NCBI GenBank assembly: GCA_002811645.1
Contig: PDIP01000103.1
Span: forward strand, 18,563 to 82,562
Direction: 5' to 3'
DNA: 64,000 bases
DNA from: Corallochytrium limacisporum Hawaii
Lineage: Eukaryota > Protista > Pluriformea
Shown: positions 1-64,000 of the stretch, in pieces
Layout: every line of letters begins with the position of its first letter
Numbering within the stretch: the first letter of the stretch is position 1
Translations under genes and position numbers: made by a program
Notes under the pieces: model-generated
Told to the model about the DNA's origin: nothing
Database searches by the model: none
Seen by the model: only the letters and a program-made list of their open reading frames with translations

Positions 1-1478
1 CCGAAGGAGTCACCTTCTCCTCTGATGATATGATCAACCGGAAACGGGGACTCTTTCACTCGGATCGAAATCCCCTATACAAATTAACCGGAGTCTGCGA
101 GGGTTAATAGTGTAGTTTTCGAACACGATCTAACTTTTCTCATTTCCCTATCGGTCCCGTCACTGAAAAATTTCTTTTACTTTGTATGCCTCACCCTTCC
201 CCCCTTCCCCCAACAAACCAGTCGGCCAGTGGCTTTTCCCTAAAGCCATACTTTCAGTATGGAAATCTGAATGGTCGGGAGGTGTTGGTGGGGAGCCCGT
301 TAGTCATCGATGACGAAACAGCCCACGTTTTTCATCGCTTTGTCTGATTGAAGAAAATAAAGCCTAGTTCTTACTAAAGGTGTTCACATATATACACCGC
401 TAGATACGTACTCAATCAACGACTGTGTATAGGTGGCACCACCCTTGAGTAGTATGGTTTCGGCGACGTTGACTGGGGAAGGGCAGGCAGACCACAAACG
501 GCCGCAGTGAAAGTCACTGGAGGGTCCTCGGACCACACAGCCGACGGATTTCAAACCCACTCTTCTTCAACTTGAAGTGCTCTGCTCTACCCAAGATAAC
601 CACTTAAGATGATCATGTTTGCCTTTTAACATTGACATCCAAAGTACCACGGAAAGCTGGGGAATACGAATTAATGGTGTGTGACAATGCATGGGCCCAC
701 ACGGACGAACGCCATACTAAGTGGACCTCGCCCAGTAGGTTTCTCACTGATCCCGAACTCGTCAAACCTCCAGATTCCGAAACGACTGACATGGTCCTGT
801 TGAATGCACAGGCATGCTGTTCTGATAGAAATGGGCTCTGGATATGGTTTCTTTGGTGATGACGGTGATGGAGGATGACGGTTGCACCTAGGTGTACTGC
901 GGGTGTCGAGAGATCTCTCGAGGACACATACGGAGAATCGAAGGCAGGGGTCGGAAGGGCATGGCAACCAAGAATCCCCCGGGGGAGGGCAACTCATCGA
1001 CTGTGTATGCATTTTGTACTGCATATTCTGACCTGTGTTTTTTTCTATCTTGTGGTTTATATATCGTCACAAGGTGGGGGAATTGTTCGGAGTGTATTTT
1101 TTTCAATGCTTAGGTGTTTGTAGGTAATGTACCAACTGGATAACAAGCACAAAAGGGAGGGTCGGTCGCGGGGTGCACACACCCAGAGGGCCTTTTGCGG
1201 GCAGGCCGCGGATTCGACAGGCTCTCACACAGTGTCCAAAATATGTGTGCTTGCTGCTTTCAGAGGTGGTCAGCACAGCATACAAGGATCCAATCTGAAC
1301 GATCCTGATACATGAGCATCTCATAGTGACCCCCTATATCTTAGTCTCATTGGGCTGCGTCTGCTGTCCGCGGTCGGATGCCTGCGGAATTTGGGGTTGT
1401 TGCGAACTGTTAGTACATACGACTTGGCAATTTTGCAATCTTTCCACATTCAGCCTAGAGCTCGTGTTTTTAAACAAT

Positions 1479-2357
1479 TTAACCCTGGCGCGAATTGCCC
1501 ACGTTCACGGTAGGCACAGTGTCAGAGTCACTGCAGGTAACAGTAATGATGCTGTTGATGAGATCAGCCTTTTGGTTCTCAGTCATATTGTGGCCAAGAG
1601 ACTCGAGTTTCTTCACGGCATCGTCGGCAATGCCTACGGCACCCTCAACAAGCGTGTGGCGGGCCTGCACGGTGGCGGCAGCTGCCTGTTTCTTCAACAT
1701 CTGTGCGGCGATTTCCGTGGCATAGGAGATTTCGTCCAGACGGAAGGAGAACACCTTGGCACCTGCACGGGTCACCTGCTTCTGCAGTTCGGTGGCCATA
1801 ATTTGGTTGACGTGTTCGTAGTCTGACCTGAGGGAGGGAGAGCCGTCGGCGGTTTCGTATGGGTAAAGACCGACAGTTTGACGGAGCACGGTCTGGGCAT
1901 TTTGACGGACAAAGGCGTTGTGGTTTTCAACCTCCAAAAGGGCCCTCATGGCATCAGTGTATTGGTAGCACACAATGGCACTGACCATGATGGGGTTACC
2001 ATTGTAATCAGTGACCTTGGCAGAAGGAAGGTCAATGGTGATCTTCTTGGTTGTCACGGTCATCACCTCACGACCGCAGGGGTTCACGACGTGGCAACCT
2101 GGTTCGGTAAGACGCTTGTGGTACTTACCGTACTGCAGAACGATAGCTTCCTCACGTTCGGACAAGCACACACAAGAGCACAAGATCGTGCAAGGCAAGA
2201 AGAGAAGACCCAGGCACAGGGCTAGGGGGTGGTTAGATTCCGTTGCATGCCACTCCTTGTCAACCGCATCATCGTCGTAATTGGGAGCTTGGGGAGTTTG
2301 GCCGGAGGTGGTTGGCTGGGTGGAAACCACAGTCTTTTCTCCATTAGCGGTACCCAT
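1479..2357 (-). CDS. SPFH/band-7 (stomatin/prohibitin-like) membrane protein, 292 aa
   Basis: Cys-rich hydrophobic N-terminal segment (LALCLGLLFLPCTILCSC) followed by SPFH-type sequence (EEAIVLQYGKY..PG..VVNP; KVTDYNGNPIMVSAIV; EISYATEIAAQMLKKQ..ARHTLVEGAVG). Intronless. Confidence 0.88.
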   Translation of the reverse strand: MGTANGEKTVVSTQPTTSGQTPQAPNYDDDAVDKEWHATESNHPLALCLGLLFLPCTILCSCVCLSEREEAIVLQYGKYHKRLTEPGCHVVNPCGREVMTVTTKKITIDLPSAKVTDYNGNPIMVSAIVCYQYTDAMRALLEVENHNAFVRQNAQTVLRQTVGLYPYETADGSPSLRSDYEHVNQIMATELQKQVTRAGAKVFSFRLDEISYATEIAAQMLKKQAAAATVQARHTLVEGAVGIADDAVKKLESLGHNMTENQKADLINSIITVTCSDSDTVPTVNVGNSRQG

Positions 2358-3078
2358 GTTGTGGATTTGGCTCGCAAAGGCTTAAAGTAGTATTCAAACA
2401 AGTATTCTTCGTTTCAGACACACCCCGAAAGGCTACTTACTCGTATGTCAGGATCAGTAACCCTACTGTTGTGGGTTGATGTCTTTTGTACCTGCCGGCC
2501 GCGGGTATCGAACCAACCGCACAAAGGGTAGAATCGTTTGCTCAAAATGACCTGGGCAGGTGTGAAGAAAACCGGCTCAACCGATCACAATAAAAAAAAG
2601 ACGCACAGAACACCAAGTGACACTAACGAGAAGAAAAGCACATGAACCCGTAAAATGCTTTGGAGGCTCATCCCTTCATTTCAACCCCTCTTACCAACGT
2701 CTGTACCTCTGTGCCCGCCTGCCCTCCCCTCGGTCACCGCAGCGCAGTATTCCATACACCGGCGCGCCATTCGATAGTTCTGCTGCTGCTCTGTTTCCTT
2801 GTGTGTAGCACTCAGTCCGGAATCGCCGTGCTGGTCCCCAGGGCCCACTTTCTTTTTTCCCTTGCCCGGACTTTGTCGAGTTAGATTTGCGGTGGTATTC
2901 TCTTCTTTATTTTTTTTTTGTATTTTGCGGGAAATTGCCTTCCAGTAAAATGAGTTAGCAACCCTTACCCCCTTCCCCACACAACCCCTGGAGTTCTTTC
3001 CTTTTTTTTTAACTTTCATTGCACCGGTTACCCCAACAGGGAGAGACCACACCCGTCGGTGGGTGTCCCCCCTTTTCC

Positions 3079-3081
<3 letters not shown>

Positions 3082-3137
<56 letters not shown>
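3082..3137. repeat. (CT)n microsatellite
   Basis: Pure CT dinucleotide run, read directly. Confidence 0.97.
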
Positions 3138-3139
<2 letters not shown>

Positions 3140-3676
3140 CCCATTCCCCTCCTTTCGCTCCAGGACCAACAGAGAGTCGAGAGGGAGGGGGGGGGAGAGC
3201 GAGCGCCGGAGGTGGGGGAGCGGAGGAGGAGCTGCTGGCTGGGCTCACCACCACCACCACCACCCTTTTGGAAGCCTTGTGTTAACGGCTCGGGCTCTCT
3301 CTCCCAGTTGGTAGCTGATAATGTATATATATCCGCGCCCTTTCTCCACTTTGCTCGCGAGCTGCGCAAAACTGGGCTGGCTGGCTGGGCTGGCTGCTTT
3401 GTTGGGAAGGCCGAAAATTAAAAAAAAAAATGGCGAGTTGTGTTCATTTCTTTCGCGGAATAACACAAGACCGCCGTGCGAGAAAGCATTATTAGTGTGG
3501 TACTGTCTCCGGTGTCTGCTGAACTCCCCTCCCCGCCCCCTTCCCCTCCTTTTGCCGACAGATTTGGTAGCTGTGGTCCAAACGCGGATGTTTTGAATGA
3601 AGAAAAAATAAAAAGACCGGTTGTTGAACAGAGATTGGTACTTTCACTGCCGTGTGAGCATGCATTCCCGTCATCA

Positions 3677-3680
<4 letters not shown>

Positions 3681-3725
<45 letters not shown>
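3681..3725. repeat. (CT)n microsatellite
   Basis: Pure CT dinucleotide run, read directly. Confidence 0.97.
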
Positions 3726-3729
<4 letters not shown>

Positions 3730-6700
3730 TTTCCTTCTTGGCTGTGTGTAAAGTCTAAGCGAGTCACCATCCCCAGCTATCTACACCGCGACCGCATACT
3801 TTCCTTTTTTTCCCCGGTTCCCTGCCGACTGTCCTGTTTCCCGACTGCCAATCGTATATTTTTCCAAGGTTTCATGAGTTCATAAGGTACTTGTCTACGA
3901 CGAGTTGCTGAATTTCGGTTGCGCGTACCATCCGGCCGCGACTTGCTGCGAACTCGTGCCCCTGTCGCGTCGCGCACTCCGGGCGGCTTCGAATACGAAG
4001 AGCGCGCAGCCATTGCCAACCAAAAAGGAAAAACAAAATTCAGGCCAAGACAACACTCTTTGGTATTTGTGTGTGTGGCTAACCATACTACCACCAGACC
4101 ACTCTGTGTCTCATTCGCTCTGTCTGTTCTCCAATGGCGCCTCTTCCCCCCTCCCCCCGGGATTCCCGTCATTGATACACACGTACCAAAAAAAAATGGA
4201 ACTGAAGGAAAACAAAAAAAAAAAGGCGGCTCCAGCGATTACCCACCCACGCACTCTTTTTATACTACGACAGTAGATAATTTGGGATCCAATATTTTTT
4301 TTCTCTTCGAATTGTCTTGGCAAGCTCTGACTGCAGGGCTCAGAGGAGCCAATGGCCACAGGCTTCAACTAACATTAATAGAATTGTAAGTCACACTTAC
4401 AATTCCAAAGATTTTGTAATTTTATAGATATAGAGAATACATTCGGAAATGTGAATACACGAAAATGACCATTGACTGAGGTTACATTCCTTTTCCAGAA
4501 TATGTCCTTTTGTCAGTAACTGAGCACCCCGGAAATCTAAATTCAAAACAGATAAAGGGACGCCGGATCTGAGAATATCATACGTTTAGTACGCAATTTG
4601 GACAGGCAAATTGTAGGGAGGATGTGTGGAACGGAAAGTGATCGGTTTGTGCGGCTGGACGGAAATCAACTGCCGCATTTTGTGCTGGGCGTCTGATCGC
4701 GCGAAAGATACTAGAACTGGTCAGCAACCGCTGCAGCATTAAACAAGTTCTCATCATATTCTTGCAATCAAGCAGCGATGGGCAGCCTTTCATTTGTCAC
4801 TTCAAAAGATTCAGTCGTGCGTGCTTGTTACGTATCACCCTGATGTGGGGCCGTCCTGATGATGGGTTACTGACGCACGGTCGTTACCCATTCTGTGATC
4901 CCTGTTCCGGTCACTATTTTCGTGTGCGTCCGAATTGAACAAAGATCGTAACAGTGATGGGAGCAAAACAGTCGGAAGATGGATCAAGCAAATGTGGATT
5001 CAAGTGTAACCAGCATTTCTCTGTTTTGCGTGGGCTGGCTGATGATGTCTGATTCGTATCCGCATGGGGACAGACAATGCCTGCCCAACTGCCCAGTTGG
5101 TTGTTGATGCTGGCCATCGTTGATTAGCACCCCGTGTGTCTCTCTCTATATCGCGCGGATGCAGTTCTCGCGAGTCATCATCAGTCTGCTATGGTCATGG
5201 AAAGGCAAAAGGCGCACAGCCCCGAGAATGTTTGAACTTAAACATAACTTAGTCTGGAACTGAACATGCTGATAATGACATCGGCCATTCCCTTGGTTAT
5301 CCCGTACATGATGGATGCTGTGGGTTTGATACACGCATCAGATACAACAACATGATGTCCGCCATAGATGAGTACCATTGCCATGTCCTTACCGCTTTGT
5401 GCGGACGGTTTCAAACATTGCTGTGATTGACCGTTTGGCACTAGTCTCGTCAAGTGCAACCTGCGCTGTGGGCGGATCACGGGATCAGTGTCCGTGTGAA
5501 GAACAGTGTTTCATCCTCTCGTAGGACTCATTCAAGCACGTAACGCCAATCCGAATGGACATAGTTTTAGCCAGAACGTTCCCAGCACGAGGTTCCTGGA
5601 CCTGCACGCAATATGTCGAAGGATGCTTATTCTTCCCTTCCATGTCTTAGTCACGGGCAGCACCGGCTAGGTTCTCCAACGCGCCCGCGGGTATCTCACA
5701 CGTTTACACGCCAATGGCCATACCTAATGTGCTGCGTTGGCAAGGGATTCCGCGCCCGGAATCAGAAAAACACACCTCTGTAGAGCTTAGATGTCGTGTT
5801 TCGAATGTCAGTCCACTCCGAGATCCCATATTTCTCGCCTGCATTCTGTGCTGGTTTCTCTATTGATCTCAAGCGTTGTTTTTGGGGGGACAACGGGGGA
5901 GCTGTGGACTGCGCTCAACTCCCCACTGTGTCGGCAGCAACCCTGCAATAGTCACCAGAAAACTTGCGCACCACAAGTTGTTCGGAGCCGGTCGCGTATC
6001 TCCTATGAAGACCACATCTCGCGTACATATAAAAAAGTATGGATATTTCAAGCACGTATTGACTATTTTGAGATTGAAAGTGGAGTTCCACTTGCCTCAG
6101 ATTTGCCGTGGAACGGTTGGGCTGCCCCGGTTCAGTGGTAGGCAGCAGTGGCGGCTCCGGACTGCAGTTCAGCGGAAATTTTTCCCATGCAAATCGCCCA
6201 GGAAGGAAAGTCTTAAGTGCTAAGGGCCGGTGCCGAGTAGCCCGAATGGGGCTGGGTGTTCGCCGAGCACCTTCGTCAGAGCTTGGTGACCATATGTTCT
6301 GGGCGGTGACAATTCCGGTACTGTGAGAACCAGGGAGTCTGCCCAAGAAAAAAATACTTCTTCGTACCTTCCCTTTGTGCGTAAGTACTGTGTCCGGGAG
6401 GACTACGGAAGAACCCAGAAACCGGGCCTGCACAACGCTACCGAAGGGGAGTCGCTGTTGGGAGCGAGGGCGGGCAAGGGGGGTTTGTGGGGGAGTGAAA
6501 GGAAGCGTGTATGGCTGGGAAAAGAAAGACCCGAGGGAAACCCCCTATCAAAACTTTGTGGAAACCACAGTTTCCAATTTTCTTCATGAAGAAAATTTGA
6601 CTGCTTTGCTACCCGCGACCGGAGTTGGGGAAATAAACTCTGGATAATTTTTTTTCCAACCCTTCGACACTACGAGACAGATCATACACACACCGAGAGA

Positions 6701-7036
6701 CCAATGACTCCCCGACCGTTCGCATGGACAGGTCGGGGAGGACAGAGCGCTGCTAACGGGGGAGGGGGGGGTTGGACAGAGCTGGTCGAAGACGGGAGTC
6801 TATTTTAATATATTTCAAAGTTATTAAATTGGACTCCCGATCGGGAAGAGGAAGGGGAGCTGGACACCTTCGGACGCGTGTCCCGTGTATGGATCCCTAT
6901 CGGCTGCAGATGATGTCAAATGCCATTGAGTGCAGGTACTTTGACTGAAGTGAACATGCAGGGTGATCCTGAATTCTCAAAAAGACTTTTCTGATCCCAT
7001 TAACCGACTTTATTTCAGTGTGTACTGTAGAGAAAC

Positions 7037-7597
7037 ATGGGTGAAAAGAAGGGTGTCGTGTTTGTGTGCCTCGGCAATATTTGCCGCAGCCCTATCGCGG
7101 AGGCAATCTTTGCGTCGCTGGTCAAGGACCGTGGTCTCGAAGACGAGTGGTTCTGGGACTCTGCGGGCACCAGTGGATGGCATATTGACGAGGATGCTGA
7201 CCCTCGTACACTAGCAGTGTGCAGGAAGCATGGGATTCCCTGTGACTCCAGGGGGCGGAAGTTTGTCAGTGAAGACTTTGAAAAATTTCATCATATTTTA
7301 TGCATGGACAATTCCAATGTTCGCAATGCCCTCAAGGTTGCACCTTCCCAAGATCTAGCAAAGAAAGCTGAATTGATTACAGGATATGATAATGGTGGAC
7401 CCGCAGAAATCCAAGATCCTTACTATGTAGGTATGACCACTGCACCTTCGGGAACGGCTTGCTCTGGGTGAACCATGATCGCTAACGGATATCTCTCTCC
7501 TTTTCTTTCTTGAATACAGGGTGAAGGTGATGGGTTTGAAATTGTGTACCAGCAGCTACAGCGCTGCCTTAACGGATTCCTTGAGAAGCATGGATAA
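7037..7597 (+). CDS. ACP1: Low-molecular-weight protein tyrosine phosphatase, 155 aa; exons 7037-7426 and 7520-7597
   Basis: P-loop FVCLGNICRS, plus DSAGT and DPYY motifs. The ORF-track C-terminus is wrong: a phase-0 intron 7427-7519 (GTAGGT donor, GCTAAC branch at 7481, pyrimidine tract, TACAG) joins DPYY to GEGDGFEIVYQQLQRCLNGFLEKHG*, the expected LMW-PTP end. Confidence 0.93.
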
Positions 7598-7895
7598 CGC
7601 AGGTAGTTCATCCTCACGTAAATGCATTCACATACATGCAACAGGCAATAGAGCGGCCATTTTGGACCGAGTATTACACATACGGATTCTGGAATTTATC
7701 TGTTTTGGCTTTGTGGTACTTTTTCTTCCGGAATTTCTCTGACCGGGCGGCGTTCCAGTACTTTGAGTATGGAGGTACCGTTTCCCCGCTCCGGCACAGC
7801 GTCTGGACCACGGCATCGTTTTCGTGTTCCTCATTCCGCAAAGCTGAAACACTAAGTTTCCACTTTCACCGACCGAGTTATGGTAGATCAAGGTA

Positions 7896-7986
7896 GTAAG
7901 TGTGGAATATAGGAGTACGTTAGGTTACTAAATTGCATAGTATTTTTGTTGTTTTTATTATTTTTCCTTGGGATCCATAAATACAG
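7896..7986 (+). other. Probable 5'-UTR intron of RPN11
   Basis: GTAAGT donor at 7896, TACTAA branch-like site near 7926, T-rich tract, TACAG acceptor at 7986. About 91 nt, like the two coding introns. Not confirmed by a reading frame. Confidence 0.45.
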
Positions 7987-7995
7987 CAGATAGTC

Positions 7996-8925
7996 ATGGA
8001 GAACCTGAGTCGTATCTTCAACGGCATCCCCGGTGGCAGACCGCAGGCCGGTGGAGACAATCCTATGGTGGACACTGCTGAGCAGGTCTACATTAGTTCT
8101 TTGGCGCTGCTAAAGATGTTGAAGCACGGACGGGCGGGTGTACCGATGGAAGTCATGGGTCTGATGCTGGGAGAATTCGTTGACGACTACACTGTTCGAG
8201 TAATCGATGTGTTTGCCATGCCCCAGAGTGGTACCGGTGTGTCTGTAGAGGCGGTCGATCCTGTATTCCAGACTAAGATGTTAGACATGTTAAAGCAAGT
8301 GGGACGCCCCGAAATGGTAGTTGGTTGGTATCACAGCCACCCTGGTTTCGGCTGCTGGCTATCCGGTGTCGACATCAACACGCAACAGAGTTTCGAGGCC
8401 CTAAATCAGCGTGCCGTGGCCGTGGTTGTCGACCCAATTCAAAGTGTAAAAGGCAAGGTCGTGATTGATGCATTCCGTTTGATTAGCCCGCAGCTGCTTC
8501 TGCTTGGCCAGGAACCTCGTCAGACCACCTCCAACATTGGCCACCTGCACAAACCGTCCATTCAAGCACTTATCCACGGGCTGAACCGTCACTACTACTC
8601 CATTGCCATCAACTACCGCAAGAACGAACTTGAACAGAAAATGCTCATGAATTTGCACAAGAAATCATGGACAGATGGATTATCGCTGCAGAATTACGAA
8701 GAACACCACCATCTCAATGAGAAGACGGTGAGCAACATGCTGGAACTGGCCAAGAACTATAACAAAGCAGTGCAGGACGAGGACAAGCTGACAAAGCAGG
8801 AACTGGAGATCCGCAACGTCGGTAAGCAGGACCCCAAACAGCACCTGGTGAAGGAAATCGATGTGCTCATGACCACGAATATTGTCCAGTGTCTTGGTGC
8901 CATGCTGGATATTGTTGCCTTCTGA
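7996..8925 (+). CDS. PSMD14: 26S proteasome lid deubiquitinase RPN11/PSMD14 (JAMM), 309 aa
   Basis: [32 protein letters not shown] and JAMM motif [17 protein letters not shown], highly characteristic of RPN11. Confidence 0.99.
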
Positions 8926-9048
8926 GGTATAGGAAAGTGGCACAAAAATTCTGTAACAGAGAGCAGCATAACCAATAGATCAGAAAGAGTACTTCAAGTA
9001 TCACCTTGCGCTAAATTTTAAGATTGCTAAGATTCCTATTAGAATGCC

Positions 9049-11142
9049 TTACCTGTTTTCCAACGGGGGATAAGAGCCCTTGGTGCGCCAGTAAACATTG
9101 CACGCACTGCAGAGTCGGTCATTGTTGGCACCGATGCGCCAACCGGGGGTTTCACTGGTGCCACAGTGATCGCACGTCGGCTTCGGTCCGATATCCACTT
9201 CCGGCTTTTTGCTGGGGAACGGAGCAAATTTTGAACCCCCCTGCTTCCAGGGGCGGTGCACCGGGCCAGAGGAGGCCGCTTTGTTGCCGTGGCCTTGACT
9301 ATCTCGGCGGCCTGGCGTACTCAGGACAACACTTTCGTAGAGACCAGGTGTCGGATCAGCTTCAACAATGGCCCCATTGAGGGCTTTAACGCTTGCGAGA
9401 TCCTGCGGCTTACTCTCATAGCATGCAATGCTCAGACGCCGTGTGAGGTAACAAGCCAGGTGCATTTCTGCTGGTGTAGGTTCACCGGCAGTTTTGGAGG
9501 TGTTGAAGCCATTGTTTAGGCGCTCTTGCTGAAGCAGGTACAGTGCAGCAATGAGAGTACTGTTCTGGTCCAGGAATGCGTCAGGAGCCGCCTTCATCTG
9601 TCTGTATAAGGCCGCGAGCTCTCCTTCATCTGTGGTCACGAATGACACGTCCAGGTCGTTCTCGTAGAGCCAGATCAAAGTATCCTTCAGCACGGGTTCT
9701 ATCGCAGGCACGCGCTGTTTGTCCGATTCCAGACCAGCCATGGGTGCTGCAGGGGGCTCCTCGCCACGGTCCTCCACTGGTGCCTCCGTCTGGCCCTCTT
9801 TCAAAGGTTCCGTGTCCGGAAGAAACGGGTCGGATATTTGCCTGGGCAACATCTCTGGGCCCGTAGCTTCATCCTTCTCATTCTGCTCCTTTTCAGCCTC
9901 GTCGATACCTGCCTGTGCCAGTTGCGAGAATACTCCGCCTGTGATCTCATCGAGACGTGCGGTAATTCGCTGGCTGACTTTGTCCGAGTCTGTGCTGTCG
10001 TACATTTTAAGCAAGCTGTTGGCATACAGCACACCAGACTCGTCATGCCAGAGATCCCGAAGCAATTGACTGTCCTCCTGGCCCAACGTCGCCTCGGTGG
10101 AGTCGTAGTGTTGAGCAAGTGTGTCGAACAGCCGGTGTCCACGCAGACTGCCAATGTTTGCCGGCTTCAAGGGCCGCACAGCTGCCTTTGCCCGGTCCCT
10201 TACGGAGACATTGTACACGTGCTTCTCCACCAAAGTTCGCAGAGACTTTTGGACCTTGTTCGTTTCGGTTGCGCCTCGGTACTCTATGTACTCCGCAATC
10301 AATTCCCTCGGCAGATCGATCTTCGTGTTTTCTTCCTCTTCCACGACGGCCTGAGTTTCCACCGCGGCAGGTGCAGCTGTACCATCAGATTCTGCCTGAC
10401 CTTCGGTCTTAGACGAAGCTTCCGTGTGTCCTTGCTGTTGGTCAACGTCCATGGCGTCGGACGGCTTTTCCCCTTCCTCTTCGCCTTCGCCATCTTTTTT
10501 CTCTTCGCCAGTGCGCCTCAGACCTTTACTTTCCAGGATCTGTTCTTCCTTGGCCTGCCAGTTCTTCTTGCTCTTTTCGACCATGTTTTCTGCCACGCCC
10601 TTTAGTTTCTTAGCCTCCCGGTAGTAGATACTCCGATCATCATTGAAGGTCATACAGTTATCGCAAATGAGCTTTAGGTCGTCTATGTATGCTTCCAGCG
10701 TCCCGTACATCATGCCTTTAATCTTTTTTTCCATGGTGGAAAGGTCCATGGGTTTCTTGATTATGTCCCGATATCCTGGTACATCTTCTTCACTCACGGG
10801 CTCAAGGAAAAAACCATAGTGGTCTTTCGCCATAATCTTTTGGTGCAGGGGCTGCAAGAACTCTGCAAGGGCGCGTGTTATTGCACTAAGTTGAGGTACC
10901 CCACTGCCCACTTTGATGTTTTCTCCATGTTTATCCGAAGTCACCGTTGATGAGTCCTTACGGCCACGCTTGCCGGCTGAGTCAGCCTTCCCCAGTCCAA
11001 GCTCTTTCCGCCATGAGCGCAGTCTTCCTTTCGTCCGCGGCTCAACTTGTTCCGTTTCCTTTACAATCTGAGCCTTTCTTCCAGATTTCTTTAGCGAAAA
11101 GCGCAGTTTCAATGGCCTGCTTTGCAAATGTAAGACCGCCAT
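9049..11142 (-). CDS. BRD7/BRD9-like bromodomain protein with C-terminal GATA-type zinc finger, 697 aa
   Basis: Bromodomain (DHYGFFLEPV..VPGYRDIIKKPMDLSTM..CDNCMTFN..IYY). BRD7/9-type segment (HYDSTEATLGQEDSQLL..DESGVLYANSL..LDEITGG). C-x2-C-x17-C-x2-C finger CDHCGTSETPGWRIGANNDRLCSAC at 9100-9174. Confidence 0.85.
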   Translation of the reverse strand: MAVLHLQSRPLKLRFSLKKSGRKAQIVKETEQVEPRTKGRLRSWRKELGLGKADSAGKRGRKDSSTVTSDKHGENIKVGSGVPQLSAITRALAEFLQPLHQKIMAKDHYGFFLEPVSEEDVPGYRDIIKKPMDLSTMEKKIKGMMYGTLEAYIDDLKLICDNCMTFNDDRSIYYREAKKLKGVAENMVEKSKKNWQAKEEQILESKGLRRTGEEKKDGEGEEEGEKPSDAMDVDQQQGHTEASSKTEGQAESDGTAAPAAVETQAVVEEEENTKIDLPRELIAEYIEYRGATETNKVQKSLRTLVEKHVYNVSVRDRAKAAVRPLKPANIGSLRGHRLFDTLAQHYDSTEATLGQEDSQLLRDLWHDESGVLYANSLLKMYDSTDSDKVSQRITARLDEITGGVFSQLAQAGIDEAEKEQNEKDEATGPEMLPRQISDPFLPDTEPLKEGQTEAPVEDRGEEPPAAPMAGLESDKQRVPAIEPVLKDTLIWLYENDLDVSFVTTDEGELAALYRQMKAAPDAFLDQNSTLIAALYLLQQERLNNGFNTSKTAGEPTPAEMHLACYLTRRLSIACYESKPQDLASVKALNGAIVEADPTPGLYESVVLSTPGRRDSQGHGNKAASSGPVHRPWKQGGSKFAPFPSKKPEVDIGPKPTCDHCGTSETPGWRIGANNDRLCSACNVYWRTKGSYPPLENR

Positions 11143-12239
11143 AGTTTCTCTCCTTGGTTACAATCTTTGCACTCTTTCTACTACGACACCATGGCGATTG
11201 TTCCCTTGTCGTTCCGGGCCGAATCCAAAATATAAACAAAATCCTCTATCTTTGTTTCGAGTTCAATGTCACGACATTTTCGTGTTTCCATATCATGGCT
11301 GTAATACCTGTTTCCGACGCTCACCAATCTCACAGCTTAACCACCCGGACACAGCAGCGCCTTTCCAGAACAGCATCAAGTGCGCGGGACATTCCGATGG
11401 TCTGGGTTGGGTTGCCCCGGGGAGGAGGGAGGGGAGGGGGGCCACCGCGAACGCACATTTGCAGTCTTGGGTCCTCCGCTGCACGCCCGCAACATAGAGC
11501 CTACTACGTTCTGCCATACCCAGCAGTCCTTCTCACAAACGCGAGCCAAGCGCTCCGGACTCCCCCTTCCCACTGGGGCTCCCAGAAAGCCAATCTTCCC
11601 ATCCGGTACCGTACTACTGCACTGCTGTGGCTACGGGGTCCATTATGCACGATACACCGGGCGCTCCATTGACCCCAAGCCTGAGCCGCGCGCGCAAACA
11701 CACACCGTAGAAGAGGGGGCAGCACCAGGGAAAAAGAATAAAAAAAAAAAAACCAAAAAGGAAAGGGAAAGAAAATAGGCCCCTGAAGGTGGAGCAATTT
11801 CCCTCCTGGAGGAGCATGACAGGGCGTGAAGTGTGTACATATTCGATACAATCGAATGAAGCAGACGACGGCGGGCAACCGGCCCGCGAATCTAAGACAA
11901 GGGACTAAAGATCCACCATGGTGTCAAAGAGAACTAAAATGGTATGTATGTAATGTGTAAACGAACAGATACGAGACGGGCACTGAAAAGAGATGCAAGG
12001 CAAAAGGAAGAACAAAAACAGGAGGAATACCTGCCCGCTCTCTCGTGTGCCGCGCTATTGATGTGTAGCTTCTGTCAATTCCGCTTTTCAAAAACTGCGC
12101 TATGCGCATACTTGTGGAGGATGAACATGGTGTGAACACTGGAGTGATCCTGTGTTACTTCCGGACTGGTGTTTTCTCAATATGACGTGAACTAATCTGC
12201 TGAGCTCCTGGCCCAGGGTCTTATGTACCGGGAGGAACC

Positions 12240-13085
12240 CTAGCATGCCTCAGCTTCCTTTTGTTGGGCCATAAACTGCTTGTACTGGAGGTGGCACTCG
12301 TTAATGACGTTGATAGCATAGTCTTGGTCCTTGCATTCCCCGTCAAAGCAGTACTTGTTCTCTGGCTTGCCATCGACGGTCTTGTACAAACGGTACCAGT
12401 TGCGAATTTCGTCAATGACCTCGGGCTTTTCCCGCTTCAGATCCTCGAGAGTATTCAATACCGGTGCCATTTCATCGTCAGTCTTGATACAGATCACCTT
12501 CCAGTCGCACTCTCCCTCGTCGATTAATCCAAGGATGCCGAGGGGCTTCACGGGAGTCACGCACCCCACGCCCAGGGTCTTTGATCCAATCTCTACTACA
12601 TCAATGGGGTCAGCGTCTCCCCTCAGGCCAGTTTCGTTGATTTCGTTGGGGTCTTCGTAGGTCTGAGGCAGCATGCCGTAGTTGTGCAGAACAGGCCCAT
12701 AGCTAATCTTGCGAGGCTTGCCGTTCTTGACATCCACCTTAATGGGCGTCATCGGTTCTGTAAGGTTGACTTCACACTTGTCCTGTGTTCCCCGTGGCAT
12801 CTCGCAGACAAAGTTAAACACATTTCCTGCCCCGTTAGCCTTCAGGGGGATGTCATGCCAGATGGAAATGGTTTCACGCTTAATGCAATCCCGCATGAGT
12901 ACTTTGTAGTCCAGTGTTCCCTCGTCACCGCTTACCTTCACAGCGTATCGGGGTGTACCCTTGGCCTGCAGGGCAAAGTGCCGGGTGGCCACAGCCCCGC
13001 ACGCTGGTGCTACCATCTTACGTCCAAGCTGCTGTGCATGCCTGGACATTTGTAGGGTAGCACGGTTTGCTACCAAAGAGAGCAT
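12240..13085 (-). CDS. Family I soluble inorganic pyrophosphatase, probably mitochondrial, 281 aa
   Basis: ISIWHDIPL, EMPRGT..K.E, NYGMLPQTYEDP, GDADPIDVVEIG, DEGECDWK and YK..DGKPEN motifs. The N-terminus is basic and lacks acidic residues, like a presequence. Confidence 0.95.
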   Translation of the reverse strand: MLSLVANRATLQMSRHAQQLGRKMVAPACGAVATRHFALQAKGTPRYAVKVSGDEGTLDYKVLMRDCIKRETISIWHDIPLKANGAGNVFNFVCEMPRGTQDKCEVNLTEPMTPIKVDVKNGKPRKISYGPVLHNYGMLPQTYEDPNEINETGLRGDADPIDVVEIGSKTLGVGCVTPVKPLGILGLIDEGECDWKVICIKTDDEMAPVLNTLEDLKREKPEVIDEIRNWYRLYKTVDGKPENKYCFDGECKDQDYAINVINECHLQYKQFMAQQKEAEAC

Positions 13086-13636
13086 GTTGATCCCTTCCTT
13101 TTCTGTTTCCCTTTTTGATTTTATGAAGCGTACTCGCTATCTGTCTTTTATGTCTAGTGCCAAGAATGTTAATTTCCGGCGCAAAAACTTATTCCGAATT
13201 AATTCCGGCTATCGCTATTCAGCTTTCCCGTCGTGATTGTGTCTATGACTAATCATGTAAATCCCACGTGAATTGAAGGTAACTTCGGCACTTCAAACAC
13301 CTTCCCAGTGCTTCCTATATTCAGTGTCCACCCGGAAACAGTGACCAAGGGGTGAAGAAATTCTAGTAAGCCACATTGTCGGAACGGTTTGCGAGTTTCC
13401 AGCCCAGAAGCCATCATCTTGCGCACTTCTCAAAACTTCTTGAAACTTTGAGGTCGCTCTCCCCAGGCCGCACCAGCGCCGAGACGTTTTGTTTTCTTGG
13501 CCACCAGAGCCCGATGGCCAATCCGGGACCGTGTGCGAGTCATAGTATTGGGCCCTTCTCTCCCAAACCCCCCCCCCTTCCCCTTCTCTGGGCTTCGGAT
13601 CCCCTTGGGTGGGTGGGATGGTTCCCCCGGGAGAAA

Positions 13637-13833
13637 NNNNNNNNNNNNNNNNNNNNNNNNNNNNNNNNNNNNNNNNNNNNNNNNNNNNNNNNNNNNNNNN
13701 NNNNNNNNNNNNNNNNNNNNNNNNNNNNNNNNNNNNNNNNNNNNNNNNNNNNNNNNNNNNNNNNNNNNNNNNNNNNNNNNNNNNNNNNNNNNNNNNNNNN
13801 NNNNNNNNNNNNNNNNNNNNNNNNNNNNNNNNN
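13637..13833. other. Assembly gap (N run)
   Basis: Ns, flanked on both sides by near-identical ~43-nt sequence. Confidence 0.99.
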
Positions 13834-14383
13834 TCGGATCCCCTTGGGTGGGTGGGAGGGTTCCCGCGGGAGAAAACCCCTCATCGGTGCGGTCCCGCAC
13901 TCCCCCTCCCCCCCCCTTCCTGGGGACTAAGTCTATTTTTCTTTTTTGTCGCCTTCGCGCGCGCGTGGTTCTCCACTACCCTCACCTCCCCTTCCATACT
14001 TTCCGCGCCTCTTTTTTTTCATAATGAATATATTGAGATTTGGGCTTCCGGCTGGATGCATATTCTAAAAATGTGCTCCTCCTTGGGGATCCAAAGCATT
14101 CTTCTTCTCCCCCCCCCCCAAACCTCCTCCTCCTTTTCTCCTTTCTTTCCCCCGGGGCAGACCAACTTCAAAACAGTCGGGATGCTGTTGTACAGCATAG
14201 CTGCGTGTTCGAGATAAAAAGTGACGGCGTGTTCCTTCAACCGCGCTCACCGGGTATTACTTTTTCCGATTTTGTGTACTTAATTTGCCAAAACCCAACT
14301 ATTTTTTTCTTGTTTGGCACGGTCTGCTGACGCGATTCCCACTACGAAGCGGCTAACGTAACGGCACACGACAGACGAAAACC

Positions 14384-14442
14384 AGGAAAAAATATGGTAT
14401 AGTTCCTACCATGAAGGCAGGTCAACAAAAAACTTCAGGGCA
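14384..14442 (+). repeat. Copy A of a ~37-60 nt inverted repeat (partner 15855-15919)
   Basis: AGGAAAAAATATGGTATAGTTCCTACCATGAAGGCAG matches the reverse complement of 15883-15919 at 36/37 nt. Similarity continues (GTCAACAA..TCAGGGCA). Confidence 0.9.
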
Positions 14443-15854
14443 GACCAATGCATAGGATGGATCCTAGGACAGCCACAAACGAAGAAAAAAACACTTGCTA
14501 AGCCGACGAATTTCGGCATACGACCTCCAAAAATTTCCAGAAACCATTGTCGGTTGAGTAGTCGATGAAGGCCCCTTTACTGGAAGTATTGGCGGCTCCG
14601 TGTGCTGATCGGCCATCAGACTGGAAGGGGATTCCCCAAGGGACAGGCCGCGGAGAAGCCAAGAGAGAGGAGGGCCACAGAGAAGACATCATGCGAATAA
14701 AGGAATGGCTTGGTGTTGATTGGAAGGAAAGGGAATGGGACATAAAAGGTCTCGAAAGAAGTCGAACCTTTTCGCGAAAAGCACGGGAACAAATAAAAAC
14801 TAAACCGGCGCAAACAAAAAAAAATAATCAAAATTTCAAGAACCCGGAAAAGAAACGTTCGGTAGACGAAGAGCAGCTAAACAACCGTAAGATCCGCCAC
14901 CTACCGAACCAGCGAGGACACATCCGACAAGCATTCCACTACCTGGGCACCACCAAGGCCGTACATCATCACCATCTCCTATTATCTTTCGTGCTTCTCC
15001 CTTTCTCTCTAATTCTTGGGTTATTTATTGTTCTCAACTGTCCCGGGGTTGTATGCCCCCGTGCTTTGCAGTGCTGCATGTCTTAGATCGCCCGTGCCAG
15101 TCACGAGACCTTTGAAGGGGGGGGGCCCGGCGGGGAGGGGCGAACGACTGGCTGTTGTCAATCGATGAACGGTCGCGAAAAAAAAGAAAAGAAAGAAAGA
15201 AAAGACCGGCCCGCCGAGGCTCCTCCTTGTCCTGTACCCATACAAAACAACCGCACTGGGGGGTGGGGGACCGGCCAATGGCTTTCTTCTCCCAGCCCAC
15301 CACCAAAAGCAGAGCGGGGTGGGGTAGATTGCCAAAAATAAATCACCGCTTCGCCTGCAGCATCTCCACCGGGGTCCGGGGAACTCGGGAAACGAGAGCG
15401 AATGGCGAGGGGAGGGGAGGGGCGCGCGAAGGTGGTCCCCCCGTTTCGTGAGGGGTTGATGGATCAAGAAAAGAAAGGGACGCATACATTTACTACTATA
15501 ACAGAGGAATAGAACACACCAACTGCAATTCGTGGATAGTTTTACTTTTTCTTTTTTCTTCCTTTTTTTCTTTGTGTTGGCTGTCGTCCATGTGTGTGTG
15601 TGTGTCAGTGACGTTATTTCGGTGGGCCGCCTGTTCAGTATTCCGGAGAACAAGGGACTGCTTGCACACACACCTCTCTTGCAAGAGCCGCGGGTAGGGA
15701 GAGAGGAAGATTTTGGAGCCCCGCGGGAGGGGGGGGAGGGAGAGGAATGGTCTCGGGGCTGATGGTGATCAACCACTGCGGTATATACGCCTTGGCGGGC
15801 GGTCCCGCAGATTTGGCCGCTCCCCTGTCTCCGGGAGAGGTCCTCTTGAGATGA

Positions 15855-15919
15855 TGCCCTGAGTGTTTCTTTATTGTTGACACTGCCTTCATGATAGGAA
15901 CTATACCATATTTTTTCCT
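15855..15919 (-). repeat. Copy B of the inverted repeat (partner 14384-14442)
   Basis: Reverse complement reads AGGAAAAAATATGGTATAGTTCCTATCATGAAGGCAGTGTCAACAA..CTCAGGGCA. Confidence 0.9.
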
Positions 15920-17587
15920 TCTTTTCTTGTTGGTGCTTTGGTCGGGGTTTTGGTCGGATCCAGTTGTTCTGGATCAATGCTGTCGCTGACGCACGGGTGC
16001 TCTCTGTTCCAGCAGTGGTCCCCGCTGTCCGTCCAGCAGCACGGATCCTTAAAAGAAAGTCAGCAAAATGAAATTCGTCGTTTTTTCCTCTTTTTTTCTT
16101 TTTCGACCGACGCAGACCGAAAGGCACGGGATCGAGTGGTGGTGGGTAAGGGGCACAGCCCGGACTGCAGCAAGCACGAATTGCCTCTCCTCCCGGTGTC
16201 GTTGAGTGCCAATTCGCCCATTGTTTTACCATAGAGAACCAATCGGGAATCTGGGAAAATGGGACAGCAGACAAAAAGCAGTTGACGTTGCAAAATATTC
16301 TCGACGGCCCTTCCCTTCTGTTCGCACGCGGCTCTCCATCGTTGTCCTTCCTTGAATCGGGAGACGGTGTGGTGTCCCGTTCGCAAGTCTTGGAAACCCA
16401 GAACGCGGGCGGCAATAGTTTCATATATTTACCTAGCAGATGATCGTCATATCACTTGGGCACACCAAAACGACACCCAGGTGAAAACCCATCAAGAGCG
16501 AATAGAGGAGAGAGCGGGACAAGAGAGAAAAGAGATCGGTGGGCGGCCTGGGACCAGGTGATAGATACCTTTTATTGCCGACGATTGCGGCACTCCTGGC
16601 ATGCTGGACTATAGCTCACACCGCCCAGAGGGGACTTAAAGAGGTTGTCGTCTGTGAGAAACTACGACATTGACAAAGATCTCTCTGGGCGGATCATCGC
16701 TGATTGCGCTCCCATGCACTTTGCATATCTTGGGTGCACTGTGCCACTGCGCCGTCTGGCACACTTCCATCTAGTGATGTCGGAAAACACACTGGTTACG
16801 CGGGTGCATCTAATTCTGTGACAATGTGCCGGAACACGAAGGAATACAGTGGAATTTGTGGAGCAAGAAGGAACACGGCCCCGAATTCCCGGAGCGTGTG
16901 TGGATCTACTGTAATTCAGTGCTCGACACATCGAACCGCGATCATTCATGCGACCGCGGAAACAAAATACAACTGAGGAAATCGTCAGCCATGTGGCCGG
17001 AGTTTTCTGTTTGAGCCACCCTTCCAGGGCCTGACAGTCGTTGTCCGGCCGCCCATAGTGCGGGATTGTCGCCCATTTCCGCCCCCCCCCCCCTTTTCCC
17101 GGGGTCCCTTTGTCTCATAGTACCACCAGCTTTTGGGACTTCAGATCCGGGAGTCTATTTTCAGTTGCACCGCTCTCTGCCCGGTAGCTGGCTCCGGAAT
17201 TAGGGTGGTTGCTAATACTGTTAGGGCATCAGCTTAATTGTGCACTCCCCCTACTTTGCCGCCCTTGTGGGGGAGCTGGGGGACGGCTGATCTTGGGCGG
17301 GAGAAACCGCTTAAGCTAGCAGCCAGTTCCAGGCGGAGTCCACAAATCTGCGAACCCAGTCGATGGTGAAGGCGCAGGTATTCTGAGCGCTAAACAACTT
17401 TTAAAATCTTCTTAACCTGGCAGAGTTTAAATAGCAATTATTTGAGTTCTATATGCAGAATGTGTGAAGAAGTGAGGACGGATTTAGTCTACTGAAGTTT
17501 TTGTGTGTCCTGAAGGAGTACTCTGGAAACAATGTAGGCAAACAAACGGAGCGTGTCACTAAAATTTAAAGACAAGAGGCTAAGAGC

Positions 17588-19180
17588 ATGATCTTCGAGC
17601 TTCCTCGACCAGATATTGAGCCTGAAAGGCTTATGCAATTACAAACTTTTATTTTCCAAAAGTCAGGTGGGACGGCGCCTCGCACCGTACACAATAAGAG
17701 TGCAGCCCAGTTGGCTGCAGGCCTACATGTGCTGTCAGACCGGGACCGGCAGACCTCTGTACAGATTGCGCACCGCAACTCCATTACGCAAGCCAAGGAA
17801 GAATCGGCGAGTAAGGAAGGCGAATCCAAACAGGATGACGACACCAAGGACGAGGATTTGAAATTGGAACAGATCAAACGCATGACCCAGGCGGAAAAGG
17901 ACGCCCGGAAAACAGAACTTCAGAGCAAATTGGACGAATTGGCGGCAGAGAAACAGAAACTTTTTGATCAACTGAAACATGCGCTGCAGGAGGATCAAGA
18001 GGACCAGGCTGCGGGATCCAAGGAAGGTACCGCTATCCAAACGCCGGCTCTGACACCACGGAGCCCACGAGATCAGTTTGAGTTTGACAATGAACAGGAG
18101 GCAGGCTCGCAGGGTACTGATATGGGCGCTTCGGAAGCGGGACCTGTGACAGTCCCTGCAATGGCCATGGGTGGCGTGGCCAGCGTTGCTGCGGGTTCAC
18201 TGATGAGCTCGCCACGTGGATCATCATCCCTGCTGAAGCAGGTCAGCCCGTCCGCAGCCGCCACCCGGGCAGCTCTATCTCACCAGGGCGGGGTTATGCC
18301 CATGTCGTATGGACGCATGCCACCATCGTCTATGTCAGGGGCTGGCGGGCGAACACCACCTCACATACCAGTCGGCGCACCACTCCCGGGACACGACCAC
18401 GGACTTAACCCGTACCGTCGTGGCTCCCTGAAAATGTCCATGGACCAGCCACCCCCTGCCGAAATCCCCCCATCAGGATACGCCGATCGCGCTGCCAATA
18501 GTCAAGGGTTTCGGCGCCGGTTCCAGTCCGAGACAGGCTCCGTGGATCCGCACTCTGCTCCGCCCTTGGAACCGGGTCAGCTGCCCGGCAGCACAGTATC
18601 GGGCACTTCGGGCGGACAGGCCAGTCTACGTGCGTCGCGCGAGGATGCGCCTCTCGGTAGTTCAGGCGGTCCGCCTCGCTTCCCAGGCGGTGGTCCCAGT
18701 GACCGTCCGTACGGTCCGCCCCCGGGAGGGGAAGATGGTTACGGCTATCGTCGGCGCATGAGTGAGCGCGACTACTTCCATGACCGTGACCGCAGGGGGC
18801 CACCACCGGGTCCAGGAGGACGTCCGTACGAGCGTGACCGCCGTGATCGTGACTGGGACAGGGACAGAGACCGTGGTGGCGGCCCCATGCGCGGACCGCC
18901 ACCTCCAGGCGACGACCGCTACAGAGATCGGGACCGAGATGATGCTGGCCCGCCGGGTGGCTACGACCGCCGTGATAGGGATTATGGCGGGGGCTGGGAC
19001 CGTGACCGCGACCGCTACCGTCGAGGCGGCGATCGTCGCTTCTACCGTGGTGGTGGTGGTTACGGGCCTCCACGCGAGCCGCGTGACCCGCGCGATCCGC
19101 GCGACTATGGTGACTCTCGCGGAGGCCGTGGTGGTCGCAGGCCGTTCTTCCGCGGTCGTGGCCGTGGTGCCCCTTACTGA
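17588..19180 (+). CDS. GPS2-like coiled-coil protein with long RGG/RD/Pro-rich tail, 530 aa
   Basis: RMTQAEKDARKTELQSKLDELAAEKQKLFDQLKHALQE resembles the GPS2 coil (RMSLEE..LEEKL..LQEEKHQLFLQLKKVLHE, from memory). N-terminal LPRPDI resembles LERPKL. Ends RGRGRGAPY. The CDS is solid; the family call is moderate. Confidence 0.7.
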   Translation: MIFELPRPDIEPERLMQLQTFIFQKSGGTAPRTVHNKSAAQLAAGLHVLSDRDRQTSVQIAHRNSITQAKEESASKEGESKQDDDTKDEDLKLEQIKRMTQAEKDARKTELQSKLDELAAEKQKLFDQLKHALQEDQEDQAAGSKEGTAIQTPALTPRSPRDQFEFDNEQEAGSQGTDMGASEAGPVTVPAMAMGGVASVAAGSLMSSPRGSSSLLKQVSPSAAATRAALSHQGGVMPMSYGRMPPSSMSGAGGRTPPHIPVGAPLPGHDHGLNPYRRGSLKMSMDQPPPAEIPPSGYADRAANSQGFRRRFQSETGSVDPHSAPPLEPGQLPGSTVSGTSGGQASLRASREDAPLGSSGGPPRFPGGGPSDRPYGPPPGGEDGYGYRRRMSERDYFHDRDRRGPPPGPGGRPYERDRRDRDWDRDRDRGGGPMRGPPPPGDDRYRDRDRDDAGPPGGYDRRDRDYGGGWDRDRDRYRRGGDRRFYRGGGGYGPPREPRDPRDPRDYGDSRGGRGGRRPFFRGRGRGAPY

Positions 19181-19797
19181 ATGCAGCATCGTGTGTCTGG
19201 TGGTGCCCCAGTACTGAAGAATACAGAACATATCTAATTTGGTTCACCAGTGACTCTCAGGAGAATAGAAAAGGCCTCAACCCCCCCCCTTTTTCCCTGG
19301 GGGTTTTTTCCTTCCCAAGAAGCAGAGGCCGGCTGGCCGCAGCGGCCCATGTGATTTTGCAGATATCCAGGACTATTAAGATCCTAGACACTTAGGTCTT
19401 AGCCGGAACCATTCTGAATGTACGAGAGTTCCGGCACCAGGTCGGGGAGAGTCCGCTTTATTTGTACCCTGGTTTTGGGGGCGGGGAACTCGTGGAGGAG
19501 CCGTGATTTTGGTGGCTGTCGCTCCGTTGGTTGGACACTCCGCCAGATTTTGATCGAAATCGTCACTACCAAGCACATTGTGGCCCGAAACACAGAAACG
19601 CAAAATCCTTAAGTCTGAAGCTTTCAGCATGGGTGGAGCTTGAAGGTGTTTGATAGGTGAGCGCCAGGTACAAGATAAAGATCATTGCTTTCCAATTTAC
19701 TGAAAATTTGGCACCGTCAGCGAGCACCGAACGGACCTCGAAGGATGTGATTGTAGGGCTTAATAACCAATCATCATATAAGACTGTCAACAGAACC

Positions 19798-21537
19798 ATG
19801 CAATACCCTGTTCTACGATTACATGGTCTCCGGACCTCTCAAATCAATGGGACAGGAGCCAACCTCTTGCGACCGACGCTACTCGGGTTCGGGAGGGGTG
19901 CTGCGTCGTACCATTCGTCCACGGGTCCATGGAATCGCCAGGGATTCCGCCGCCCCAGCAACCGATGGCTATCACAGAGTGCGAGCGCTGTCGCTACAGA
20001 AAGCACCGGTCAGCCTCTGCCGTTCTCACACCCGCACCTTTTTGACAATGACCGGCATCTTGCACCGGGCTTTACTAGCGAAGAGTTTGCCCTGCGAAGG
20101 TCTACACTCATGAAACGCCTCGCCACAAACAGTCGGTTCACTGCGGCTCCTTTAGAAGATGGTAGTCTACGTGTTGCTGCCATTGTTTTTGGCAATGCCA
20201 CTGCCACCATGACTAATGACATTCCCTACGTCTTCCGGCAGCACTCGGACTTCTTCTACCTCACGGGATTCGACGAACCTGGAGCAGTGCTCCTGCTGCA
20301 GGCCACGGTCTCCGGTGCGGGTCACACCACGACAATGAGTGACAGTGAGAACGTCGAACAACGAATCGGGTTCGGTACTACAGCATGGGGCACCACACCA
20401 TCTTCTATTGAAGATGAGCAACTGGAAGTGTACATGACAATGTTCGTGCCGCCGAAGGATCCGGAGCGAGAGATGTGGGACGGACCCCGCACTGGTATTC
20501 AGGGAGCGATGCAGTATTTTGGTGCGGATGAAGCATTCTCCACTTCAGAAACGGTGCATCGGATCGCATCGACGCTGGATGCTCGAAAGACACAAGCGGT
20601 TTACATTAGCCAACCCTGCATACAGAGCGCGGACCATTTGGGTGTCACGGCGGGTGTGCGCCAGGCGCTTCAGCAGCAGCAGGAGAGCCGGCCCACGTTG
20701 CAACTGATGGGCATCGACGATGTCGTAGAGAGCATGCGGGTCATTAAGACACCCGCAGAAATTAGACAATTACACAAAGTCTGCGATGTGAGTGCAGAGG
20801 CAGTCCACGAGGTAATGCGAGCGACCAAGCCAGGTATTGGTGAGCACTATCTCAGTGCTAGACTTGAGTATGAGTGCCGTAGCCGCGGGTGTGCGCGCTT
20901 GGCCTACCCTCCGGTTGTGGCTGCCGGTAACAATGCCAACACTCTGCACTACGTGAGCAACGACCAAATCTGCCATGACGGCGACCTGATCCTAATGGAC
21001 GGCGGGGGTGAGTTGGGATACTACTCCGCCGATATCACGCGCGTGTGGCCTGTTAACGGCAAGTTCTCCAAGCCTCAAGCAGATATTTACGATGCAGTAT
21101 TGAACGCACAGAAACAGATCATTGAGGCCGCAGGGCGACCGAACACAAGCCTCGACGGGTTGCACCGACTTAGCATGGAGCTCCTCGCGGAAGAGTTGCG
21201 AAAGTTGGGGATCTTGCCAGCATCCGCGCCCAGTGCGACGATGGCGCATCTCATGCGCAAATTTTACCCGCACCACGTTGGGCACTGGCTTGGTATGGAC
21301 GTGCATGACACTGGATCTGTGTCCCGGGCCATGTCACTGCGTCCTGGGATGGTGGTCACCATCGAACCCGGTCTTTACTTCCCAAAGGACAGTCGCGACA
21401 TACCCGAAGAATACCGCGGCATTGGAATCCGCATTGAGGACGATGTATTGATTGAGGGTGAAAATCAGGTGAGTGTTTTGACCGAACGGTGCGTCAAGGA
21501 ACGCGATGCCATTGAGGACCTCATGCGGTCTCCTTGA
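19798..21537 (+). CDS. XPNPEP3: Mitochondrial Xaa-Pro aminopeptidase 3 / intermediate cleaving peptidase ICP55 (M24B)
   Basis: GQPLPFSHPHL, FRQHSDFFYLTG, WDGPRTG, and metal-ligand motifs DGGG..YSADITR, HHVGHWLGMDVHD, EPG, GIRIEDD. Start placed at the first ATG, 19798 (ACCATG), which opens an Arg-rich presequence. Confidence 0.93.
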   Translation: MQYPVLRLHGLRTSQINGTGANLLRPTLLGFGRGAASYHSSTGPWNRQGFRRPSNRWLSQSASAVATESTGQPLPFSHPHLFDNDRHLAPGFTSEEFALRRSTLMKRLATNSRFTAAPLEDGSLRVAAIVFGNATATMTNDIPYVFRQHSDFFYLTGFDEPGAVLLLQATVSGAGHTTTMSDSENVEQRIGFGTTAWGTTPSSIEDEQLEVYMTMFVPPKDPEREMWDGPRTGIQGAMQYFGADEAFSTSETVHRIASTLDARKTQAVYISQPCIQSADHLGVTAGVRQALQQQQESRPTLQLMGIDDVVESMRVIKTPAEIRQLHKVCDVSAEAVHEVMRATKPGIGEHYLSARLEYECRSRGCARLAYPPVVAAGNNANTLHYVSNDQICHDGDLILMDGGGELGYYSADITRVWPVNGKFSKPQADIYDAVLNAQKQIIEAAGRPNTSLDGLHRLSMELLAEELRKLGILPASAPSATMAHLMRKFYPHHVGHWLGMDVHDTGSVSRAMSLRPGMVVTIEPGLYFPKDSRDIPEEYRGIGIRIEDDVLIEGENQVSVLTERCVKERDAIEDLMRSP

Positions 21538-23110
21538 GTTCCCATCAATCAGAACAACTCCGCATATGCACCATCTGTACACTGCAGTCATATTCCAACA
21601 TAATCAACCACCACAAAGATCATCATCACTAAAGAAACCACCATCTCTGATATGTAGAGCCTCCTGACGTCTTTTTTTTATCCATTCCAGTATATAACAT
21701 GCGCTCGGCGACTCATTACAGTAGCGATTCCTTCGCTTCTGGATGCAGTGACACTCAGGGTGTAAGACAGCCTCGGTTCCATCCGCCACCTACGTCCCCC
21801 CTTTCTCGACCCATACCCGTATATTCAATTTGGTCCATTGTTAAATATAGCAACAGTCTCGAAAACCCGTCCCTTGTGAATGTACCAACCCCATCCAAAA
21901 CGGTAGTGAACACGGTTGGTAGCAAAAAAACCGGACCCCCCCCCCTAATCCCTCCCCTAGCCTTAGTCCCAAACGAGAAAACTAAGGGGAACCTGGGATC
22001 ACAAAGCTTTTCTGACACAAACACACACACACCACGGACCTGTGGTTGGTTGGGGCTCGGTCATTTTGTGCTTTTGCTTTCTCCCCCACACTTGCCCTGC
22101 CGGGGGATTGTTTTGCCTTTTTTTTTTTTTTTCTTCAGTGTTCCGAAAACGGGGGACCCCCCGGGAGGAGGGCAGGTGGGGAAGGGCGGCCAAATCCCGG
22201 GGTAACCAGCTGGTCAGTGTCTACCGGTACGGTACTTTTGGTTAGCTTGGGGGAGGCGGGTGTTGGGGGGTGTTTTTATTTTCTCCGTGCTTCCCGCCTT
22301 TTGACGCGCTTGCTGCTGCACTGCACCCTTGGCCTAGGGATGAATTGCTCCATACTCCCGTGTACTCTTTCCACGCCCGTGGTGCTGCGCCGGGGCACGG
22401 GGCCCTTGGAACAAGGGCCCCGAAACACACAAAAACGTCGAGGAGGCAGGCCTCTTATTTGATAGGGGCCTCCACACCAGCGGTCCACCACATCTGGGGG
22501 TCCTGTCACTTTTCATATTTTTTTTTCTCTTTGCTGCTGAGGGGGTGTATTGCCATCCCTCCCATCCCCATGACCGTTGGGACCATTTTCGTGCGGACCG
22601 TGGACATCAGCAGACCCAAGGCCAATGGTTTGGGACAACACGGGAGAACTGGAAACGGGTGATCCGGGAAGGAACAATAAACGGAAATTAAGAGATGACA
22701 AGGAAATCACTAACTGGTTTGCAAGAGTTCGAAACAAGGAGATTGACAGTGGAATGGAAGATAAGTGATGAGAGTGTCGAATGTTATATCCTCAGTTTAT
22801 CTTTCTTGGGTATCAGCGTGGAGAAACAACAGTCTTCTAGGAGATTGACGATGGTCCCTTTGTATCTTAATTTGAGATGCCGGCCTAGGATAACAGACGT
22901 AGGTAATTCAAGGTGTTTAGTGTGCCTATCTTACCGATCCTGTCACTAGAACGTCGGATGACAATGTCAAACAGCAGGAACGACGCAAAAGACTTAGATA
23001 TGCAGTCTTAGGGAACACCTTTAAAGACGGAAAGAAGGTATTAGGATCCATACTATTTCTTATATTTCGTCGGGAGTCATTCTTTACACCAGAGTAACAA
23101 CAACGAAAAG

Positions 23111-25646
23111 ATGTCGTACTCTGCAAACGCTCCGGCTCTGTCGGATACCGAGCGTGGTGTGTACGAGAAAGTATTCAGTGAACTGCGCAAGGGAGCAGAC
23201 GGTAACCCCGACCCTCAGGCAGTGATTGAATGTTTGCGCACATCCAAACTGGAAGACCGCGTTTTGGGTGAAATTTGGAATGTTAGCGGTCTGTCTGCCG
23301 GTGCAAACAAAACTACTGTTTTTAATGCATTGAAGCTGGTGGCGTCTGCACAAGGCGGAAAGGGAGTGAACCGCCAGGCACTGCAGAGCCAGGGACTGAA
23401 CCCGCCAAAGGTGCAGGTGGGCGGTGGTAGTACTCCCGGGTCTGGTGCTAATACACCACAACGTAAGGCGAGCTACTCGTCGCAAGACAGCAAGGCCGGA
23501 TCAACATCTTCTGGAGCTGGAGGCGATGCGCCCCCAACTCCTGCCGAAGTGTTACGTGGGTTGGCCCTTTTTAGTGCCGAGGGAGCACAGAGTGGCCAGC
23601 TTTCGCCTGATAAGGTCCAAGCTTTCCTGCAAAAAAGTGGACAATCTCGGGAAATCCTCGGTTCCGTATGGGCTTTGTGCGGTCCCCAGAGCGGCAGCTG
23701 GGATATCCCCAGCTTCACCAAAGCTTATATTGTGTTGCGTCGCAAAGCTGAGGGTTCCATGCCGAGTGTACCACAGCAGCTGCCAGCGAGCTGGAATACT
23801 GTGATCACTTCACACTCTCCAGAAAATTGGGCGGTGCCAGTGGCTGACCGCGTGGTTTTTATGCAATACTTTGACCGCTTGTCTAACAATGGGCCTGGGC
23901 CAGTGCCCAGTGCCGCAGTGGTAGATTTCCTGGGTAAGAGTGGTACCTCAAAGGACAAGCTAGCTCGCGTGTGGCAGCTAGCGACTGAGGGGCTGCAATC
24001 AAGCGGTGACATGCGGGCAGATCAGTTTGTACTGGCAGGCTACCTAACAAAATTAGCATCTGCCAACGAACTGCCCGCGTCTGGTCCTCTTCCGCCGTCT
24101 CTTATTCCCCCGTCCTTCCGCCCTGGAAGCCAGCACACCACATCAGGCCAGATGGCCGGTTCTGGGGCAGGTGGTCTCTCGGCCGCCCTTAGCTCGAGTG
24201 CTCTAGATGATCAGCCCATCGAGGAGCCCAAGATGCGCCAAGCGGATCTGATTAACTTGTTGGACGACTTGCCGGCACCACCGAAGCTGACGCAGTCTGA
24301 GGACAGTCTTGTAAACGAAATCAAGACACCGGACGATCTGCAGCGTGACATTGAGAAGACCGCGCAGCAGAATCAACAGGTTCAGCACGTGAGCAATCAG
24401 TTGGCTGGACTGAAGAGTGCCATTAACCAGGAAACTGATGTGGTGAATGAAGCTCTTGAAGGGGAGAAACGCAAGATCAAGATCATGCAGGAAGAAAAGA
24501 AGGCAATTCAGGAAGAGACACAGCACCAGGACCAGCTGCTAAAGGACAAGGACAAGCAAATTGACGACCTCAAGGCCCAGGCAGAGAAGGATAGTCGGGA
24601 ACTCCAGGAGCTGAAGAAAACCCTCAACCAGCGACAAGAGGAGACCCAGACTAAGGAAGTAGAGTTAAATCGCCTTAAAGAGGAGCTAGAGAGTCTACGC
24701 AAGGAACTGTTGGACGTTAGCACGCAGATCAAGAAGCAGGAAAACGAAATCACCCGGATGGACAACGAGATAAAGAAGACTTCCGTCGACGCTGAAAAAC
24801 TAAAGCGCGATATCGAAGCAGGCGGTGGCCGAGCCGACGACATCCCGTTTGCAGGCGACGCCAACATAAACATTACCACGACCGGCATTGGATCACCCGC
24901 TGCGGGATCCAACACGGCCAGTATCTCATCCAAGGCCTCCGGAACCGCTCCTAGTAATGATCCGTTCGGTGGTACCATATCTCTGGCTTCGGCGGACGAT
25001 AATCCGTTTGGAGAGGCGGGTGCATTCGGTGCTCGCGGTTCAAAGACCAGCGGTGACGATCCGTTCGGCGGTGCTGACAACCCTTTCGGCAATGACTCTA
25101 GCGACCCTTTCGGCAGTAGCTCCGCGGCACCTAAGAAAGGCTCCACTCCCGGTGCTAAGGGAGCCTTTGAAGGAGATGCTTTCTTCTCCAAGGGAAGTGG
25201 TGGTCCAGCGGCGAGCGACCCGTTCGGCGGTGCCGCGGCCAACGGTGCCAGCAACGACGACCCATTTGGCAGTAACACTGCATTTGGAGGTTCAGGTTAG
25301 TATACCATTTCTGTTTATCTGTTCAACTGCTCGATGGATACGATTTTGACTGTTTGATACTGACACTGTCTCACTTTTCTCAAACGATTTTTTCAACCAT
25401 GCAGGGAAGGCTACGGAATCTAAGTCTGACAACGCTGGATGGGGATTTGATCCATTCAGTGGTGGTGCTGGTGGTGGTCAAAGCTCCCTCGGTGCTGAGT
25501 CCGCGAGCGCGACTCTTGCCCGCGAACTCAGCAACTCCTCTGCTGCGTCAAAATCATCCTCGAAGGCGCCTCCGAAGCCTATCGAACAGATGACAGAGGA
25601 GGAGCAGATCCAGTGGGCTATTGAACAAAGCAAGTCTGAGTCATAG
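23111..25646 (+). CDS. EPS15: Eps15-like endocytic adaptor (3 EH domains, coiled coil, DPF/NPF repeats, UIM); exons 23111-25295 and 25405-25646
   Basis: Three EH-like repeats (SKL..LGEIW, KSG..ILGSVW, KSG..LARVW), a central coil and many DPF motifs. A phase-1 intron 25296-25404 (GTTAGT, TACTGAC branch, TGCAG) adds an exon with FDPF and the UIM MTEEEQIQWAIEQSKSES*. Confidence 0.88.
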
Positions 25647-25779
25647 GTTGCACAACATATCAAACAACCAACACCAGGCCACCGATAAAGGATCACCATT
25701 GTCATAGTAAGCTATTACATTTATGTGTTTTTTTACAAGCGATATAATGCTGTCTGAGATTCAGACCAGGTGACGTAAC

Positions 25780-26646
25780 TTATTTGATGATAGCACCGTT
25801 GAGAGATGAAACCTTGCAGACACCCTTGCCCTCAATAGCGAATGGGATTCCCTTGTAGCAGGCAACACCCTTGTCGTCCACATTCAGGTCAGGCTGGATG
25901 CTCTCAAATACCTTCCGCTTCGGATTCAGTTGGGCATCGGGCGTGCGGGGATATCCTTCGAAGCTAACCAGATCGCCGGGTACAGCTCCTGCCGGAGGCT
26001 CCAGAGCTTCGCACTTGTCGGTCGCCTCCGCGCACATTACCATGGCCTCGCTGAGGATGCCACGCATCTTTGCTGGCTTTAGATTGCAACAGAGGATTAC
26101 CATACGGTTCTGCAGATAATCCATTGGTACAAACTTGACAAGACCACTGCAAACAGTGCGGATCTCTCCATTGCCAAGGTCGCACTTCTCTACATACAGA
26201 CCATCGGCATCAGGGTGCCGATCTACTTCAATTATCTTTGCCACCCGGAAGTCAAGACGAGAAACTGTGTTTTCTTTGGGGGCTTCGTTGCCTTTGGCTT
26301 TGGCATCAGCGCCTTTGTTCTTCTTCTCCTTCTTCCCTCCTTCCGAAGGGACTGTTGCTGCTTTCTTACCACCTTTGGTGGGTATGGACACTCCTTTGGC
26401 TCCATTGACCGAATACACATTCGATCCGTTTGCGTTTTCAAGTCTTTCCAGTTCGTCAATTAAACTCTTGACCGTCTGTTGCAACTCAGTCTGTTCATTC
26501 AGTGCCGCACTAATGGTGGGATCTACAGGAACAGCACCCATACCATTACCAAGCACTGCTTTCATGCGCGCAAGTTCTTGTTTCAGGTAACCGATCATGG
26601 CTTCAGCCTCGCTGGCCTTGCCTTCCAGAACATCTAGTTCAACCAT
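25780..26646 (-). CDS. AIMP1: Aminoacyl-tRNA synthetase complex cofactor p43/AIMP1 (EMAPII-type tRNA-binding OB fold)
   Basis: VSRLDFRVAKI..HPDADGLYVE, RTVCSGLV, CNLKPAKMRG..SEAMVMCA and PDAQLNPKRKVFE motifs, with an N-terminal coil and Lys-rich linker. ATG at 26646. Confidence 0.92.
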   Translation of the reverse strand: MVELDVLEGKASEAEAMIGYLKQELARMKAVLGNGMGAVPVDPTISAALNEQTELQQTVKSLIDELERLENANGSNVYSVNGAKGVSIPTKGGKKAATVPSEGGKKEKKNKGADAKAKGNEAPKENTVSRLDFRVAKIIEVDRHPDADGLYVEKCDLGNGEIRTVCSGLVKFVPMDYLQNRMVILCCNLKPAKMRGILSEAMVMCAEATDKCEALEPPAGAVPGDLVSFEGYPRTPDAQLNPKRKVFESIQPDLNVDDKGVACYKGIPFAIEGKGVCKVSSLNGAIIK

Positions 26647-27293
26647 TGTGTACAATACTCACCGGATTCAAAACTTGCAATGAGCAGCAATGTTCGAATG
26701 TTTTACTGCAGAGAATGTGCTCAGACTCAAATAGTTTACCTGAAACAAAGTGGGTAACTTCATCGGTCAAAGTACATAACGATATGGATATCGCGGTCCT
26801 GTGTATGGTTGCGCACTGTTCCCCTGCTGACCTTGGCCGCTCGTTTGCTCAACACTACGAATGGCAAAACTTCCCCGGGCTGTCACGCGGGTTGACAATG
26901 AATGGGAGTCCATTTTATGCAAGAATCAGAGTTCTGGTTACAGAGACGGAGGGTAGGAGGGAAACCATTTTTTGCCCTGGAGGGTCCCCCTTGAGCTTAG
27001 GCGCGAGTCTCACCGAGCGGAGGTGTCAATATTGCGGGACAGTTTGGCTCGACCGGAAAGGTCTCATCGGGTACGGGATGGGTTGGTCTCGGGCTTGTGA
27101 AAGCGTCTGTGAAGGTATTTGATATATTCCTTTTGTTTCCAAAATACTAACGATTAAATATCATATTTCTGAAAATGCGAAAAGAATCCGAGAGAAGAGG
27201 TCATAGGAGTTGAGTGAGCACAACAACGATCTGGGAGCAAGATGTGAGGTTGCTAGGAATACGACGAATTAAAGCTAAAGATCCACTAAGACC

Positions 27294-30200
27294 ATGGGGT
27301 CCAAAAATGACACAGACAAAGTTCTGTTTCCCACAGGAGGGATACAGGCGCACTTTTCGCCTTTGGTAAACTTTGCAGGTGCAATTCCTGCACCGGTACC
27401 CGAGGTCGAGTCAAGCGTTAGTCCTTTGGAGCTGGACAAGGCCTACGCAACAGTCAGTGAAGTTGTTGACCGTAGTTCTGATTTCGTAAAAGAACAGGTT
27501 TCAAAGATATGGCGTCAGCGTCGGAAGCACATACCGACAGCTGCGCATGAAGTTCTGTCAATTCTTGATGGAAACAGTCCGTCTGATTTGCTTGATGCTT
27601 TAGGACAAAGGTTTGCAGTAGAAGGATCTGAAATAGATACTTCTCATGCCTATGGTGTACCATCAAGCCCTCCACCGACATCAATTCTGGATGATACTGA
27701 TGTTGCCAATGTTGCATCGGAGTCAACACCGATAAAGCAAAAGCGTAAGGCTAGTGTGAAACGGGTAAATAGGAACCAAGTGACCCAGCAAATGTCCAAG
27801 GAGAAGATCGTGCAGAACTTCCTGAAATGCATTGATAATGTACTTGATGCATGCAACGTAAGTCCTACTGATGATATAAATGAAGCACGGAATGCCATTC
27901 CCTGGGACTCTGACAGTTCAACGCCAGATCAACGTTACATTGAGACTGCTGCTCTGAAGCGCCTCGCAACAGAAGCGGCCACCGTTCGGTATCATGCAGG
28001 GCTTGAGGATATTTCCCTCTCTCGCGTTTTGCCTTTGGTCTTTATCCTCGCGTTTAAGATTCGGCAGGGTGCCAATGTGAATATGGAACTAGCCAAAGCT
28101 GATCCAAAGACGTTTGCTGAACATCTGAGAGAAGTGATTAGCAGTGGACAGGTGTACTTGCATTTGCTTCTAAGTCCAGGTGCAAAGGCAGAATTGTTTG
28201 TGCATGATGTGGTTCGGGACCTCATCAGTGGTACACAAAAGATATTGACCAATTTTGTTTACCCCATCTGTGACAACTTGGTTGTGGCCGGTGACGCAGA
28301 TGAGGACATGGCTGAAGCATTCGGCGGGCCGAAGAGACGCAAGACAAAGAGCAGCGGAGCAAAGATTATTGCGAGTCATGACGATGCGAAGGCAATTATT
28401 CGGACGACGTACGCAAACAGCACTCGGCTAGTCAGCAAGATTACGGCCGAAATCTGCGGTGTGATGCAATCTTTCGCGGACTTATTGCAGAGGTATGGCC
28501 TTCCAGACACAGATTTGGTTTCGCTATCGTCGCTGGCCGTGAAGCCTTTGTTTGTAGATAATGTATTAGATGTACAGCAAATGGCTCTAGCAATGCTGCG
28601 GGTGATGGCCTGTCGTTACGCAGAGCACCGGGGTATCATTCTGGACGAAGTGTTCGGGTCCCTTAAGCGCCTACCCAAGACTAAGAGAAACATGCGCACG
28701 TTCAAGCTGCCAGATGGAAACCATATTCAGATCATTACTGCGCTGAGCATCAACTTGGTAGAAGCATGTACCTACAAACGCGACGTCAGTAGGAGTCAGA
28801 ACTTGCTTCCAGAATTCAGAGCCATCGCACAAAGCTTCACTGACGCAAAACATCTGGCTGCGACGTTGGTAAATCAGTTTGTCGTTATGGTTGGCGAACG
28901 ACAGGAGGAAGATTCACCAAAGCTTATTTTTGAAACTTTTGTGGATGATCTTCTCTTAGCGCTAAATTTCCAACAGTATCCAGCGGTAGAACTGCTTGTG
29001 GATGTTCTCAGTAAGCTTCTCATTCGTCAGATGACGCAAAAGAACACAAAGGTGCACGTGAAATCCATTGCCCTGGAAAAACTGGGTCTTATAGCCACCA
29101 AAGTGTATCAAGACATGGGCACTCTTACGGACCTTGAATCCGAGGATGGCGGTGCAAAGACGGCCTTGACATTCTTGAAGGAGTTGCAAATGGCGCGCTG
29201 CACGTGTGGACGAGGAGACATTGGTACAGAAATGGTCGAATGTGAGAAGTGCGAGCGGTGGTTCCACTATGCGTGCGTTGGGTACAAGGATACGGAACGA
29301 CTTCAGTCATGGCTTTGTTTCCGTTGTCGCCGTGACTCCGCCATTAAGAGTGAAAACGGCAATGGAATGGATCTGGACGACGAAGATGAAGAGTACCGAA
29401 ATAACATTTGGTTCAACAATGAATCCGAGTTGCTAGAGAAAGTACAGGCCACCACGGAAGAAGAAGCCCGTTTAGCGCTCCATGCGCTGCTCCTTGACAA
29501 TCTGTGCAAGGATAATTATGTTTCAGCACTTAGCCGCCACTTCCTCATAAGTAAGTGGCTGGTTGAGCGTGAAGCTAAGAGTTCTGGGGATGCAGATGAA
29601 GAGGACCAAGAAGGTATGGATGAGGAGGCTCCAGTTGAGCTAAACAGTTCTGTGGAAATCAGTGATGATACAAAGAAACTCTATCTAAATCCGCACTACT
29701 GGTACGATGAGACCATTCATTCCTTTGGTCCGCCGCGACAAGCGACCATATCTGACAACACAGCCCAAAGAATCATGCTGTTCTTGATGAGCCAGACAGG
29801 TGTGCACAGGAACCGGGAGCAGTTACACATTACTCTGACACATTTTCTTTCAGATAGTGCTGCGTTGATGAGGACCCGAGCCATGAAAGCCATTACCTCT
29901 GTGATGGAAGCATGCCCTCCTCTGCTTGCCAAGGAAGACACCAGAGACACGCTATTGAGTACACTCATGGACAAGAGTACGATGGTGCGGGAAAGCGCCG
30001 TGGAACTTATCGGTCGCGTGGTCAGTCATCATGTGACCCATCTGGATCAGTACTATGATGCGTTGGTCAGGCGCTGTAAGGATGTAGGTAAGTCGGTCCG
30101 GAAGAAGACAATCAAGACTTTACGAGACATTGCGGTCACTCATCATACACACCCAAGGGTTGCTGACATATGTTTCCACCTCAGCGGCCGCCTCAGTGAC

Positions 30201-32750
30201 GAACCATCCATAAAGGATCTGGTTCAGGAAACCCTTACGATGATCTGGTTCCCAGAAGTCTTCGTGGGAACGAAGAAAGACATGCCGGCGTACGCAGCGG
30301 TCGGAAGCGATTCCGTGGAGGATGCAGAGATTCTCCGAAGGGCGCGAATGATTGTTAAGGTTGTGCACCAATATCTCGACCAAGATGTGCCACCTGTATG
30401 GCTTGAGAGCTACGTGGAAGGACTCTTGGATCCGAAGGCGTCATCAGTCAGTGGGAAGCAAGCTGCTCAGGAGCTTTTCCAGCGAGTCGTGGATACCATG
30501 GTGGACTACATCAGTGATCTGCAAAACCTTCTGCATGTCCAGGACAACTCCACGCAGCAAGAGGAGGAAAAGGTCAACGCTGTCCCACAGCAGGACTCTG
30601 AGTACAGCCGTATGGAATTGGTGGCCACATTCTGCACTCTCGATCTCCTGTCGCAGGGAGAACCCAAGTTGCTACATCGTCACATTAGCGTATTGGCACC
30701 GTATCTCATTCCGGATAGTGAGTCTCCTATTGATCCACGCATTGTGATGTACTCTGCCCAGATTCTTGGACGCATGGTCGATGACCTTAGGTCGCGTGAT
30801 GCTGCTTTCCTGAAGGATGTGGAGAAGCACCTTGCATCGCATATTATTTCCGGTAAGCCTGCAGTGGTGCGTGCGTGTGTGGCGTGCCTCAGCATCATTG
30901 TGCAAGAAATCACTAAGAACTACGACCTGATCCGCAAATTGTACACAGCAATGTACAATGTGCTCGAAAAACATATGGCACAAGAGAAAAAGACAGGCAA
31001 GGAAGTGAAGGGTGGTGCGCAGCTCAAGCGAAGCCTCTTTACGGTCGGTCTCATTGCGGAAAAAAGTGATCTAAAAGATCTGGTCACTGCAAAGAGCAAA
31101 GGGGATGATGTCGAGAAGAATCTACTGAATGCATTAGTCTACTATGCTGGCAAGAGAACTCCCGATCTTATTTTGAAGGCCCTGGAAGCATTGGGGCACG
31201 TTGCCATGCGGGATGGACAATTCCTCTTGGAGGACCGTCTTACCCAAATATTTGAGCGCATATTTAAGCTGACCCAGAGCAGCAATGAAGTGATCACATT
31301 GAAGCGCCAGTTGTTGGTCATTATCATGGATGTGCTAAAGAACGAGGAGCGTAAGATGCAAGCGATGGAGGTGCTCCGTGAGAAGGCTCGTCAAGATGCC
31401 AAGGCCTTGACCGATGCTGAGCGATTGCGTCTCGATATTGGTGGCTACAAGGCAGCAGACAATGCCGACAGTGGTTTGTCCATTGGCCTCATGCAACGGT
31501 ACCTGGGCCGTGTACTTGATCTCCTGTCCACGGCGAACCCATCGCTTCGCGTGAATAGTCTGCAGGTAATCCAGATCTCACTCCGCAACGGTCTCTTTTT
31601 GCCGACTGAGTGTATACCAGATCTGATTGGTCTTGAGGCCGACGAAGACAGTAAGATCCGGGACAGTGCAGCTCAGATGGTAGGTCAGATCTACGAGAAG
31701 CATCCTGACTTCATTCCCATGCAATTAGGCGCCGGTGTGGAGAAGTGCTGGTTCCAGGCTCAGATTGTACAAGCCAGGACTTCTCCGGTGTCAATCCCCA
31801 CTGATGATACCAAGGGCGATCTAGGTAGTCAGACTGAAGTTGTCGACGCCGATCGCGTATACGGTTACCGTGAGAATCCGGGTGTCATGTCGCTCATGAC
31901 AAACACATTCTTGATGCTGCGTCGCAGCCGCCAAAACCGCCGCATTCTCATGGACACCCTCCTGAAATACTTCAAGCACAAAGAAGCTGCTGCAGAGCGC
32001 TCTTCCAAGAAACGCAGCAAAAAGGGTAGCGCAAAAGGATCTGCCAAGAAGTCCAATGGTAACGCAAATGGTGATGAAATTGGGGACGATCACTTCAATC
32101 TACACAAATTGCGCTTTGTGGCTGAGATTGTGGCACACTTCCCGTACCATCTGACAGAAGAACTGCTCTACGTGATCCACGGTATCGATCAGTACGTGTC
32201 CAAGGCTAGTTCCTCGCTGGTCGATCACTTGCAGGCCGCAATGATCCAAGCCACAGATACAGGCGCCACTGACGGCAGTGAGGAAACCTTGGAACTTATT
32301 GCCAGTGCTCACTCTATGTTGCTCATGCTTTCCATCAAGTTCCACCTCGTCCAAGGCTACGGCGTACCTCTGGCCAAGATTCAGGCATACAAACCCAGTG
32401 TCAAGGCGCGTCAGTTTGACTTCCCGTGCATGAAGAAGCCGGAGGGTCCCATGGCTTTGTGGACAGACACTGTTTTGTGGACGACCCCACTACGGAGTGA
32501 TGCGGAAGGTCTGAACATGCTTGCAGACCTTCTGCAAAAGGCATTACACGAGAATGCTAAGTACCACGTTGAAGAGAATGAAGAAGGCGAAGACGAAAAG
32601 GAGCCAGCTCCGGAAGGAGATGTCGACGTCTCCATGCAAGTCGATGCCGACGGCAATCTCATTCTGCCAGCTAATCCCCTGGATGACTCTATGGCGAACG
32701 AGGACACCATCCCGGAGGCGGCCTACATGGACAGCTCCTTCCAGGAGTAG
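27294..32750 (+). CDS. NIPBL: Cohesin loader Nipped-B/NIPBL/Scc2 with internal PHD finger, 1818 aa
   Basis: HEAT-region motifs MRTRAMKAI, DKSTMVRESAVELIGR, DVGKSVRKKTIK.LRDI, DSGLS..LMQRYL and FPY..EELLYVI. C4HC3 PHD at 29199-29327. Single intronless ORF. Confidence 0.93.
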   Translation: MGSKNDTDKVLFPTGGIQAHFSPLVNFAGAIPAPVPEVESSVSPLELDKAYATVSEVVDRSSDFVKEQVSKIWRQRRKHIPTAAHEVLSILDGNSPSDLLDALGQRFAVEGSEIDTSHAYGVPSSPPPTSILDDTDVANVASESTPIKQKRKASVKRVNRNQVTQQMSKEKIVQNFLKCIDNVLDACNVSPTDDINEARNAIPWDSDSSTPDQRYIETAALKRLATEAATVRYHAGLEDISLSRVLPLVFILAFKIRQGANVNMELAKADPKTFAEHLREVISSGQVYLHLLLSPGAKAELFVHDVVRDLISGTQKILTNFVYPICDNLVVAGDADEDMAEAFGGPKRRKTKSSGAKIIASHDDAKAIIRTTYANSTRLVSKITAEICGVMQSFADLLQRYGLPDTDLVSLSSLAVKPLFVDNVLDVQQMALAMLRVMACRYAEHRGIILDEVFGSLKRLPKTKRNMRTFKLPDGNHIQIITALSINLVEACTYKRDVSRSQNLLPEFRAIAQSFTDAKHLAATLVNQFVVMVGERQEEDSPKLIFETFVDDLLLALNFQQYPAVELLVDVLSKLLIRQMTQKNTKVHVKSIALEKLGLIATKVYQDMGTLTDLESEDGGAKTALTFLKELQMARCTCGRGDIGTEMVECEKCERWFHYACVGYKDTERLQSWLCFRCRRDSAIKSENGNGMDLDDEDEEYRNNIWFNNESELLEKVQATTEEEARLALHALLLDNLCKDNYVSALSRHFLISKWLVEREAKSSGDADEEDQEGMDEEAPVELNSSVEISDDTKKLYLNPHYWYDETIHSFGPPRQATISDNTAQRIMLFLMSQTGVHRNREQLHITLTHFLSDSAALMRTRAMKAITSVMEACPPLLAKEDTRDTLLSTLMDKSTMVRESAVELIGRVVSHHVTHLDQYYDALVRRCKDVGKSVRKKTIKTLRDIAVTHHTHPRVADICFHLSGRLSDEPSIKDLVQETLTMIWFPEVFVGTKKDMPAYAAVGSDSVEDAEILRRARMIVKVVHQYLDQDVPPVWLESYVEGLLDPKASSVSGKQAAQELFQRVVDTMVDYISDLQNLLHVQDNSTQQEEEKVNAVPQQDSEYSRMELVATFCTLDLLSQGEPKLLHRHISVLAPYLIPDSESPIDPRIVMYSAQILGRMVDDLRSRDAAFLKDVEKHLASHIISGKPAVVRACVACLSIIVQEITKNYDLIRKLYTAMYNVLEKHMAQEKKTGKEVKGGAQLKRSLFTVGLIAEKSDLKDLVTAKSKGDDVEKNLLNALVYYAGKRTPDLILKALEALGHVAMRDGQFLLEDRLTQIFERIFKLTQSSNEVITLKRQLLVIIMDVLKNEERKMQAMEVLREKARQDAKALTDAERLRLDIGGYKAADNADSGLSIGLMQRYLGRVLDLLSTANPSLRVNSLQVIQISLRNGLFLPTECIPDLIGLEADEDSKIRDSAAQMVGQIYEKHPDFIPMQLGAGVEKCWFQAQIVQARTSPVSIPTDDTKGDLGSQTEVVDADRVYGYRENPGVMSLMTNTFLMLRRSRQNRRILMDTLLKYFKHKEAAAERSSKKRSKKGSAKGSAKKSNGNANGDEIGDDHFNLHKLRFVAEIVAHFPYHLTEELLYVIHGIDQYVSKASSSLVDHLQAAMIQATDTGATDGSEETLELIASAHSMLLMLSIKFHLVQGYGVPLAKIQAYKPSVKARQFDFPCMKKPEGPMALWTDTVLWTTPLRSDAEGLNMLADLLQKALHENAKYHVEENEEGEDEKEPAPEGDVDVSMQVDADGNLILPANPLDDSMANEDTIPEAAYMDSSFQE

Positions 32751-33030
32751 ATCTGAACCAATAATTAAAGTAAATACCGGCTTATGTTATTCACAATTTA
32801 GAGTTGGAACGACGAGTGACATGGAACACAGAACCCAAGCAGGATGTCATCTTCAACCCCTTCGGGTTTGCACAGATTGTTATGTTTCGTATATTTTTGA
32901 TTTTAGTAATTGAAGGCTTTGCCAGTGTCTTTGTTTTCCATCCAGTGCGAATGTACGCCAGAGTGGACAACAGGTGGACCCGGTGTGATGATAGCTTCGT
33001 GAAATATTTATGAAAAGTGCTGGTCATAGA

Positions 33031-33597
33031 TCACAAAATCTCGCACTTCTTCTTCTTCTGCTTCGGTGCCTCTACCTTCTTTTCCTCTTGCGGTAGCAGC
33101 CGTTCAATCTCCCGGATCGTCGAATGGAAGGCCTCGTCAACGTTCAGTCCAGTCTTGGCTGATGTATCAAAGTATGGAACCCCAATCTTCTCTGTCCATG
33201 CGAGAATGTCTTCCCGCGTGACCGTCCGTTCATCTTCGAGGTCGGCCTTGTTGCCAATGACTGTCACCGGCACTTTATCTGTGTCCTTGACACGCATTAC
33301 CTTGCCGTAGAGGTCCTGAAGTTCCTTGAAACTACTGATTGAGGTGATGCTAAGCACAAGCAGAAAGCCATCTCCGTACTGGAACGATGAGTCCCGGAAT
33401 GAGGCAAACTCTTCCTGGCCCGCGGTATCCACAATTTCCAGCGAGAACTCTTTTCCGTCCAATGTGACCTGTTTCCGGTAGCTCTCTTCGATAGTGGGAT
33501 CGTAATATTCTGCAAACTTCTTCTTCAAGAACTGGATGGTGACACAGCTCTTTCCGACACCACCGCTGCCGACTACTACAACCTTACACTCGCGCAT
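33031..33597 (-). CDS. Ras-family small GTPase (Ras/Rap-like), 188 aa, polybasic region + CAAX
   Basis: GSGGVGKS, YDPTIEESY, DTAGQEEF, NKAD and TSAK motifs; ends KKKKCEIL. Confidence 0.97.
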   Translation of the reverse strand: MRECKVVVVGSGGVGKSCVTIQFLKKKFAEYYDPTIEESYRKQVTLDGKEFSLEIVDTAGQEEFASFRDSSFQYGDGFLLVLSITSISSFKELQDLYGKVMRVKDTDKVPVTVIGNKADLEDERTVTREDILAWTEKIGVPYFDTSAKTGLNVDEAFHSTIREIERLLPQEEKKVEAPKQKKKKCEIL

Positions 33598-35398
33598 ACT
33601 TCTTGTGCTGTTGTGATCTGTTGATGAAATAGAGGTGCTGATCTAACAGACTTTCTTCTTCCGTACCTTTTCTATCGTACCACTGCTTTCTGGCCGCAAA
33701 ACTGTACAAGCGAACTTCGCAGACACTGCTCAACCGTGACCAGTGCAATAACCTGCAAAGAGGCTCACAGTTCTCCGTGTCTCTTCTTTACCGACGTCAA
33801 GTCTCTGTTTTTGGGGGTGGGGAACTGGTTCCTATTCACAGATTCCCGGAAAGAATGGTAACATAGGCTTGCTCTCCCTTGATTTACAATTTACTCAGCT
33901 GTAGATTCTCTTTCCTTGCCTCAAGTGGTCACGATCTACAGTCTGAAATAGCCACTGGTCTGATCTGGAGGCATCGTTTGGTTCCATTTCGTCATGTTCT
34001 CGGCGGCCATTTCCAGGCCCAGAGGATAAGGTCGCTACGATATCATAGTGACGCGGACAAAAATGAAGAAACTTCGAACGGAAACGCACGAACAGGCCCC
34101 CAAAGACACAAATGTCCCGCGAGTCACAGAGGAACGGATCGATCGCCGGTTTATTACTCCCGCCGTCTCACCAACTGCCCACCCCCCCCTCCCCACCAAC
34201 GCTAACCCCCCAGCCAACGTCCAGCGCGTACTGACACTATGGGAGAAGGAACCAAAGAAAGAATACCAAAAAAAAGAAAAAAGAAAGAGAAAAATGGACC
34301 GGTCGCTGGGGGCGGTCAGGAGTCGGACAAATAGTAAAACACCGTCGTCCCCCCCCCCCTCTCCGGTACTGGGCGGAGCGTAAGGCAGGGACGAGGGGAC
34401 GACCCGGAGAGAAGGGAGAGGTGGAAAGGGGGGGGGAGTTTGGGGTTGGATGCGCCGCCCCTCTTTGTCGAGGAAGGGGGGTGGTGGCCAGGGGCCCCAC
34501 CGGGACCTCTTAGGAACCCGAGGCCTCCATTGGACCATTGTCGCTATTGAGTACTACTCACCACCTTTTCTTTTTCTCCCCTTTTGCCGTTTATTTTTTT
34601 TGGTTCTTCTTTATTCTGTCGTCTCTTTTGTTTGATAGTTTTTACTGTTCCTTCTGCCGGAGCTCCCTTGCTTGCTGTCTCGAAGGAACTTGGGGCTACT
34701 ACTCCTTATCCAGAGATAAAAAAGAACAGCACTTTCCCTCCTTTGTAAAGTATATTAAAAAAGGGAGGGTTCTTTAGTCTTCTGCGTTTCTCTCCTCCAT
34801 AGATACTCCAGGGGACCAACACAAAAAAAAAAGTTGGAAACCGAGGGGCAGAAAAAAAGGGTTAGAGGGTACGGACGGTGCCTTCCAATCCTCTCCCCCT
34901 CCCCCTCCCCCAACACCGAAACCTTCGCCTCTTAAAAATTCATAATCTTCAAAAAATAAAGAAAAGTGTTCGGCGGCGGGAAAAGCCAGGAGCCACCCCC
35001 CCCCCCGGGGGAGCAGGGGTGGTTCTTTCCGGACGAGTGTTTGGGGGGGGCCGTCGGACTGCCGTAGCTATGGCAAATATATGGCATTTTTTCTTCTAAA
35101 TACCACTCTATCTTCCCTAATCTCCAGCAGCAGCCCTCCCCCTATCTCTTCGCAGTCTTTGTTGTTCTCTACAGGGGCCCATTGTTTGGCGCCATATTCC
35201 AATGGAAAATCACGTACCTAAAGTATGGGAATTGCGAAGAACTAGCACTGTTAATTGGAGATCTCGAATTATAATAATACCGTATGTTTATAAATCATTT
35301 TCTACATAATATATATAACAGTATATGAATTATTTCCAGAGTTTACGCATACTTATAAACAGTCCCTGTGCGCGGCGAAGCATTTGCAACAAATCTGA

Positions 35399-35434
35399 CC
35401 AATAGAAGGCTCTATACATACCCAACTATCCAAT
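35399..35434 (+). promoter_or_regulatory. Pair of CCAAT boxes 31 bp apart in the divergent Ras/RPL32 intergenic region
   Basis: GACCAATAG (CCAAT at 35399) and ATCCAATCA (CCAAT at 35430). The spacing of about three helical turns resembles tandem NF-Y sites. Sequence match only. Confidence 0.3.
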
Positions 35435-36116
35435 CACAACGAAATGACACACTGCCACCCCCCCCCCCCGGGGGGAAGATATTTTAAAACTCTCCGGATG
35501 TGCATGTCCCGCCCGGGCTGTTTTCACACACAACACGCCCCCGCAACTAACACACAAAAAGAAAATCTATCCAAATTTTTTCCAATGCTGAGAAAGAATT
35601 AACTGCTTTTCTTGGGTGCCCATTTTCGGGACCGAATCCACCACCGGTGTATTTTATAGTAAAATAATGGGAAACGTCAAGCCATCAATCTCAGTACTAA
35701 ATATACTAGAATGCCCTTCTTTTCGTACTCAATGTATTGGGCTCCGCAGACCCATTTGGGACCGACCTGATGGTCTTGCATGGATTCAAGTACCGAAAGT
35801 ACCGCTGTGCCGCGACAGTGAACCATACTGCCCAATGGGCAAATGAACCTTAAGAGTACTGAATGCATGGGCTGTGCTCCTTACGAGACACTTATGGTCA
35901 CTTTCACGGCCTATGAGCCTTTCCAAGCAACTTGAGTATCGAAACGAATGGGATATGATACACACATTGCATTACTCATTCCTATGCCATTATAATTTGT
36001 CACAAACACATTTAAGATCACGTACTTGAATAAACAAGAAGTCCATGACCAGTGAAGTATCTCTTGTAGAAGATCATTCCGGGATATATTCGGGTAATCT
36101 GATATAAACTATCAAG

Positions 36117-36518
36117 ATGGTGTTGCCTCTCAAGAAGCGTCAGATCGTTAAGAAGCGTACCAAGAAGTTCATTCGCCACCAGAGCGATCGGTATGACAAG
36201 CTGAGCCAGAACTGGCGCAAGCCCAAGGGTATTGATAGCCGTGTCCGTCGTCGTTTCCGTGGTGTCTACCTGATGCCTTCCATCGGTTACGGATCCAACA
36301 GCAACACCCGTCATGTCCTGCCCGACGGGTTCAAGAAGTTCTCCGTGAACAACGTTCAGGAGCTCGAGATGCTGCTGATGCACAACCGGGTCTACGCTGC
36401 CGAGATTGCCCACAACGTCTCCGCCAAGAACCGCAAGGACATTGTTGCCCGCGCCCAGGAGCTCGGAGTTAAGGTTCTGAACCCCAAGGCCCGCGTGCGC
36501 TCCGAGGAGACTGCATAA
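36117..36518 (+). CDS. RPL32: 60S ribosomal protein L32 (eL32), 133 aa
   Basis: [32 protein letters not shown]; strongly biased codon usage. Confidence 0.99.
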
Positions 36519-37379
36519 ATTTATGGTCAATTGGTTTAGAAGTATTAGCAAAGATCACCCTTGGGTATTTACCAATGTTTTCGCAGACCGTGGCATTGTG
36601 GCCTAGCTTACACAATTCTCTGACGGAAGGGTTTACCCAGGTCGAGCATCAATCACAACACATTTCCTATTTTCAGACGACCAACTGAATTCGGTCGTCT
36701 GTAAATTCAACATCTCCATGAGCACATACTCGCATGCAACATAACACAAGCTGCACAGATGTTCAATTGGGCTTTCTGGGGTCCCTTCCCTGAGCACTAT
36801 AGCATATGTGTGCAGTTGCTGTATTTAACATATTTACGTTTCGTAAATTTATCGTTTAAAATTAAAGTTCAAATAGCATATTTTAACATGACGTATCGTG
36901 TATGGTGTTTCTTGACGAGCGTTCTGGCTGCCTTCCATAGCTTCCGATCCTTCTCCTTGTGAGCAATCCACGGTTTCGGGTGTGATCCGCGGATACAAAG
37001 AGGTCATCGACATCTGGAAGCATTCCACCCAGGAAAGGAAGATGCGAAGCATTCTAGCCAAGAAAGGAGGATGAGAAAGCATCATAAGAACTGGACATCA
37101 AATTGCAGAAGTGGCTCATCATCAATGTCGGCCACGGGTCAATCTATCGTGGTTCCGCGCTCACTTGTGTGTCTCCAAATAACATCAAAGACCAACTCGC
37201 CTCGTTGACATGCGATGCACATGACACGACATCTCAAATGTGTTTTCCAGGGCAAAATTTCATGAAGCATTCTGACGGTATTTGTCTCTATGTATAATGA
37301 AGTATCTATTTATGGTGTGGTATGGTATTCGCGAAGCGTGTTACAATTAGTTTTCGATTTCATAAGATCTCGATTTCGT

Positions 37380-37649
37380 TTACTCTTGAGCAGCAGCTTC
37401 GCGTGCTGCCCGAGCAGCCTCGCGAGCATCCGAACGCTTCTTGCCAACGCGGTACATGAAGTCCTTGTAGCGGCAGATCTCATAGTCATGCTTCAGGTGG
37501 TGGCATGCGTTCATACTGTAGTTGTTCTTGATGCGGCACTCATTCAAGGGGATGAGAATGTGTGCGCATACATCCCGGAATGCTAAAGGAATTTTGGCAT
37601 TGGCCATTTCCTCTTCTGTGGCAATCTGCGGAAGCTGTTCTACCGGCAT
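37380..37649 (-). CDS. NDUFB7: Complex I accessory subunit NDUFB7 (B18), 89 aa
   Basis: ATEEEM..AKIPLAFRDVCAHILIPLNECR..C.HLKHDYEIC.Y.DF..R twin-Cx9C pattern. Confidence 0.95.
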   Translation of the reverse strand: MPVEQLPQIATEEEMANAKIPLAFRDVCAHILIPLNECRIKNNYSMNACHHLKHDYEICRYKDFMYRVGKKRSDAREAARAAREAAAQE

Positions 37650-38804
37650 ATTGATTTGTTCTCTTAACTATACGATTTTGTTATTGTTTACTGATGCTAT
37701 GCCCTCTCCTGGGTAAAACATACACTGACCAAACACTAACAATTAGCCACTAATACTTCCCTTGTTCGACTTACTCTATTACCAGGAACTGCTGGTCACA
37801 GGGGTTTCCCGGAACTGTATACAGAGCAGACCTATATTCGTGATGTAATCCGGGGTGCTAGTATACGCACAAACCTGCAAACAACCTACTACCAAATACC
37901 ATGTGTGTGATCTGTGTTGGCACACCGGGCACGAATAAACCTTCGGTAATGCGCTAATCGTTTACGCACTCGACAGCAATTTTAGTGCGATATTACCATC
38001 ATCATCCTTGGAATATACAAAACCATACCGTGCCACTGCAATCTGGGTACAGTAAGCTTCTCCTCACAGGCTTCAGCACCACGGGGCCATTGCTTCCTCC
38101 ACCCTGCAAGACTAGGCCCCTTGACCCCAATAGCCAATCTGCTGCCTAAACCACGGGTCTTCCCCCCCCCCCTCCGCGGCTTGACTCTGTGCGCGTGACC
38201 AAAATGGCTTTGGGCCAAGCTGCTAATTGTATGTAAGCCACACAGGGGCCGGATGGGGGGGGAGGGGAAGCGGGGAGGAGTAAGTAGGCCACTGGCTGAG
38301 AAAAAACACAAGTCCCTACGGTACCTCCTCTACACTTCAGTACCGGCGCAGGTTTCGAAAGCTTTGTCGAGTTTGTTTGTGTACGCGAACTGAAGAATCA
38401 ATCAGGGCAGGAAATCAACTGCTGGCGGATACATTTGATCCTTACCTGTTGGAGATTGATTGCTGGTATACTGAATCACAGTCCTTGTACGCCCACTCAC
38501 TGTAGTCCAGTGCACGGACTTGATTTATGTTTCAATCACATAATCAGTAGTAACCCAGTGTACCCAGTCACAGTGCGCTGAATCGGCACACAGGAGAAAA
38601 GCCAGTCCGGGCAGGGCCGTTCATGGTCCGAGGTTGTGGTCTTTTCGGTACCTGTTGGCCGATGGACACCAGTAGCTGTGTAAACGGGATCAGTTCGTAC
38701 CTCACCATCCCCATGATGTGGTAATTAAACGCCACCTTGCATGTGTGCTGATGGAATGTTACAGGCGTTTTGGTTTCAGTTTTCGAAATTTTGGGATCAG
38801 CATC

Positions 38805-39698
38805 ATGGCCAGCCACAAGGACGAAGTAGAGACCAAGGTCGCCAACTACTACGACTCGCAGGATGCGTCCATATTTTACGATAAAATCTGGGGTGGCGAG
38901 AGCGTTCATTTAGGTATTCATCCATCATGGAAGCTTGACAAGCTCAGCTCGGTCGAAGAGATCAAGATTGCTAGCGATGCAGCTGACGAGATCATGGCTC
39001 AGCAGATCCTGAGCATTGCTCTCCGCACTCCACCGACTGCTGAGCATCCTTGCCGGATCATCGACCTTGGATCCGCCCTTGGATCCCTGGCTCGCATGCT
39101 AGCCAGTGGATCTCCCCACATTCATGTCACCTGCTACGATATCTCCAAGGAAGAGAACGAAAAGTGCCGCAAACGCAACCGAGAACAGGGCCTGGACTCA
39201 CAAATCGAAGTCTATGATCGCAGCTTCCTCGATGTCCCCGCTGACCTCCCCAATGATAAGAAGTACGACTTCGTCATCTCCCAGGACGCTATGCTACATT
39301 GCACTGATCATATTGGCCTGATCCAGCGCATGGCTGGCATCGTCAAGCCTTCAGGCAACCTCATCTTCACAGACATCATGCAGAGCAGTCGCGTTAAGGG
39401 TGACGAGCTCAAGGATGTTTACGCTCGGCTGCATCTTGACCGCATGGCTAGTACGGACATGTATGTTTATGAATTTGCCAAGTACGGCGTGGAGCTCATG
39501 AGCTACCAGGAGCGGACCGACCACCTGGTTGCCCACTACGCTAGTACCAGACACCTCTTGGTCACCACGGGACGGGAACTTGGTGTCAGCCAAGCCTACA
39601 TTGACAGCGTAGGCACAAGCTTGCAGAGCTGGGTGGACAACGGTCGAAAAGGTTTGGTGCAATGGGGCTACTTTCATTTCCGCGCGCCCTTGGCTTGA
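38805..39698 (+). CDS. Class I SAM-dependent methyltransferase, sarcosine/dimethylglycine N-methyltransferase-like, 297 aa
   Basis: YYDSQDA..FY..IWGGE.VHLG, motif I IDLGSALGSLAR, DFVISQDAMLH, KPSG.LIFTDIM, and C-terminal L..WV..G..G..QWGYFHFR. Start at ATCATGG, 38805. Confidence 0.82.
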   Translation: MASHKDEVETKVANYYDSQDASIFYDKIWGGESVHLGIHPSWKLDKLSSVEEIKIASDAADEIMAQQILSIALRTPPTAEHPCRIIDLGSALGSLARMLASGSPHIHVTCYDISKEENEKCRKRNREQGLDSQIEVYDRSFLDVPADLPNDKKYDFVISQDAMLHCTDHIGLIQRMAGIVKPSGNLIFTDIMQSSRVKGDELKDVYARLHLDRMASTDMYVYEFAKYGVELMSYQERTDHLVAHYASTRHLLVTTGRELGVSQAYIDSVGTSLQSWVDNGRKGLVQWGYFHFRAPLA

Positions 39699-39829
39699 TG
39701 AGTTACCCAACCGAATCATCCGCATTTTTTGTAAAATTAGTCTGTAGTAGGCGGAAGAACCCGTACAATAAAAATACTAAGCGTGAAGGAATAATGTGTG
39801 CTTTTGTAAAGGAGTTTGTACTAGAACGA

Positions 39830-42800
39830 TCAGTTGTTGTCTACTACCTGTGAGGTCGAAAGGGATTCCTGTCCAAGATCATTGCCGTCAGTATCAGCAT
39901 AGAGATCAGCAAGCACGCGGGGTGCTACTTCGATGCGGTTCTGACGCAGAGATGAATTGAGGTGACAGCCCACGTCTTTCAAGCCAGCCGTGGCATTCGG
40001 ACTGTCGTTGGTCCCAGAATCAGTGAGCATGGAACCAGATAAGGCGCCACCACGAACAGGGATCGCCGCACGGTCCGGGGGCGGCCCACGCCGGGCTTGT
40101 TCTATGCTTTCGTTCAGTTTTGCAATCTTGGACCGCAACTGTTGTTCTCGATCGCGGATCTGCAACAACGTAGACGACTGTGGTAAATTACGGAGCTGTG
40201 CGGGTGCCAGGTTCTCGTTGCTTACTCCAGCACCACTCATGCGGTCGCGGGGCGGCCGACGCCGGGTGCCCGGCTCTGCAGGTGAGAGTAGGTGCTCTGC
40301 GTCGTGCTTGAGCCGCGTGATGCTCATACGCAGATCGTGGAGATCTTCCCGGTGCAGCTCGCCTTGCTGTCCAGCCTGTGCCACGGTCTCGGACAATTGC
40401 TTCAAGCGCTGATGCACAGTCTCTGCTGCCTTAGCCTGGCGTTCCGCATCTGCTATGGGGTCATTGAAGGAATAGGGAACGGCCGGTGCGCGGGAGTAAC
40501 GGAAGCCCGTATTCGTGGCATCGACGCGGACACGCAGTGGGCCCGATGGTGCAGCAGGGAGCGGGTGTTCGGTGCTATGATTGGCGTACTTGTTGCCAGT
40601 GTCAGAGGGCACATACCGGCCATCGTTGTGGTGACGGTTGCGCCTCATCAGAACCGCTGTGTCGAGATGGGCTGTCGGGATGTTCTCAAAGAGGGCAGTG
40701 ATGCTATCAATCTGGGCCGGTATACTTGCCTTTTGCATGCCCCTAGGAACCTCATCCTCTTCGGTAGTTAGATCATCGTTATTTTCGCGACGCATGGCAT
40801 TGATGAAACTGCCACGTTCCAGAATGGTTTGCAAAGTAACATTAGGCCTGGCAAACAGACGTCCGCGGAGATGACCACCTTCACCCGGCTGGCCATCTTC
40901 TAAGCTCTCAGCTGCGGCGTTGGCAGAGGTCAAGTTACCAGCCGGCAGGCGCAACAGGGGTAGCATGCACAGAAGGCGCTCTGGGCTACTGATGAAGCCC
41001 TTGGCGTGACTACCTTTGGTATGCTTAAGAATGTCGCTTAGGCCGGGCAAGGAGTGCTTGAGAAGCTTTGCGCGGCCTTCCAACTGCAGGCGACGGCGCG
41101 TAAGGATTGACCGACGCATCTCCAGCGCATCTAAACCCCTAATGAGTGCCCTTCGTAGGTTCTGCAGTGTGTCCTGATCGTACGTGGTACCCAAAACATA
41201 GTCGATCCGCTTTCCATCCGCCGACATGGCTGCACGCAGTGTGTGCTCCCCGGTGAAAGCCATGGAAATATTGGAGACGTTGCCGTCAGTGTTGAGGTTA
41301 CCGGCCTGGCCATCCTGCAGCTCTTGCAGATCCTTCAATCGGTCACGCAAAACTGTTTCCTGGGCATCCACGATGAGCGTCGAACGCACGGTGTCATCCA
41401 CCTGGCTAGACAGTGTGAAAAGCACCAGGGCCCACCAGATATCAATTATTGGCGGTTGTTTCGGATGGAACGTTCTGCTGCCAGCTTCTTTGTCTTCGGT
41501 TTTACCGTCCAGTCTGCCATCATCACTACTACTCTCCTCTTTCGGTATTGGATTCAGGAAGCGCTCGCATTCTAGGATACCACGTTCAGCACGGCGCAAT
41601 TTGCGTTTACTGATGAAGTCCTCTTCAAGGAAGAGAGCAATGGCTAATTCGATCTCAGCCCGTTGTTCCTCGATCATTTCTCGGAGTGGGCTACGCGCAA
41701 GCATCAGACGCTTACCAATCGCTTCGTTTGGCTCTACTGGCTGCGATCTGTGGTCATCAGAGGGCAACACATCATCATCAGGCCCAAGAATAAGGTCTTC
41801 ATGGCCCAAATATCCCTCCATAACGGCGGCACGGTCGAGAGCCAGCAAATCATGAATGACATCCCCGCGCACGGTAAGGTATCGCATCACTCGCTTGGCG
41901 AGCTCAGCACCATGGGCATTCAGATCTACACGCTGTTGACGGAGAGTGTGTTGTTGATGGACAATTTCTTTCCGCAGGCAGCAGGCAGCTGCTCGGCTGG
42001 AATCTTCGTGTCCTCGGTAAAGTGCTGTCAAACGTTGGTGTCTCAACTGCGTCAGTTCCCTCTGCATGGCTGCCAAACGCTGTTCGGCTATGGCGAGAGC
42101 TGTTTTGTCAATGTTTCCCGCATTGGAATCAGATTCATGCCTCAAGCCGTCCGAAGGCACGGCAATCCCTACCACGTTGCTGAGGCGTACGCTGTGGATC
42201 TGCATTCGCAGCTCAAATGCATCTATGTCCTGAGCCAGAACCTCCTCGGACTTTGTCATTCCTATAATTTCTGTCGCAAAAGTGTTCTTTTCGACAGTTG
42301 ACGGCTTGGAGGTAGGCGGGCGCTCTGGGTTCTCTGCCTTACTGATAACATCGGCCCTGGGTGTAGATACTTGCGGGGTCGTCTCTACCGTAACGGTAGT
42401 GGACTCCTCGTCGCAAAGAGTCCGCTGCTGGCCCACAGTTTGCACCGCTGAGTCCGTGGGCAGCTCGGTCTGGTAGCGGACAGTGCATGTACCATCAGCT
42501 CTGATGTCACTGACCATTCGCGACTGTGCCCTGCCTCCATTTGCTTCAGGTAGCTTTCCCGGCGTAGAACTGTTCCGTGCTCTATCAGGCGACGGCGAAG
42601 CAGCGCCCGGCGATATATAGGCTGGCGTGACTTTGCCTGCTGTCCGACTTGTTGGAGATACAGGAGTTGGCTCTGCAGCCGTTGCTGGTGTCAAAGGCCC
42701 GGCTGAAGCTGTTGGCTTGGCGGTACCTTTATCAGGTAGGGAAGTGCCCAAGGAGAGAATTCTTTCGGTAGCCTCGCGAGCAAAATCAAGACCTCCTGGC

Positions 42801-45800
42801 CACGCTGGTACCAGGGCCAGTAATGAAGGCACTGGTCTCCCATCTTTGGTGGTTGAGGGTTCAGATGGTCTCAAATGGTGCAAGACAGTCAGTTGTGCCA
42901 CACGACCACCTCGTTGAGCAATTTGGACAAGCGCTCCTTGAATATCATTGGCCAAGGATCGCAAGGCATTGGTCTCTTGTTGCACACGCTGCCGGTCTTC
43001 AGTGAAAAGGCGCCTGATATCTCGCATCTGCCCCGGAGTCCCACCTCTTAGGCGAGAAACCTCTCGACTTTCGCCTACAGCAGCCGGTTTGGAGGCAGCT
43101 TGGAGCAACTTCAGTGTCGTCCGCAGCTCATTCTTCTGGGTGTCGAGCTTGGCGCGTCGCTGGGCATACAATCGTTCAGATGGTTGCAGAGCCTGTAGGC
43201 GCTCAACCGTCTCGTTGTACTTAGGATTTCCCGGAGCTGCCTTCACCAGTTCATGTTCTTGCTCGTCCCAGTCTGACGCTTCCTCGACCGCCTCGGAAAC
43301 CACTGACTCGAGCCTTTTGGACGCGCCTGGCTGCTTGTCCTGACGCACTCGCTCAATTTGAGACATGGAAGCAACAGATCCCACAATTCCTAGTGGCGCT
43401 CTCAGCTCAAGCGTGTCGTCCACTACGTAATCATCTGGCAGTTCTTCAATGCGCAAAGCACTGGCAACTAACTGGCCCCAATGAGACGACACCACAGAGA
43501 GGTTTGATCGCAAAGTATGCAGTGACTGCTGCCTGCGATAGTGTGGATCATGGAGAGGTGGTGGTTTGAGCCCACCATCTCCTCCGGTGGGTTGCCCAAG
43601 CAAATCAACATGTTCCTCCGACAGCACGCCATGGGATGTAATACTGTTCAGTGCTTCGCCAGCCTGCGGCACATCCCACAGCTGATAAAGCTGGTCTGTG
43701 AGGTACACCAGAACCGACTCACTTTCCTCCAACGCTGCCGATGAAGGGGCCGTAACGACTTCATCGGCTGCGCTCGCTGGCGATTCACCACCGAGCACGG
43801 CCAGTCGATGATCAGCGGCTTCAGTGATGGTAAGAACGGTGTGCTTGCCAATTATTCTCTGCTCTTCCAGCTTCGTGTTACGCAGAACAGCAGCTTTTCC
43901 CATCCTACTCAGAACATGCCTCTCAAACTTTTTCAAACGTTTGATGTGCCGTTGTCGCACGGGAAGTAGGTTGCGTGTCAAGGGATCCAAGAGAACACCC
44001 TTCTTCTTCTGCTCTCTAGTTTCAACCACAGCTTCTTCAAGGTTCATCAATTCCCTGCGGAGATCCTCAAGTTGAATACGACAAGTTTCCCACTTATCAT
44101 TCGCTTCAGCAACTGCAAGCTGTGATTGCCGCATGTTTATCATGCTATCAAAAGCCCTCCGCAGGTCCGAAAATTGGGTCTGTGGATCAACAGGTGCTCG
44201 TACATTCTCTTCTACAACGAACACCAGGCCGTGCGCAGTCAAGTCATCCGTGGCCTGACGTTCAATCACAAACCGCCGCCGGCGCTGACTCTGGGCTAAT
44301 TCGTGCTTGTAGCGACGAACCTCTTCGCGCAGGAGCCGCTCTTCCTCCTCCCCGGCAGCTAGTGCTGTTTTGGCTGCATCGCAGGACTGGGACATCCTTT
44401 GCTTGAGTTCTGGATCCAGAGACAGCAAATCTGCTTTGGCTTCTACCTCCTTGCGTAGTTTGCTGAAGGCGTTCTTGTTAATTTCATTTTCTGTGATGAC
44501 TTCAAGGAGCCTGAGCATAGACTCACTTTCGCCCGCGGCTGCTTCAGCAATAGCCTTTTGTACGGCCTGTACAGAGTCTGACACCTGAAGTTTGCCCTTC
44601 GGGATCTCCACGTCAGATTCAGACCCAACAGACGCACAGTGGAGCACAGCACTGCTGGGAAAGTGCCGGAACGAGGAGCCAAAGCCTTGCACCTCAGCGG
44701 CTTCAGTTTGAGGGGTACTGGCAATCGAGGGTACAGTGGGCCCACTTGGAGCCAAACACACTTCGTTCACCGTGCTCTCACTTCCGGAACCTATGAGTAA
44801 TGAGGAACGTCGTAGGCGACGCGGATGTTTCCCGAGGCTGCGCAATGACCCTGTTGCCAAGGATTCCGTACCCGCTACAGCTGCAGGAGCAAAGGAGACG
44901 GATGATGAGCCTCGTGCACGATCCACAAGAGATGGCTTTGGCAAACTCAAAACATCAACGCTCTTGCGCTGCGAGTTTTCATCAGAGGAATATCTGTCTG
45001 TGTCTGGTATTTCGGGGACCGACGGTGCTGTCGGACCAGTGGAAGGTCCTTCTGATCCTTCTGAACGTCCTCTTGTGTTGTCCAGGGCCGCCGGAGGCGA
45101 CGTAACGTTTTGTTTTGCGGTAACGGGGGACCTGTTCGCGGTGTTCGACACTGATTCTACGGGAGGTGTGGTTACTGGCTCTACATCGGAGACGGTAGAC
45201 CGGAAATGCCCGAACGATTGTAACGCATCGGCACTCACGACATATGAGTGACTTCGCACATTTTTTGACTTCTTTCTCGGAGGGAATGCGGCGGATTGCG
45301 TGTGCTGTGCTCGTGCAGAGCCAAACCGATCAACAGACGACGTAGGTTGGCTCTGCGGTCTACCTTCGAAGGAAGAGACTGCACTGTGGAAAAGCATGCT
45401 TGAGCGGTTCATGCTAGTGTGGCCACCCAGAGATCCTGTGGACTTTGCTGTCGTCCAGTGTGTTGCCGTTGCTGTTTGTGGCACAAGATGACTCTGTGAT
45501 TTTTCTGACCAGAGTGCAGACTGTGACAGTTTTGGCACATTTGTTTCCTGTGCCATCCTCTGATCAATCATTTGCCCCAGGCGTTCCGCAAGTGACGAGG
45601 TACGAAGTCCGCGCCCACCTTGCTTTGGTATCAGTAATCCGAGGCTGGAAGTTTGACGAGCTTGCGCATCCGAAGATAGCCTATCCTGGGTTGCCGTATC
45701 GATGCTGGACCTCATGATTTCTGATGCGCTCTGGCGGACGCCAATCTGATGCGCCAAGCTTGCATCTGACGTTCCCAAGTCCACGGTGATCTCGGGTATT

Positions 45801-46588
45801 CCCCTGTCTGAGGCACCGGAATGCATACTGGTGTCTATCTCTCGAAGGCGCCGGTTCGTGGCCTCAAGCACAGACCTCTTGGACTTCGGTACTTCCCGTT
45901 CCCGCTCACTATTGTCAGAAATCCCGTCCATGAGATCTGCGAAGGACACAGATACCGCAGGTACGTCCCCAAGATCGCTTCGTTTCGCCCCTGGCTCTCT
46001 GAGGATTGAATCTCTCTGTGTCACAGGCACCGGTTGAATCCGTGTGCTTTGCTGGTCACTGTCTTTGCGGAAATTCTGGGGAAGTGGAACATTGTGGTGC
46101 GCGCTGATGTGAGCCACTGGCGCTCCCATCGCATTTCGGCCTGGCAGCGCCATACTAATGTCGCCCCTGCGGTAGCCCTGTCTGGGTGAGAGTGGCATAG
46201 ATCTTGCAAACCTGCGCTCCATAATCTCATGCACAGTGCCGCCTTCCAACGCGGCCGACTGCGCCATTCGCTTCTGCTGTGCGCGGAAGGAGCGCAAACT
46301 GACCAGTAGGCCCTTCCCCGTCCCCCGAGACCGGCAGTTGAAGTACCAAATGCCATCCACAGTTCCCTCGTGGCGCCCTCCAGGATCGGTGCCGTCAAGT
46401 TCTATTCCGATCCAGGTGCCTCTAGCAAAGTGTACGGTTCCGACGTAGCGAACGACTCCGGTGCGACCTTCACTGAGGGTCACCCGATGGCCCACGGCGG
46501 GCTCGGTGATGAAAGTTGAGACATACGGCAGGGGACTTCGGGATCTCTCTAGAGCCGCTGATTGCGGTCGCCTACTAATTCTGACCAT
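39830..46588 (-). CDS. Large protein with N-terminal CAP-Gly domain, Ser/Pro-rich regions and coiled coils, 2252 aa
   Basis: VGHRVTL..GRTGVVRYVG.VHFARGTWIGIELD..GRHEGTVDG..YF.C...GLLV is a CAP-Gly domain. 6.7-kb uninterrupted ORF; the remainder is unrecognised. Confidence 0.88.
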   Translation of the reverse strand: MVRISRRPQSAALERSRSPLPYVSTFITEPAVGHRVTLSEGRTGVVRYVGTVHFARGTWIGIELDGTDPGGRHEGTVDGIWYFNCRSRGTGKGLLVSLRSFRAQQKRMAQSAALEGGTVHEIMERRFARSMPLSPRQGYRRGDISMALPGRNAMGAPVAHISAHHNVPLPQNFRKDSDQQSTRIQPVPVTQRDSILREPGAKRSDLGDVPAVSVSFADLMDGISDNSEREREVPKSKRSVLEATNRRLREIDTSMHSGASDRGIPEITVDLGTSDASLAHQIGVRQSASEIMRSSIDTATQDRLSSDAQARQTSSLGLLIPKQGGRGLRTSSLAERLGQMIDQRMAQETNVPKLSQSALWSEKSQSHLVPQTATATHWTTAKSTGSLGGHTSMNRSSMLFHSAVSSFEGRPQSQPTSSVDRFGSARAQHTQSAAFPPRKKSKNVRSHSYVVSADALQSFGHFRSTVSDVEPVTTPPVESVSNTANRSPVTAKQNVTSPPAALDNTRGRSEGSEGPSTGPTAPSVPEIPDTDRYSSDENSQRKSVDVLSLPKPSLVDRARGSSSVSFAPAAVAGTESLATGSLRSLGKHPRRLRRSSLLIGSGSESTVNEVCLAPSGPTVPSIASTPQTEAAEVQGFGSSFRHFPSSAVLHCASVGSESDVEIPKGKLQVSDSVQAVQKAIAEAAAGESESMLRLLEVITENEINKNAFSKLRKEVEAKADLLSLDPELKQRMSQSCDAAKTALAAGEEEERLLREEVRRYKHELAQSQRRRRFVIERQATDDLTAHGLVFVVEENVRAPVDPQTQFSDLRRAFDSMINMRQSQLAVAEANDKWETCRIQLEDLRRELMNLEEAVVETREQKKKGVLLDPLTRNLLPVRQRHIKRLKKFERHVLSRMGKAAVLRNTKLEEQRIIGKHTVLTITEAADHRLAVLGGESPASAADEVVTAPSSAALEESESVLVYLTDQLYQLWDVPQAGEALNSITSHGVLSEEHVDLLGQPTGGDGGLKPPPLHDPHYRRQQSLHTLRSNLSVVSSHWGQLVASALRIEELPDDYVVDDTLELRAPLGIVGSVASMSQIERVRQDKQPGASKRLESVVSEAVEEASDWDEQEHELVKAAPGNPKYNETVERLQALQPSERLYAQRRAKLDTQKNELRTTLKLLQAASKPAAVGESREVSRLRGGTPGQMRDIRRLFTEDRQRVQQETNALRSLANDIQGALVQIAQRGGRVAQLTVLHHLRPSEPSTTKDGRPVPSLLALVPAWPGGLDFAREATERILSLGTSLPDKGTAKPTASAGPLTPATAAEPTPVSPTSRTAGKVTPAYISPGAASPSPDRARNSSTPGKLPEANGGRAQSRMVSDIRADGTCTVRYQTELPTDSAVQTVGQQRTLCDEESTTVTVETTPQVSTPRADVISKAENPERPPTSKPSTVEKNTFATEIIGMTKSEEVLAQDIDAFELRMQIHSVRLSNVVGIAVPSDGLRHESDSNAGNIDKTALAIAEQRLAAMQRELTQLRHQRLTALYRGHEDSSRAAACCLRKEIVHQQHTLRQQRVDLNAHGAELAKRVMRYLTVRGDVIHDLLALDRAAVMEGYLGHEDLILGPDDDVLPSDDHRSQPVEPNEAIGKRLMLARSPLREMIEEQRAEIELAIALFLEEDFISKRKLRRAERGILECERFLNPIPKEESSSDDGRLDGKTEDKEAGSRTFHPKQPPIIDIWWALVLFTLSSQVDDTVRSTLIVDAQETVLRDRLKDLQELQDGQAGNLNTDGNVSNISMAFTGEHTLRAAMSADGKRIDYVLGTTYDQDTLQNLRRALIRGLDALEMRRSILTRRRLQLEGRAKLLKHSLPGLSDILKHTKGSHAKGFISSPERLLCMLPLLRLPAGNLTSANAAAESLEDGQPGEGGHLRGRLFARPNVTLQTILERGSFINAMRRENNDDLTTEEDEVPRGMQKASIPAQIDSITALFENIPTAHLDTAVLMRRNRHHNDGRYVPSDTGNKYANHSTEHPLPAAPSGPLRVRVDATNTGFRYSRAPAVPYSFNDPIADAERQAKAAETVHQRLKQLSETVAQAGQQGELHREDLHDLRMSITRLKHDAEHLLSPAEPGTRRRPPRDRMSGAGVSNENLAPAQLRNLPQSSTLLQIRDREQQLRSKIAKLNESIEQARRGPPPDRAAIPVRGGALSGSMLTDSGTNDSPNATAGLKDVGCHLNSSLRQNRIEVAPRVLADLYADTDGNDLGQESLSTSQVVDNN

Positions 46589-47773
46589 AGTTTGCTCAAC
46601 AGCGAGTGTCTCGGTCTTTCTTATGACACCATTGTTGGTCGTTGGCGTGTTTAGCTGATCATGGTGAGATCTCCATTTCGATCGTTCTCTGCCGACTTAC
46701 CGACTCGTATCCGCCGTAAAGGAACACATATTGTGCACATATTTGTATGTTCAACTCATTCGGAAATACATGTATACCATACAGGCCGCCAGGACCCCAC
46801 TGACCAGAATGACAACCACGGCTAGTCTCCCTTGCAAACCCGTAGGATCCGTCCCGCGGGGACCGGTGCAGGGCCGAAAATCGAACCGAACGCGGGGGGG
46901 GGGGGAGAAGGGGGGGTCGGGTCGAGAGCAGAGGGCGCAGGCAGCAGGAGAGCTCCGTTCCCCCGGGGGAAAAGGGGGGCCCGGTGTAGGGGGGGGGTTT
47001 GGTTGCAAAAGGCAGGACAAAAAGAACCGAGGGAGTGTCGGCATATCTCGCCCAAGGGCAACTGCACAGCCCCCAGGTACGGCCGGTAGTTAGGAACCAA
47101 CTCGAACGAAAAGAGAGGGGAGGACCCCCCGGGGAGGGGGAGGGGGGGGGGAGGAGCCTGCCCAGGCCCAAGATAGACCGACCAAACCGACCAGAGACCC
47201 TAGGGGACACCCTCCCTGGGTGGGTGAAGTTGGCGGGAAATTTTCATCTGCAAGAGAGAGTCAGTAGATTGGGTAGGGGACGAGTGACCGAGCGAAGGGT
47301 GGACAGACACCGAAGAAAGAGCGGCCCGGCCCGGAAGACAAAAGGTCAAGGCGGCCGGCCGGAATGAGGAGGCGCCTGTGGACTGCGCTCGGCAGAACGC
47401 CCAAATTAGACCCCGAAAATATATTATCCGGAATCCTTACACAAAATTTCCCAAGGAATGAAATGTAATTTTCAAAGGCCAAATATCGAGAATATTATCA
47501 CATACTTATATTTCCAAATCATAAAATGGCCTAGAGAAGGCACAAATGTGTGAGAACTGGCTCAGGGACGAGCCTTGGAAAAAATGAGACAGGCAACGCG
47601 TTAACTTGGATACTCTCTGCTCCTTGGGTGATGACATGATGATGATGATGGTGATGATGATGATGAATATGAAGATGATGGAATGTTCGAACGGGCTTGA
47701 GCGAGAGGAAAGGTGTGTGCGTGCATCTGTTTGTCTCCGTGTAGTGGGAAAGTCGTGAATGGTAGGACACCGT

Positions 47774-49054
47774 TCACCAGTCGACCTTGCCCGGGCAGAA
47801 TTCATCAATGAGGCAAGTGGCGTACTTGAGTAGCTCAGTCTCATCGACGCTTTCCACGGATGCCTCGGAGGCAGTGGCCTTGATCTGGTGCAGCTTGTCC
47901 ACTACGCCGACGACAGCAAAGTCAGGTTCTGCGGCCAGATGGTGGTATGCGCCGTGGACAATCCATGAGTGGAAGTCCTGCAGACGCAGAGCGGCGAGCG
48001 CAGTGTCGCTCAGATTGCAGGTAGCAGATGCACTCAGGCATGAGTACAGATACTCGCAATCACTCCAGCACATGACCACAGCGTCAAAACCGCAATTGGG
48101 CTGATAGACTCCGTAGTAGGTACCGTACTCGACGTTGGCAAAGTCAGGATTGCCTCGAAGGAAGTCGTAGAACGCAATCTGTTCCTGGAAGCGACAGCCA
48201 ACAGGGTACGTCTCACCAACGATGACCCAGTCGGGTTCACCCCACAGAAGCAAAAGACGGCCCATGTTGCAGATCATGGCCAGGAAATGCAGCTCCGGGT
48301 CATCGGGGAACAGAGTGCGAGCAGTGTGGAGGAGAAGGAAGGAGTCGGCCAGGACATTGTCAGAAACCAGAGGCTTGAAGCAATTGGTGGCCTTGTTGCT
48401 CTTGCCCAGGAGTTCCAGGGCTTCCTCGATACTCAGCTTTGCCTGGGTCTGCTCGCGGTACTTGCGGTGGTGGAGGCAGGTTTCCACGAAGGACATACGC
48501 TTGTGGTGCTCGTAGAAGCTACGCTGAGCAAGGGCTGTCTTGTGCAGCAGTTCGTTGCTGTGGCTGCGGACAATGGTACTGGACTCTCGGGTCACCCCAA
48601 GGTGTTGCGTGTCCTGCGACTGCGGTTCGTGGTATTCAGGGTTGTGTTCGCTGGTGGAGCGACTGATCTCGGTACTGGGGCCTGCCGTGCTGTTACTCAC
48701 GGACGAGGCAAAGGAGGAGAGACTGCCAGGCGTTGTGGACGACCTACGAATACCAGGCCTGGGAAATGACGATTCCTCAATCATTTCGAGAATTTGGTTT
48801 GCAGGCATGGTTCGTCGCAGTGTGTCATGAACAGCACTGTCCCTGCGAATACGTTGGCCGGCACTATGCCATGTTCTCCGGTGTTCATTGTGTTCTGTGT
48901 GGTTGGCCTCTTCGTCGTGGTCGACTTCCTCAACGACTTCAGGGCCATTCAAATCAATGTCGTCGGGAATAAAAAATGACGGACTTTCAGGACGACGGAG
49001 ACTAGACCGGCTGCTGCTGAGGCACTCCTTAACGGTAAGACCGAATGAATCCAT
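47774..49054 (-). CDS. myo-Inositol oxygenase (MIOX)-like protein with degenerate active site and Ser-rich N-terminal extension, 426 aa
   Basis: LSIEEALELL, WGEPDWVIVGETYPVGC, NPDF..Y.T.YGVYQPNCGFD.V.MCW and LIDEFCPGKVDW follow MIOX through to its terminal Trp. Metal ligands are substituted. Confidence 0.87.
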   Translation of the reverse strand: MDSFGLTVKECLSSSRSSLRRPESPSFFIPDDIDLNGPEVVEEVDHDEEANHTEHNEHRRTWHSAGQRIRRDSAVHDTLRRTMPANQILEMIEESSFPRPGIRRSSTTPGSLSSFASSVSNSTAGPSTEISRSTSEHNPEYHEPQSQDTQHLGVTRESSTIVRSHSNELLHKTALAQRSFYEHHKRMSFVETCLHHRKYREQTQAKLSIEEALELLGKSNKATNCFKPLVSDNVLADSFLLLHTARTLFPDDPELHFLAMICNMGRLLLLWGEPDWVIVGETYPVGCRFQEQIAFYDFLRGNPDFANVEYGTYYGVYQPNCGFDAVVMCWSDCEYLYSCLSASATCNLSDTALAALRLQDFHSWIVHGAYHHLAAEPDFAVVGVVDKLHQIKATASEASVESVDETELLKYATCLIDEFCPGKVDW

Positions 49055-49589
49055 TCAGCTGTTGTGTAGTTGACTTCCCTAAATGTATAGTTCCCAAATT
49101 TGTAAAACGAAAAGTAAGTACGCTTCGACAGATACGACGCCCGTTGCGTACTGCCGAATTTTTTAGCGGTGTAGGAGTGGCAAAAACTTTCTTTAGTGGT
49201 TCCGATTGGTGGCTTATGTTACAACCGTCTTGGTGTGTAGGGACTCCTCTTTTATACGTAGTCACCACGACGCTATTTTCCATATGTATTGGATCCGTTC
49301 CCCAAATAGCAGGCTGCGAGAAAGTTCGGACTGTGCAGACTTTGACTAACCTGTCTTCTTTATCCTTCACTGCAAAGGAATTCCTCAGAGCAACAGGACT
49401 ATCACGTCAGGAACAAAAAGAGCACGACTTGGTCGAGCACGGTGATTCTTGCTTGACCACAAGCCCAAAAGGCTCATTGTCAGTAGCCCCGTTCAAAACG
49501 CTTCATTCTGCGGTCCTTATCGGTGTCTGCGAACCTTGCCTTCGAAAGCTTCCCCCCCCCCCTCTCTCCCCCTCCCCTTTTCCATCCCC

Positions 49590-49818
49590 NNNNNNNNNNN
49601 NNNNNNNNNNNNNNNNNNNNNNNNNNNNNNNNNNNNNNNNNNNNNNNNNNNNNNNNNNNNNNNNNNNNNNNNNNNNNNNNNNNNNNNNNNNNNNNNNNNN
49701 NNNNNNNNNNNNNNNNNNNNNNNNNNNNNNNNNNNNNNNNNNNNNNNNNNNNNNNNNNNNNNNNNNNNNNNNNNNNNNNNNNNNNNNNNNNNNNNNNNNN
49801 NNNNNNNNNNNNNNNNNN
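49590..49818. other. Assembly gap (N run)
   Basis: Ns flanked by a duplicated CTCTCCCCCTCCCCTTTTCCATCCCC. Confidence 0.99.
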
Positions 49819-52800
49819 CTCTCCCCCTCCCCTTTTCCATCCCCACACCCCCTCCCCTCCTCCTCCTCCAGCTCCCCGGTAGTGTGTAGAAAATCACCCT
49901 GCTCGGACTTGGTACATTGCGCATTTTGCTGCGGATGACTTCTCGCTCTCTCCCAAGATTATAAAAACACGGACGTGGCCCACCGCTGGCGATTTTTCTA
50001 GAAAGACAAGAAAGAAGGAAAGGGAGAAAAAAAAATAGAGGAGCACTGCAGTGGTGCCCGAGCCGCGCCGCTGCTGCTGGTGGTGATTAAGGCAGGAGGA
50101 AGCGGCGGAGAAGGAAGTAACGGGAAAAGAAAAAGGCAGGCAGGGAGAGGGGGAAAAGGTCTCTTGCCCACCACCACACACTTGGCCTGGCCAAAGTAGC
50201 TTTGAGAAATGGCTCCATAATTTCAGTACGCCACTGTGGTTATTCACCCGCGACGTTCCGTTACACGCGTCTTCTGGGCCTATGACCGCACTGATGGAAT
50301 CCGGTGTTTGCTCTTCGCTTCCTCTTGGCACTCAGTTTGGCTCATACAAACTGTACCGAAAGTCGAAGGCGTCGCCTGCGGTGTGTGTGGAAACAGCTTT
50401 CCGCTCGGTTCTTTCCCAGCCCCTAGCGATGAAATTTCCCATGTGTGCGTTTGTGTATGCGCAGGCCTTTGCCGCCCCCTCACCCATATGACGCACCAGT
50501 CTATGGTGTCAGACATCCAGTACTTAAAAGACTGAAAAATATCGGGCCATGCGGGGAGGGTGGTATGATATTTCCGTACGAAACCCAAAAAACTCCTCGG
50601 CACCGATACCAGTTTGCTCCACCACCTTTTGCTGCAGGGAAGAGACGCATAGAATCGGAGTGCGTTCAATTTTTCCGGCAATTTCGCAGTGGTTTTATAT
50701 ACTCAGAGCACCGAATGTGAGCGGTGCCGCGACCAATTTTATCCTTCTTTGCTTCGGTACATCTTCGATTCGTCTCATCCTTTTCGTCAGGTAGTCCAAG
50801 AATACACACCAATCACTGAGTACAGACAAGTTCGCGAACGCCTCCTTCTTCTCCCTCCCTCCCCCTCCCCCACTCCCCCCGCTTTGAGCTCTACTGCCTT
50901 CCATCCCCATTTTCCAGCATGGACGTAGGGAGGGTGCACAGAGTAATGTTCTGACTTTTGGTGTTCTTCCACACTCCGCGTCACCAGGTCTCATTTCCAA
51001 TTTTCTGCGTTATTTTTTTTTGTTTCCTCTTCCCCTCCCCTCGGTGCCCCGTTTTTTGCCTAAGCTTCCTTCCCTCCCCCGCGCGTAGGTTTTATTCCGC
51101 TTGGTTTCCTACGATGCCTCCCCCTCTTGCTCTCTCACTCTCGCAAATCCCTCGTTCCTGTCCAAAGTAGATCGTAGGATTCCGTGCGTCCGCGGCGAAC
51201 ACATAATTGCACAGTATGGCAACATGTGTGGTACTTTTGTGCATATATTGTATATGCAAATTAGGCACCTCCATGGATCACGTCAATAGACGATGATGAA
51301 GGTTTTCCCCATTACTCTACCTACCCTCAGCACATGCACGCATGCAAGACCCCTCCACCCACCACAACCCAGAAAGGGAAGGTCGTTCTTTTGTATGTAC
51401 CGTGTACTGAGCTTTCTTCCAAGAAAACTCCAAGAAATCCGTCTCCTGGTTTTCCTGTGCGGGGGTTTTTCCTTAGCCATGCTGTCGGGTACAATGTCTC
51501 TCTTGGGCTGGCGTTCCGTAGGGATGTCTAAGGTATATTTTTAAAAGCTCTTCTGAGCTGGTCAGCTATTGGTCCACCGCCTGCGTAGGCCATTAGTGGA
51601 AGGTCATGTGCTCGTCCAAGCAGCCTATAATAGCGAACGTATTGAAGAAGATTTCATGAATTTTCCAATACCTCAGAACATTGCAAGGTCCAAAGAATTT
51701 TTCCTTCTTTATAGCTCCAACGCGCAATATCTGCGTCGATAGATGCGGCTGACGTACTTATCAATAGACTTCCTATGGACCTTCTGCTTTATCAAGGGTT
51801 TCATCCGTTCTACCGGAGGGGAAGGGTTACCGCAATCTCTGCACAATTCTGCCAGCGGCACATTGGCTGTCTGTGGTGTTGGGAGGCACGACCGCTAGTG
51901 AATGTACCATCATCAGCCCACCCTCCATCTATAGCCAGTTCCAACCTCACAGTGTAAGGCAATCTCTCTGATCGCATAGCTGCATCTGGGTTTCTTTTAT
52001 CTGGCTCGGAGAAACGGTCTCCACAATACTACATTAGGGAAGTATCGCGAAGCCCCGCACTAGGAATGCACTGGGCCGGAAGACGCAAAAGTGCTTCTAC
52101 CCACCCACCCACATCTTCAGCCCCAACGTACCTCAGTGACGCACACCAAAGGGGTGTGTCGGTTTCGGATCCAGAAAAGCAGAGAGGAACTGATTCACCC
52201 CCCCCCCCCCCAACCCTCCATCCCCTCTCTCTCTCTTCCACCCGGAAGAAAGAGGGGGGGGGGCCAAGAGGCCAAGGCCAGACCAAGGCGAAATATGGTA
52301 AAAAGCAAAAACTAAAAAAAACAAATACGAAAAGACTCAGAACGTAGCCTTCGACATCGTACGTGTCCGTCCGACGACTGCGTACCAGAAAAATGCCTCT
52401 CTAACCAAAACGAAACATGATGTGGCCAAAAACAAAAAAGACAACGCTACGGAGCGGCGTCAGCGGGCTCGACCACCAGGGGAGGAAGAGGGCAGGGAAG
52501 GAGAGAGTTAGAGTTAGAAAAGCCTTTATTTTTCTAGGTGTTCGTGAGAGAGAGATCTCCCCCGGGGGGGGGTTGGAGGAGACCGCTGAATGCGGGAGCA
52601 GTGCAGGACCTCTTTTGGTTAGCGATCGGGAGAGCCTCGTCCCAAAACAATCGCAGAGAGGGCAGGAGGAGCCGGAACGCGCGGTGGACCTTGCCGAGAT
52701 CCCAACCCGCGGGCGGGAGTGGTACATTCACTACTGATCAGGGTACCATGGTTCTCAACAAATTTTGATGAAGGTGTCTTTCGTGCGTAATGTGGGAAAA

Positions 52801-55800
52801 AGGGGACTGCAGCAATGCGCCCTTCGAACGATTCTAGGTCTTGGAACCCGCCCCTCGTCTCCTTCCCTTCTCAATTTGGCCACCTCACTGGTCAGTTGCT
52901 CGTCTCTTTGACTCTGATATTCAATATATTTAGTACTGAATCGGTGCAACCCACCGCCCTCGAGGCAGGTAACCAGCGGCCGCGCAAATTAGCAGCGCCC
53001 CCGCAGAAGAAATTGTGCCTTCTTCCCCCCTCCTCCCCCCCCTCGCTCACCTCCTCGTTGTCAATTTCCAACCGCACATTACAGGCCCCCGTCCCACTCG
53101 CAACCCCGTACTTTCAATATCAGAGTTCCCCGCCTGAGTCTTTTGGCAATTTTCTGCACACCACCAAGATTTCAGAGAGCGAGGGAGGTGAAACAGAGAA
53201 CGAATGGGGAACGTTCGCTTTGCTTGGTAGCAGCGCCCTGCAGCACCCCAAAACTGTGCTGCCAGCTAGCCCTGCCCAACTCTTTTGCAATGCGCAGAGA
53301 TTCCTTACGGGTCATTAGGTATGAAAATAGACAGGAGGTATATAACATAGAGTCTGCATTTTGTTTTTTTATGGTTCTTGTGCTGGGTTGCTGGGATGAA
53401 TTGACGCAAGGGGCGAAGTACTACGCGCACGGATTATGAAGAGTGTGCAACACTCATCACCCACCCAAACTCACTGATTACACTACCCGCACACATACCA
53501 AACAAATGAAATAAATAGAATACGATATAGAAAATTGTGAGGGTGGTTGGAGGAACGGGGAGAGAGAGAGAGACGCATAGAAAGACAGAAGAGAGAGAGA
53601 GAGAGATGTCATCCCGTCGTCCCCTGACCTAAAACACCGGTGCCGCAATCATCAACAACGGCGACACCAAAGTATGCCTATGAATACGAACGAGCAACGA
53701 AAACGCGGTATATCGCATGCCCAGTCGAAGAGAGATCGCACCGTAACGCGCACCCATTCTTCCGACGATTGGAAAATAAAAGGTTCGGACGCAGCGGGAG
53801 AAGGGTGGCGGGACGGCCAGCAGCCGCTCGCTTCAGGTTTCTGTCAAAAAAACCGAAACAATTTCTGCACTCTTTGCGTACGTGCACCGGCCGCCCGCCA
53901 CGTCCCACGTTTTGGCCTCCCCCGTTTGGCGGCCGTAAGAGAACGTTCGGGCTGCTGCTGCGGTGCGCTGTGTGGTGCATTGGGTGCGGCTGTTGGTGAC
54001 CGAATGTGTGCGCGGGTGGGTGCGTGTTGCTGGGGAGTGGGATCTTTCGGGCTGGCGGAGAGAGAGCGAGAGAGAGAGAGAGAGTGTGTGTGTGTGTAAA
54101 GGAGAGAAAAATAGAGAGAAAGCCCCCGGGGGGGGGCCGAGACGGCTGGTCCGGGTTTTTTTTTTGGGCTGCCGCACGGGGAGATCTTGGCCTGTGAGTA
54201 GTAGCCCACGATGGGCGCGCGCGACGGTCTCTGTTGCGTTGGCGTGGTGAGGCTGAGCTGTGCAGCTCGGTCGTTGAGGTGGGTTCGACGGGGGTTTTTT
54301 TGCAGCCTCGACTTTCCAGAGTGGGCGAGGGCGGCTGCAAACTCAGGAAGATAGTGACGGATCAGCAACAAAAATTGCAGTTCAAAAACTAAGGAATCAG
54401 CCGCTGCCTGCCCGGGGGAGGCGAGTAGCGTGCACGGAGCGGCCTTGTGGTCATTAACGCAGCGAACATGGAAGCCACCCACCCACGGGCCAACACTGGG
54501 GCGTTCTGCGCCCTGCCCAGGGCCTGCAAGCTCTCAGAATTCGTCGCGACAAGGGCGCTGCGCAGCATCGCAGAAGCAGAGCAGCAGCGATCGGTTCCAG
54601 GGGCCGCTGCTTCCCGGGCGCGATACGATTGGTTGGAGTCAAGGAGGCCAAAGCATTGTACAGGCCAAACCCAAAGAGCAAGCATCTGTTTATCACGGCC
54701 GAACCCTCAAGCACGGAGTACCGGCTGGAGGAGGAATCACAAGTGGCAACCGTATGGACGATAGACCGAGTTGGGGGTGGCTGTCGCATCAATCACACTG
54801 GATGGGTATCTTGCCTGCCAAAAGCAGAGCATCCGTTCCAAGAAGCCCGTTGCCTCGACACTTGTTCAAACCCACATATATCTACCAAAGTGTTACCATT
54901 TTGATGATGAGGCCGGTCTGCGGATCAAACTCAGGATCGGCCTGTGCTGGGTGCGCTGTCACCGAGTGTTTTTTGATAGCACTGAGTACGATAGGACACA
55001 TGGATGAGCCATCTAGCCACAATTGTCCCCATCAACAGTCCTCCTCCAGATGGAAGCCGTTTAGTACAGCGGATGAAGAAAGTTTAGATGTTGGAACATT
55101 CATTACATGTCCAGAGCTATTGCTGCCTTTGACTGGTTGTGTCATCTAAATATTCATCAACGTGCCCAATCTCCGGCCCTTGCCCATCTCTCCGCTTTTT
55201 TTTTGGTATCTTTTGCTGAGCGACAATTACTGAGAGTGATGGAAATTTCTTGCGATTGCAGACACTCGCCCGCAATTTATGTAGGGACGTAGACCCCCGG
55301 GATAGATGAACTGCCAGCTCAGGGACACACCCAGTCCGAAGGTGTGCGCGACGACTCCCCAAAAAGGACAAATACGAACGGTCCCTTGCAGGGATTGTGA
55401 TGAAAGCTTGTCTACTGAACAAAGCAGCGCAGCTGCAAACCCGTACGCAGCAACAGTCGGGGGCGGGTGTGTAAGGCTCTATCGGTGCTGGCCTGAACTG
55501 CTCCGTGCCCATACCATTGACCCTGTTCAAATGGTAGGTATGTACCCAAGAATCTCTAACCTCTCTTGCGATCGTGTGGGTGGATGTGCACTGTGCGGAG
55601 GGTGTACAGTGTGAGGTGCCCAGGAAACTCTGAAACGGCTATCACTTGGAGGAAAACCATAGATCTTCTTTCGTACACCGTGTTGACTGTCTACTACCCA
55701 GTGAGCCCACAGCTCTCCATGGACGGGATCATAATCATCTCAACCCCGGCCATTCCATGTGCATGGCCTATGACCATCCCTGGAGAAGCCACATGTATAG

Positions 55801-56342
55801 GACCAGTCCTCGTTGATGGTCTTACTTGAAACTACATGCTCCTTTGGTCACGGTAGTTGTGGTCCTACCGATTTCACATGTGTGCGTACAAAACCTCGAT
55901 CCGTGCATCCGTGCAGCCATGCATAGATGGGGTGATGTGTGTCTGTGGTGGATACTCCGCTTGAACCATGCATGCTCTTCGGTGTTGTCTAGTAGTGACC
56001 ATGAGATGGACAGATATCTACAACCCGATCACATCATATTCTATTGTTTATTACACTTGCGTTAAGCCTGTCTTGGTTCCATCTGATGGCCTCAGGACCC
56101 CCCAACGAAGGTAACGGGTCACCCCCGGAAAGGATGGGCGGTCCCCGGCGGGAGGGCTAATGAAACCAGGGCTTGCTCGTCCCCGCTTGGACGTGCATAG
56201 CGATAAAAAACCCACCGTTTCCCCCGGCAAGGACAGGGCGATTCATTCATTTAGTTCGAGACGTCGGGACCCCGATTATAAGTGTGATCCACCGAGGCCA
56301 CAAGAAGAAACACCCAAAAAAAAAAAAGGAAAAAAAAAAAGG

Positions 56343-56355
56343 AAAAAAAAAAAAA
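56343..56355 (-). terminator. RNA polymerase III oligo-T terminator of the tRNA-Gly gene
   Basis: A 13-nt T run on the minus strand begins 3 nt after the discriminator base. Confidence 0.75.
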
Positions 56356-56358
56356 GCG

Positions 56359-56479
56359 TGCATTGTCCGGGACTTCCGTCTATAGAAGGAGTATTCGCAT
56401 ACTCAAGCATTCGTTTTCAGATATCGAACCCGGGTCACCCGCGTGGCAGGCGAGTATCATACCACTAGACCAACAATGC
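56359..56479 (-). tRNA. tRNA-Gly(GCC), 71 nt mature, with a 50-nt intron in the T-loop (exons 56479-56423 and 56372-56359)
   Basis: Minus strand: GCATTGT-TG-GTCT-AGTGGTA-TGAT-A-CTCGC-CT[GCC]AC-GCGGG-TGAC-CCGGG-TTCGAT-[50 nt]-T-CCCGG-ACAATGC-A, then CGC and a long T run. The acceptor (7 bp), anticodon and T stems all pair. Anticodon at 56447-56445. Confidence 0.93.
56373..56422 (-). other. Non-canonical tRNA intron (position 59/60) bounded by a bulge-helix-bulge motif
   Basis: CCGGG/CCCGG helix, AGU bulge, UUCG/CGGA 4-bp central helix, AUA bulge, UCUG/UAGA helix. Internal hairpin GAGUAU-GCGA-AUACUC. Confidence 0.88.
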
Positions 56480-56803
56480 TACACGCTTTGAGTGTACCAC
56501 TATTAGGTGAAAGAGAGGGGCGAAAATATAATATATAAAATACTGGTGTGGCACGAGATGGAGAATTGTATAGTGAATGTACTGGATTGCCTAGTTAAGA
56601 AGAACGGTAGGTCGGTCGCACCCAAGGAGGTCCGGTCAATCCAGACACAGGCAGGGGTGCCCGGCAAGCCCACCCACACCCCGGAGCCCCGAACCTGGGG
56701 GATCATGGTCCTCGTGCACATCGCCACACCCAAGCTGTTACGAATACTGGAGTTTTTGCCGCAGTTAACATATACAGTATTAAATCTGCTACTACGCTAC
56801 AAT

Positions 56804-58264
56804 TTAGTTGGCATGACTGGCTGCGCCACTAAAGGCGAGGCGAGTGGATTCCTCAAGGGGTGCGATCCAATCCTCCGTGGATCCCTCCAAAGGCTTCAAG
56901 AAGATAGATGCGGACGGATTGTGTACAATTATCCACTTGCCTTTTGTCTCATACTTGGTGTGCTTGCCGATGTCGATCTCTCCAAGTGTCTTGAAGGTGG
57001 ATGGATCGCAATACATAAACCTTGGCGCATCGGTAAGGATGAAGTATCGCTTGTTACCAAAGAGTCCCCGGCGCTTCTGCATTGGCCCATGGTGCAGGAC
57101 CACCTCACCCGAAGGAATAATAGGAGCGATAGGCAGCGACTCTTGCTCCTTCAGGATTTGCTTGCGTTCTTCGCCCCGAATAATGCTGCCCTTACCAATC
57201 TCTATATCATCCTTGATTGAGGTGATTGCCGTCCCTCCTGCCCCGAAGATTATCTCCTCTGGTGCGTCCTTGTCATCCATATGATCCTGTTCGATACGAT
57301 CCAGATGCAGATCACTCTTCTGGGCATCCTCGCCGCTAACAGGAGGTAGGTATGGCCGCATCTCAGGCGGTTCTGTGCGGTGCAGGGCTCCCCATTGGAT
57401 GCCATTGAAGAACGGATGCGCCTTCAAGGCCGCGAAGCCACCACCTTCCCGCTCACTGCCCAAGCGCTTAGCTGGATCCTTGATGAGAATCTTGCTTATT
57501 AAATCCTGGGCGTTTTCCGGGAAACCATTTGGGAATTCATACTCCAGCGCTTCGACCTTCTTGAATACTCCGTATGCATGCCCCGCCGTAAACGGAGGCT
57601 TGCCAGCGATCATTTGAAACAATATACAGGCAAAGGCCCAGAGATCGCTCTCGTGCACTGTCTCCTTACCTCCGATTAATTCCGGACTGCCGTACTCCGC
57701 AGTACCGACAAAACTATTGGAGCGATCCTTTTCTGGATCTCCGGAGAGAATCTTGGCAGTGCCAAAGTCCGTAATCCGAATGTGTCTCTGTTCTGATACC
57801 AAAATGTTCTCTGGCTTCAGATCACGATGAATAATACCTACTCGGTACAGGTGCTCCAATGCCTCAACAATTTCTGCTGCGTACCACTGGGCCACACTAA
57901 GTTCAAAGCAGCCCATCTTCAGGATCCAGTCGAGCAGTTCTCCTTTGGGTGCCAGTGAGAGTACAAAGAACAGCCGGCTTTCATCTTGAAATGTGAAGTA
58001 TAGGCGCACAAAGAATGGGTGGGCTCCAATTTTTGCAAATACGTCGCGTTCAATGGTCACATACTTGATTTTCTTCTCCCGGATCACCAGGCTCTTGTTC
58101 ACAATTTTAACTGCAAACTTCCGGCCGCTACTAATTTCCTTGCATTCCTTTACCTCCGAGTAGGATCCTTCACCAAGAACATCTCCGAACTCAAAATCAG
58201 GCCTTCTTCGTTTCCGGTTCGGGCTACTGGGGGGTGGCGACGCGGGTGCGTACGCTTCAGCCAT
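56804..58264 (-). CDS. PDPK1: 3-phosphoinositide-dependent protein kinase 1 (AGC kinase + C-terminal PH domain), 486 aa
   Basis: DFEFG..LGEGSYS, IREKKIKYVTIERD, HPFFVRLYFTFQD, HRDLKPENIL, ITDFGTAK, RSNSFVGTAEY; PH-like KRRGLFGNKRYFILTD.PRF.Y.DP. Confidence 0.95.
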   Translation of the reverse strand: MAEAYAPASPPPSSPNRKRRRPDFEFGDVLGEGSYSEVKECKEISSGRKFAVKIVNKSLVIREKKIKYVTIERDVFAKIGAHPFFVRLYFTFQDESRLFFVLSLAPKGELLDWILKMGCFELSVAQWYAAEIVEALEHLYRVGIIHRDLKPENILVSEQRHIRITDFGTAKILSGDPEKDRSNSFVGTAEYGSPELIGGKETVHESDLWAFACILFQMIAGKPPFTAGHAYGVFKKVEALEYEFPNGFPENAQDLISKILIKDPAKRLGSEREGGGFAALKAHPFFNGIQWGALHRTEPPEMRPYLPPVSGEDAQKSDLHLDRIEQDHMDDKDAPEEIIFGAGGTAITSIKDDIEIGKGSIIRGEERKQILKEQESLPIAPIIPSGEVVLHHGPMQKRRGLFGNKRYFILTDAPRFMYCDPSTFKTLGEIDIGKHTKYETKGKWIIVHNPSASIFLKPLEGSTEDWIAPLEESTRLAFSGAASHAN

Positions 58265-59490
58265 CCTTAATTCGGAAAAGGATGCGGATCCGCGCGTACC
58301 GGGAGAGTCAATTGTACCACCACAGTCTCAGCAGCGTGCATACAGTTCAGTTTAATGAGCCAGGCTGCCGTTATACCATACCATGACCAGGCTCGTCACA
58401 TACCTCTCGACCTCCAGCACGGCCAGTACTCCAGTCCTAAGGCGATCTGCGTCCGAATGTTTACCCATTTAAGCGCAAAACCCTGCTTGGAAATGACAGT
58501 GGCAGTGGACACAGCCAGTATAGTGAAAACTGTACCCCTCCTCACTGGGCAAAGTGGGGGGGGGGGGAAGGACCATATTTAAATAGGCCCCCATCTCCGT
58601 TCGGACGGGACCCAACTCTCAGTGTGAGGTGGCAGGTGTGTGTATCGACAAACCCCACACACAGCACGCCCCGCACTCACGCACACACACACATACGCCA
58701 GCACCCCCAAGTACAAAATGGTGCGAACGACCAAAAACTTTATAGAAAGATGCAGAATACAAAGAGATTGCCCCCTTTTCTTGCCGTGCTCAATCGGGGC
58801 CCTTTGGCGTGGCCAGAGGGGTTTTGGAAGACCCGGGGACTTTGGGGTGGGGGGGGGAGGACTTTTTCCGGATTGTTTTGTTCCCCCCTCCCCTCCCCCC
58901 CACTTCGTGGAGACGAGACACCGAATTTGTACGTACCAATTGATTTGTGGCCACTACGGACATGGTTTTTGTCCGCAGCATCTGTGTAAACGGTAGCAGT
59001 GCGCGAGGTCAGCCAGCGCGCTTTAACATGTTGTTTAGACGTTTACCGTCTGTATGTACTGACTGGTCGACAGTGTTGCACGGTCGAAGACACAAGGACG
59101 GCTGTCACGCACACACATCCGCGGTGAGAAACCACGGGCCCTGCTTCGTGTGCAAAGGGGGGGGAGAGCTGAGGAGAGATTTTGCCCCCGTGCACCCCCC
59201 CGGGCCACAATGGCCGCACCATCCCAGGCTTTCAATTAACTTTTTTTTCTTCGGGGCTTCGGGTGCTCGTGCTGCGCAGGTACTCTCACTATAGCACTCT
59301 GTCCCTGCCCGGTCCCGGCGGGCGGCCGGTGGTGGGGTGGTTGGACCGGGGGCCCGCTCCCGGGTCCCGAGTTGCTTCAGTATGGGAGCCCGCAGCGGTG
59401 GTGGTAGTGGAAGTACCGCCTACCCTGCGGGTCTCATTCGCCCGGTCTCTGGACTTCGTCTCAGGTGCTCTCTCCCCCTTCCTCTCTCTT

Positions 59491-59590
59491 TCAGCTCTCT
59501 CAGCTCTCTCAGCTCTCTCAGCTCTCTCAGCTCTCTCAGCTCTCTCAGCTCTCTCAGCTCTCTCAGCTCTCTCAGCTCTCTCTCTCTCTC
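59491..59590. repeat. Tandem 9-mer (TCAGCTCTC)x10 running into (CT)n
   Basis: Read directly; lies between the divergent PDK1 and sphingosine kinase genes. Confidence 0.96.
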
Positions 59591-60269
59591 GCTGTCCTCC
59601 CCCGACTTCGTTCCCTGCTCTCCTCCCCCTTCGCTTTCGCCTAACACTGCCTTCTTTTGGCGGTTGACTTTTCTGGGTTCGTCAGTACATTTTTTGGTCT
59701 CAAGTTGACCCGAAAAGGGGCGGAGCTGGCAGGGCAGCCCAAGAGGCAGGCCAACTTTGCCGGAAAAAACCTTCCGTATGCGCTTCCTTTCGGTTCCTTT
59801 ATTCATTTCCTCTTTTTTCCGCAGCAAAGGCGAGTAGAAAAAGTACCGGCGAAGGGAGAGCCCATCGCTGCTTCCCTCCAAAGGGGAGGGGGTCGGCGGA
59901 GCGGGTTACCACGCGCATTGGCTGGCTGCCGCTGGTGCCCAGACGAGAGGCGGCGATCCGCAGCAGGCCAAGGATCAAACCGGGGATGCGTTGGTGTTGC
60001 CATCTATGTTGCACTGGTTTATTGATTGTGACAAGATATCATCAGGCTGGCAGATGTATATTGTGACTCATTCGGCCCAAAAGAAAGGGCACTGTGAAGG
60101 TAGATCCAATGGTACATGTCTGTACAATGTTCACTGGCGATCCGGCTGCGTCAACGCTTGCATGCACAACGGCTGTCAGACAAGACTATGTTTTGACATG
60201 TACTTCAGCTGTGCCATTAGTCAATTCATCAGCAGTGGAAACTACTACGTTCGCAATTTATAACCAGGT

Positions 60270-61835
60270 ATGTCGCTGACCGAGCTTCATCAGAAGCTCG
60301 GTGAGGTCCACGAGGAGGTGGATGTGGTCGCTCTTTCGCGTTTTGTCAAGGACAATGTGACCCTGAGATTGCACGAGCGAGGTGTCTCTTGGCAGAAGAT
60401 TGGCAACAAGGCCACCAAGAAAGCCAAGGCAGTGAAGCTGCTACTTATCTATGATGTGATCAATTCTGGGAACGGAATCGTTAAAGTGTGCTATGGCGAA
60501 TTCGATAACAAGCGCACAAATAGCTCGCTCAAGCGTCAAACGCAAGATTTTGACTTCCGGCTGGCAGCCACAGCAGAAACGTGGACTGAGCTCCTCACAA
60601 ATTCTATGCGCAAGAGTGTCAGCGAGGGAGGAAAGCCTACCAAGGACCGTAACATTCTCATCTTTGTCAACCCCAATAGTGGAAAACGTCTCGCAGAGAA
60701 GTCATGGACGGAGGTTGTGGAACCAATGCTCAATAGTTTGGGCTGTAATTATGTCATGCATCGTACTCAACAGTTGGGATGGGCTGAAAAGTTTTTGCAA
60801 GATGAGGACCAGTGCCCGAACCTGCTTGAGTACGACACTATCATGTGCGTTAGCGGTGACGGGGTGGGCTACGAAGTAATCAACGGTTTGCTAAACCGAT
60901 CGAACTGGCGGGAATGTGCGAAGCGGATCAGCTTAGCGCTCATCCCTTGTGGCTCTGGCAATGGCATTTGCATGAGCTTGGGTCACCCCGATGTGTTTAG
61001 CGCCTGTTTATGGGGCTTGAAGGGCGCTCCGCGGGCAATGGATATCATGGCCTGGCGCCAATCGACTAAGGAGGAGGATACTGTCGTATTCCCTTCCGAA
61101 GCGGAAACCAAGAAGACGTCAAAGGCCTTTGATTATAGTACAGATGAGTTGTTAACGATTCCGGACCATGGAGATGCGGTTCGCTTTGCTGCCTTGGCCA
61201 TGTACTGGACCGCAATTGCGGACATTGACATTGAGAGTGAGAAGCTGCGGGCACTCGGACCTGCTCGATTCACCGTTGGCGCACTGACTTGCGTGATGAA
61301 GAACCGATTATATGAGGGTACATTGCACCTTACGCCGGAGGAGCTGCCGGAACTTGAGGGCGTGGAGGATGTGGATACTATCAAGAACTCCGAGAACGGC
61401 ACCCGCCCGGCCACACCTTACCTGGATCGCATCAACTGGAAGGCAGATGATGGATTCCAGTGGAACGAAGTCGTGGAGGGTCCCTTCAATTACCTGACAG
61501 CCATGAATGCGCCGTGGGCATCAACCGGTTATCATGCAGTCCCCGGCAGTACTATGACGGATGGTTTGATTGGCGTCGGGTACTGCCGCCGCGACGAGAC
61601 CACCCGTGGTGGTCTCACGAAAGTCCTCGTTAGTGGCGAAAAGGGAAAGCAGGTTTCCCTACCCTTCTTTCACAGCATCAAGACGCGAGCATTGAAGTTA
61701 AAGATTGTCAGTCCCGGCAGCCTCGTACTGGACATTGATGGTGAGCGTGTCCCATACCGTAGCATGGCCATGGAGGCGCTACCTAAGCTCATGACCGTCT
61801 ACGGCAACCCCAAAGACAAGACCTTCACCAGTTGA
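60270..61835 (+). CDS. Sphingosine / long-chain-base kinase (DAGK catalytic fold), 521 aa
   Basis: IFVNPNSGK, VSGDG..YEVING, IPCGSGNG, ADIDIESEKLRALGPARFT and DIDGE motifs. Confidence 0.93.
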   Translation: MSLTELHQKLGEVHEEVDVVALSRFVKDNVTLRLHERGVSWQKIGNKATKKAKAVKLLLIYDVINSGNGIVKVCYGEFDNKRTNSSLKRQTQDFDFRLAATAETWTELLTNSMRKSVSEGGKPTKDRNILIFVNPNSGKRLAEKSWTEVVEPMLNSLGCNYVMHRTQQLGWAEKFLQDEDQCPNLLEYDTIMCVSGDGVGYEVINGLLNRSNWRECAKRISLALIPCGSGNGICMSLGHPDVFSACLWGLKGAPRAMDIMAWRQSTKEEDTVVFPSEAETKKTSKAFDYSTDELLTIPDHGDAVRFAALAMYWTAIADIDIESEKLRALGPARFTVGALTCVMKNRLYEGTLHLTPEELPELEGVEDVDTIKNSENGTRPATPYLDRINWKADDGFQWNEVVEGPFNYLTAMNAPWASTGYHAVPGSTMTDGLIGVGYCRRDETTRGGLTKVLVSGEKGKQVSLPFFHSIKTRALKLKIVSPGSLVLDIDGERVPYRSMAMEALPKLMTVYGNPKDKTFTS

Positions 61836-62195
61836 CAATTAGCGGCATCACAGGCCGATGGACAAAGTACGTCCACCACCTACTCGGAAAGCTCCCTAGG
61901 AGTTTCTGAGACCGGTAGTAGAGGGTCTCTGTCCTCGGACGGCCGAGATAGTTCAAGCTGCACCGCCGTGGAGGTCGTGGCTGAGAAACAGGACCCTATA
62001 CAACTACTAAAGGGCTGGGTGGAAGGTCTGTTGGATGCCATACTCTGGGCAGTGTTGGACTACCTATTCGTTTCCATTATGAGTGTCGCCATTGCCGTGC
62101 TGAAAGTGTTCAGTCGCCATGCAAACGGGGGCCCACGAGTGGCCATGCAGCAAAACCGAATAGCCGAACTTGAATTCCCGATTAGGAACCGATAA
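61836..62195 (+). CDS. Putative stop-codon-readthrough extension of sphingosine kinase (119 aa, Ser-rich linker + hydrophobic segment)
   Basis: In frame with 60270-61835 and stop-free to TAA at 62193-62195. The stop context is TGA-CAA-TTA. Confidence 0.6.
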   Translation, partial: QLAASQADGQSTSTTYSESSLGVSETGSRGSLSSDGRDSSSCTAVEVVAEKQDPIQLLKGWVEGLLDAILWAVLDYLFVSIMSVAIAVLKVFSRHANGGPRVAMQQNRIAELEFPIRNR

Positions 62196-62304
62196 TATTG
62201 ATACAGCCAAAGGTGTGGAATTTCAACATCAAGTTTATAAGTGTCCAAACTCATTCATTTAGAATTACATCCTAGTCGTTCTTTAACTGTGTTCCTTATT
62301 GCCC

Positions 62305-63702
62305 TCATTTGCCGCTCGGCTGAATGAAGAATGCTTCGCACAATTTGCACTTCCACCGGCGTATGCCATCGCTGCGAAAGCCTTCATTGCGAAAGATGCC
62401 CGCCTGCGTCGTGCCGTCTGCATTGCACTTCGGGCACGCCGTGGGCCGCACAATCTCCGGATCGTGCATTTCGGGCATGTTCTCGAGCATCCAGTAGTGC
62501 GGCATCGCCCGGATGACATCGAAGGTCCAATCGTAATGGGGAGGTCTACCACCCTGCATCGATCCGGCATCGACGTGCAATTCCAGGCCAGTCTCTAGAC
62601 AGTCCACGAAGAATGGGTACGAAGGGAAGAGACGATAGAGCACAGCATGATTGCAATACCGCCGTACATCCTCGTCTATTTCTTGCTCTGTCTGGTCCTC
62701 TTGCAGTATCTTCTGTTGATGTCCAACAGATCTCGGTTCGCCGGCGGCGAAAATATGGCACAAGAGATGCAAGAACGCCTCGTAGGTTGACGTTTTCTTC
62801 AGATTGCGCTGCTTCCGGATCTTGAATTTGGCAGGAGCGGCGGTGGCATCAAAGCTCAGTCGAGGAATGACCTTAGGTATATGTCGTTCCATACGTCCTG
62901 CTTCCCGCCAGGTGCCATCCAACAAAATTAGACGGTAGTTGATGGCAGATGACTGTTCAGCACTGACCTGTGACGGTGTCGGCAGCTTCTGACCGTCGGC
63001 TTGCATTGCGTTCACCATGGCCGGTCGGATCATGTCGATCAATTGCTGGAGTTGCGGTGCATTGGGCTCCGAGTCCTCTGGACCATGAAGGTATACTGCG
63101 TTAGGTACCGGGAAGATCACAAAGCATCGTGTGCTACCATTGGCGGCGATCAACGGATCTCTACCTTTTGCCCTTTTCACATCATCCTGTGCGACTGTTG
63201 CAATGGCTGGTGCCAATGTGTCTGCCAGTCTCTGCATGCCGTGTGTTGTCCCCCACACGACTGTCTCTGCCCCAAAGTATTTTTGCAACAGAATGTTCGT
63301 GCTGGACGTTCGTCCGTATTCCTTGCAGTGCGTGAGCAGGAGAAGTGAGACAGTCGAATCCACCGACAGATCCATGACCGACCACGGGCCCTTCTTACTA
63401 TCAGGGGCCTTTGGCAGTGCCTTGCAGATGCACAGTCGGTGCGATTTCCAACAGTGTCGACAACGGAAGTCTTCAAACTCTCCATGGACGCGCGTCACGT
63501 TGCGTTGGGCATGTTGCGCACTCTCACTGAGCACCTCATTTACTTCTTCCTCCATGGCTACCTGCCCTGTGGGCAAGGTGCCTTTGAACCAATTCAACGC
63601 ATACTGTAGAAACCATTTGCCAACTCTGGTCTCTTTCTCCCGCGCAAAGGCTTGAGTTCCATACTTCAACATCTGATCTGCAACATCGTTTGTGGTAGCC
63701 AT
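62305..63702 (-). CDS. DTW-domain protein (tRNA-uridine aminocarboxypropyltransferase, DTWD2/TapT-like) with C-terminal zinc ribbon
   Basis: RCRHC....LCIC, LLTH.KE..R.SST, ILLDGTWREA and IRKQ....TST.EA motifs. Extra C-terminal CPKC..CKLC. Start placed at the first ATG, 63702 (MATTND). Confidence 0.85.
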   Translation of the reverse strand: MATTNDVADQMLKYGTQAFAREKETRVGKWFLQYALNWFKGTLPTGQVAMEEEVNEVLSESAQHAQRNVTRVHGEFEDFRCRHCWKSHRLCICKALPKAPDSKKGPWSVMDLSVDSTVSLLLLTHCKEYGRTSSTNILLQKYFGAETVVWGTTHGMQRLADTLAPAIATVAQDDVKRAKGRDPLIAANGSTRCFVIFPVPNAVYLHGPEDSEPNAPQLQQLIDMIRPAMVNAMQADGQKLPTPSQVSAEQSSAINYRLILLDGTWREAGRMERHIPKVIPRLSFDATAAPAKFKIRKQRNLKKTSTYEAFLHLLCHIFAAGEPRSVGHQQKILQEDQTEQEIDEDVRRYCNHAVLYRLFPSYPFFVDCLETGLELHVDAGSMQGGRPPHYDWTFDVIRAMPHYWMLENMPEMHDPEIVRPTACPKCNADGTTQAGIFRNEGFRSDGIRRWKCKLCEAFFIQPSGK

Positions 63703-64000
63703 AGTCTCATAGTCCAGACAAACCTTCCGCTGGTCACATGCTTGCTGCTCACACCGTTTCCAACCGAGTACTCCGGAAAACAAGTACAGTACACGGATCC
63801 CTGGACTTACGTCATAACCCTAAGTTCTCAGTTCCTGGATATTGAGAAATATCCTCACTTAAACAGTGTTTCCTGTACACCTGATGGGCCTGCAAAGGAT
63901 CTGTGTGGCTGATGGACCGCTTGCGGCCTGTCGCGTGTGTCCGGGAAGCCCCCAACTCCCCGGTTCGGGCGGGTGGGTGGGGGGGGGGGGGGGGGGTTGG

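What the first reader, a model, noticed from the sequence alone, without database searches (positions are those of the whole stretch)
56359..56479. Nuclear tRNA-Gly(GCC) split in the T-loop by an intron with a canonical archaeal-type bulge-helix-bulge (BHB)
Seen: an intact 71-nt tRNA-Gly cloverleaf on the minus strand, interrupted by 50 nt inside the T-loop, with a Pol III T run downstream. The precursor folds as: T-stem CCGGG/CCCGG; 3-nt bulge AGU (56374-72); central 4-bp helix UUCG (56428-25) / CGGA (56378-75); 3-nt bulge AUA (56424-22); helix UCUG/UAGA. Cutting each bulge after its second base (AU|A, AG|U), as tRNA splicing endonucleases do on BHBs, regenerates exactly the standard T-loop UUCGAUU. 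The intron also holds a 6-bp hairpin with a GNRA (GCGA) loop. Established: eukaryotic tRNA introns normally sit at 37/38 and are located by a ruler mechanism. BHB introns at other positions are typical of archaea and known from a few algae such as Cyanidioschyzon merolae. Inference: this apparently animal-related protist may splice ectopic, BHB-defined tRNA introns, which I do not know to be described in opisthokonts. Standard tRNA scanners would probably miss or discard such genes.
Basis: partly seen in the sequence, partly recalled or inferred. Interest (0 to 1): 0.93.

Follow-up and report, generated by a model that had tools for sequence, protein, structure and literature searches.

The report
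Archaeal-style tRNA intron in animal relative
A single-celled relative of animals (Corallochytrium limacisporum) appears to build all its glycine and cysteine tRNAs, and several others, by cutting an intron out of the T-loop at an archaeal-style RNA signal, a position that animal- and fungal-type splicing enzymes are described as unable to use; this is read from DNA and still needs RNA proof.

Summary
Observation confirmed base for base. Window 56479-56359(-) is a tRNA-Gly(GCC) gene with a 50-nt insert at 59/60 and a strict bulge-helix-bulge (BHB), an upstream TATA/T-run motif and a T13 terminator. The genome is Corallochytrium limacisporum (holozoan). A second copy has identical exons, different flanks and 4 intron changes that keep the BHB. 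No intronless nuclear Gly gene was found. Seven more anticodons (Gly-TCC, Ser-CGA, Cys, Arg-ACG, Leu-CAA, Leu-TAA, Sec) carry unrelated inserts at the same site. All 8 have a 4/4 central helix in one register (shuffle P about 5e-13), with one compensatory change. A permuted Ala(CGC) and a 43/44 intron in initiator Met also occur. SEN2, SEN34, SEN54, a probable SEN15 and RtcB are present. Best reading: TSEN cuts the BHB independently of its ruler and RtcB ligates (0.85). No RNA evidence, no relatives available, and in this copy the BHB is not the predicted lowest-energy fold. The intron class is known from archaea and red algae; I found no report in opisthokonts. The scan noted the same system before at other loci of this genome.

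The parts
56523..56537 (-). Upstream TATA-like / T-run motif (YATATA-N4-WTTTY), probable Pol III upstream promoter element
   Evidence: Sequence. The motif followed by a T-loop word gives 49 matches vs 8 for the reversed control, mostly tRNA genes; also upstream of a 5S-rRNA-like sequence. Promoter function is inferred.
56423..56479 (-). 5' exon of tRNA-Gly(GCC), positions 1-59
   Evidence: identical in the second copy at G000:C88; spliced form called by ARAGORN
56445..56447 (-). Anticodon GCC
56425..56428 (-). Exon strand of the BHB central helix, UUCG (54-57)
56422..56424 (-). 5' bulge AU|A; predicted cut between 56423 and 56422
   Evidence: Geometry; cut site inferred from the known BHB rule
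56373..56422 (-). 50-nt intron at 59/60
   Evidence: present in contigs of two DNA runs
56418..56421 (-). 5' strand of flanking helix h' (UCUG), pairs with 56382-56379
   Evidence: 5 bp in the C88 copy
56389..56404 (-). Intron hairpin, 6 bp with GCGA loop (GCAA in the second copy, still GNRA)
   Evidence: pair probability 0.96-0.99 in this copy
56379..56382 (-). 3' strand of flanking helix h' (UAGA)
56375..56378 (-). Intron strand of the BHB central helix, CGGA
56372..56374 (-). 3' bulge AG|U; predicted cut between 56373 and 56372
   Evidence: Geometry; cut site inferred
56359..56372 (-). 3' exon, positions 60-73
   Evidence: identical in the C88 copy
56343..56355 (-). T13 run, Pol III terminator-like (more T runs follow)

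Best explanation
This is a working nuclear tRNA-Gly(GCC) gene with a BHB intron at 59/60, one of at least 11 of about 50 nuclear tRNA genes found in Corallochytrium that need non-canonical BHB processing. Shown from DNA: intact exons, BHB geometry, shared upstream motif, terminator, enzyme genes. Inferred: (1) Pol III transcribes it with help from the upstream TATA/T-run motif, since the insert removes B-box C61 from its place in this gene; (2) the T-loop 5' half UUCG pairs with the intron end CGGA, so the T arm becomes a long helix with two 3-nt bulges; (3) the organism's own SEN2/SEN34-based endonuclease cuts AU|A and AG|U by reading local structure, without docking SEN54 on an L-shaped body, which cannot form while the T-loop is paired; (4) RtcB joins the exons and restores the T-loop UUCGAUU. 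The introns are most likely a gain within this lineage.
For: Nine genes, 8 anticodons, have inserts of 23-57 nt at the same site; 8/8 independent inserts give a 4/4 central helix at offset 0 and 0/8 at offsets of 1-3 either way; joint shuffle P 5e-13. Compensatory pair: Arg(ACG) has exon UUCA with intron UGAA, the others UUCG with CGRR. For 5 of 9 genes the BHB-containing fold is the local minimum and a sixth is within 0.2 kcal/mol. Two Gly(GCC) copies: 71/71 exon identity, diverged flanks, 4 intron differences all outside the central helix and bulges. Only these genes were found for Gly, and Gly, Cys and Arg CGU/CGC codons are 11.5% of 9,647 codons in 14 window ORFs. Permuted Ala(CGC) and two-intron initiator Met rebuild into ARAGORN-valid tRNAs. 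SEN2 and SEN34 keep the Tyr/His/Lys triads and the Arg-Arg and Arg-Trp tweezers seen in the human enzyme; SEN54 and RtcB present. The same T-loop pattern retrieves 59/60 introns from four metagenome contigs with prokaryote-type, probably archaeal, neighbours. Precedent with RNA proof: C. merolae (PMC3728597).
Against: No RNA evidence: the two RNA-like runs do not cover the tRNA and show no joint. The BHB is not the predicted minimum fold for this copy, Gly(TCC) or Sec. Gly(TCC) and Arg(ACG) have imperfect flanking helices. The tRNA search is not exhaustive: the Rfam search scored 63 of 584 candidates and missed an intact Val(CAC), and the assembly has gaps. Reviews state that the four-subunit TSEN removes only 37/38 introns (PMC10485636). 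No relatives were available to test conservation.
Confidence: 0.85

Rival explanations
1. The introns are spliced, but by something other than the complete SEN2/34/54/15 tetramer: a sub-complex without SEN54 (as proposed for C. merolae) or a second, unrecognised nuclease.
For: PMC3728597 proposes a Sen2-Sen34 sub-complex for ectopic introns. Corallochytrium SEN2 departs from 6 of 26 columns that are at least 90% conserved in 149 homologues (others: mean 0.9, max 5), though it is also the most divergent overall.
Against: Only two PF01974 genes were found in the genome, both of eukaryotic SEN2/SEN34 type, not archaeal. Eukaryotic TSEN cuts strict BHBs in vitro (PMC10485636, PMC6379350), so no new enzyme is needed. 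This rival is largely a sub-case of the best explanation.
Confidence: 0.07
2. Insertion-inactivated pseudogenes; real Gly, Cys and other tRNAs come from intronless genes missing from the assembly.
For: The assembly has 286 contigs with N gaps; my searches are lower bounds; no RNA proof.
Against: Would need all Gly, Cys, Arg(ACG), Sec, Leu(CAA) and Ser(CGA) genes to be missing while their broken copies keep near-perfect exons, promoter motif and terminator. Random insertions do not explain one site and one helix register in 8/8. A target-site duplication of the palindromic T-loop would put the repeat at offset +2, seen in 0/8.
Confidence: 0.04
3. The tRNAs work unspliced, with an extended T arm or an alternative T-arm-like hairpin.
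For: In Cys and Arg(ACG) the intron start can close an alternative T-like hairpin, and ARAGORN calls these two precursors.
Against: In 7 of 9 precursors no tRNA is called. The acceptor 3' strand would be displaced by 23-57 nt. The D/T-loop elbow needed on the ribosome cannot form (established tRNA structure).
Confidence: 0.02
4. Contamination or transfer: the genes come from an archaeon or an alga.
For: 59/60 BHB introns are typical of archaea (PMC3978253).
Against: The genes lie on nine long nuclear contigs among eukaryotic genes; this one sits next to a PDK1-like kinase ORF and a cohesin-loader-like ORF (names from sequence resemblance). They share the upstream motif and T-run with the genome's ordinary tRNA genes, encode no CCA, and have eukaryotic exons.
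Confidence: 0.02

Closest known systems
Ectopic-intron and permuted nuclear tRNA genes of Cyanidioschyzon merolae (Soma et al. 2013, PMC3728597; review PMC3978253)
   Same: Nuclear tRNA genes with BHB introns outside 37/38 including the T-loop, multi-intron genes, permuted genes, an upstream TATA-like element with T-run terminator, and Sen2/Sen34/Sen54 homologues.
   Different: Corallochytrium is an opisthokont. Its ectopic introns found here sit almost all at one site (59/60, 9 of 10) rather than across the cloverleaf. It has a probable SEN15 and a B-block TFIIIC-like gene, both reported as not found in C. merolae. In initiator Met the outer helix of the 43/44 BHB is supplied by the 37/38 intron. 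C. merolae has RNA proof; this has none.
Archaeal non-canonical BHB tRNA introns (59/60 junctions in Thermofilum, PMC3978253; metagenome contigs L140-L143)
   Same: hBHBh' geometry: T stem as h, T-loop 54-57 paired to the intron's CGRR, two 3-nt bulges.
   Different: Host is a eukaryote with Pol III-type signals and SEN2/SEN34/SEN54, not an archaeal symmetric endonuclease. No intron sequence relation was apparent by eye.
Atypical tRNA introns of Chondrus crispus and the Guillardia theta nucleomorph; permuted tRNAs of prasinophytes and chlorarachniophyte nucleomorphs (PMC13578239, PMC3978253)
   Same: Eukaryotic nuclear-type tRNA genes interrupted in D or T loops, or permuted.
   Different: All are algae or algal-derived genomes. 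The permuted Ala(CGC) here has its junction at 15/16, a type listed only once, and with doubt, in O. tauri.
Canonical 37/38 introns processed by human/yeast TSEN and RTCB (PMC10485636, PMC10539383)
   Same: Same enzyme set with catalytic residues kept; the genome also has at least 10 genes with 37/38 introns.
   Different: The site is in the T-loop, which removes the elbow that the ruler mechanism reads.

Membership tests
Strict BHB (hBHBh') tRNA intron | 4-bp central helix between exon and intron | tested here: met
   UUCG/CGGA 4/4; 8/8 isotypes in the same register
Strict BHB (hBHBh') tRNA intron | Two 3-nt bulges on opposite strands | tested here: met
   AUA and AGU
Strict BHB (hBHBh') tRNA intron | Flanking helices h and h' of at least 2 bp | tested here: met
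   T stem 5 bp; h' 4 bp here, 5 bp in the C88 copy. Relaxed in Gly(TCC) and Arg(ACG).
Strict BHB (hBHBh') tRNA intron | Cutting after the second base of each bulge regenerates a standard tRNA | tested here: met
   ARAGORN calls tRNA-Gly(GCC), 71 nt; 8 of 9 spliced models called, Leu(TAA) not (its acceptor stem is mispaired)
Strict BHB (hBHBh') tRNA intron | BHB is the favoured fold of the precursor | tested here: inconclusive
   Not the predicted minimum for this copy (+2.4 kcal/mol); the minimum for the C88 copy and four other genes
Strict BHB (hBHBh') tRNA intron | Cleavage by the splicing endonuclease and ligation in vivo | not testable with these tools
   No small-RNA data
Functional nuclear tRNA-Gly(GCC) | Paired acceptor, anticodon and T stems, invariant bases, A73, no encoded CCA, terminator | tested here: met
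Functional nuclear tRNA-Gly(GCC) | Internal B box intact in the gene | tested here: not met
   Position 61 of the unspliced gene reads T, not C, in both Gly(GCC) copies; also lost in Ser(CGA) and Leu(CAA). An upstream motif is present instead.
Four-subunit (animal/fungal-type) TSEN in the host | Two distinct catalytic subunits with Tyr/His/Lys triads | tested here: met
   Best PDB matches human SEN2 (E 2e-22) and SEN34 (E 3e-26); triad and tweezer residues aligned
Four-subunit (animal/fungal-type) TSEN in the host | SEN54 with N-terminal extension | tested here: met
   PF12928 E 1.7e-11; human SEN54 E 4e-13 with the GPK motif kept
Four-subunit (animal/fungal-type) TSEN in the host | SEN15 | tested here: inconclusive
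   210-aa candidate: Pfam Sen15 E 0.039 below cut-off, human SEN15 E 1.5, top Atlas clusters all Sen15 at 0.82; structure model unusable
Group I / group II self-splicing or spliceosomal intron | Catalytic core of hundreds of nt, or GT-AG ends | tested here: not met
   50 nt, begins AU; no Rfam match

The most novel reading that the evidence does not exclude
A complete four-subunit, animal/fungal-type TSEN in a close relative of animals routinely works in two modes in vivo: ruler-guided at 37/38 and BHB-guided at 59/60, 43/44 and at the ends of a circularly permuted precursor. Essential amino acids depend on the second mode. If so, ectopic tRNA introns are not confined to archaea and algae and may be overlooked in other opisthokont genomes.
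Probability: 0.6. Interest if true: 0.85.

Novelty: new member of a known kind. Interest (0 to 1): 0.75.

Why it matters
A 2023 review states that the four-subunit TSEN of animals, fungi and amoebozoans can remove introns only at 37/38 and that tRNAscan's eukaryotic settings are therefore more reliable for those groups (PMC10485636). A 2026 review lists only unicellular algae as eukaryotic exceptions (PMC13578239). A holozoan whose Gly, Cys, Sec and initiator tRNAs depend on ectopic BHB processing would break that rule inside the animal-fungal group. It would give a direct test of whether enzyme architecture restricts intron position, an open question the review names. It would also mean that standard annotation under-calls tRNA genes in protist opisthokonts. 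From my own knowledge, not checked here, the species is culturable and transfectable.

Tried and rejected
ARAGORN and Rfam on the raw window: nothing. First Gly pattern was mis-spaced and missed the GCC genes; repeated correctly. Pattern for Arg(TCT)/Ile(TAT): no gene. A loose genome-wide T-loop/BHB pattern is not enriched over its control (8,852 vs 9,192), so the motif alone finds nothing. Promoter-plus-T-run pattern filled with duplicates. Metagenome scan for a eukaryote-type Gly(GCC) with T-loop insert: none; a looser one gave four prokaryote-like contigs. Fungal-type ligase Trl1 (PF09511): no match, but no control rang, so inconclusive. AlphaFold of the SEN15 candidate without alignment: pLDDT 37, not used. 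Large genome pieces could not be fetched. Target-site duplication of the palindromic T-loop rejected by register. In one search the Cys flanking helix is over-counted as 16; it is 6-7 bp. Literature searches for Corallochytrium, opisthokont or holozoan atypical tRNA introns gave no report; the library is incomplete.

Full report
Observation. The minus strand at 56479-56359 reads as a eukaryotic tRNA-Gly(GCC) with 50 extra bases in the T-loop. ARAGORN and Rfam miss the gene on the raw window. Removing 56422-56373 gives a 71-nt sequence that ARAGORN calls tRNA-Gly(GCC). Contigs of two DNA runs of the source sample carry the insert. An upstream TATA-like/T-run motif lies at 56537-56523 and a T13 run at 56355-56343.

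Organism. The genome is 24.1 Mb in 286 contigs, the size published for Corallochytrium limacisporum (PMC5560861). Three proteins from it match EukProt entries named Clim_ at 100%.

Second copy and no intact copy. A BLAST of the locus finds one more copy, at G000:C88. Its 71 exon bases are identical, its flanks are diverged, and its intron differs by three substitutions and one deletion, none in the central helix or bulges; the GNRA loop stays GNRA. A pattern for any Gly tRNA body, blind to what follows the T-loop, returns as tRNA-like hits only the two GCC genes, one TCC gene and the mitochondrial gene. All three nuclear genes are interrupted at 59/60. The search is not exhaustive: the Rfam search scored 63 of 584 candidates and missed an intact Val(CAC), and the assembly has gaps.

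A family of such genes. Using Rfam hits and the upstream motif, which is enriched 49 to 8 over its control, I found 50 nuclear tRNA genes: 30 intronless, 9 with only a 37/38 intron, 9 with a 59/60 insert, one initiator Met with introns at 37/38 and 43/44, and one permuted Ala(CGC). The 59/60 set is Gly(GCC) twice, Gly(TCC), Ser(CGA), Cys(GCA), Arg(ACG), Leu(CAA), Leu(TAA) and Sec. The inserts are 23-57 nt and unlike each other. In all eight independent cases the four bases ending two before the 3' exon pair 4/4 with T-loop 54-57; sliding by one to three bases gives 0/8; the joint probability under intron shuffling is about 5e-13. Arg(ACG) has UUCA in the exon and UGAA in the intron, where the others have UUCG and CGRR: a compensatory change. 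A duplication of the palindromic T-loop would put the match two bases further on, which is seen in 0/8. The permuted Ala and the two-intron Met rebuild into valid tRNAs when cut by the BHB rule. Gly, Cys and Arg CGU/CGC codons make up 11.5% of 9,647 codons in 14 window ORFs, so these genes are unlikely to be dispensable.

Weak point. ViennaRNA does not favour the BHB in this copy: it lies 2.4 kcal/mol above the local minimum, with pair probability 0.01-0.03. It is the minimum for the C88 copy, Ser, Cys, Arg and Leu(TAA), within 0.2 kcal/mol for Leu(CAA), and not favoured for Gly(TCC) and Sec. This copy could be spliced less well than its twin, or the enzyme may capture a minor fold.

Machinery. 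Two endonuclease genes are present; their best solved relatives are human SEN2 and SEN34, with catalytic triads and tweezer residues aligned (residue roles from PMC10539383). SEN54 is present with its N-terminal extension. A SEN15 candidate is supported only weakly. RtcB is present. SEN2 departs from 6 of 26 highly conserved columns, more than any of 149 homologues, but it is also the most divergent sequence overall, so this is only a lead. A 1,536-aa frame with a B-block TFIIIC domain exists, so TFIIIC is probably not lost. The insert removes B-box C61 from its place in four of nine genes, including this one, which suggests the upstream motif carries part of the promoter function (inference).

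Mechanism. Pol III makes a precursor in which the T arm is extended into a helix with two 3-nt bulges. The SEN2/SEN34 active sites cut AU|A and AG|U by reading that local shape. RtcB joins the exons. The anatomy and the genes are shown; transcription, cleavage and ligation are inferred. Probability about 0.85. Rivals: another enzyme form (0.07), pseudogenes (0.04), unspliced function (0.02), contamination (0.02).

Comparison with what is known. The intron is a member of a known class. C. merolae has T-loop and other ectopic introns and permuted genes, with RNA proof, and has Sen2, Sen34 and Sen54 but no recognised Sen15 (PMC3728597). 59/60 junctions occur in Thermofilum (PMC3978253). My T-loop pattern retrieved four metagenome contigs with the same geometry and prokaryote-type, probably archaeal, neighbouring genes. 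Reviews list only algae as eukaryotic exceptions (PMC13578239) and state that the four-subunit enzyme removes only 37/38 introns, while noting that Xenopus TSEN cuts a BHB placed in an mRNA in vitro (PMC10485636). I found no report for any opisthokont; the library lacks most subscription papers.

Earlier findings. This scan noted the same system at other loci of this genome. I reached the reading before consulting them and checked those loci myself; they are not independent support.

Verdict. Real, very probably functional, a known kind of intron in a lineage where it is described as not possible. Interest 0.75; RNA confirmation is the missing step.

Noticed in passing
L048 (G000:C242:178,0xx, minus): Circularly permuted tRNA-Ala(CGC): 3' part first, 26-nt spacer, then positions 1-15; termini can form a relaxed BHB with the junction at 15/16; the rebuilt tRNA is called by ARAGORN.
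   Followed up: yes
L069 (G000:C22:166,350-166,625, minus): Initiator tRNA-Met with a 31-nt intron at 37/38 and a 57-nt strict-BHB intron at 43/44 whose outer helix is supplied by the end of the first intron, which predicts an order of removal.
   Followed up: yes
L042, L046, L053, L056: The only Ser(AGA), Thr(CGT), Ser(TGA) and Leu(TAA) genes found are mispaired at acceptor positions within 1-4, with short leaders. The genome has a Thg1 (L074) and a second, TLP-like paralogue with a lysine-rich N-terminus (L075), and the mitochondrial tRNAs looked at have paired acceptor ends: possible 5' editing of nuclear tRNAs. No BHB-based permutation could be drawn for them.
   Followed up: partly
L117 / L137 (G000:C173:7,677-8,130, plus): Element with the upstream motif, a tRNA 3' piece ahead of a 5' piece that has a ~66-nt D-loop insert. 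Looks permuted at the anticodon loop (UUC), but no central helix fits and an intact Glu(UUC) exists elsewhere.
   Followed up: partly
window 56523-56537 and most tRNA loci: Fixed-spacing upstream motif YATATA-N4-WTTTY in front of most tRNA genes and a 5S-rRNA-like gene (L071).
   Followed up: partly
L056 / L073: The Leu(TAA) T-loop intron contains a run of six T, and the gene lacks a long T run downstream; how Pol III reads through and stops is unclear.
   Followed up: no
leaders, spacers and introns of many tRNA loci (e.g. L002, L010, L048, L049, L069): GTAC/AGTAC words, often in hairpins, recur in non-exon parts of tRNA transcripts; not counted against chance.
   Followed up: no
   Followed up: partly
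L052:1384-2355 (minus): SEN2 has RMA in place of the conserved K-Y-G stretch before the catalytic Tyr and lacks several conserved aromatic residues.
   Followed up: partly
L140-L143: Metagenome contigs with prokaryote-type genes carry tRNA-Gly(TCC) genes with a 59/60 BHB intron and, apparently, further inserts in the anticodon or D region.
   Followed up: partly
window 56804-58264 (minus): Intronless PDK1-like kinase ORF; an RNA-like contig runs from it to 56554, about 75 nt short of the tRNA's 5' end on the same strand.
   Followed up: no
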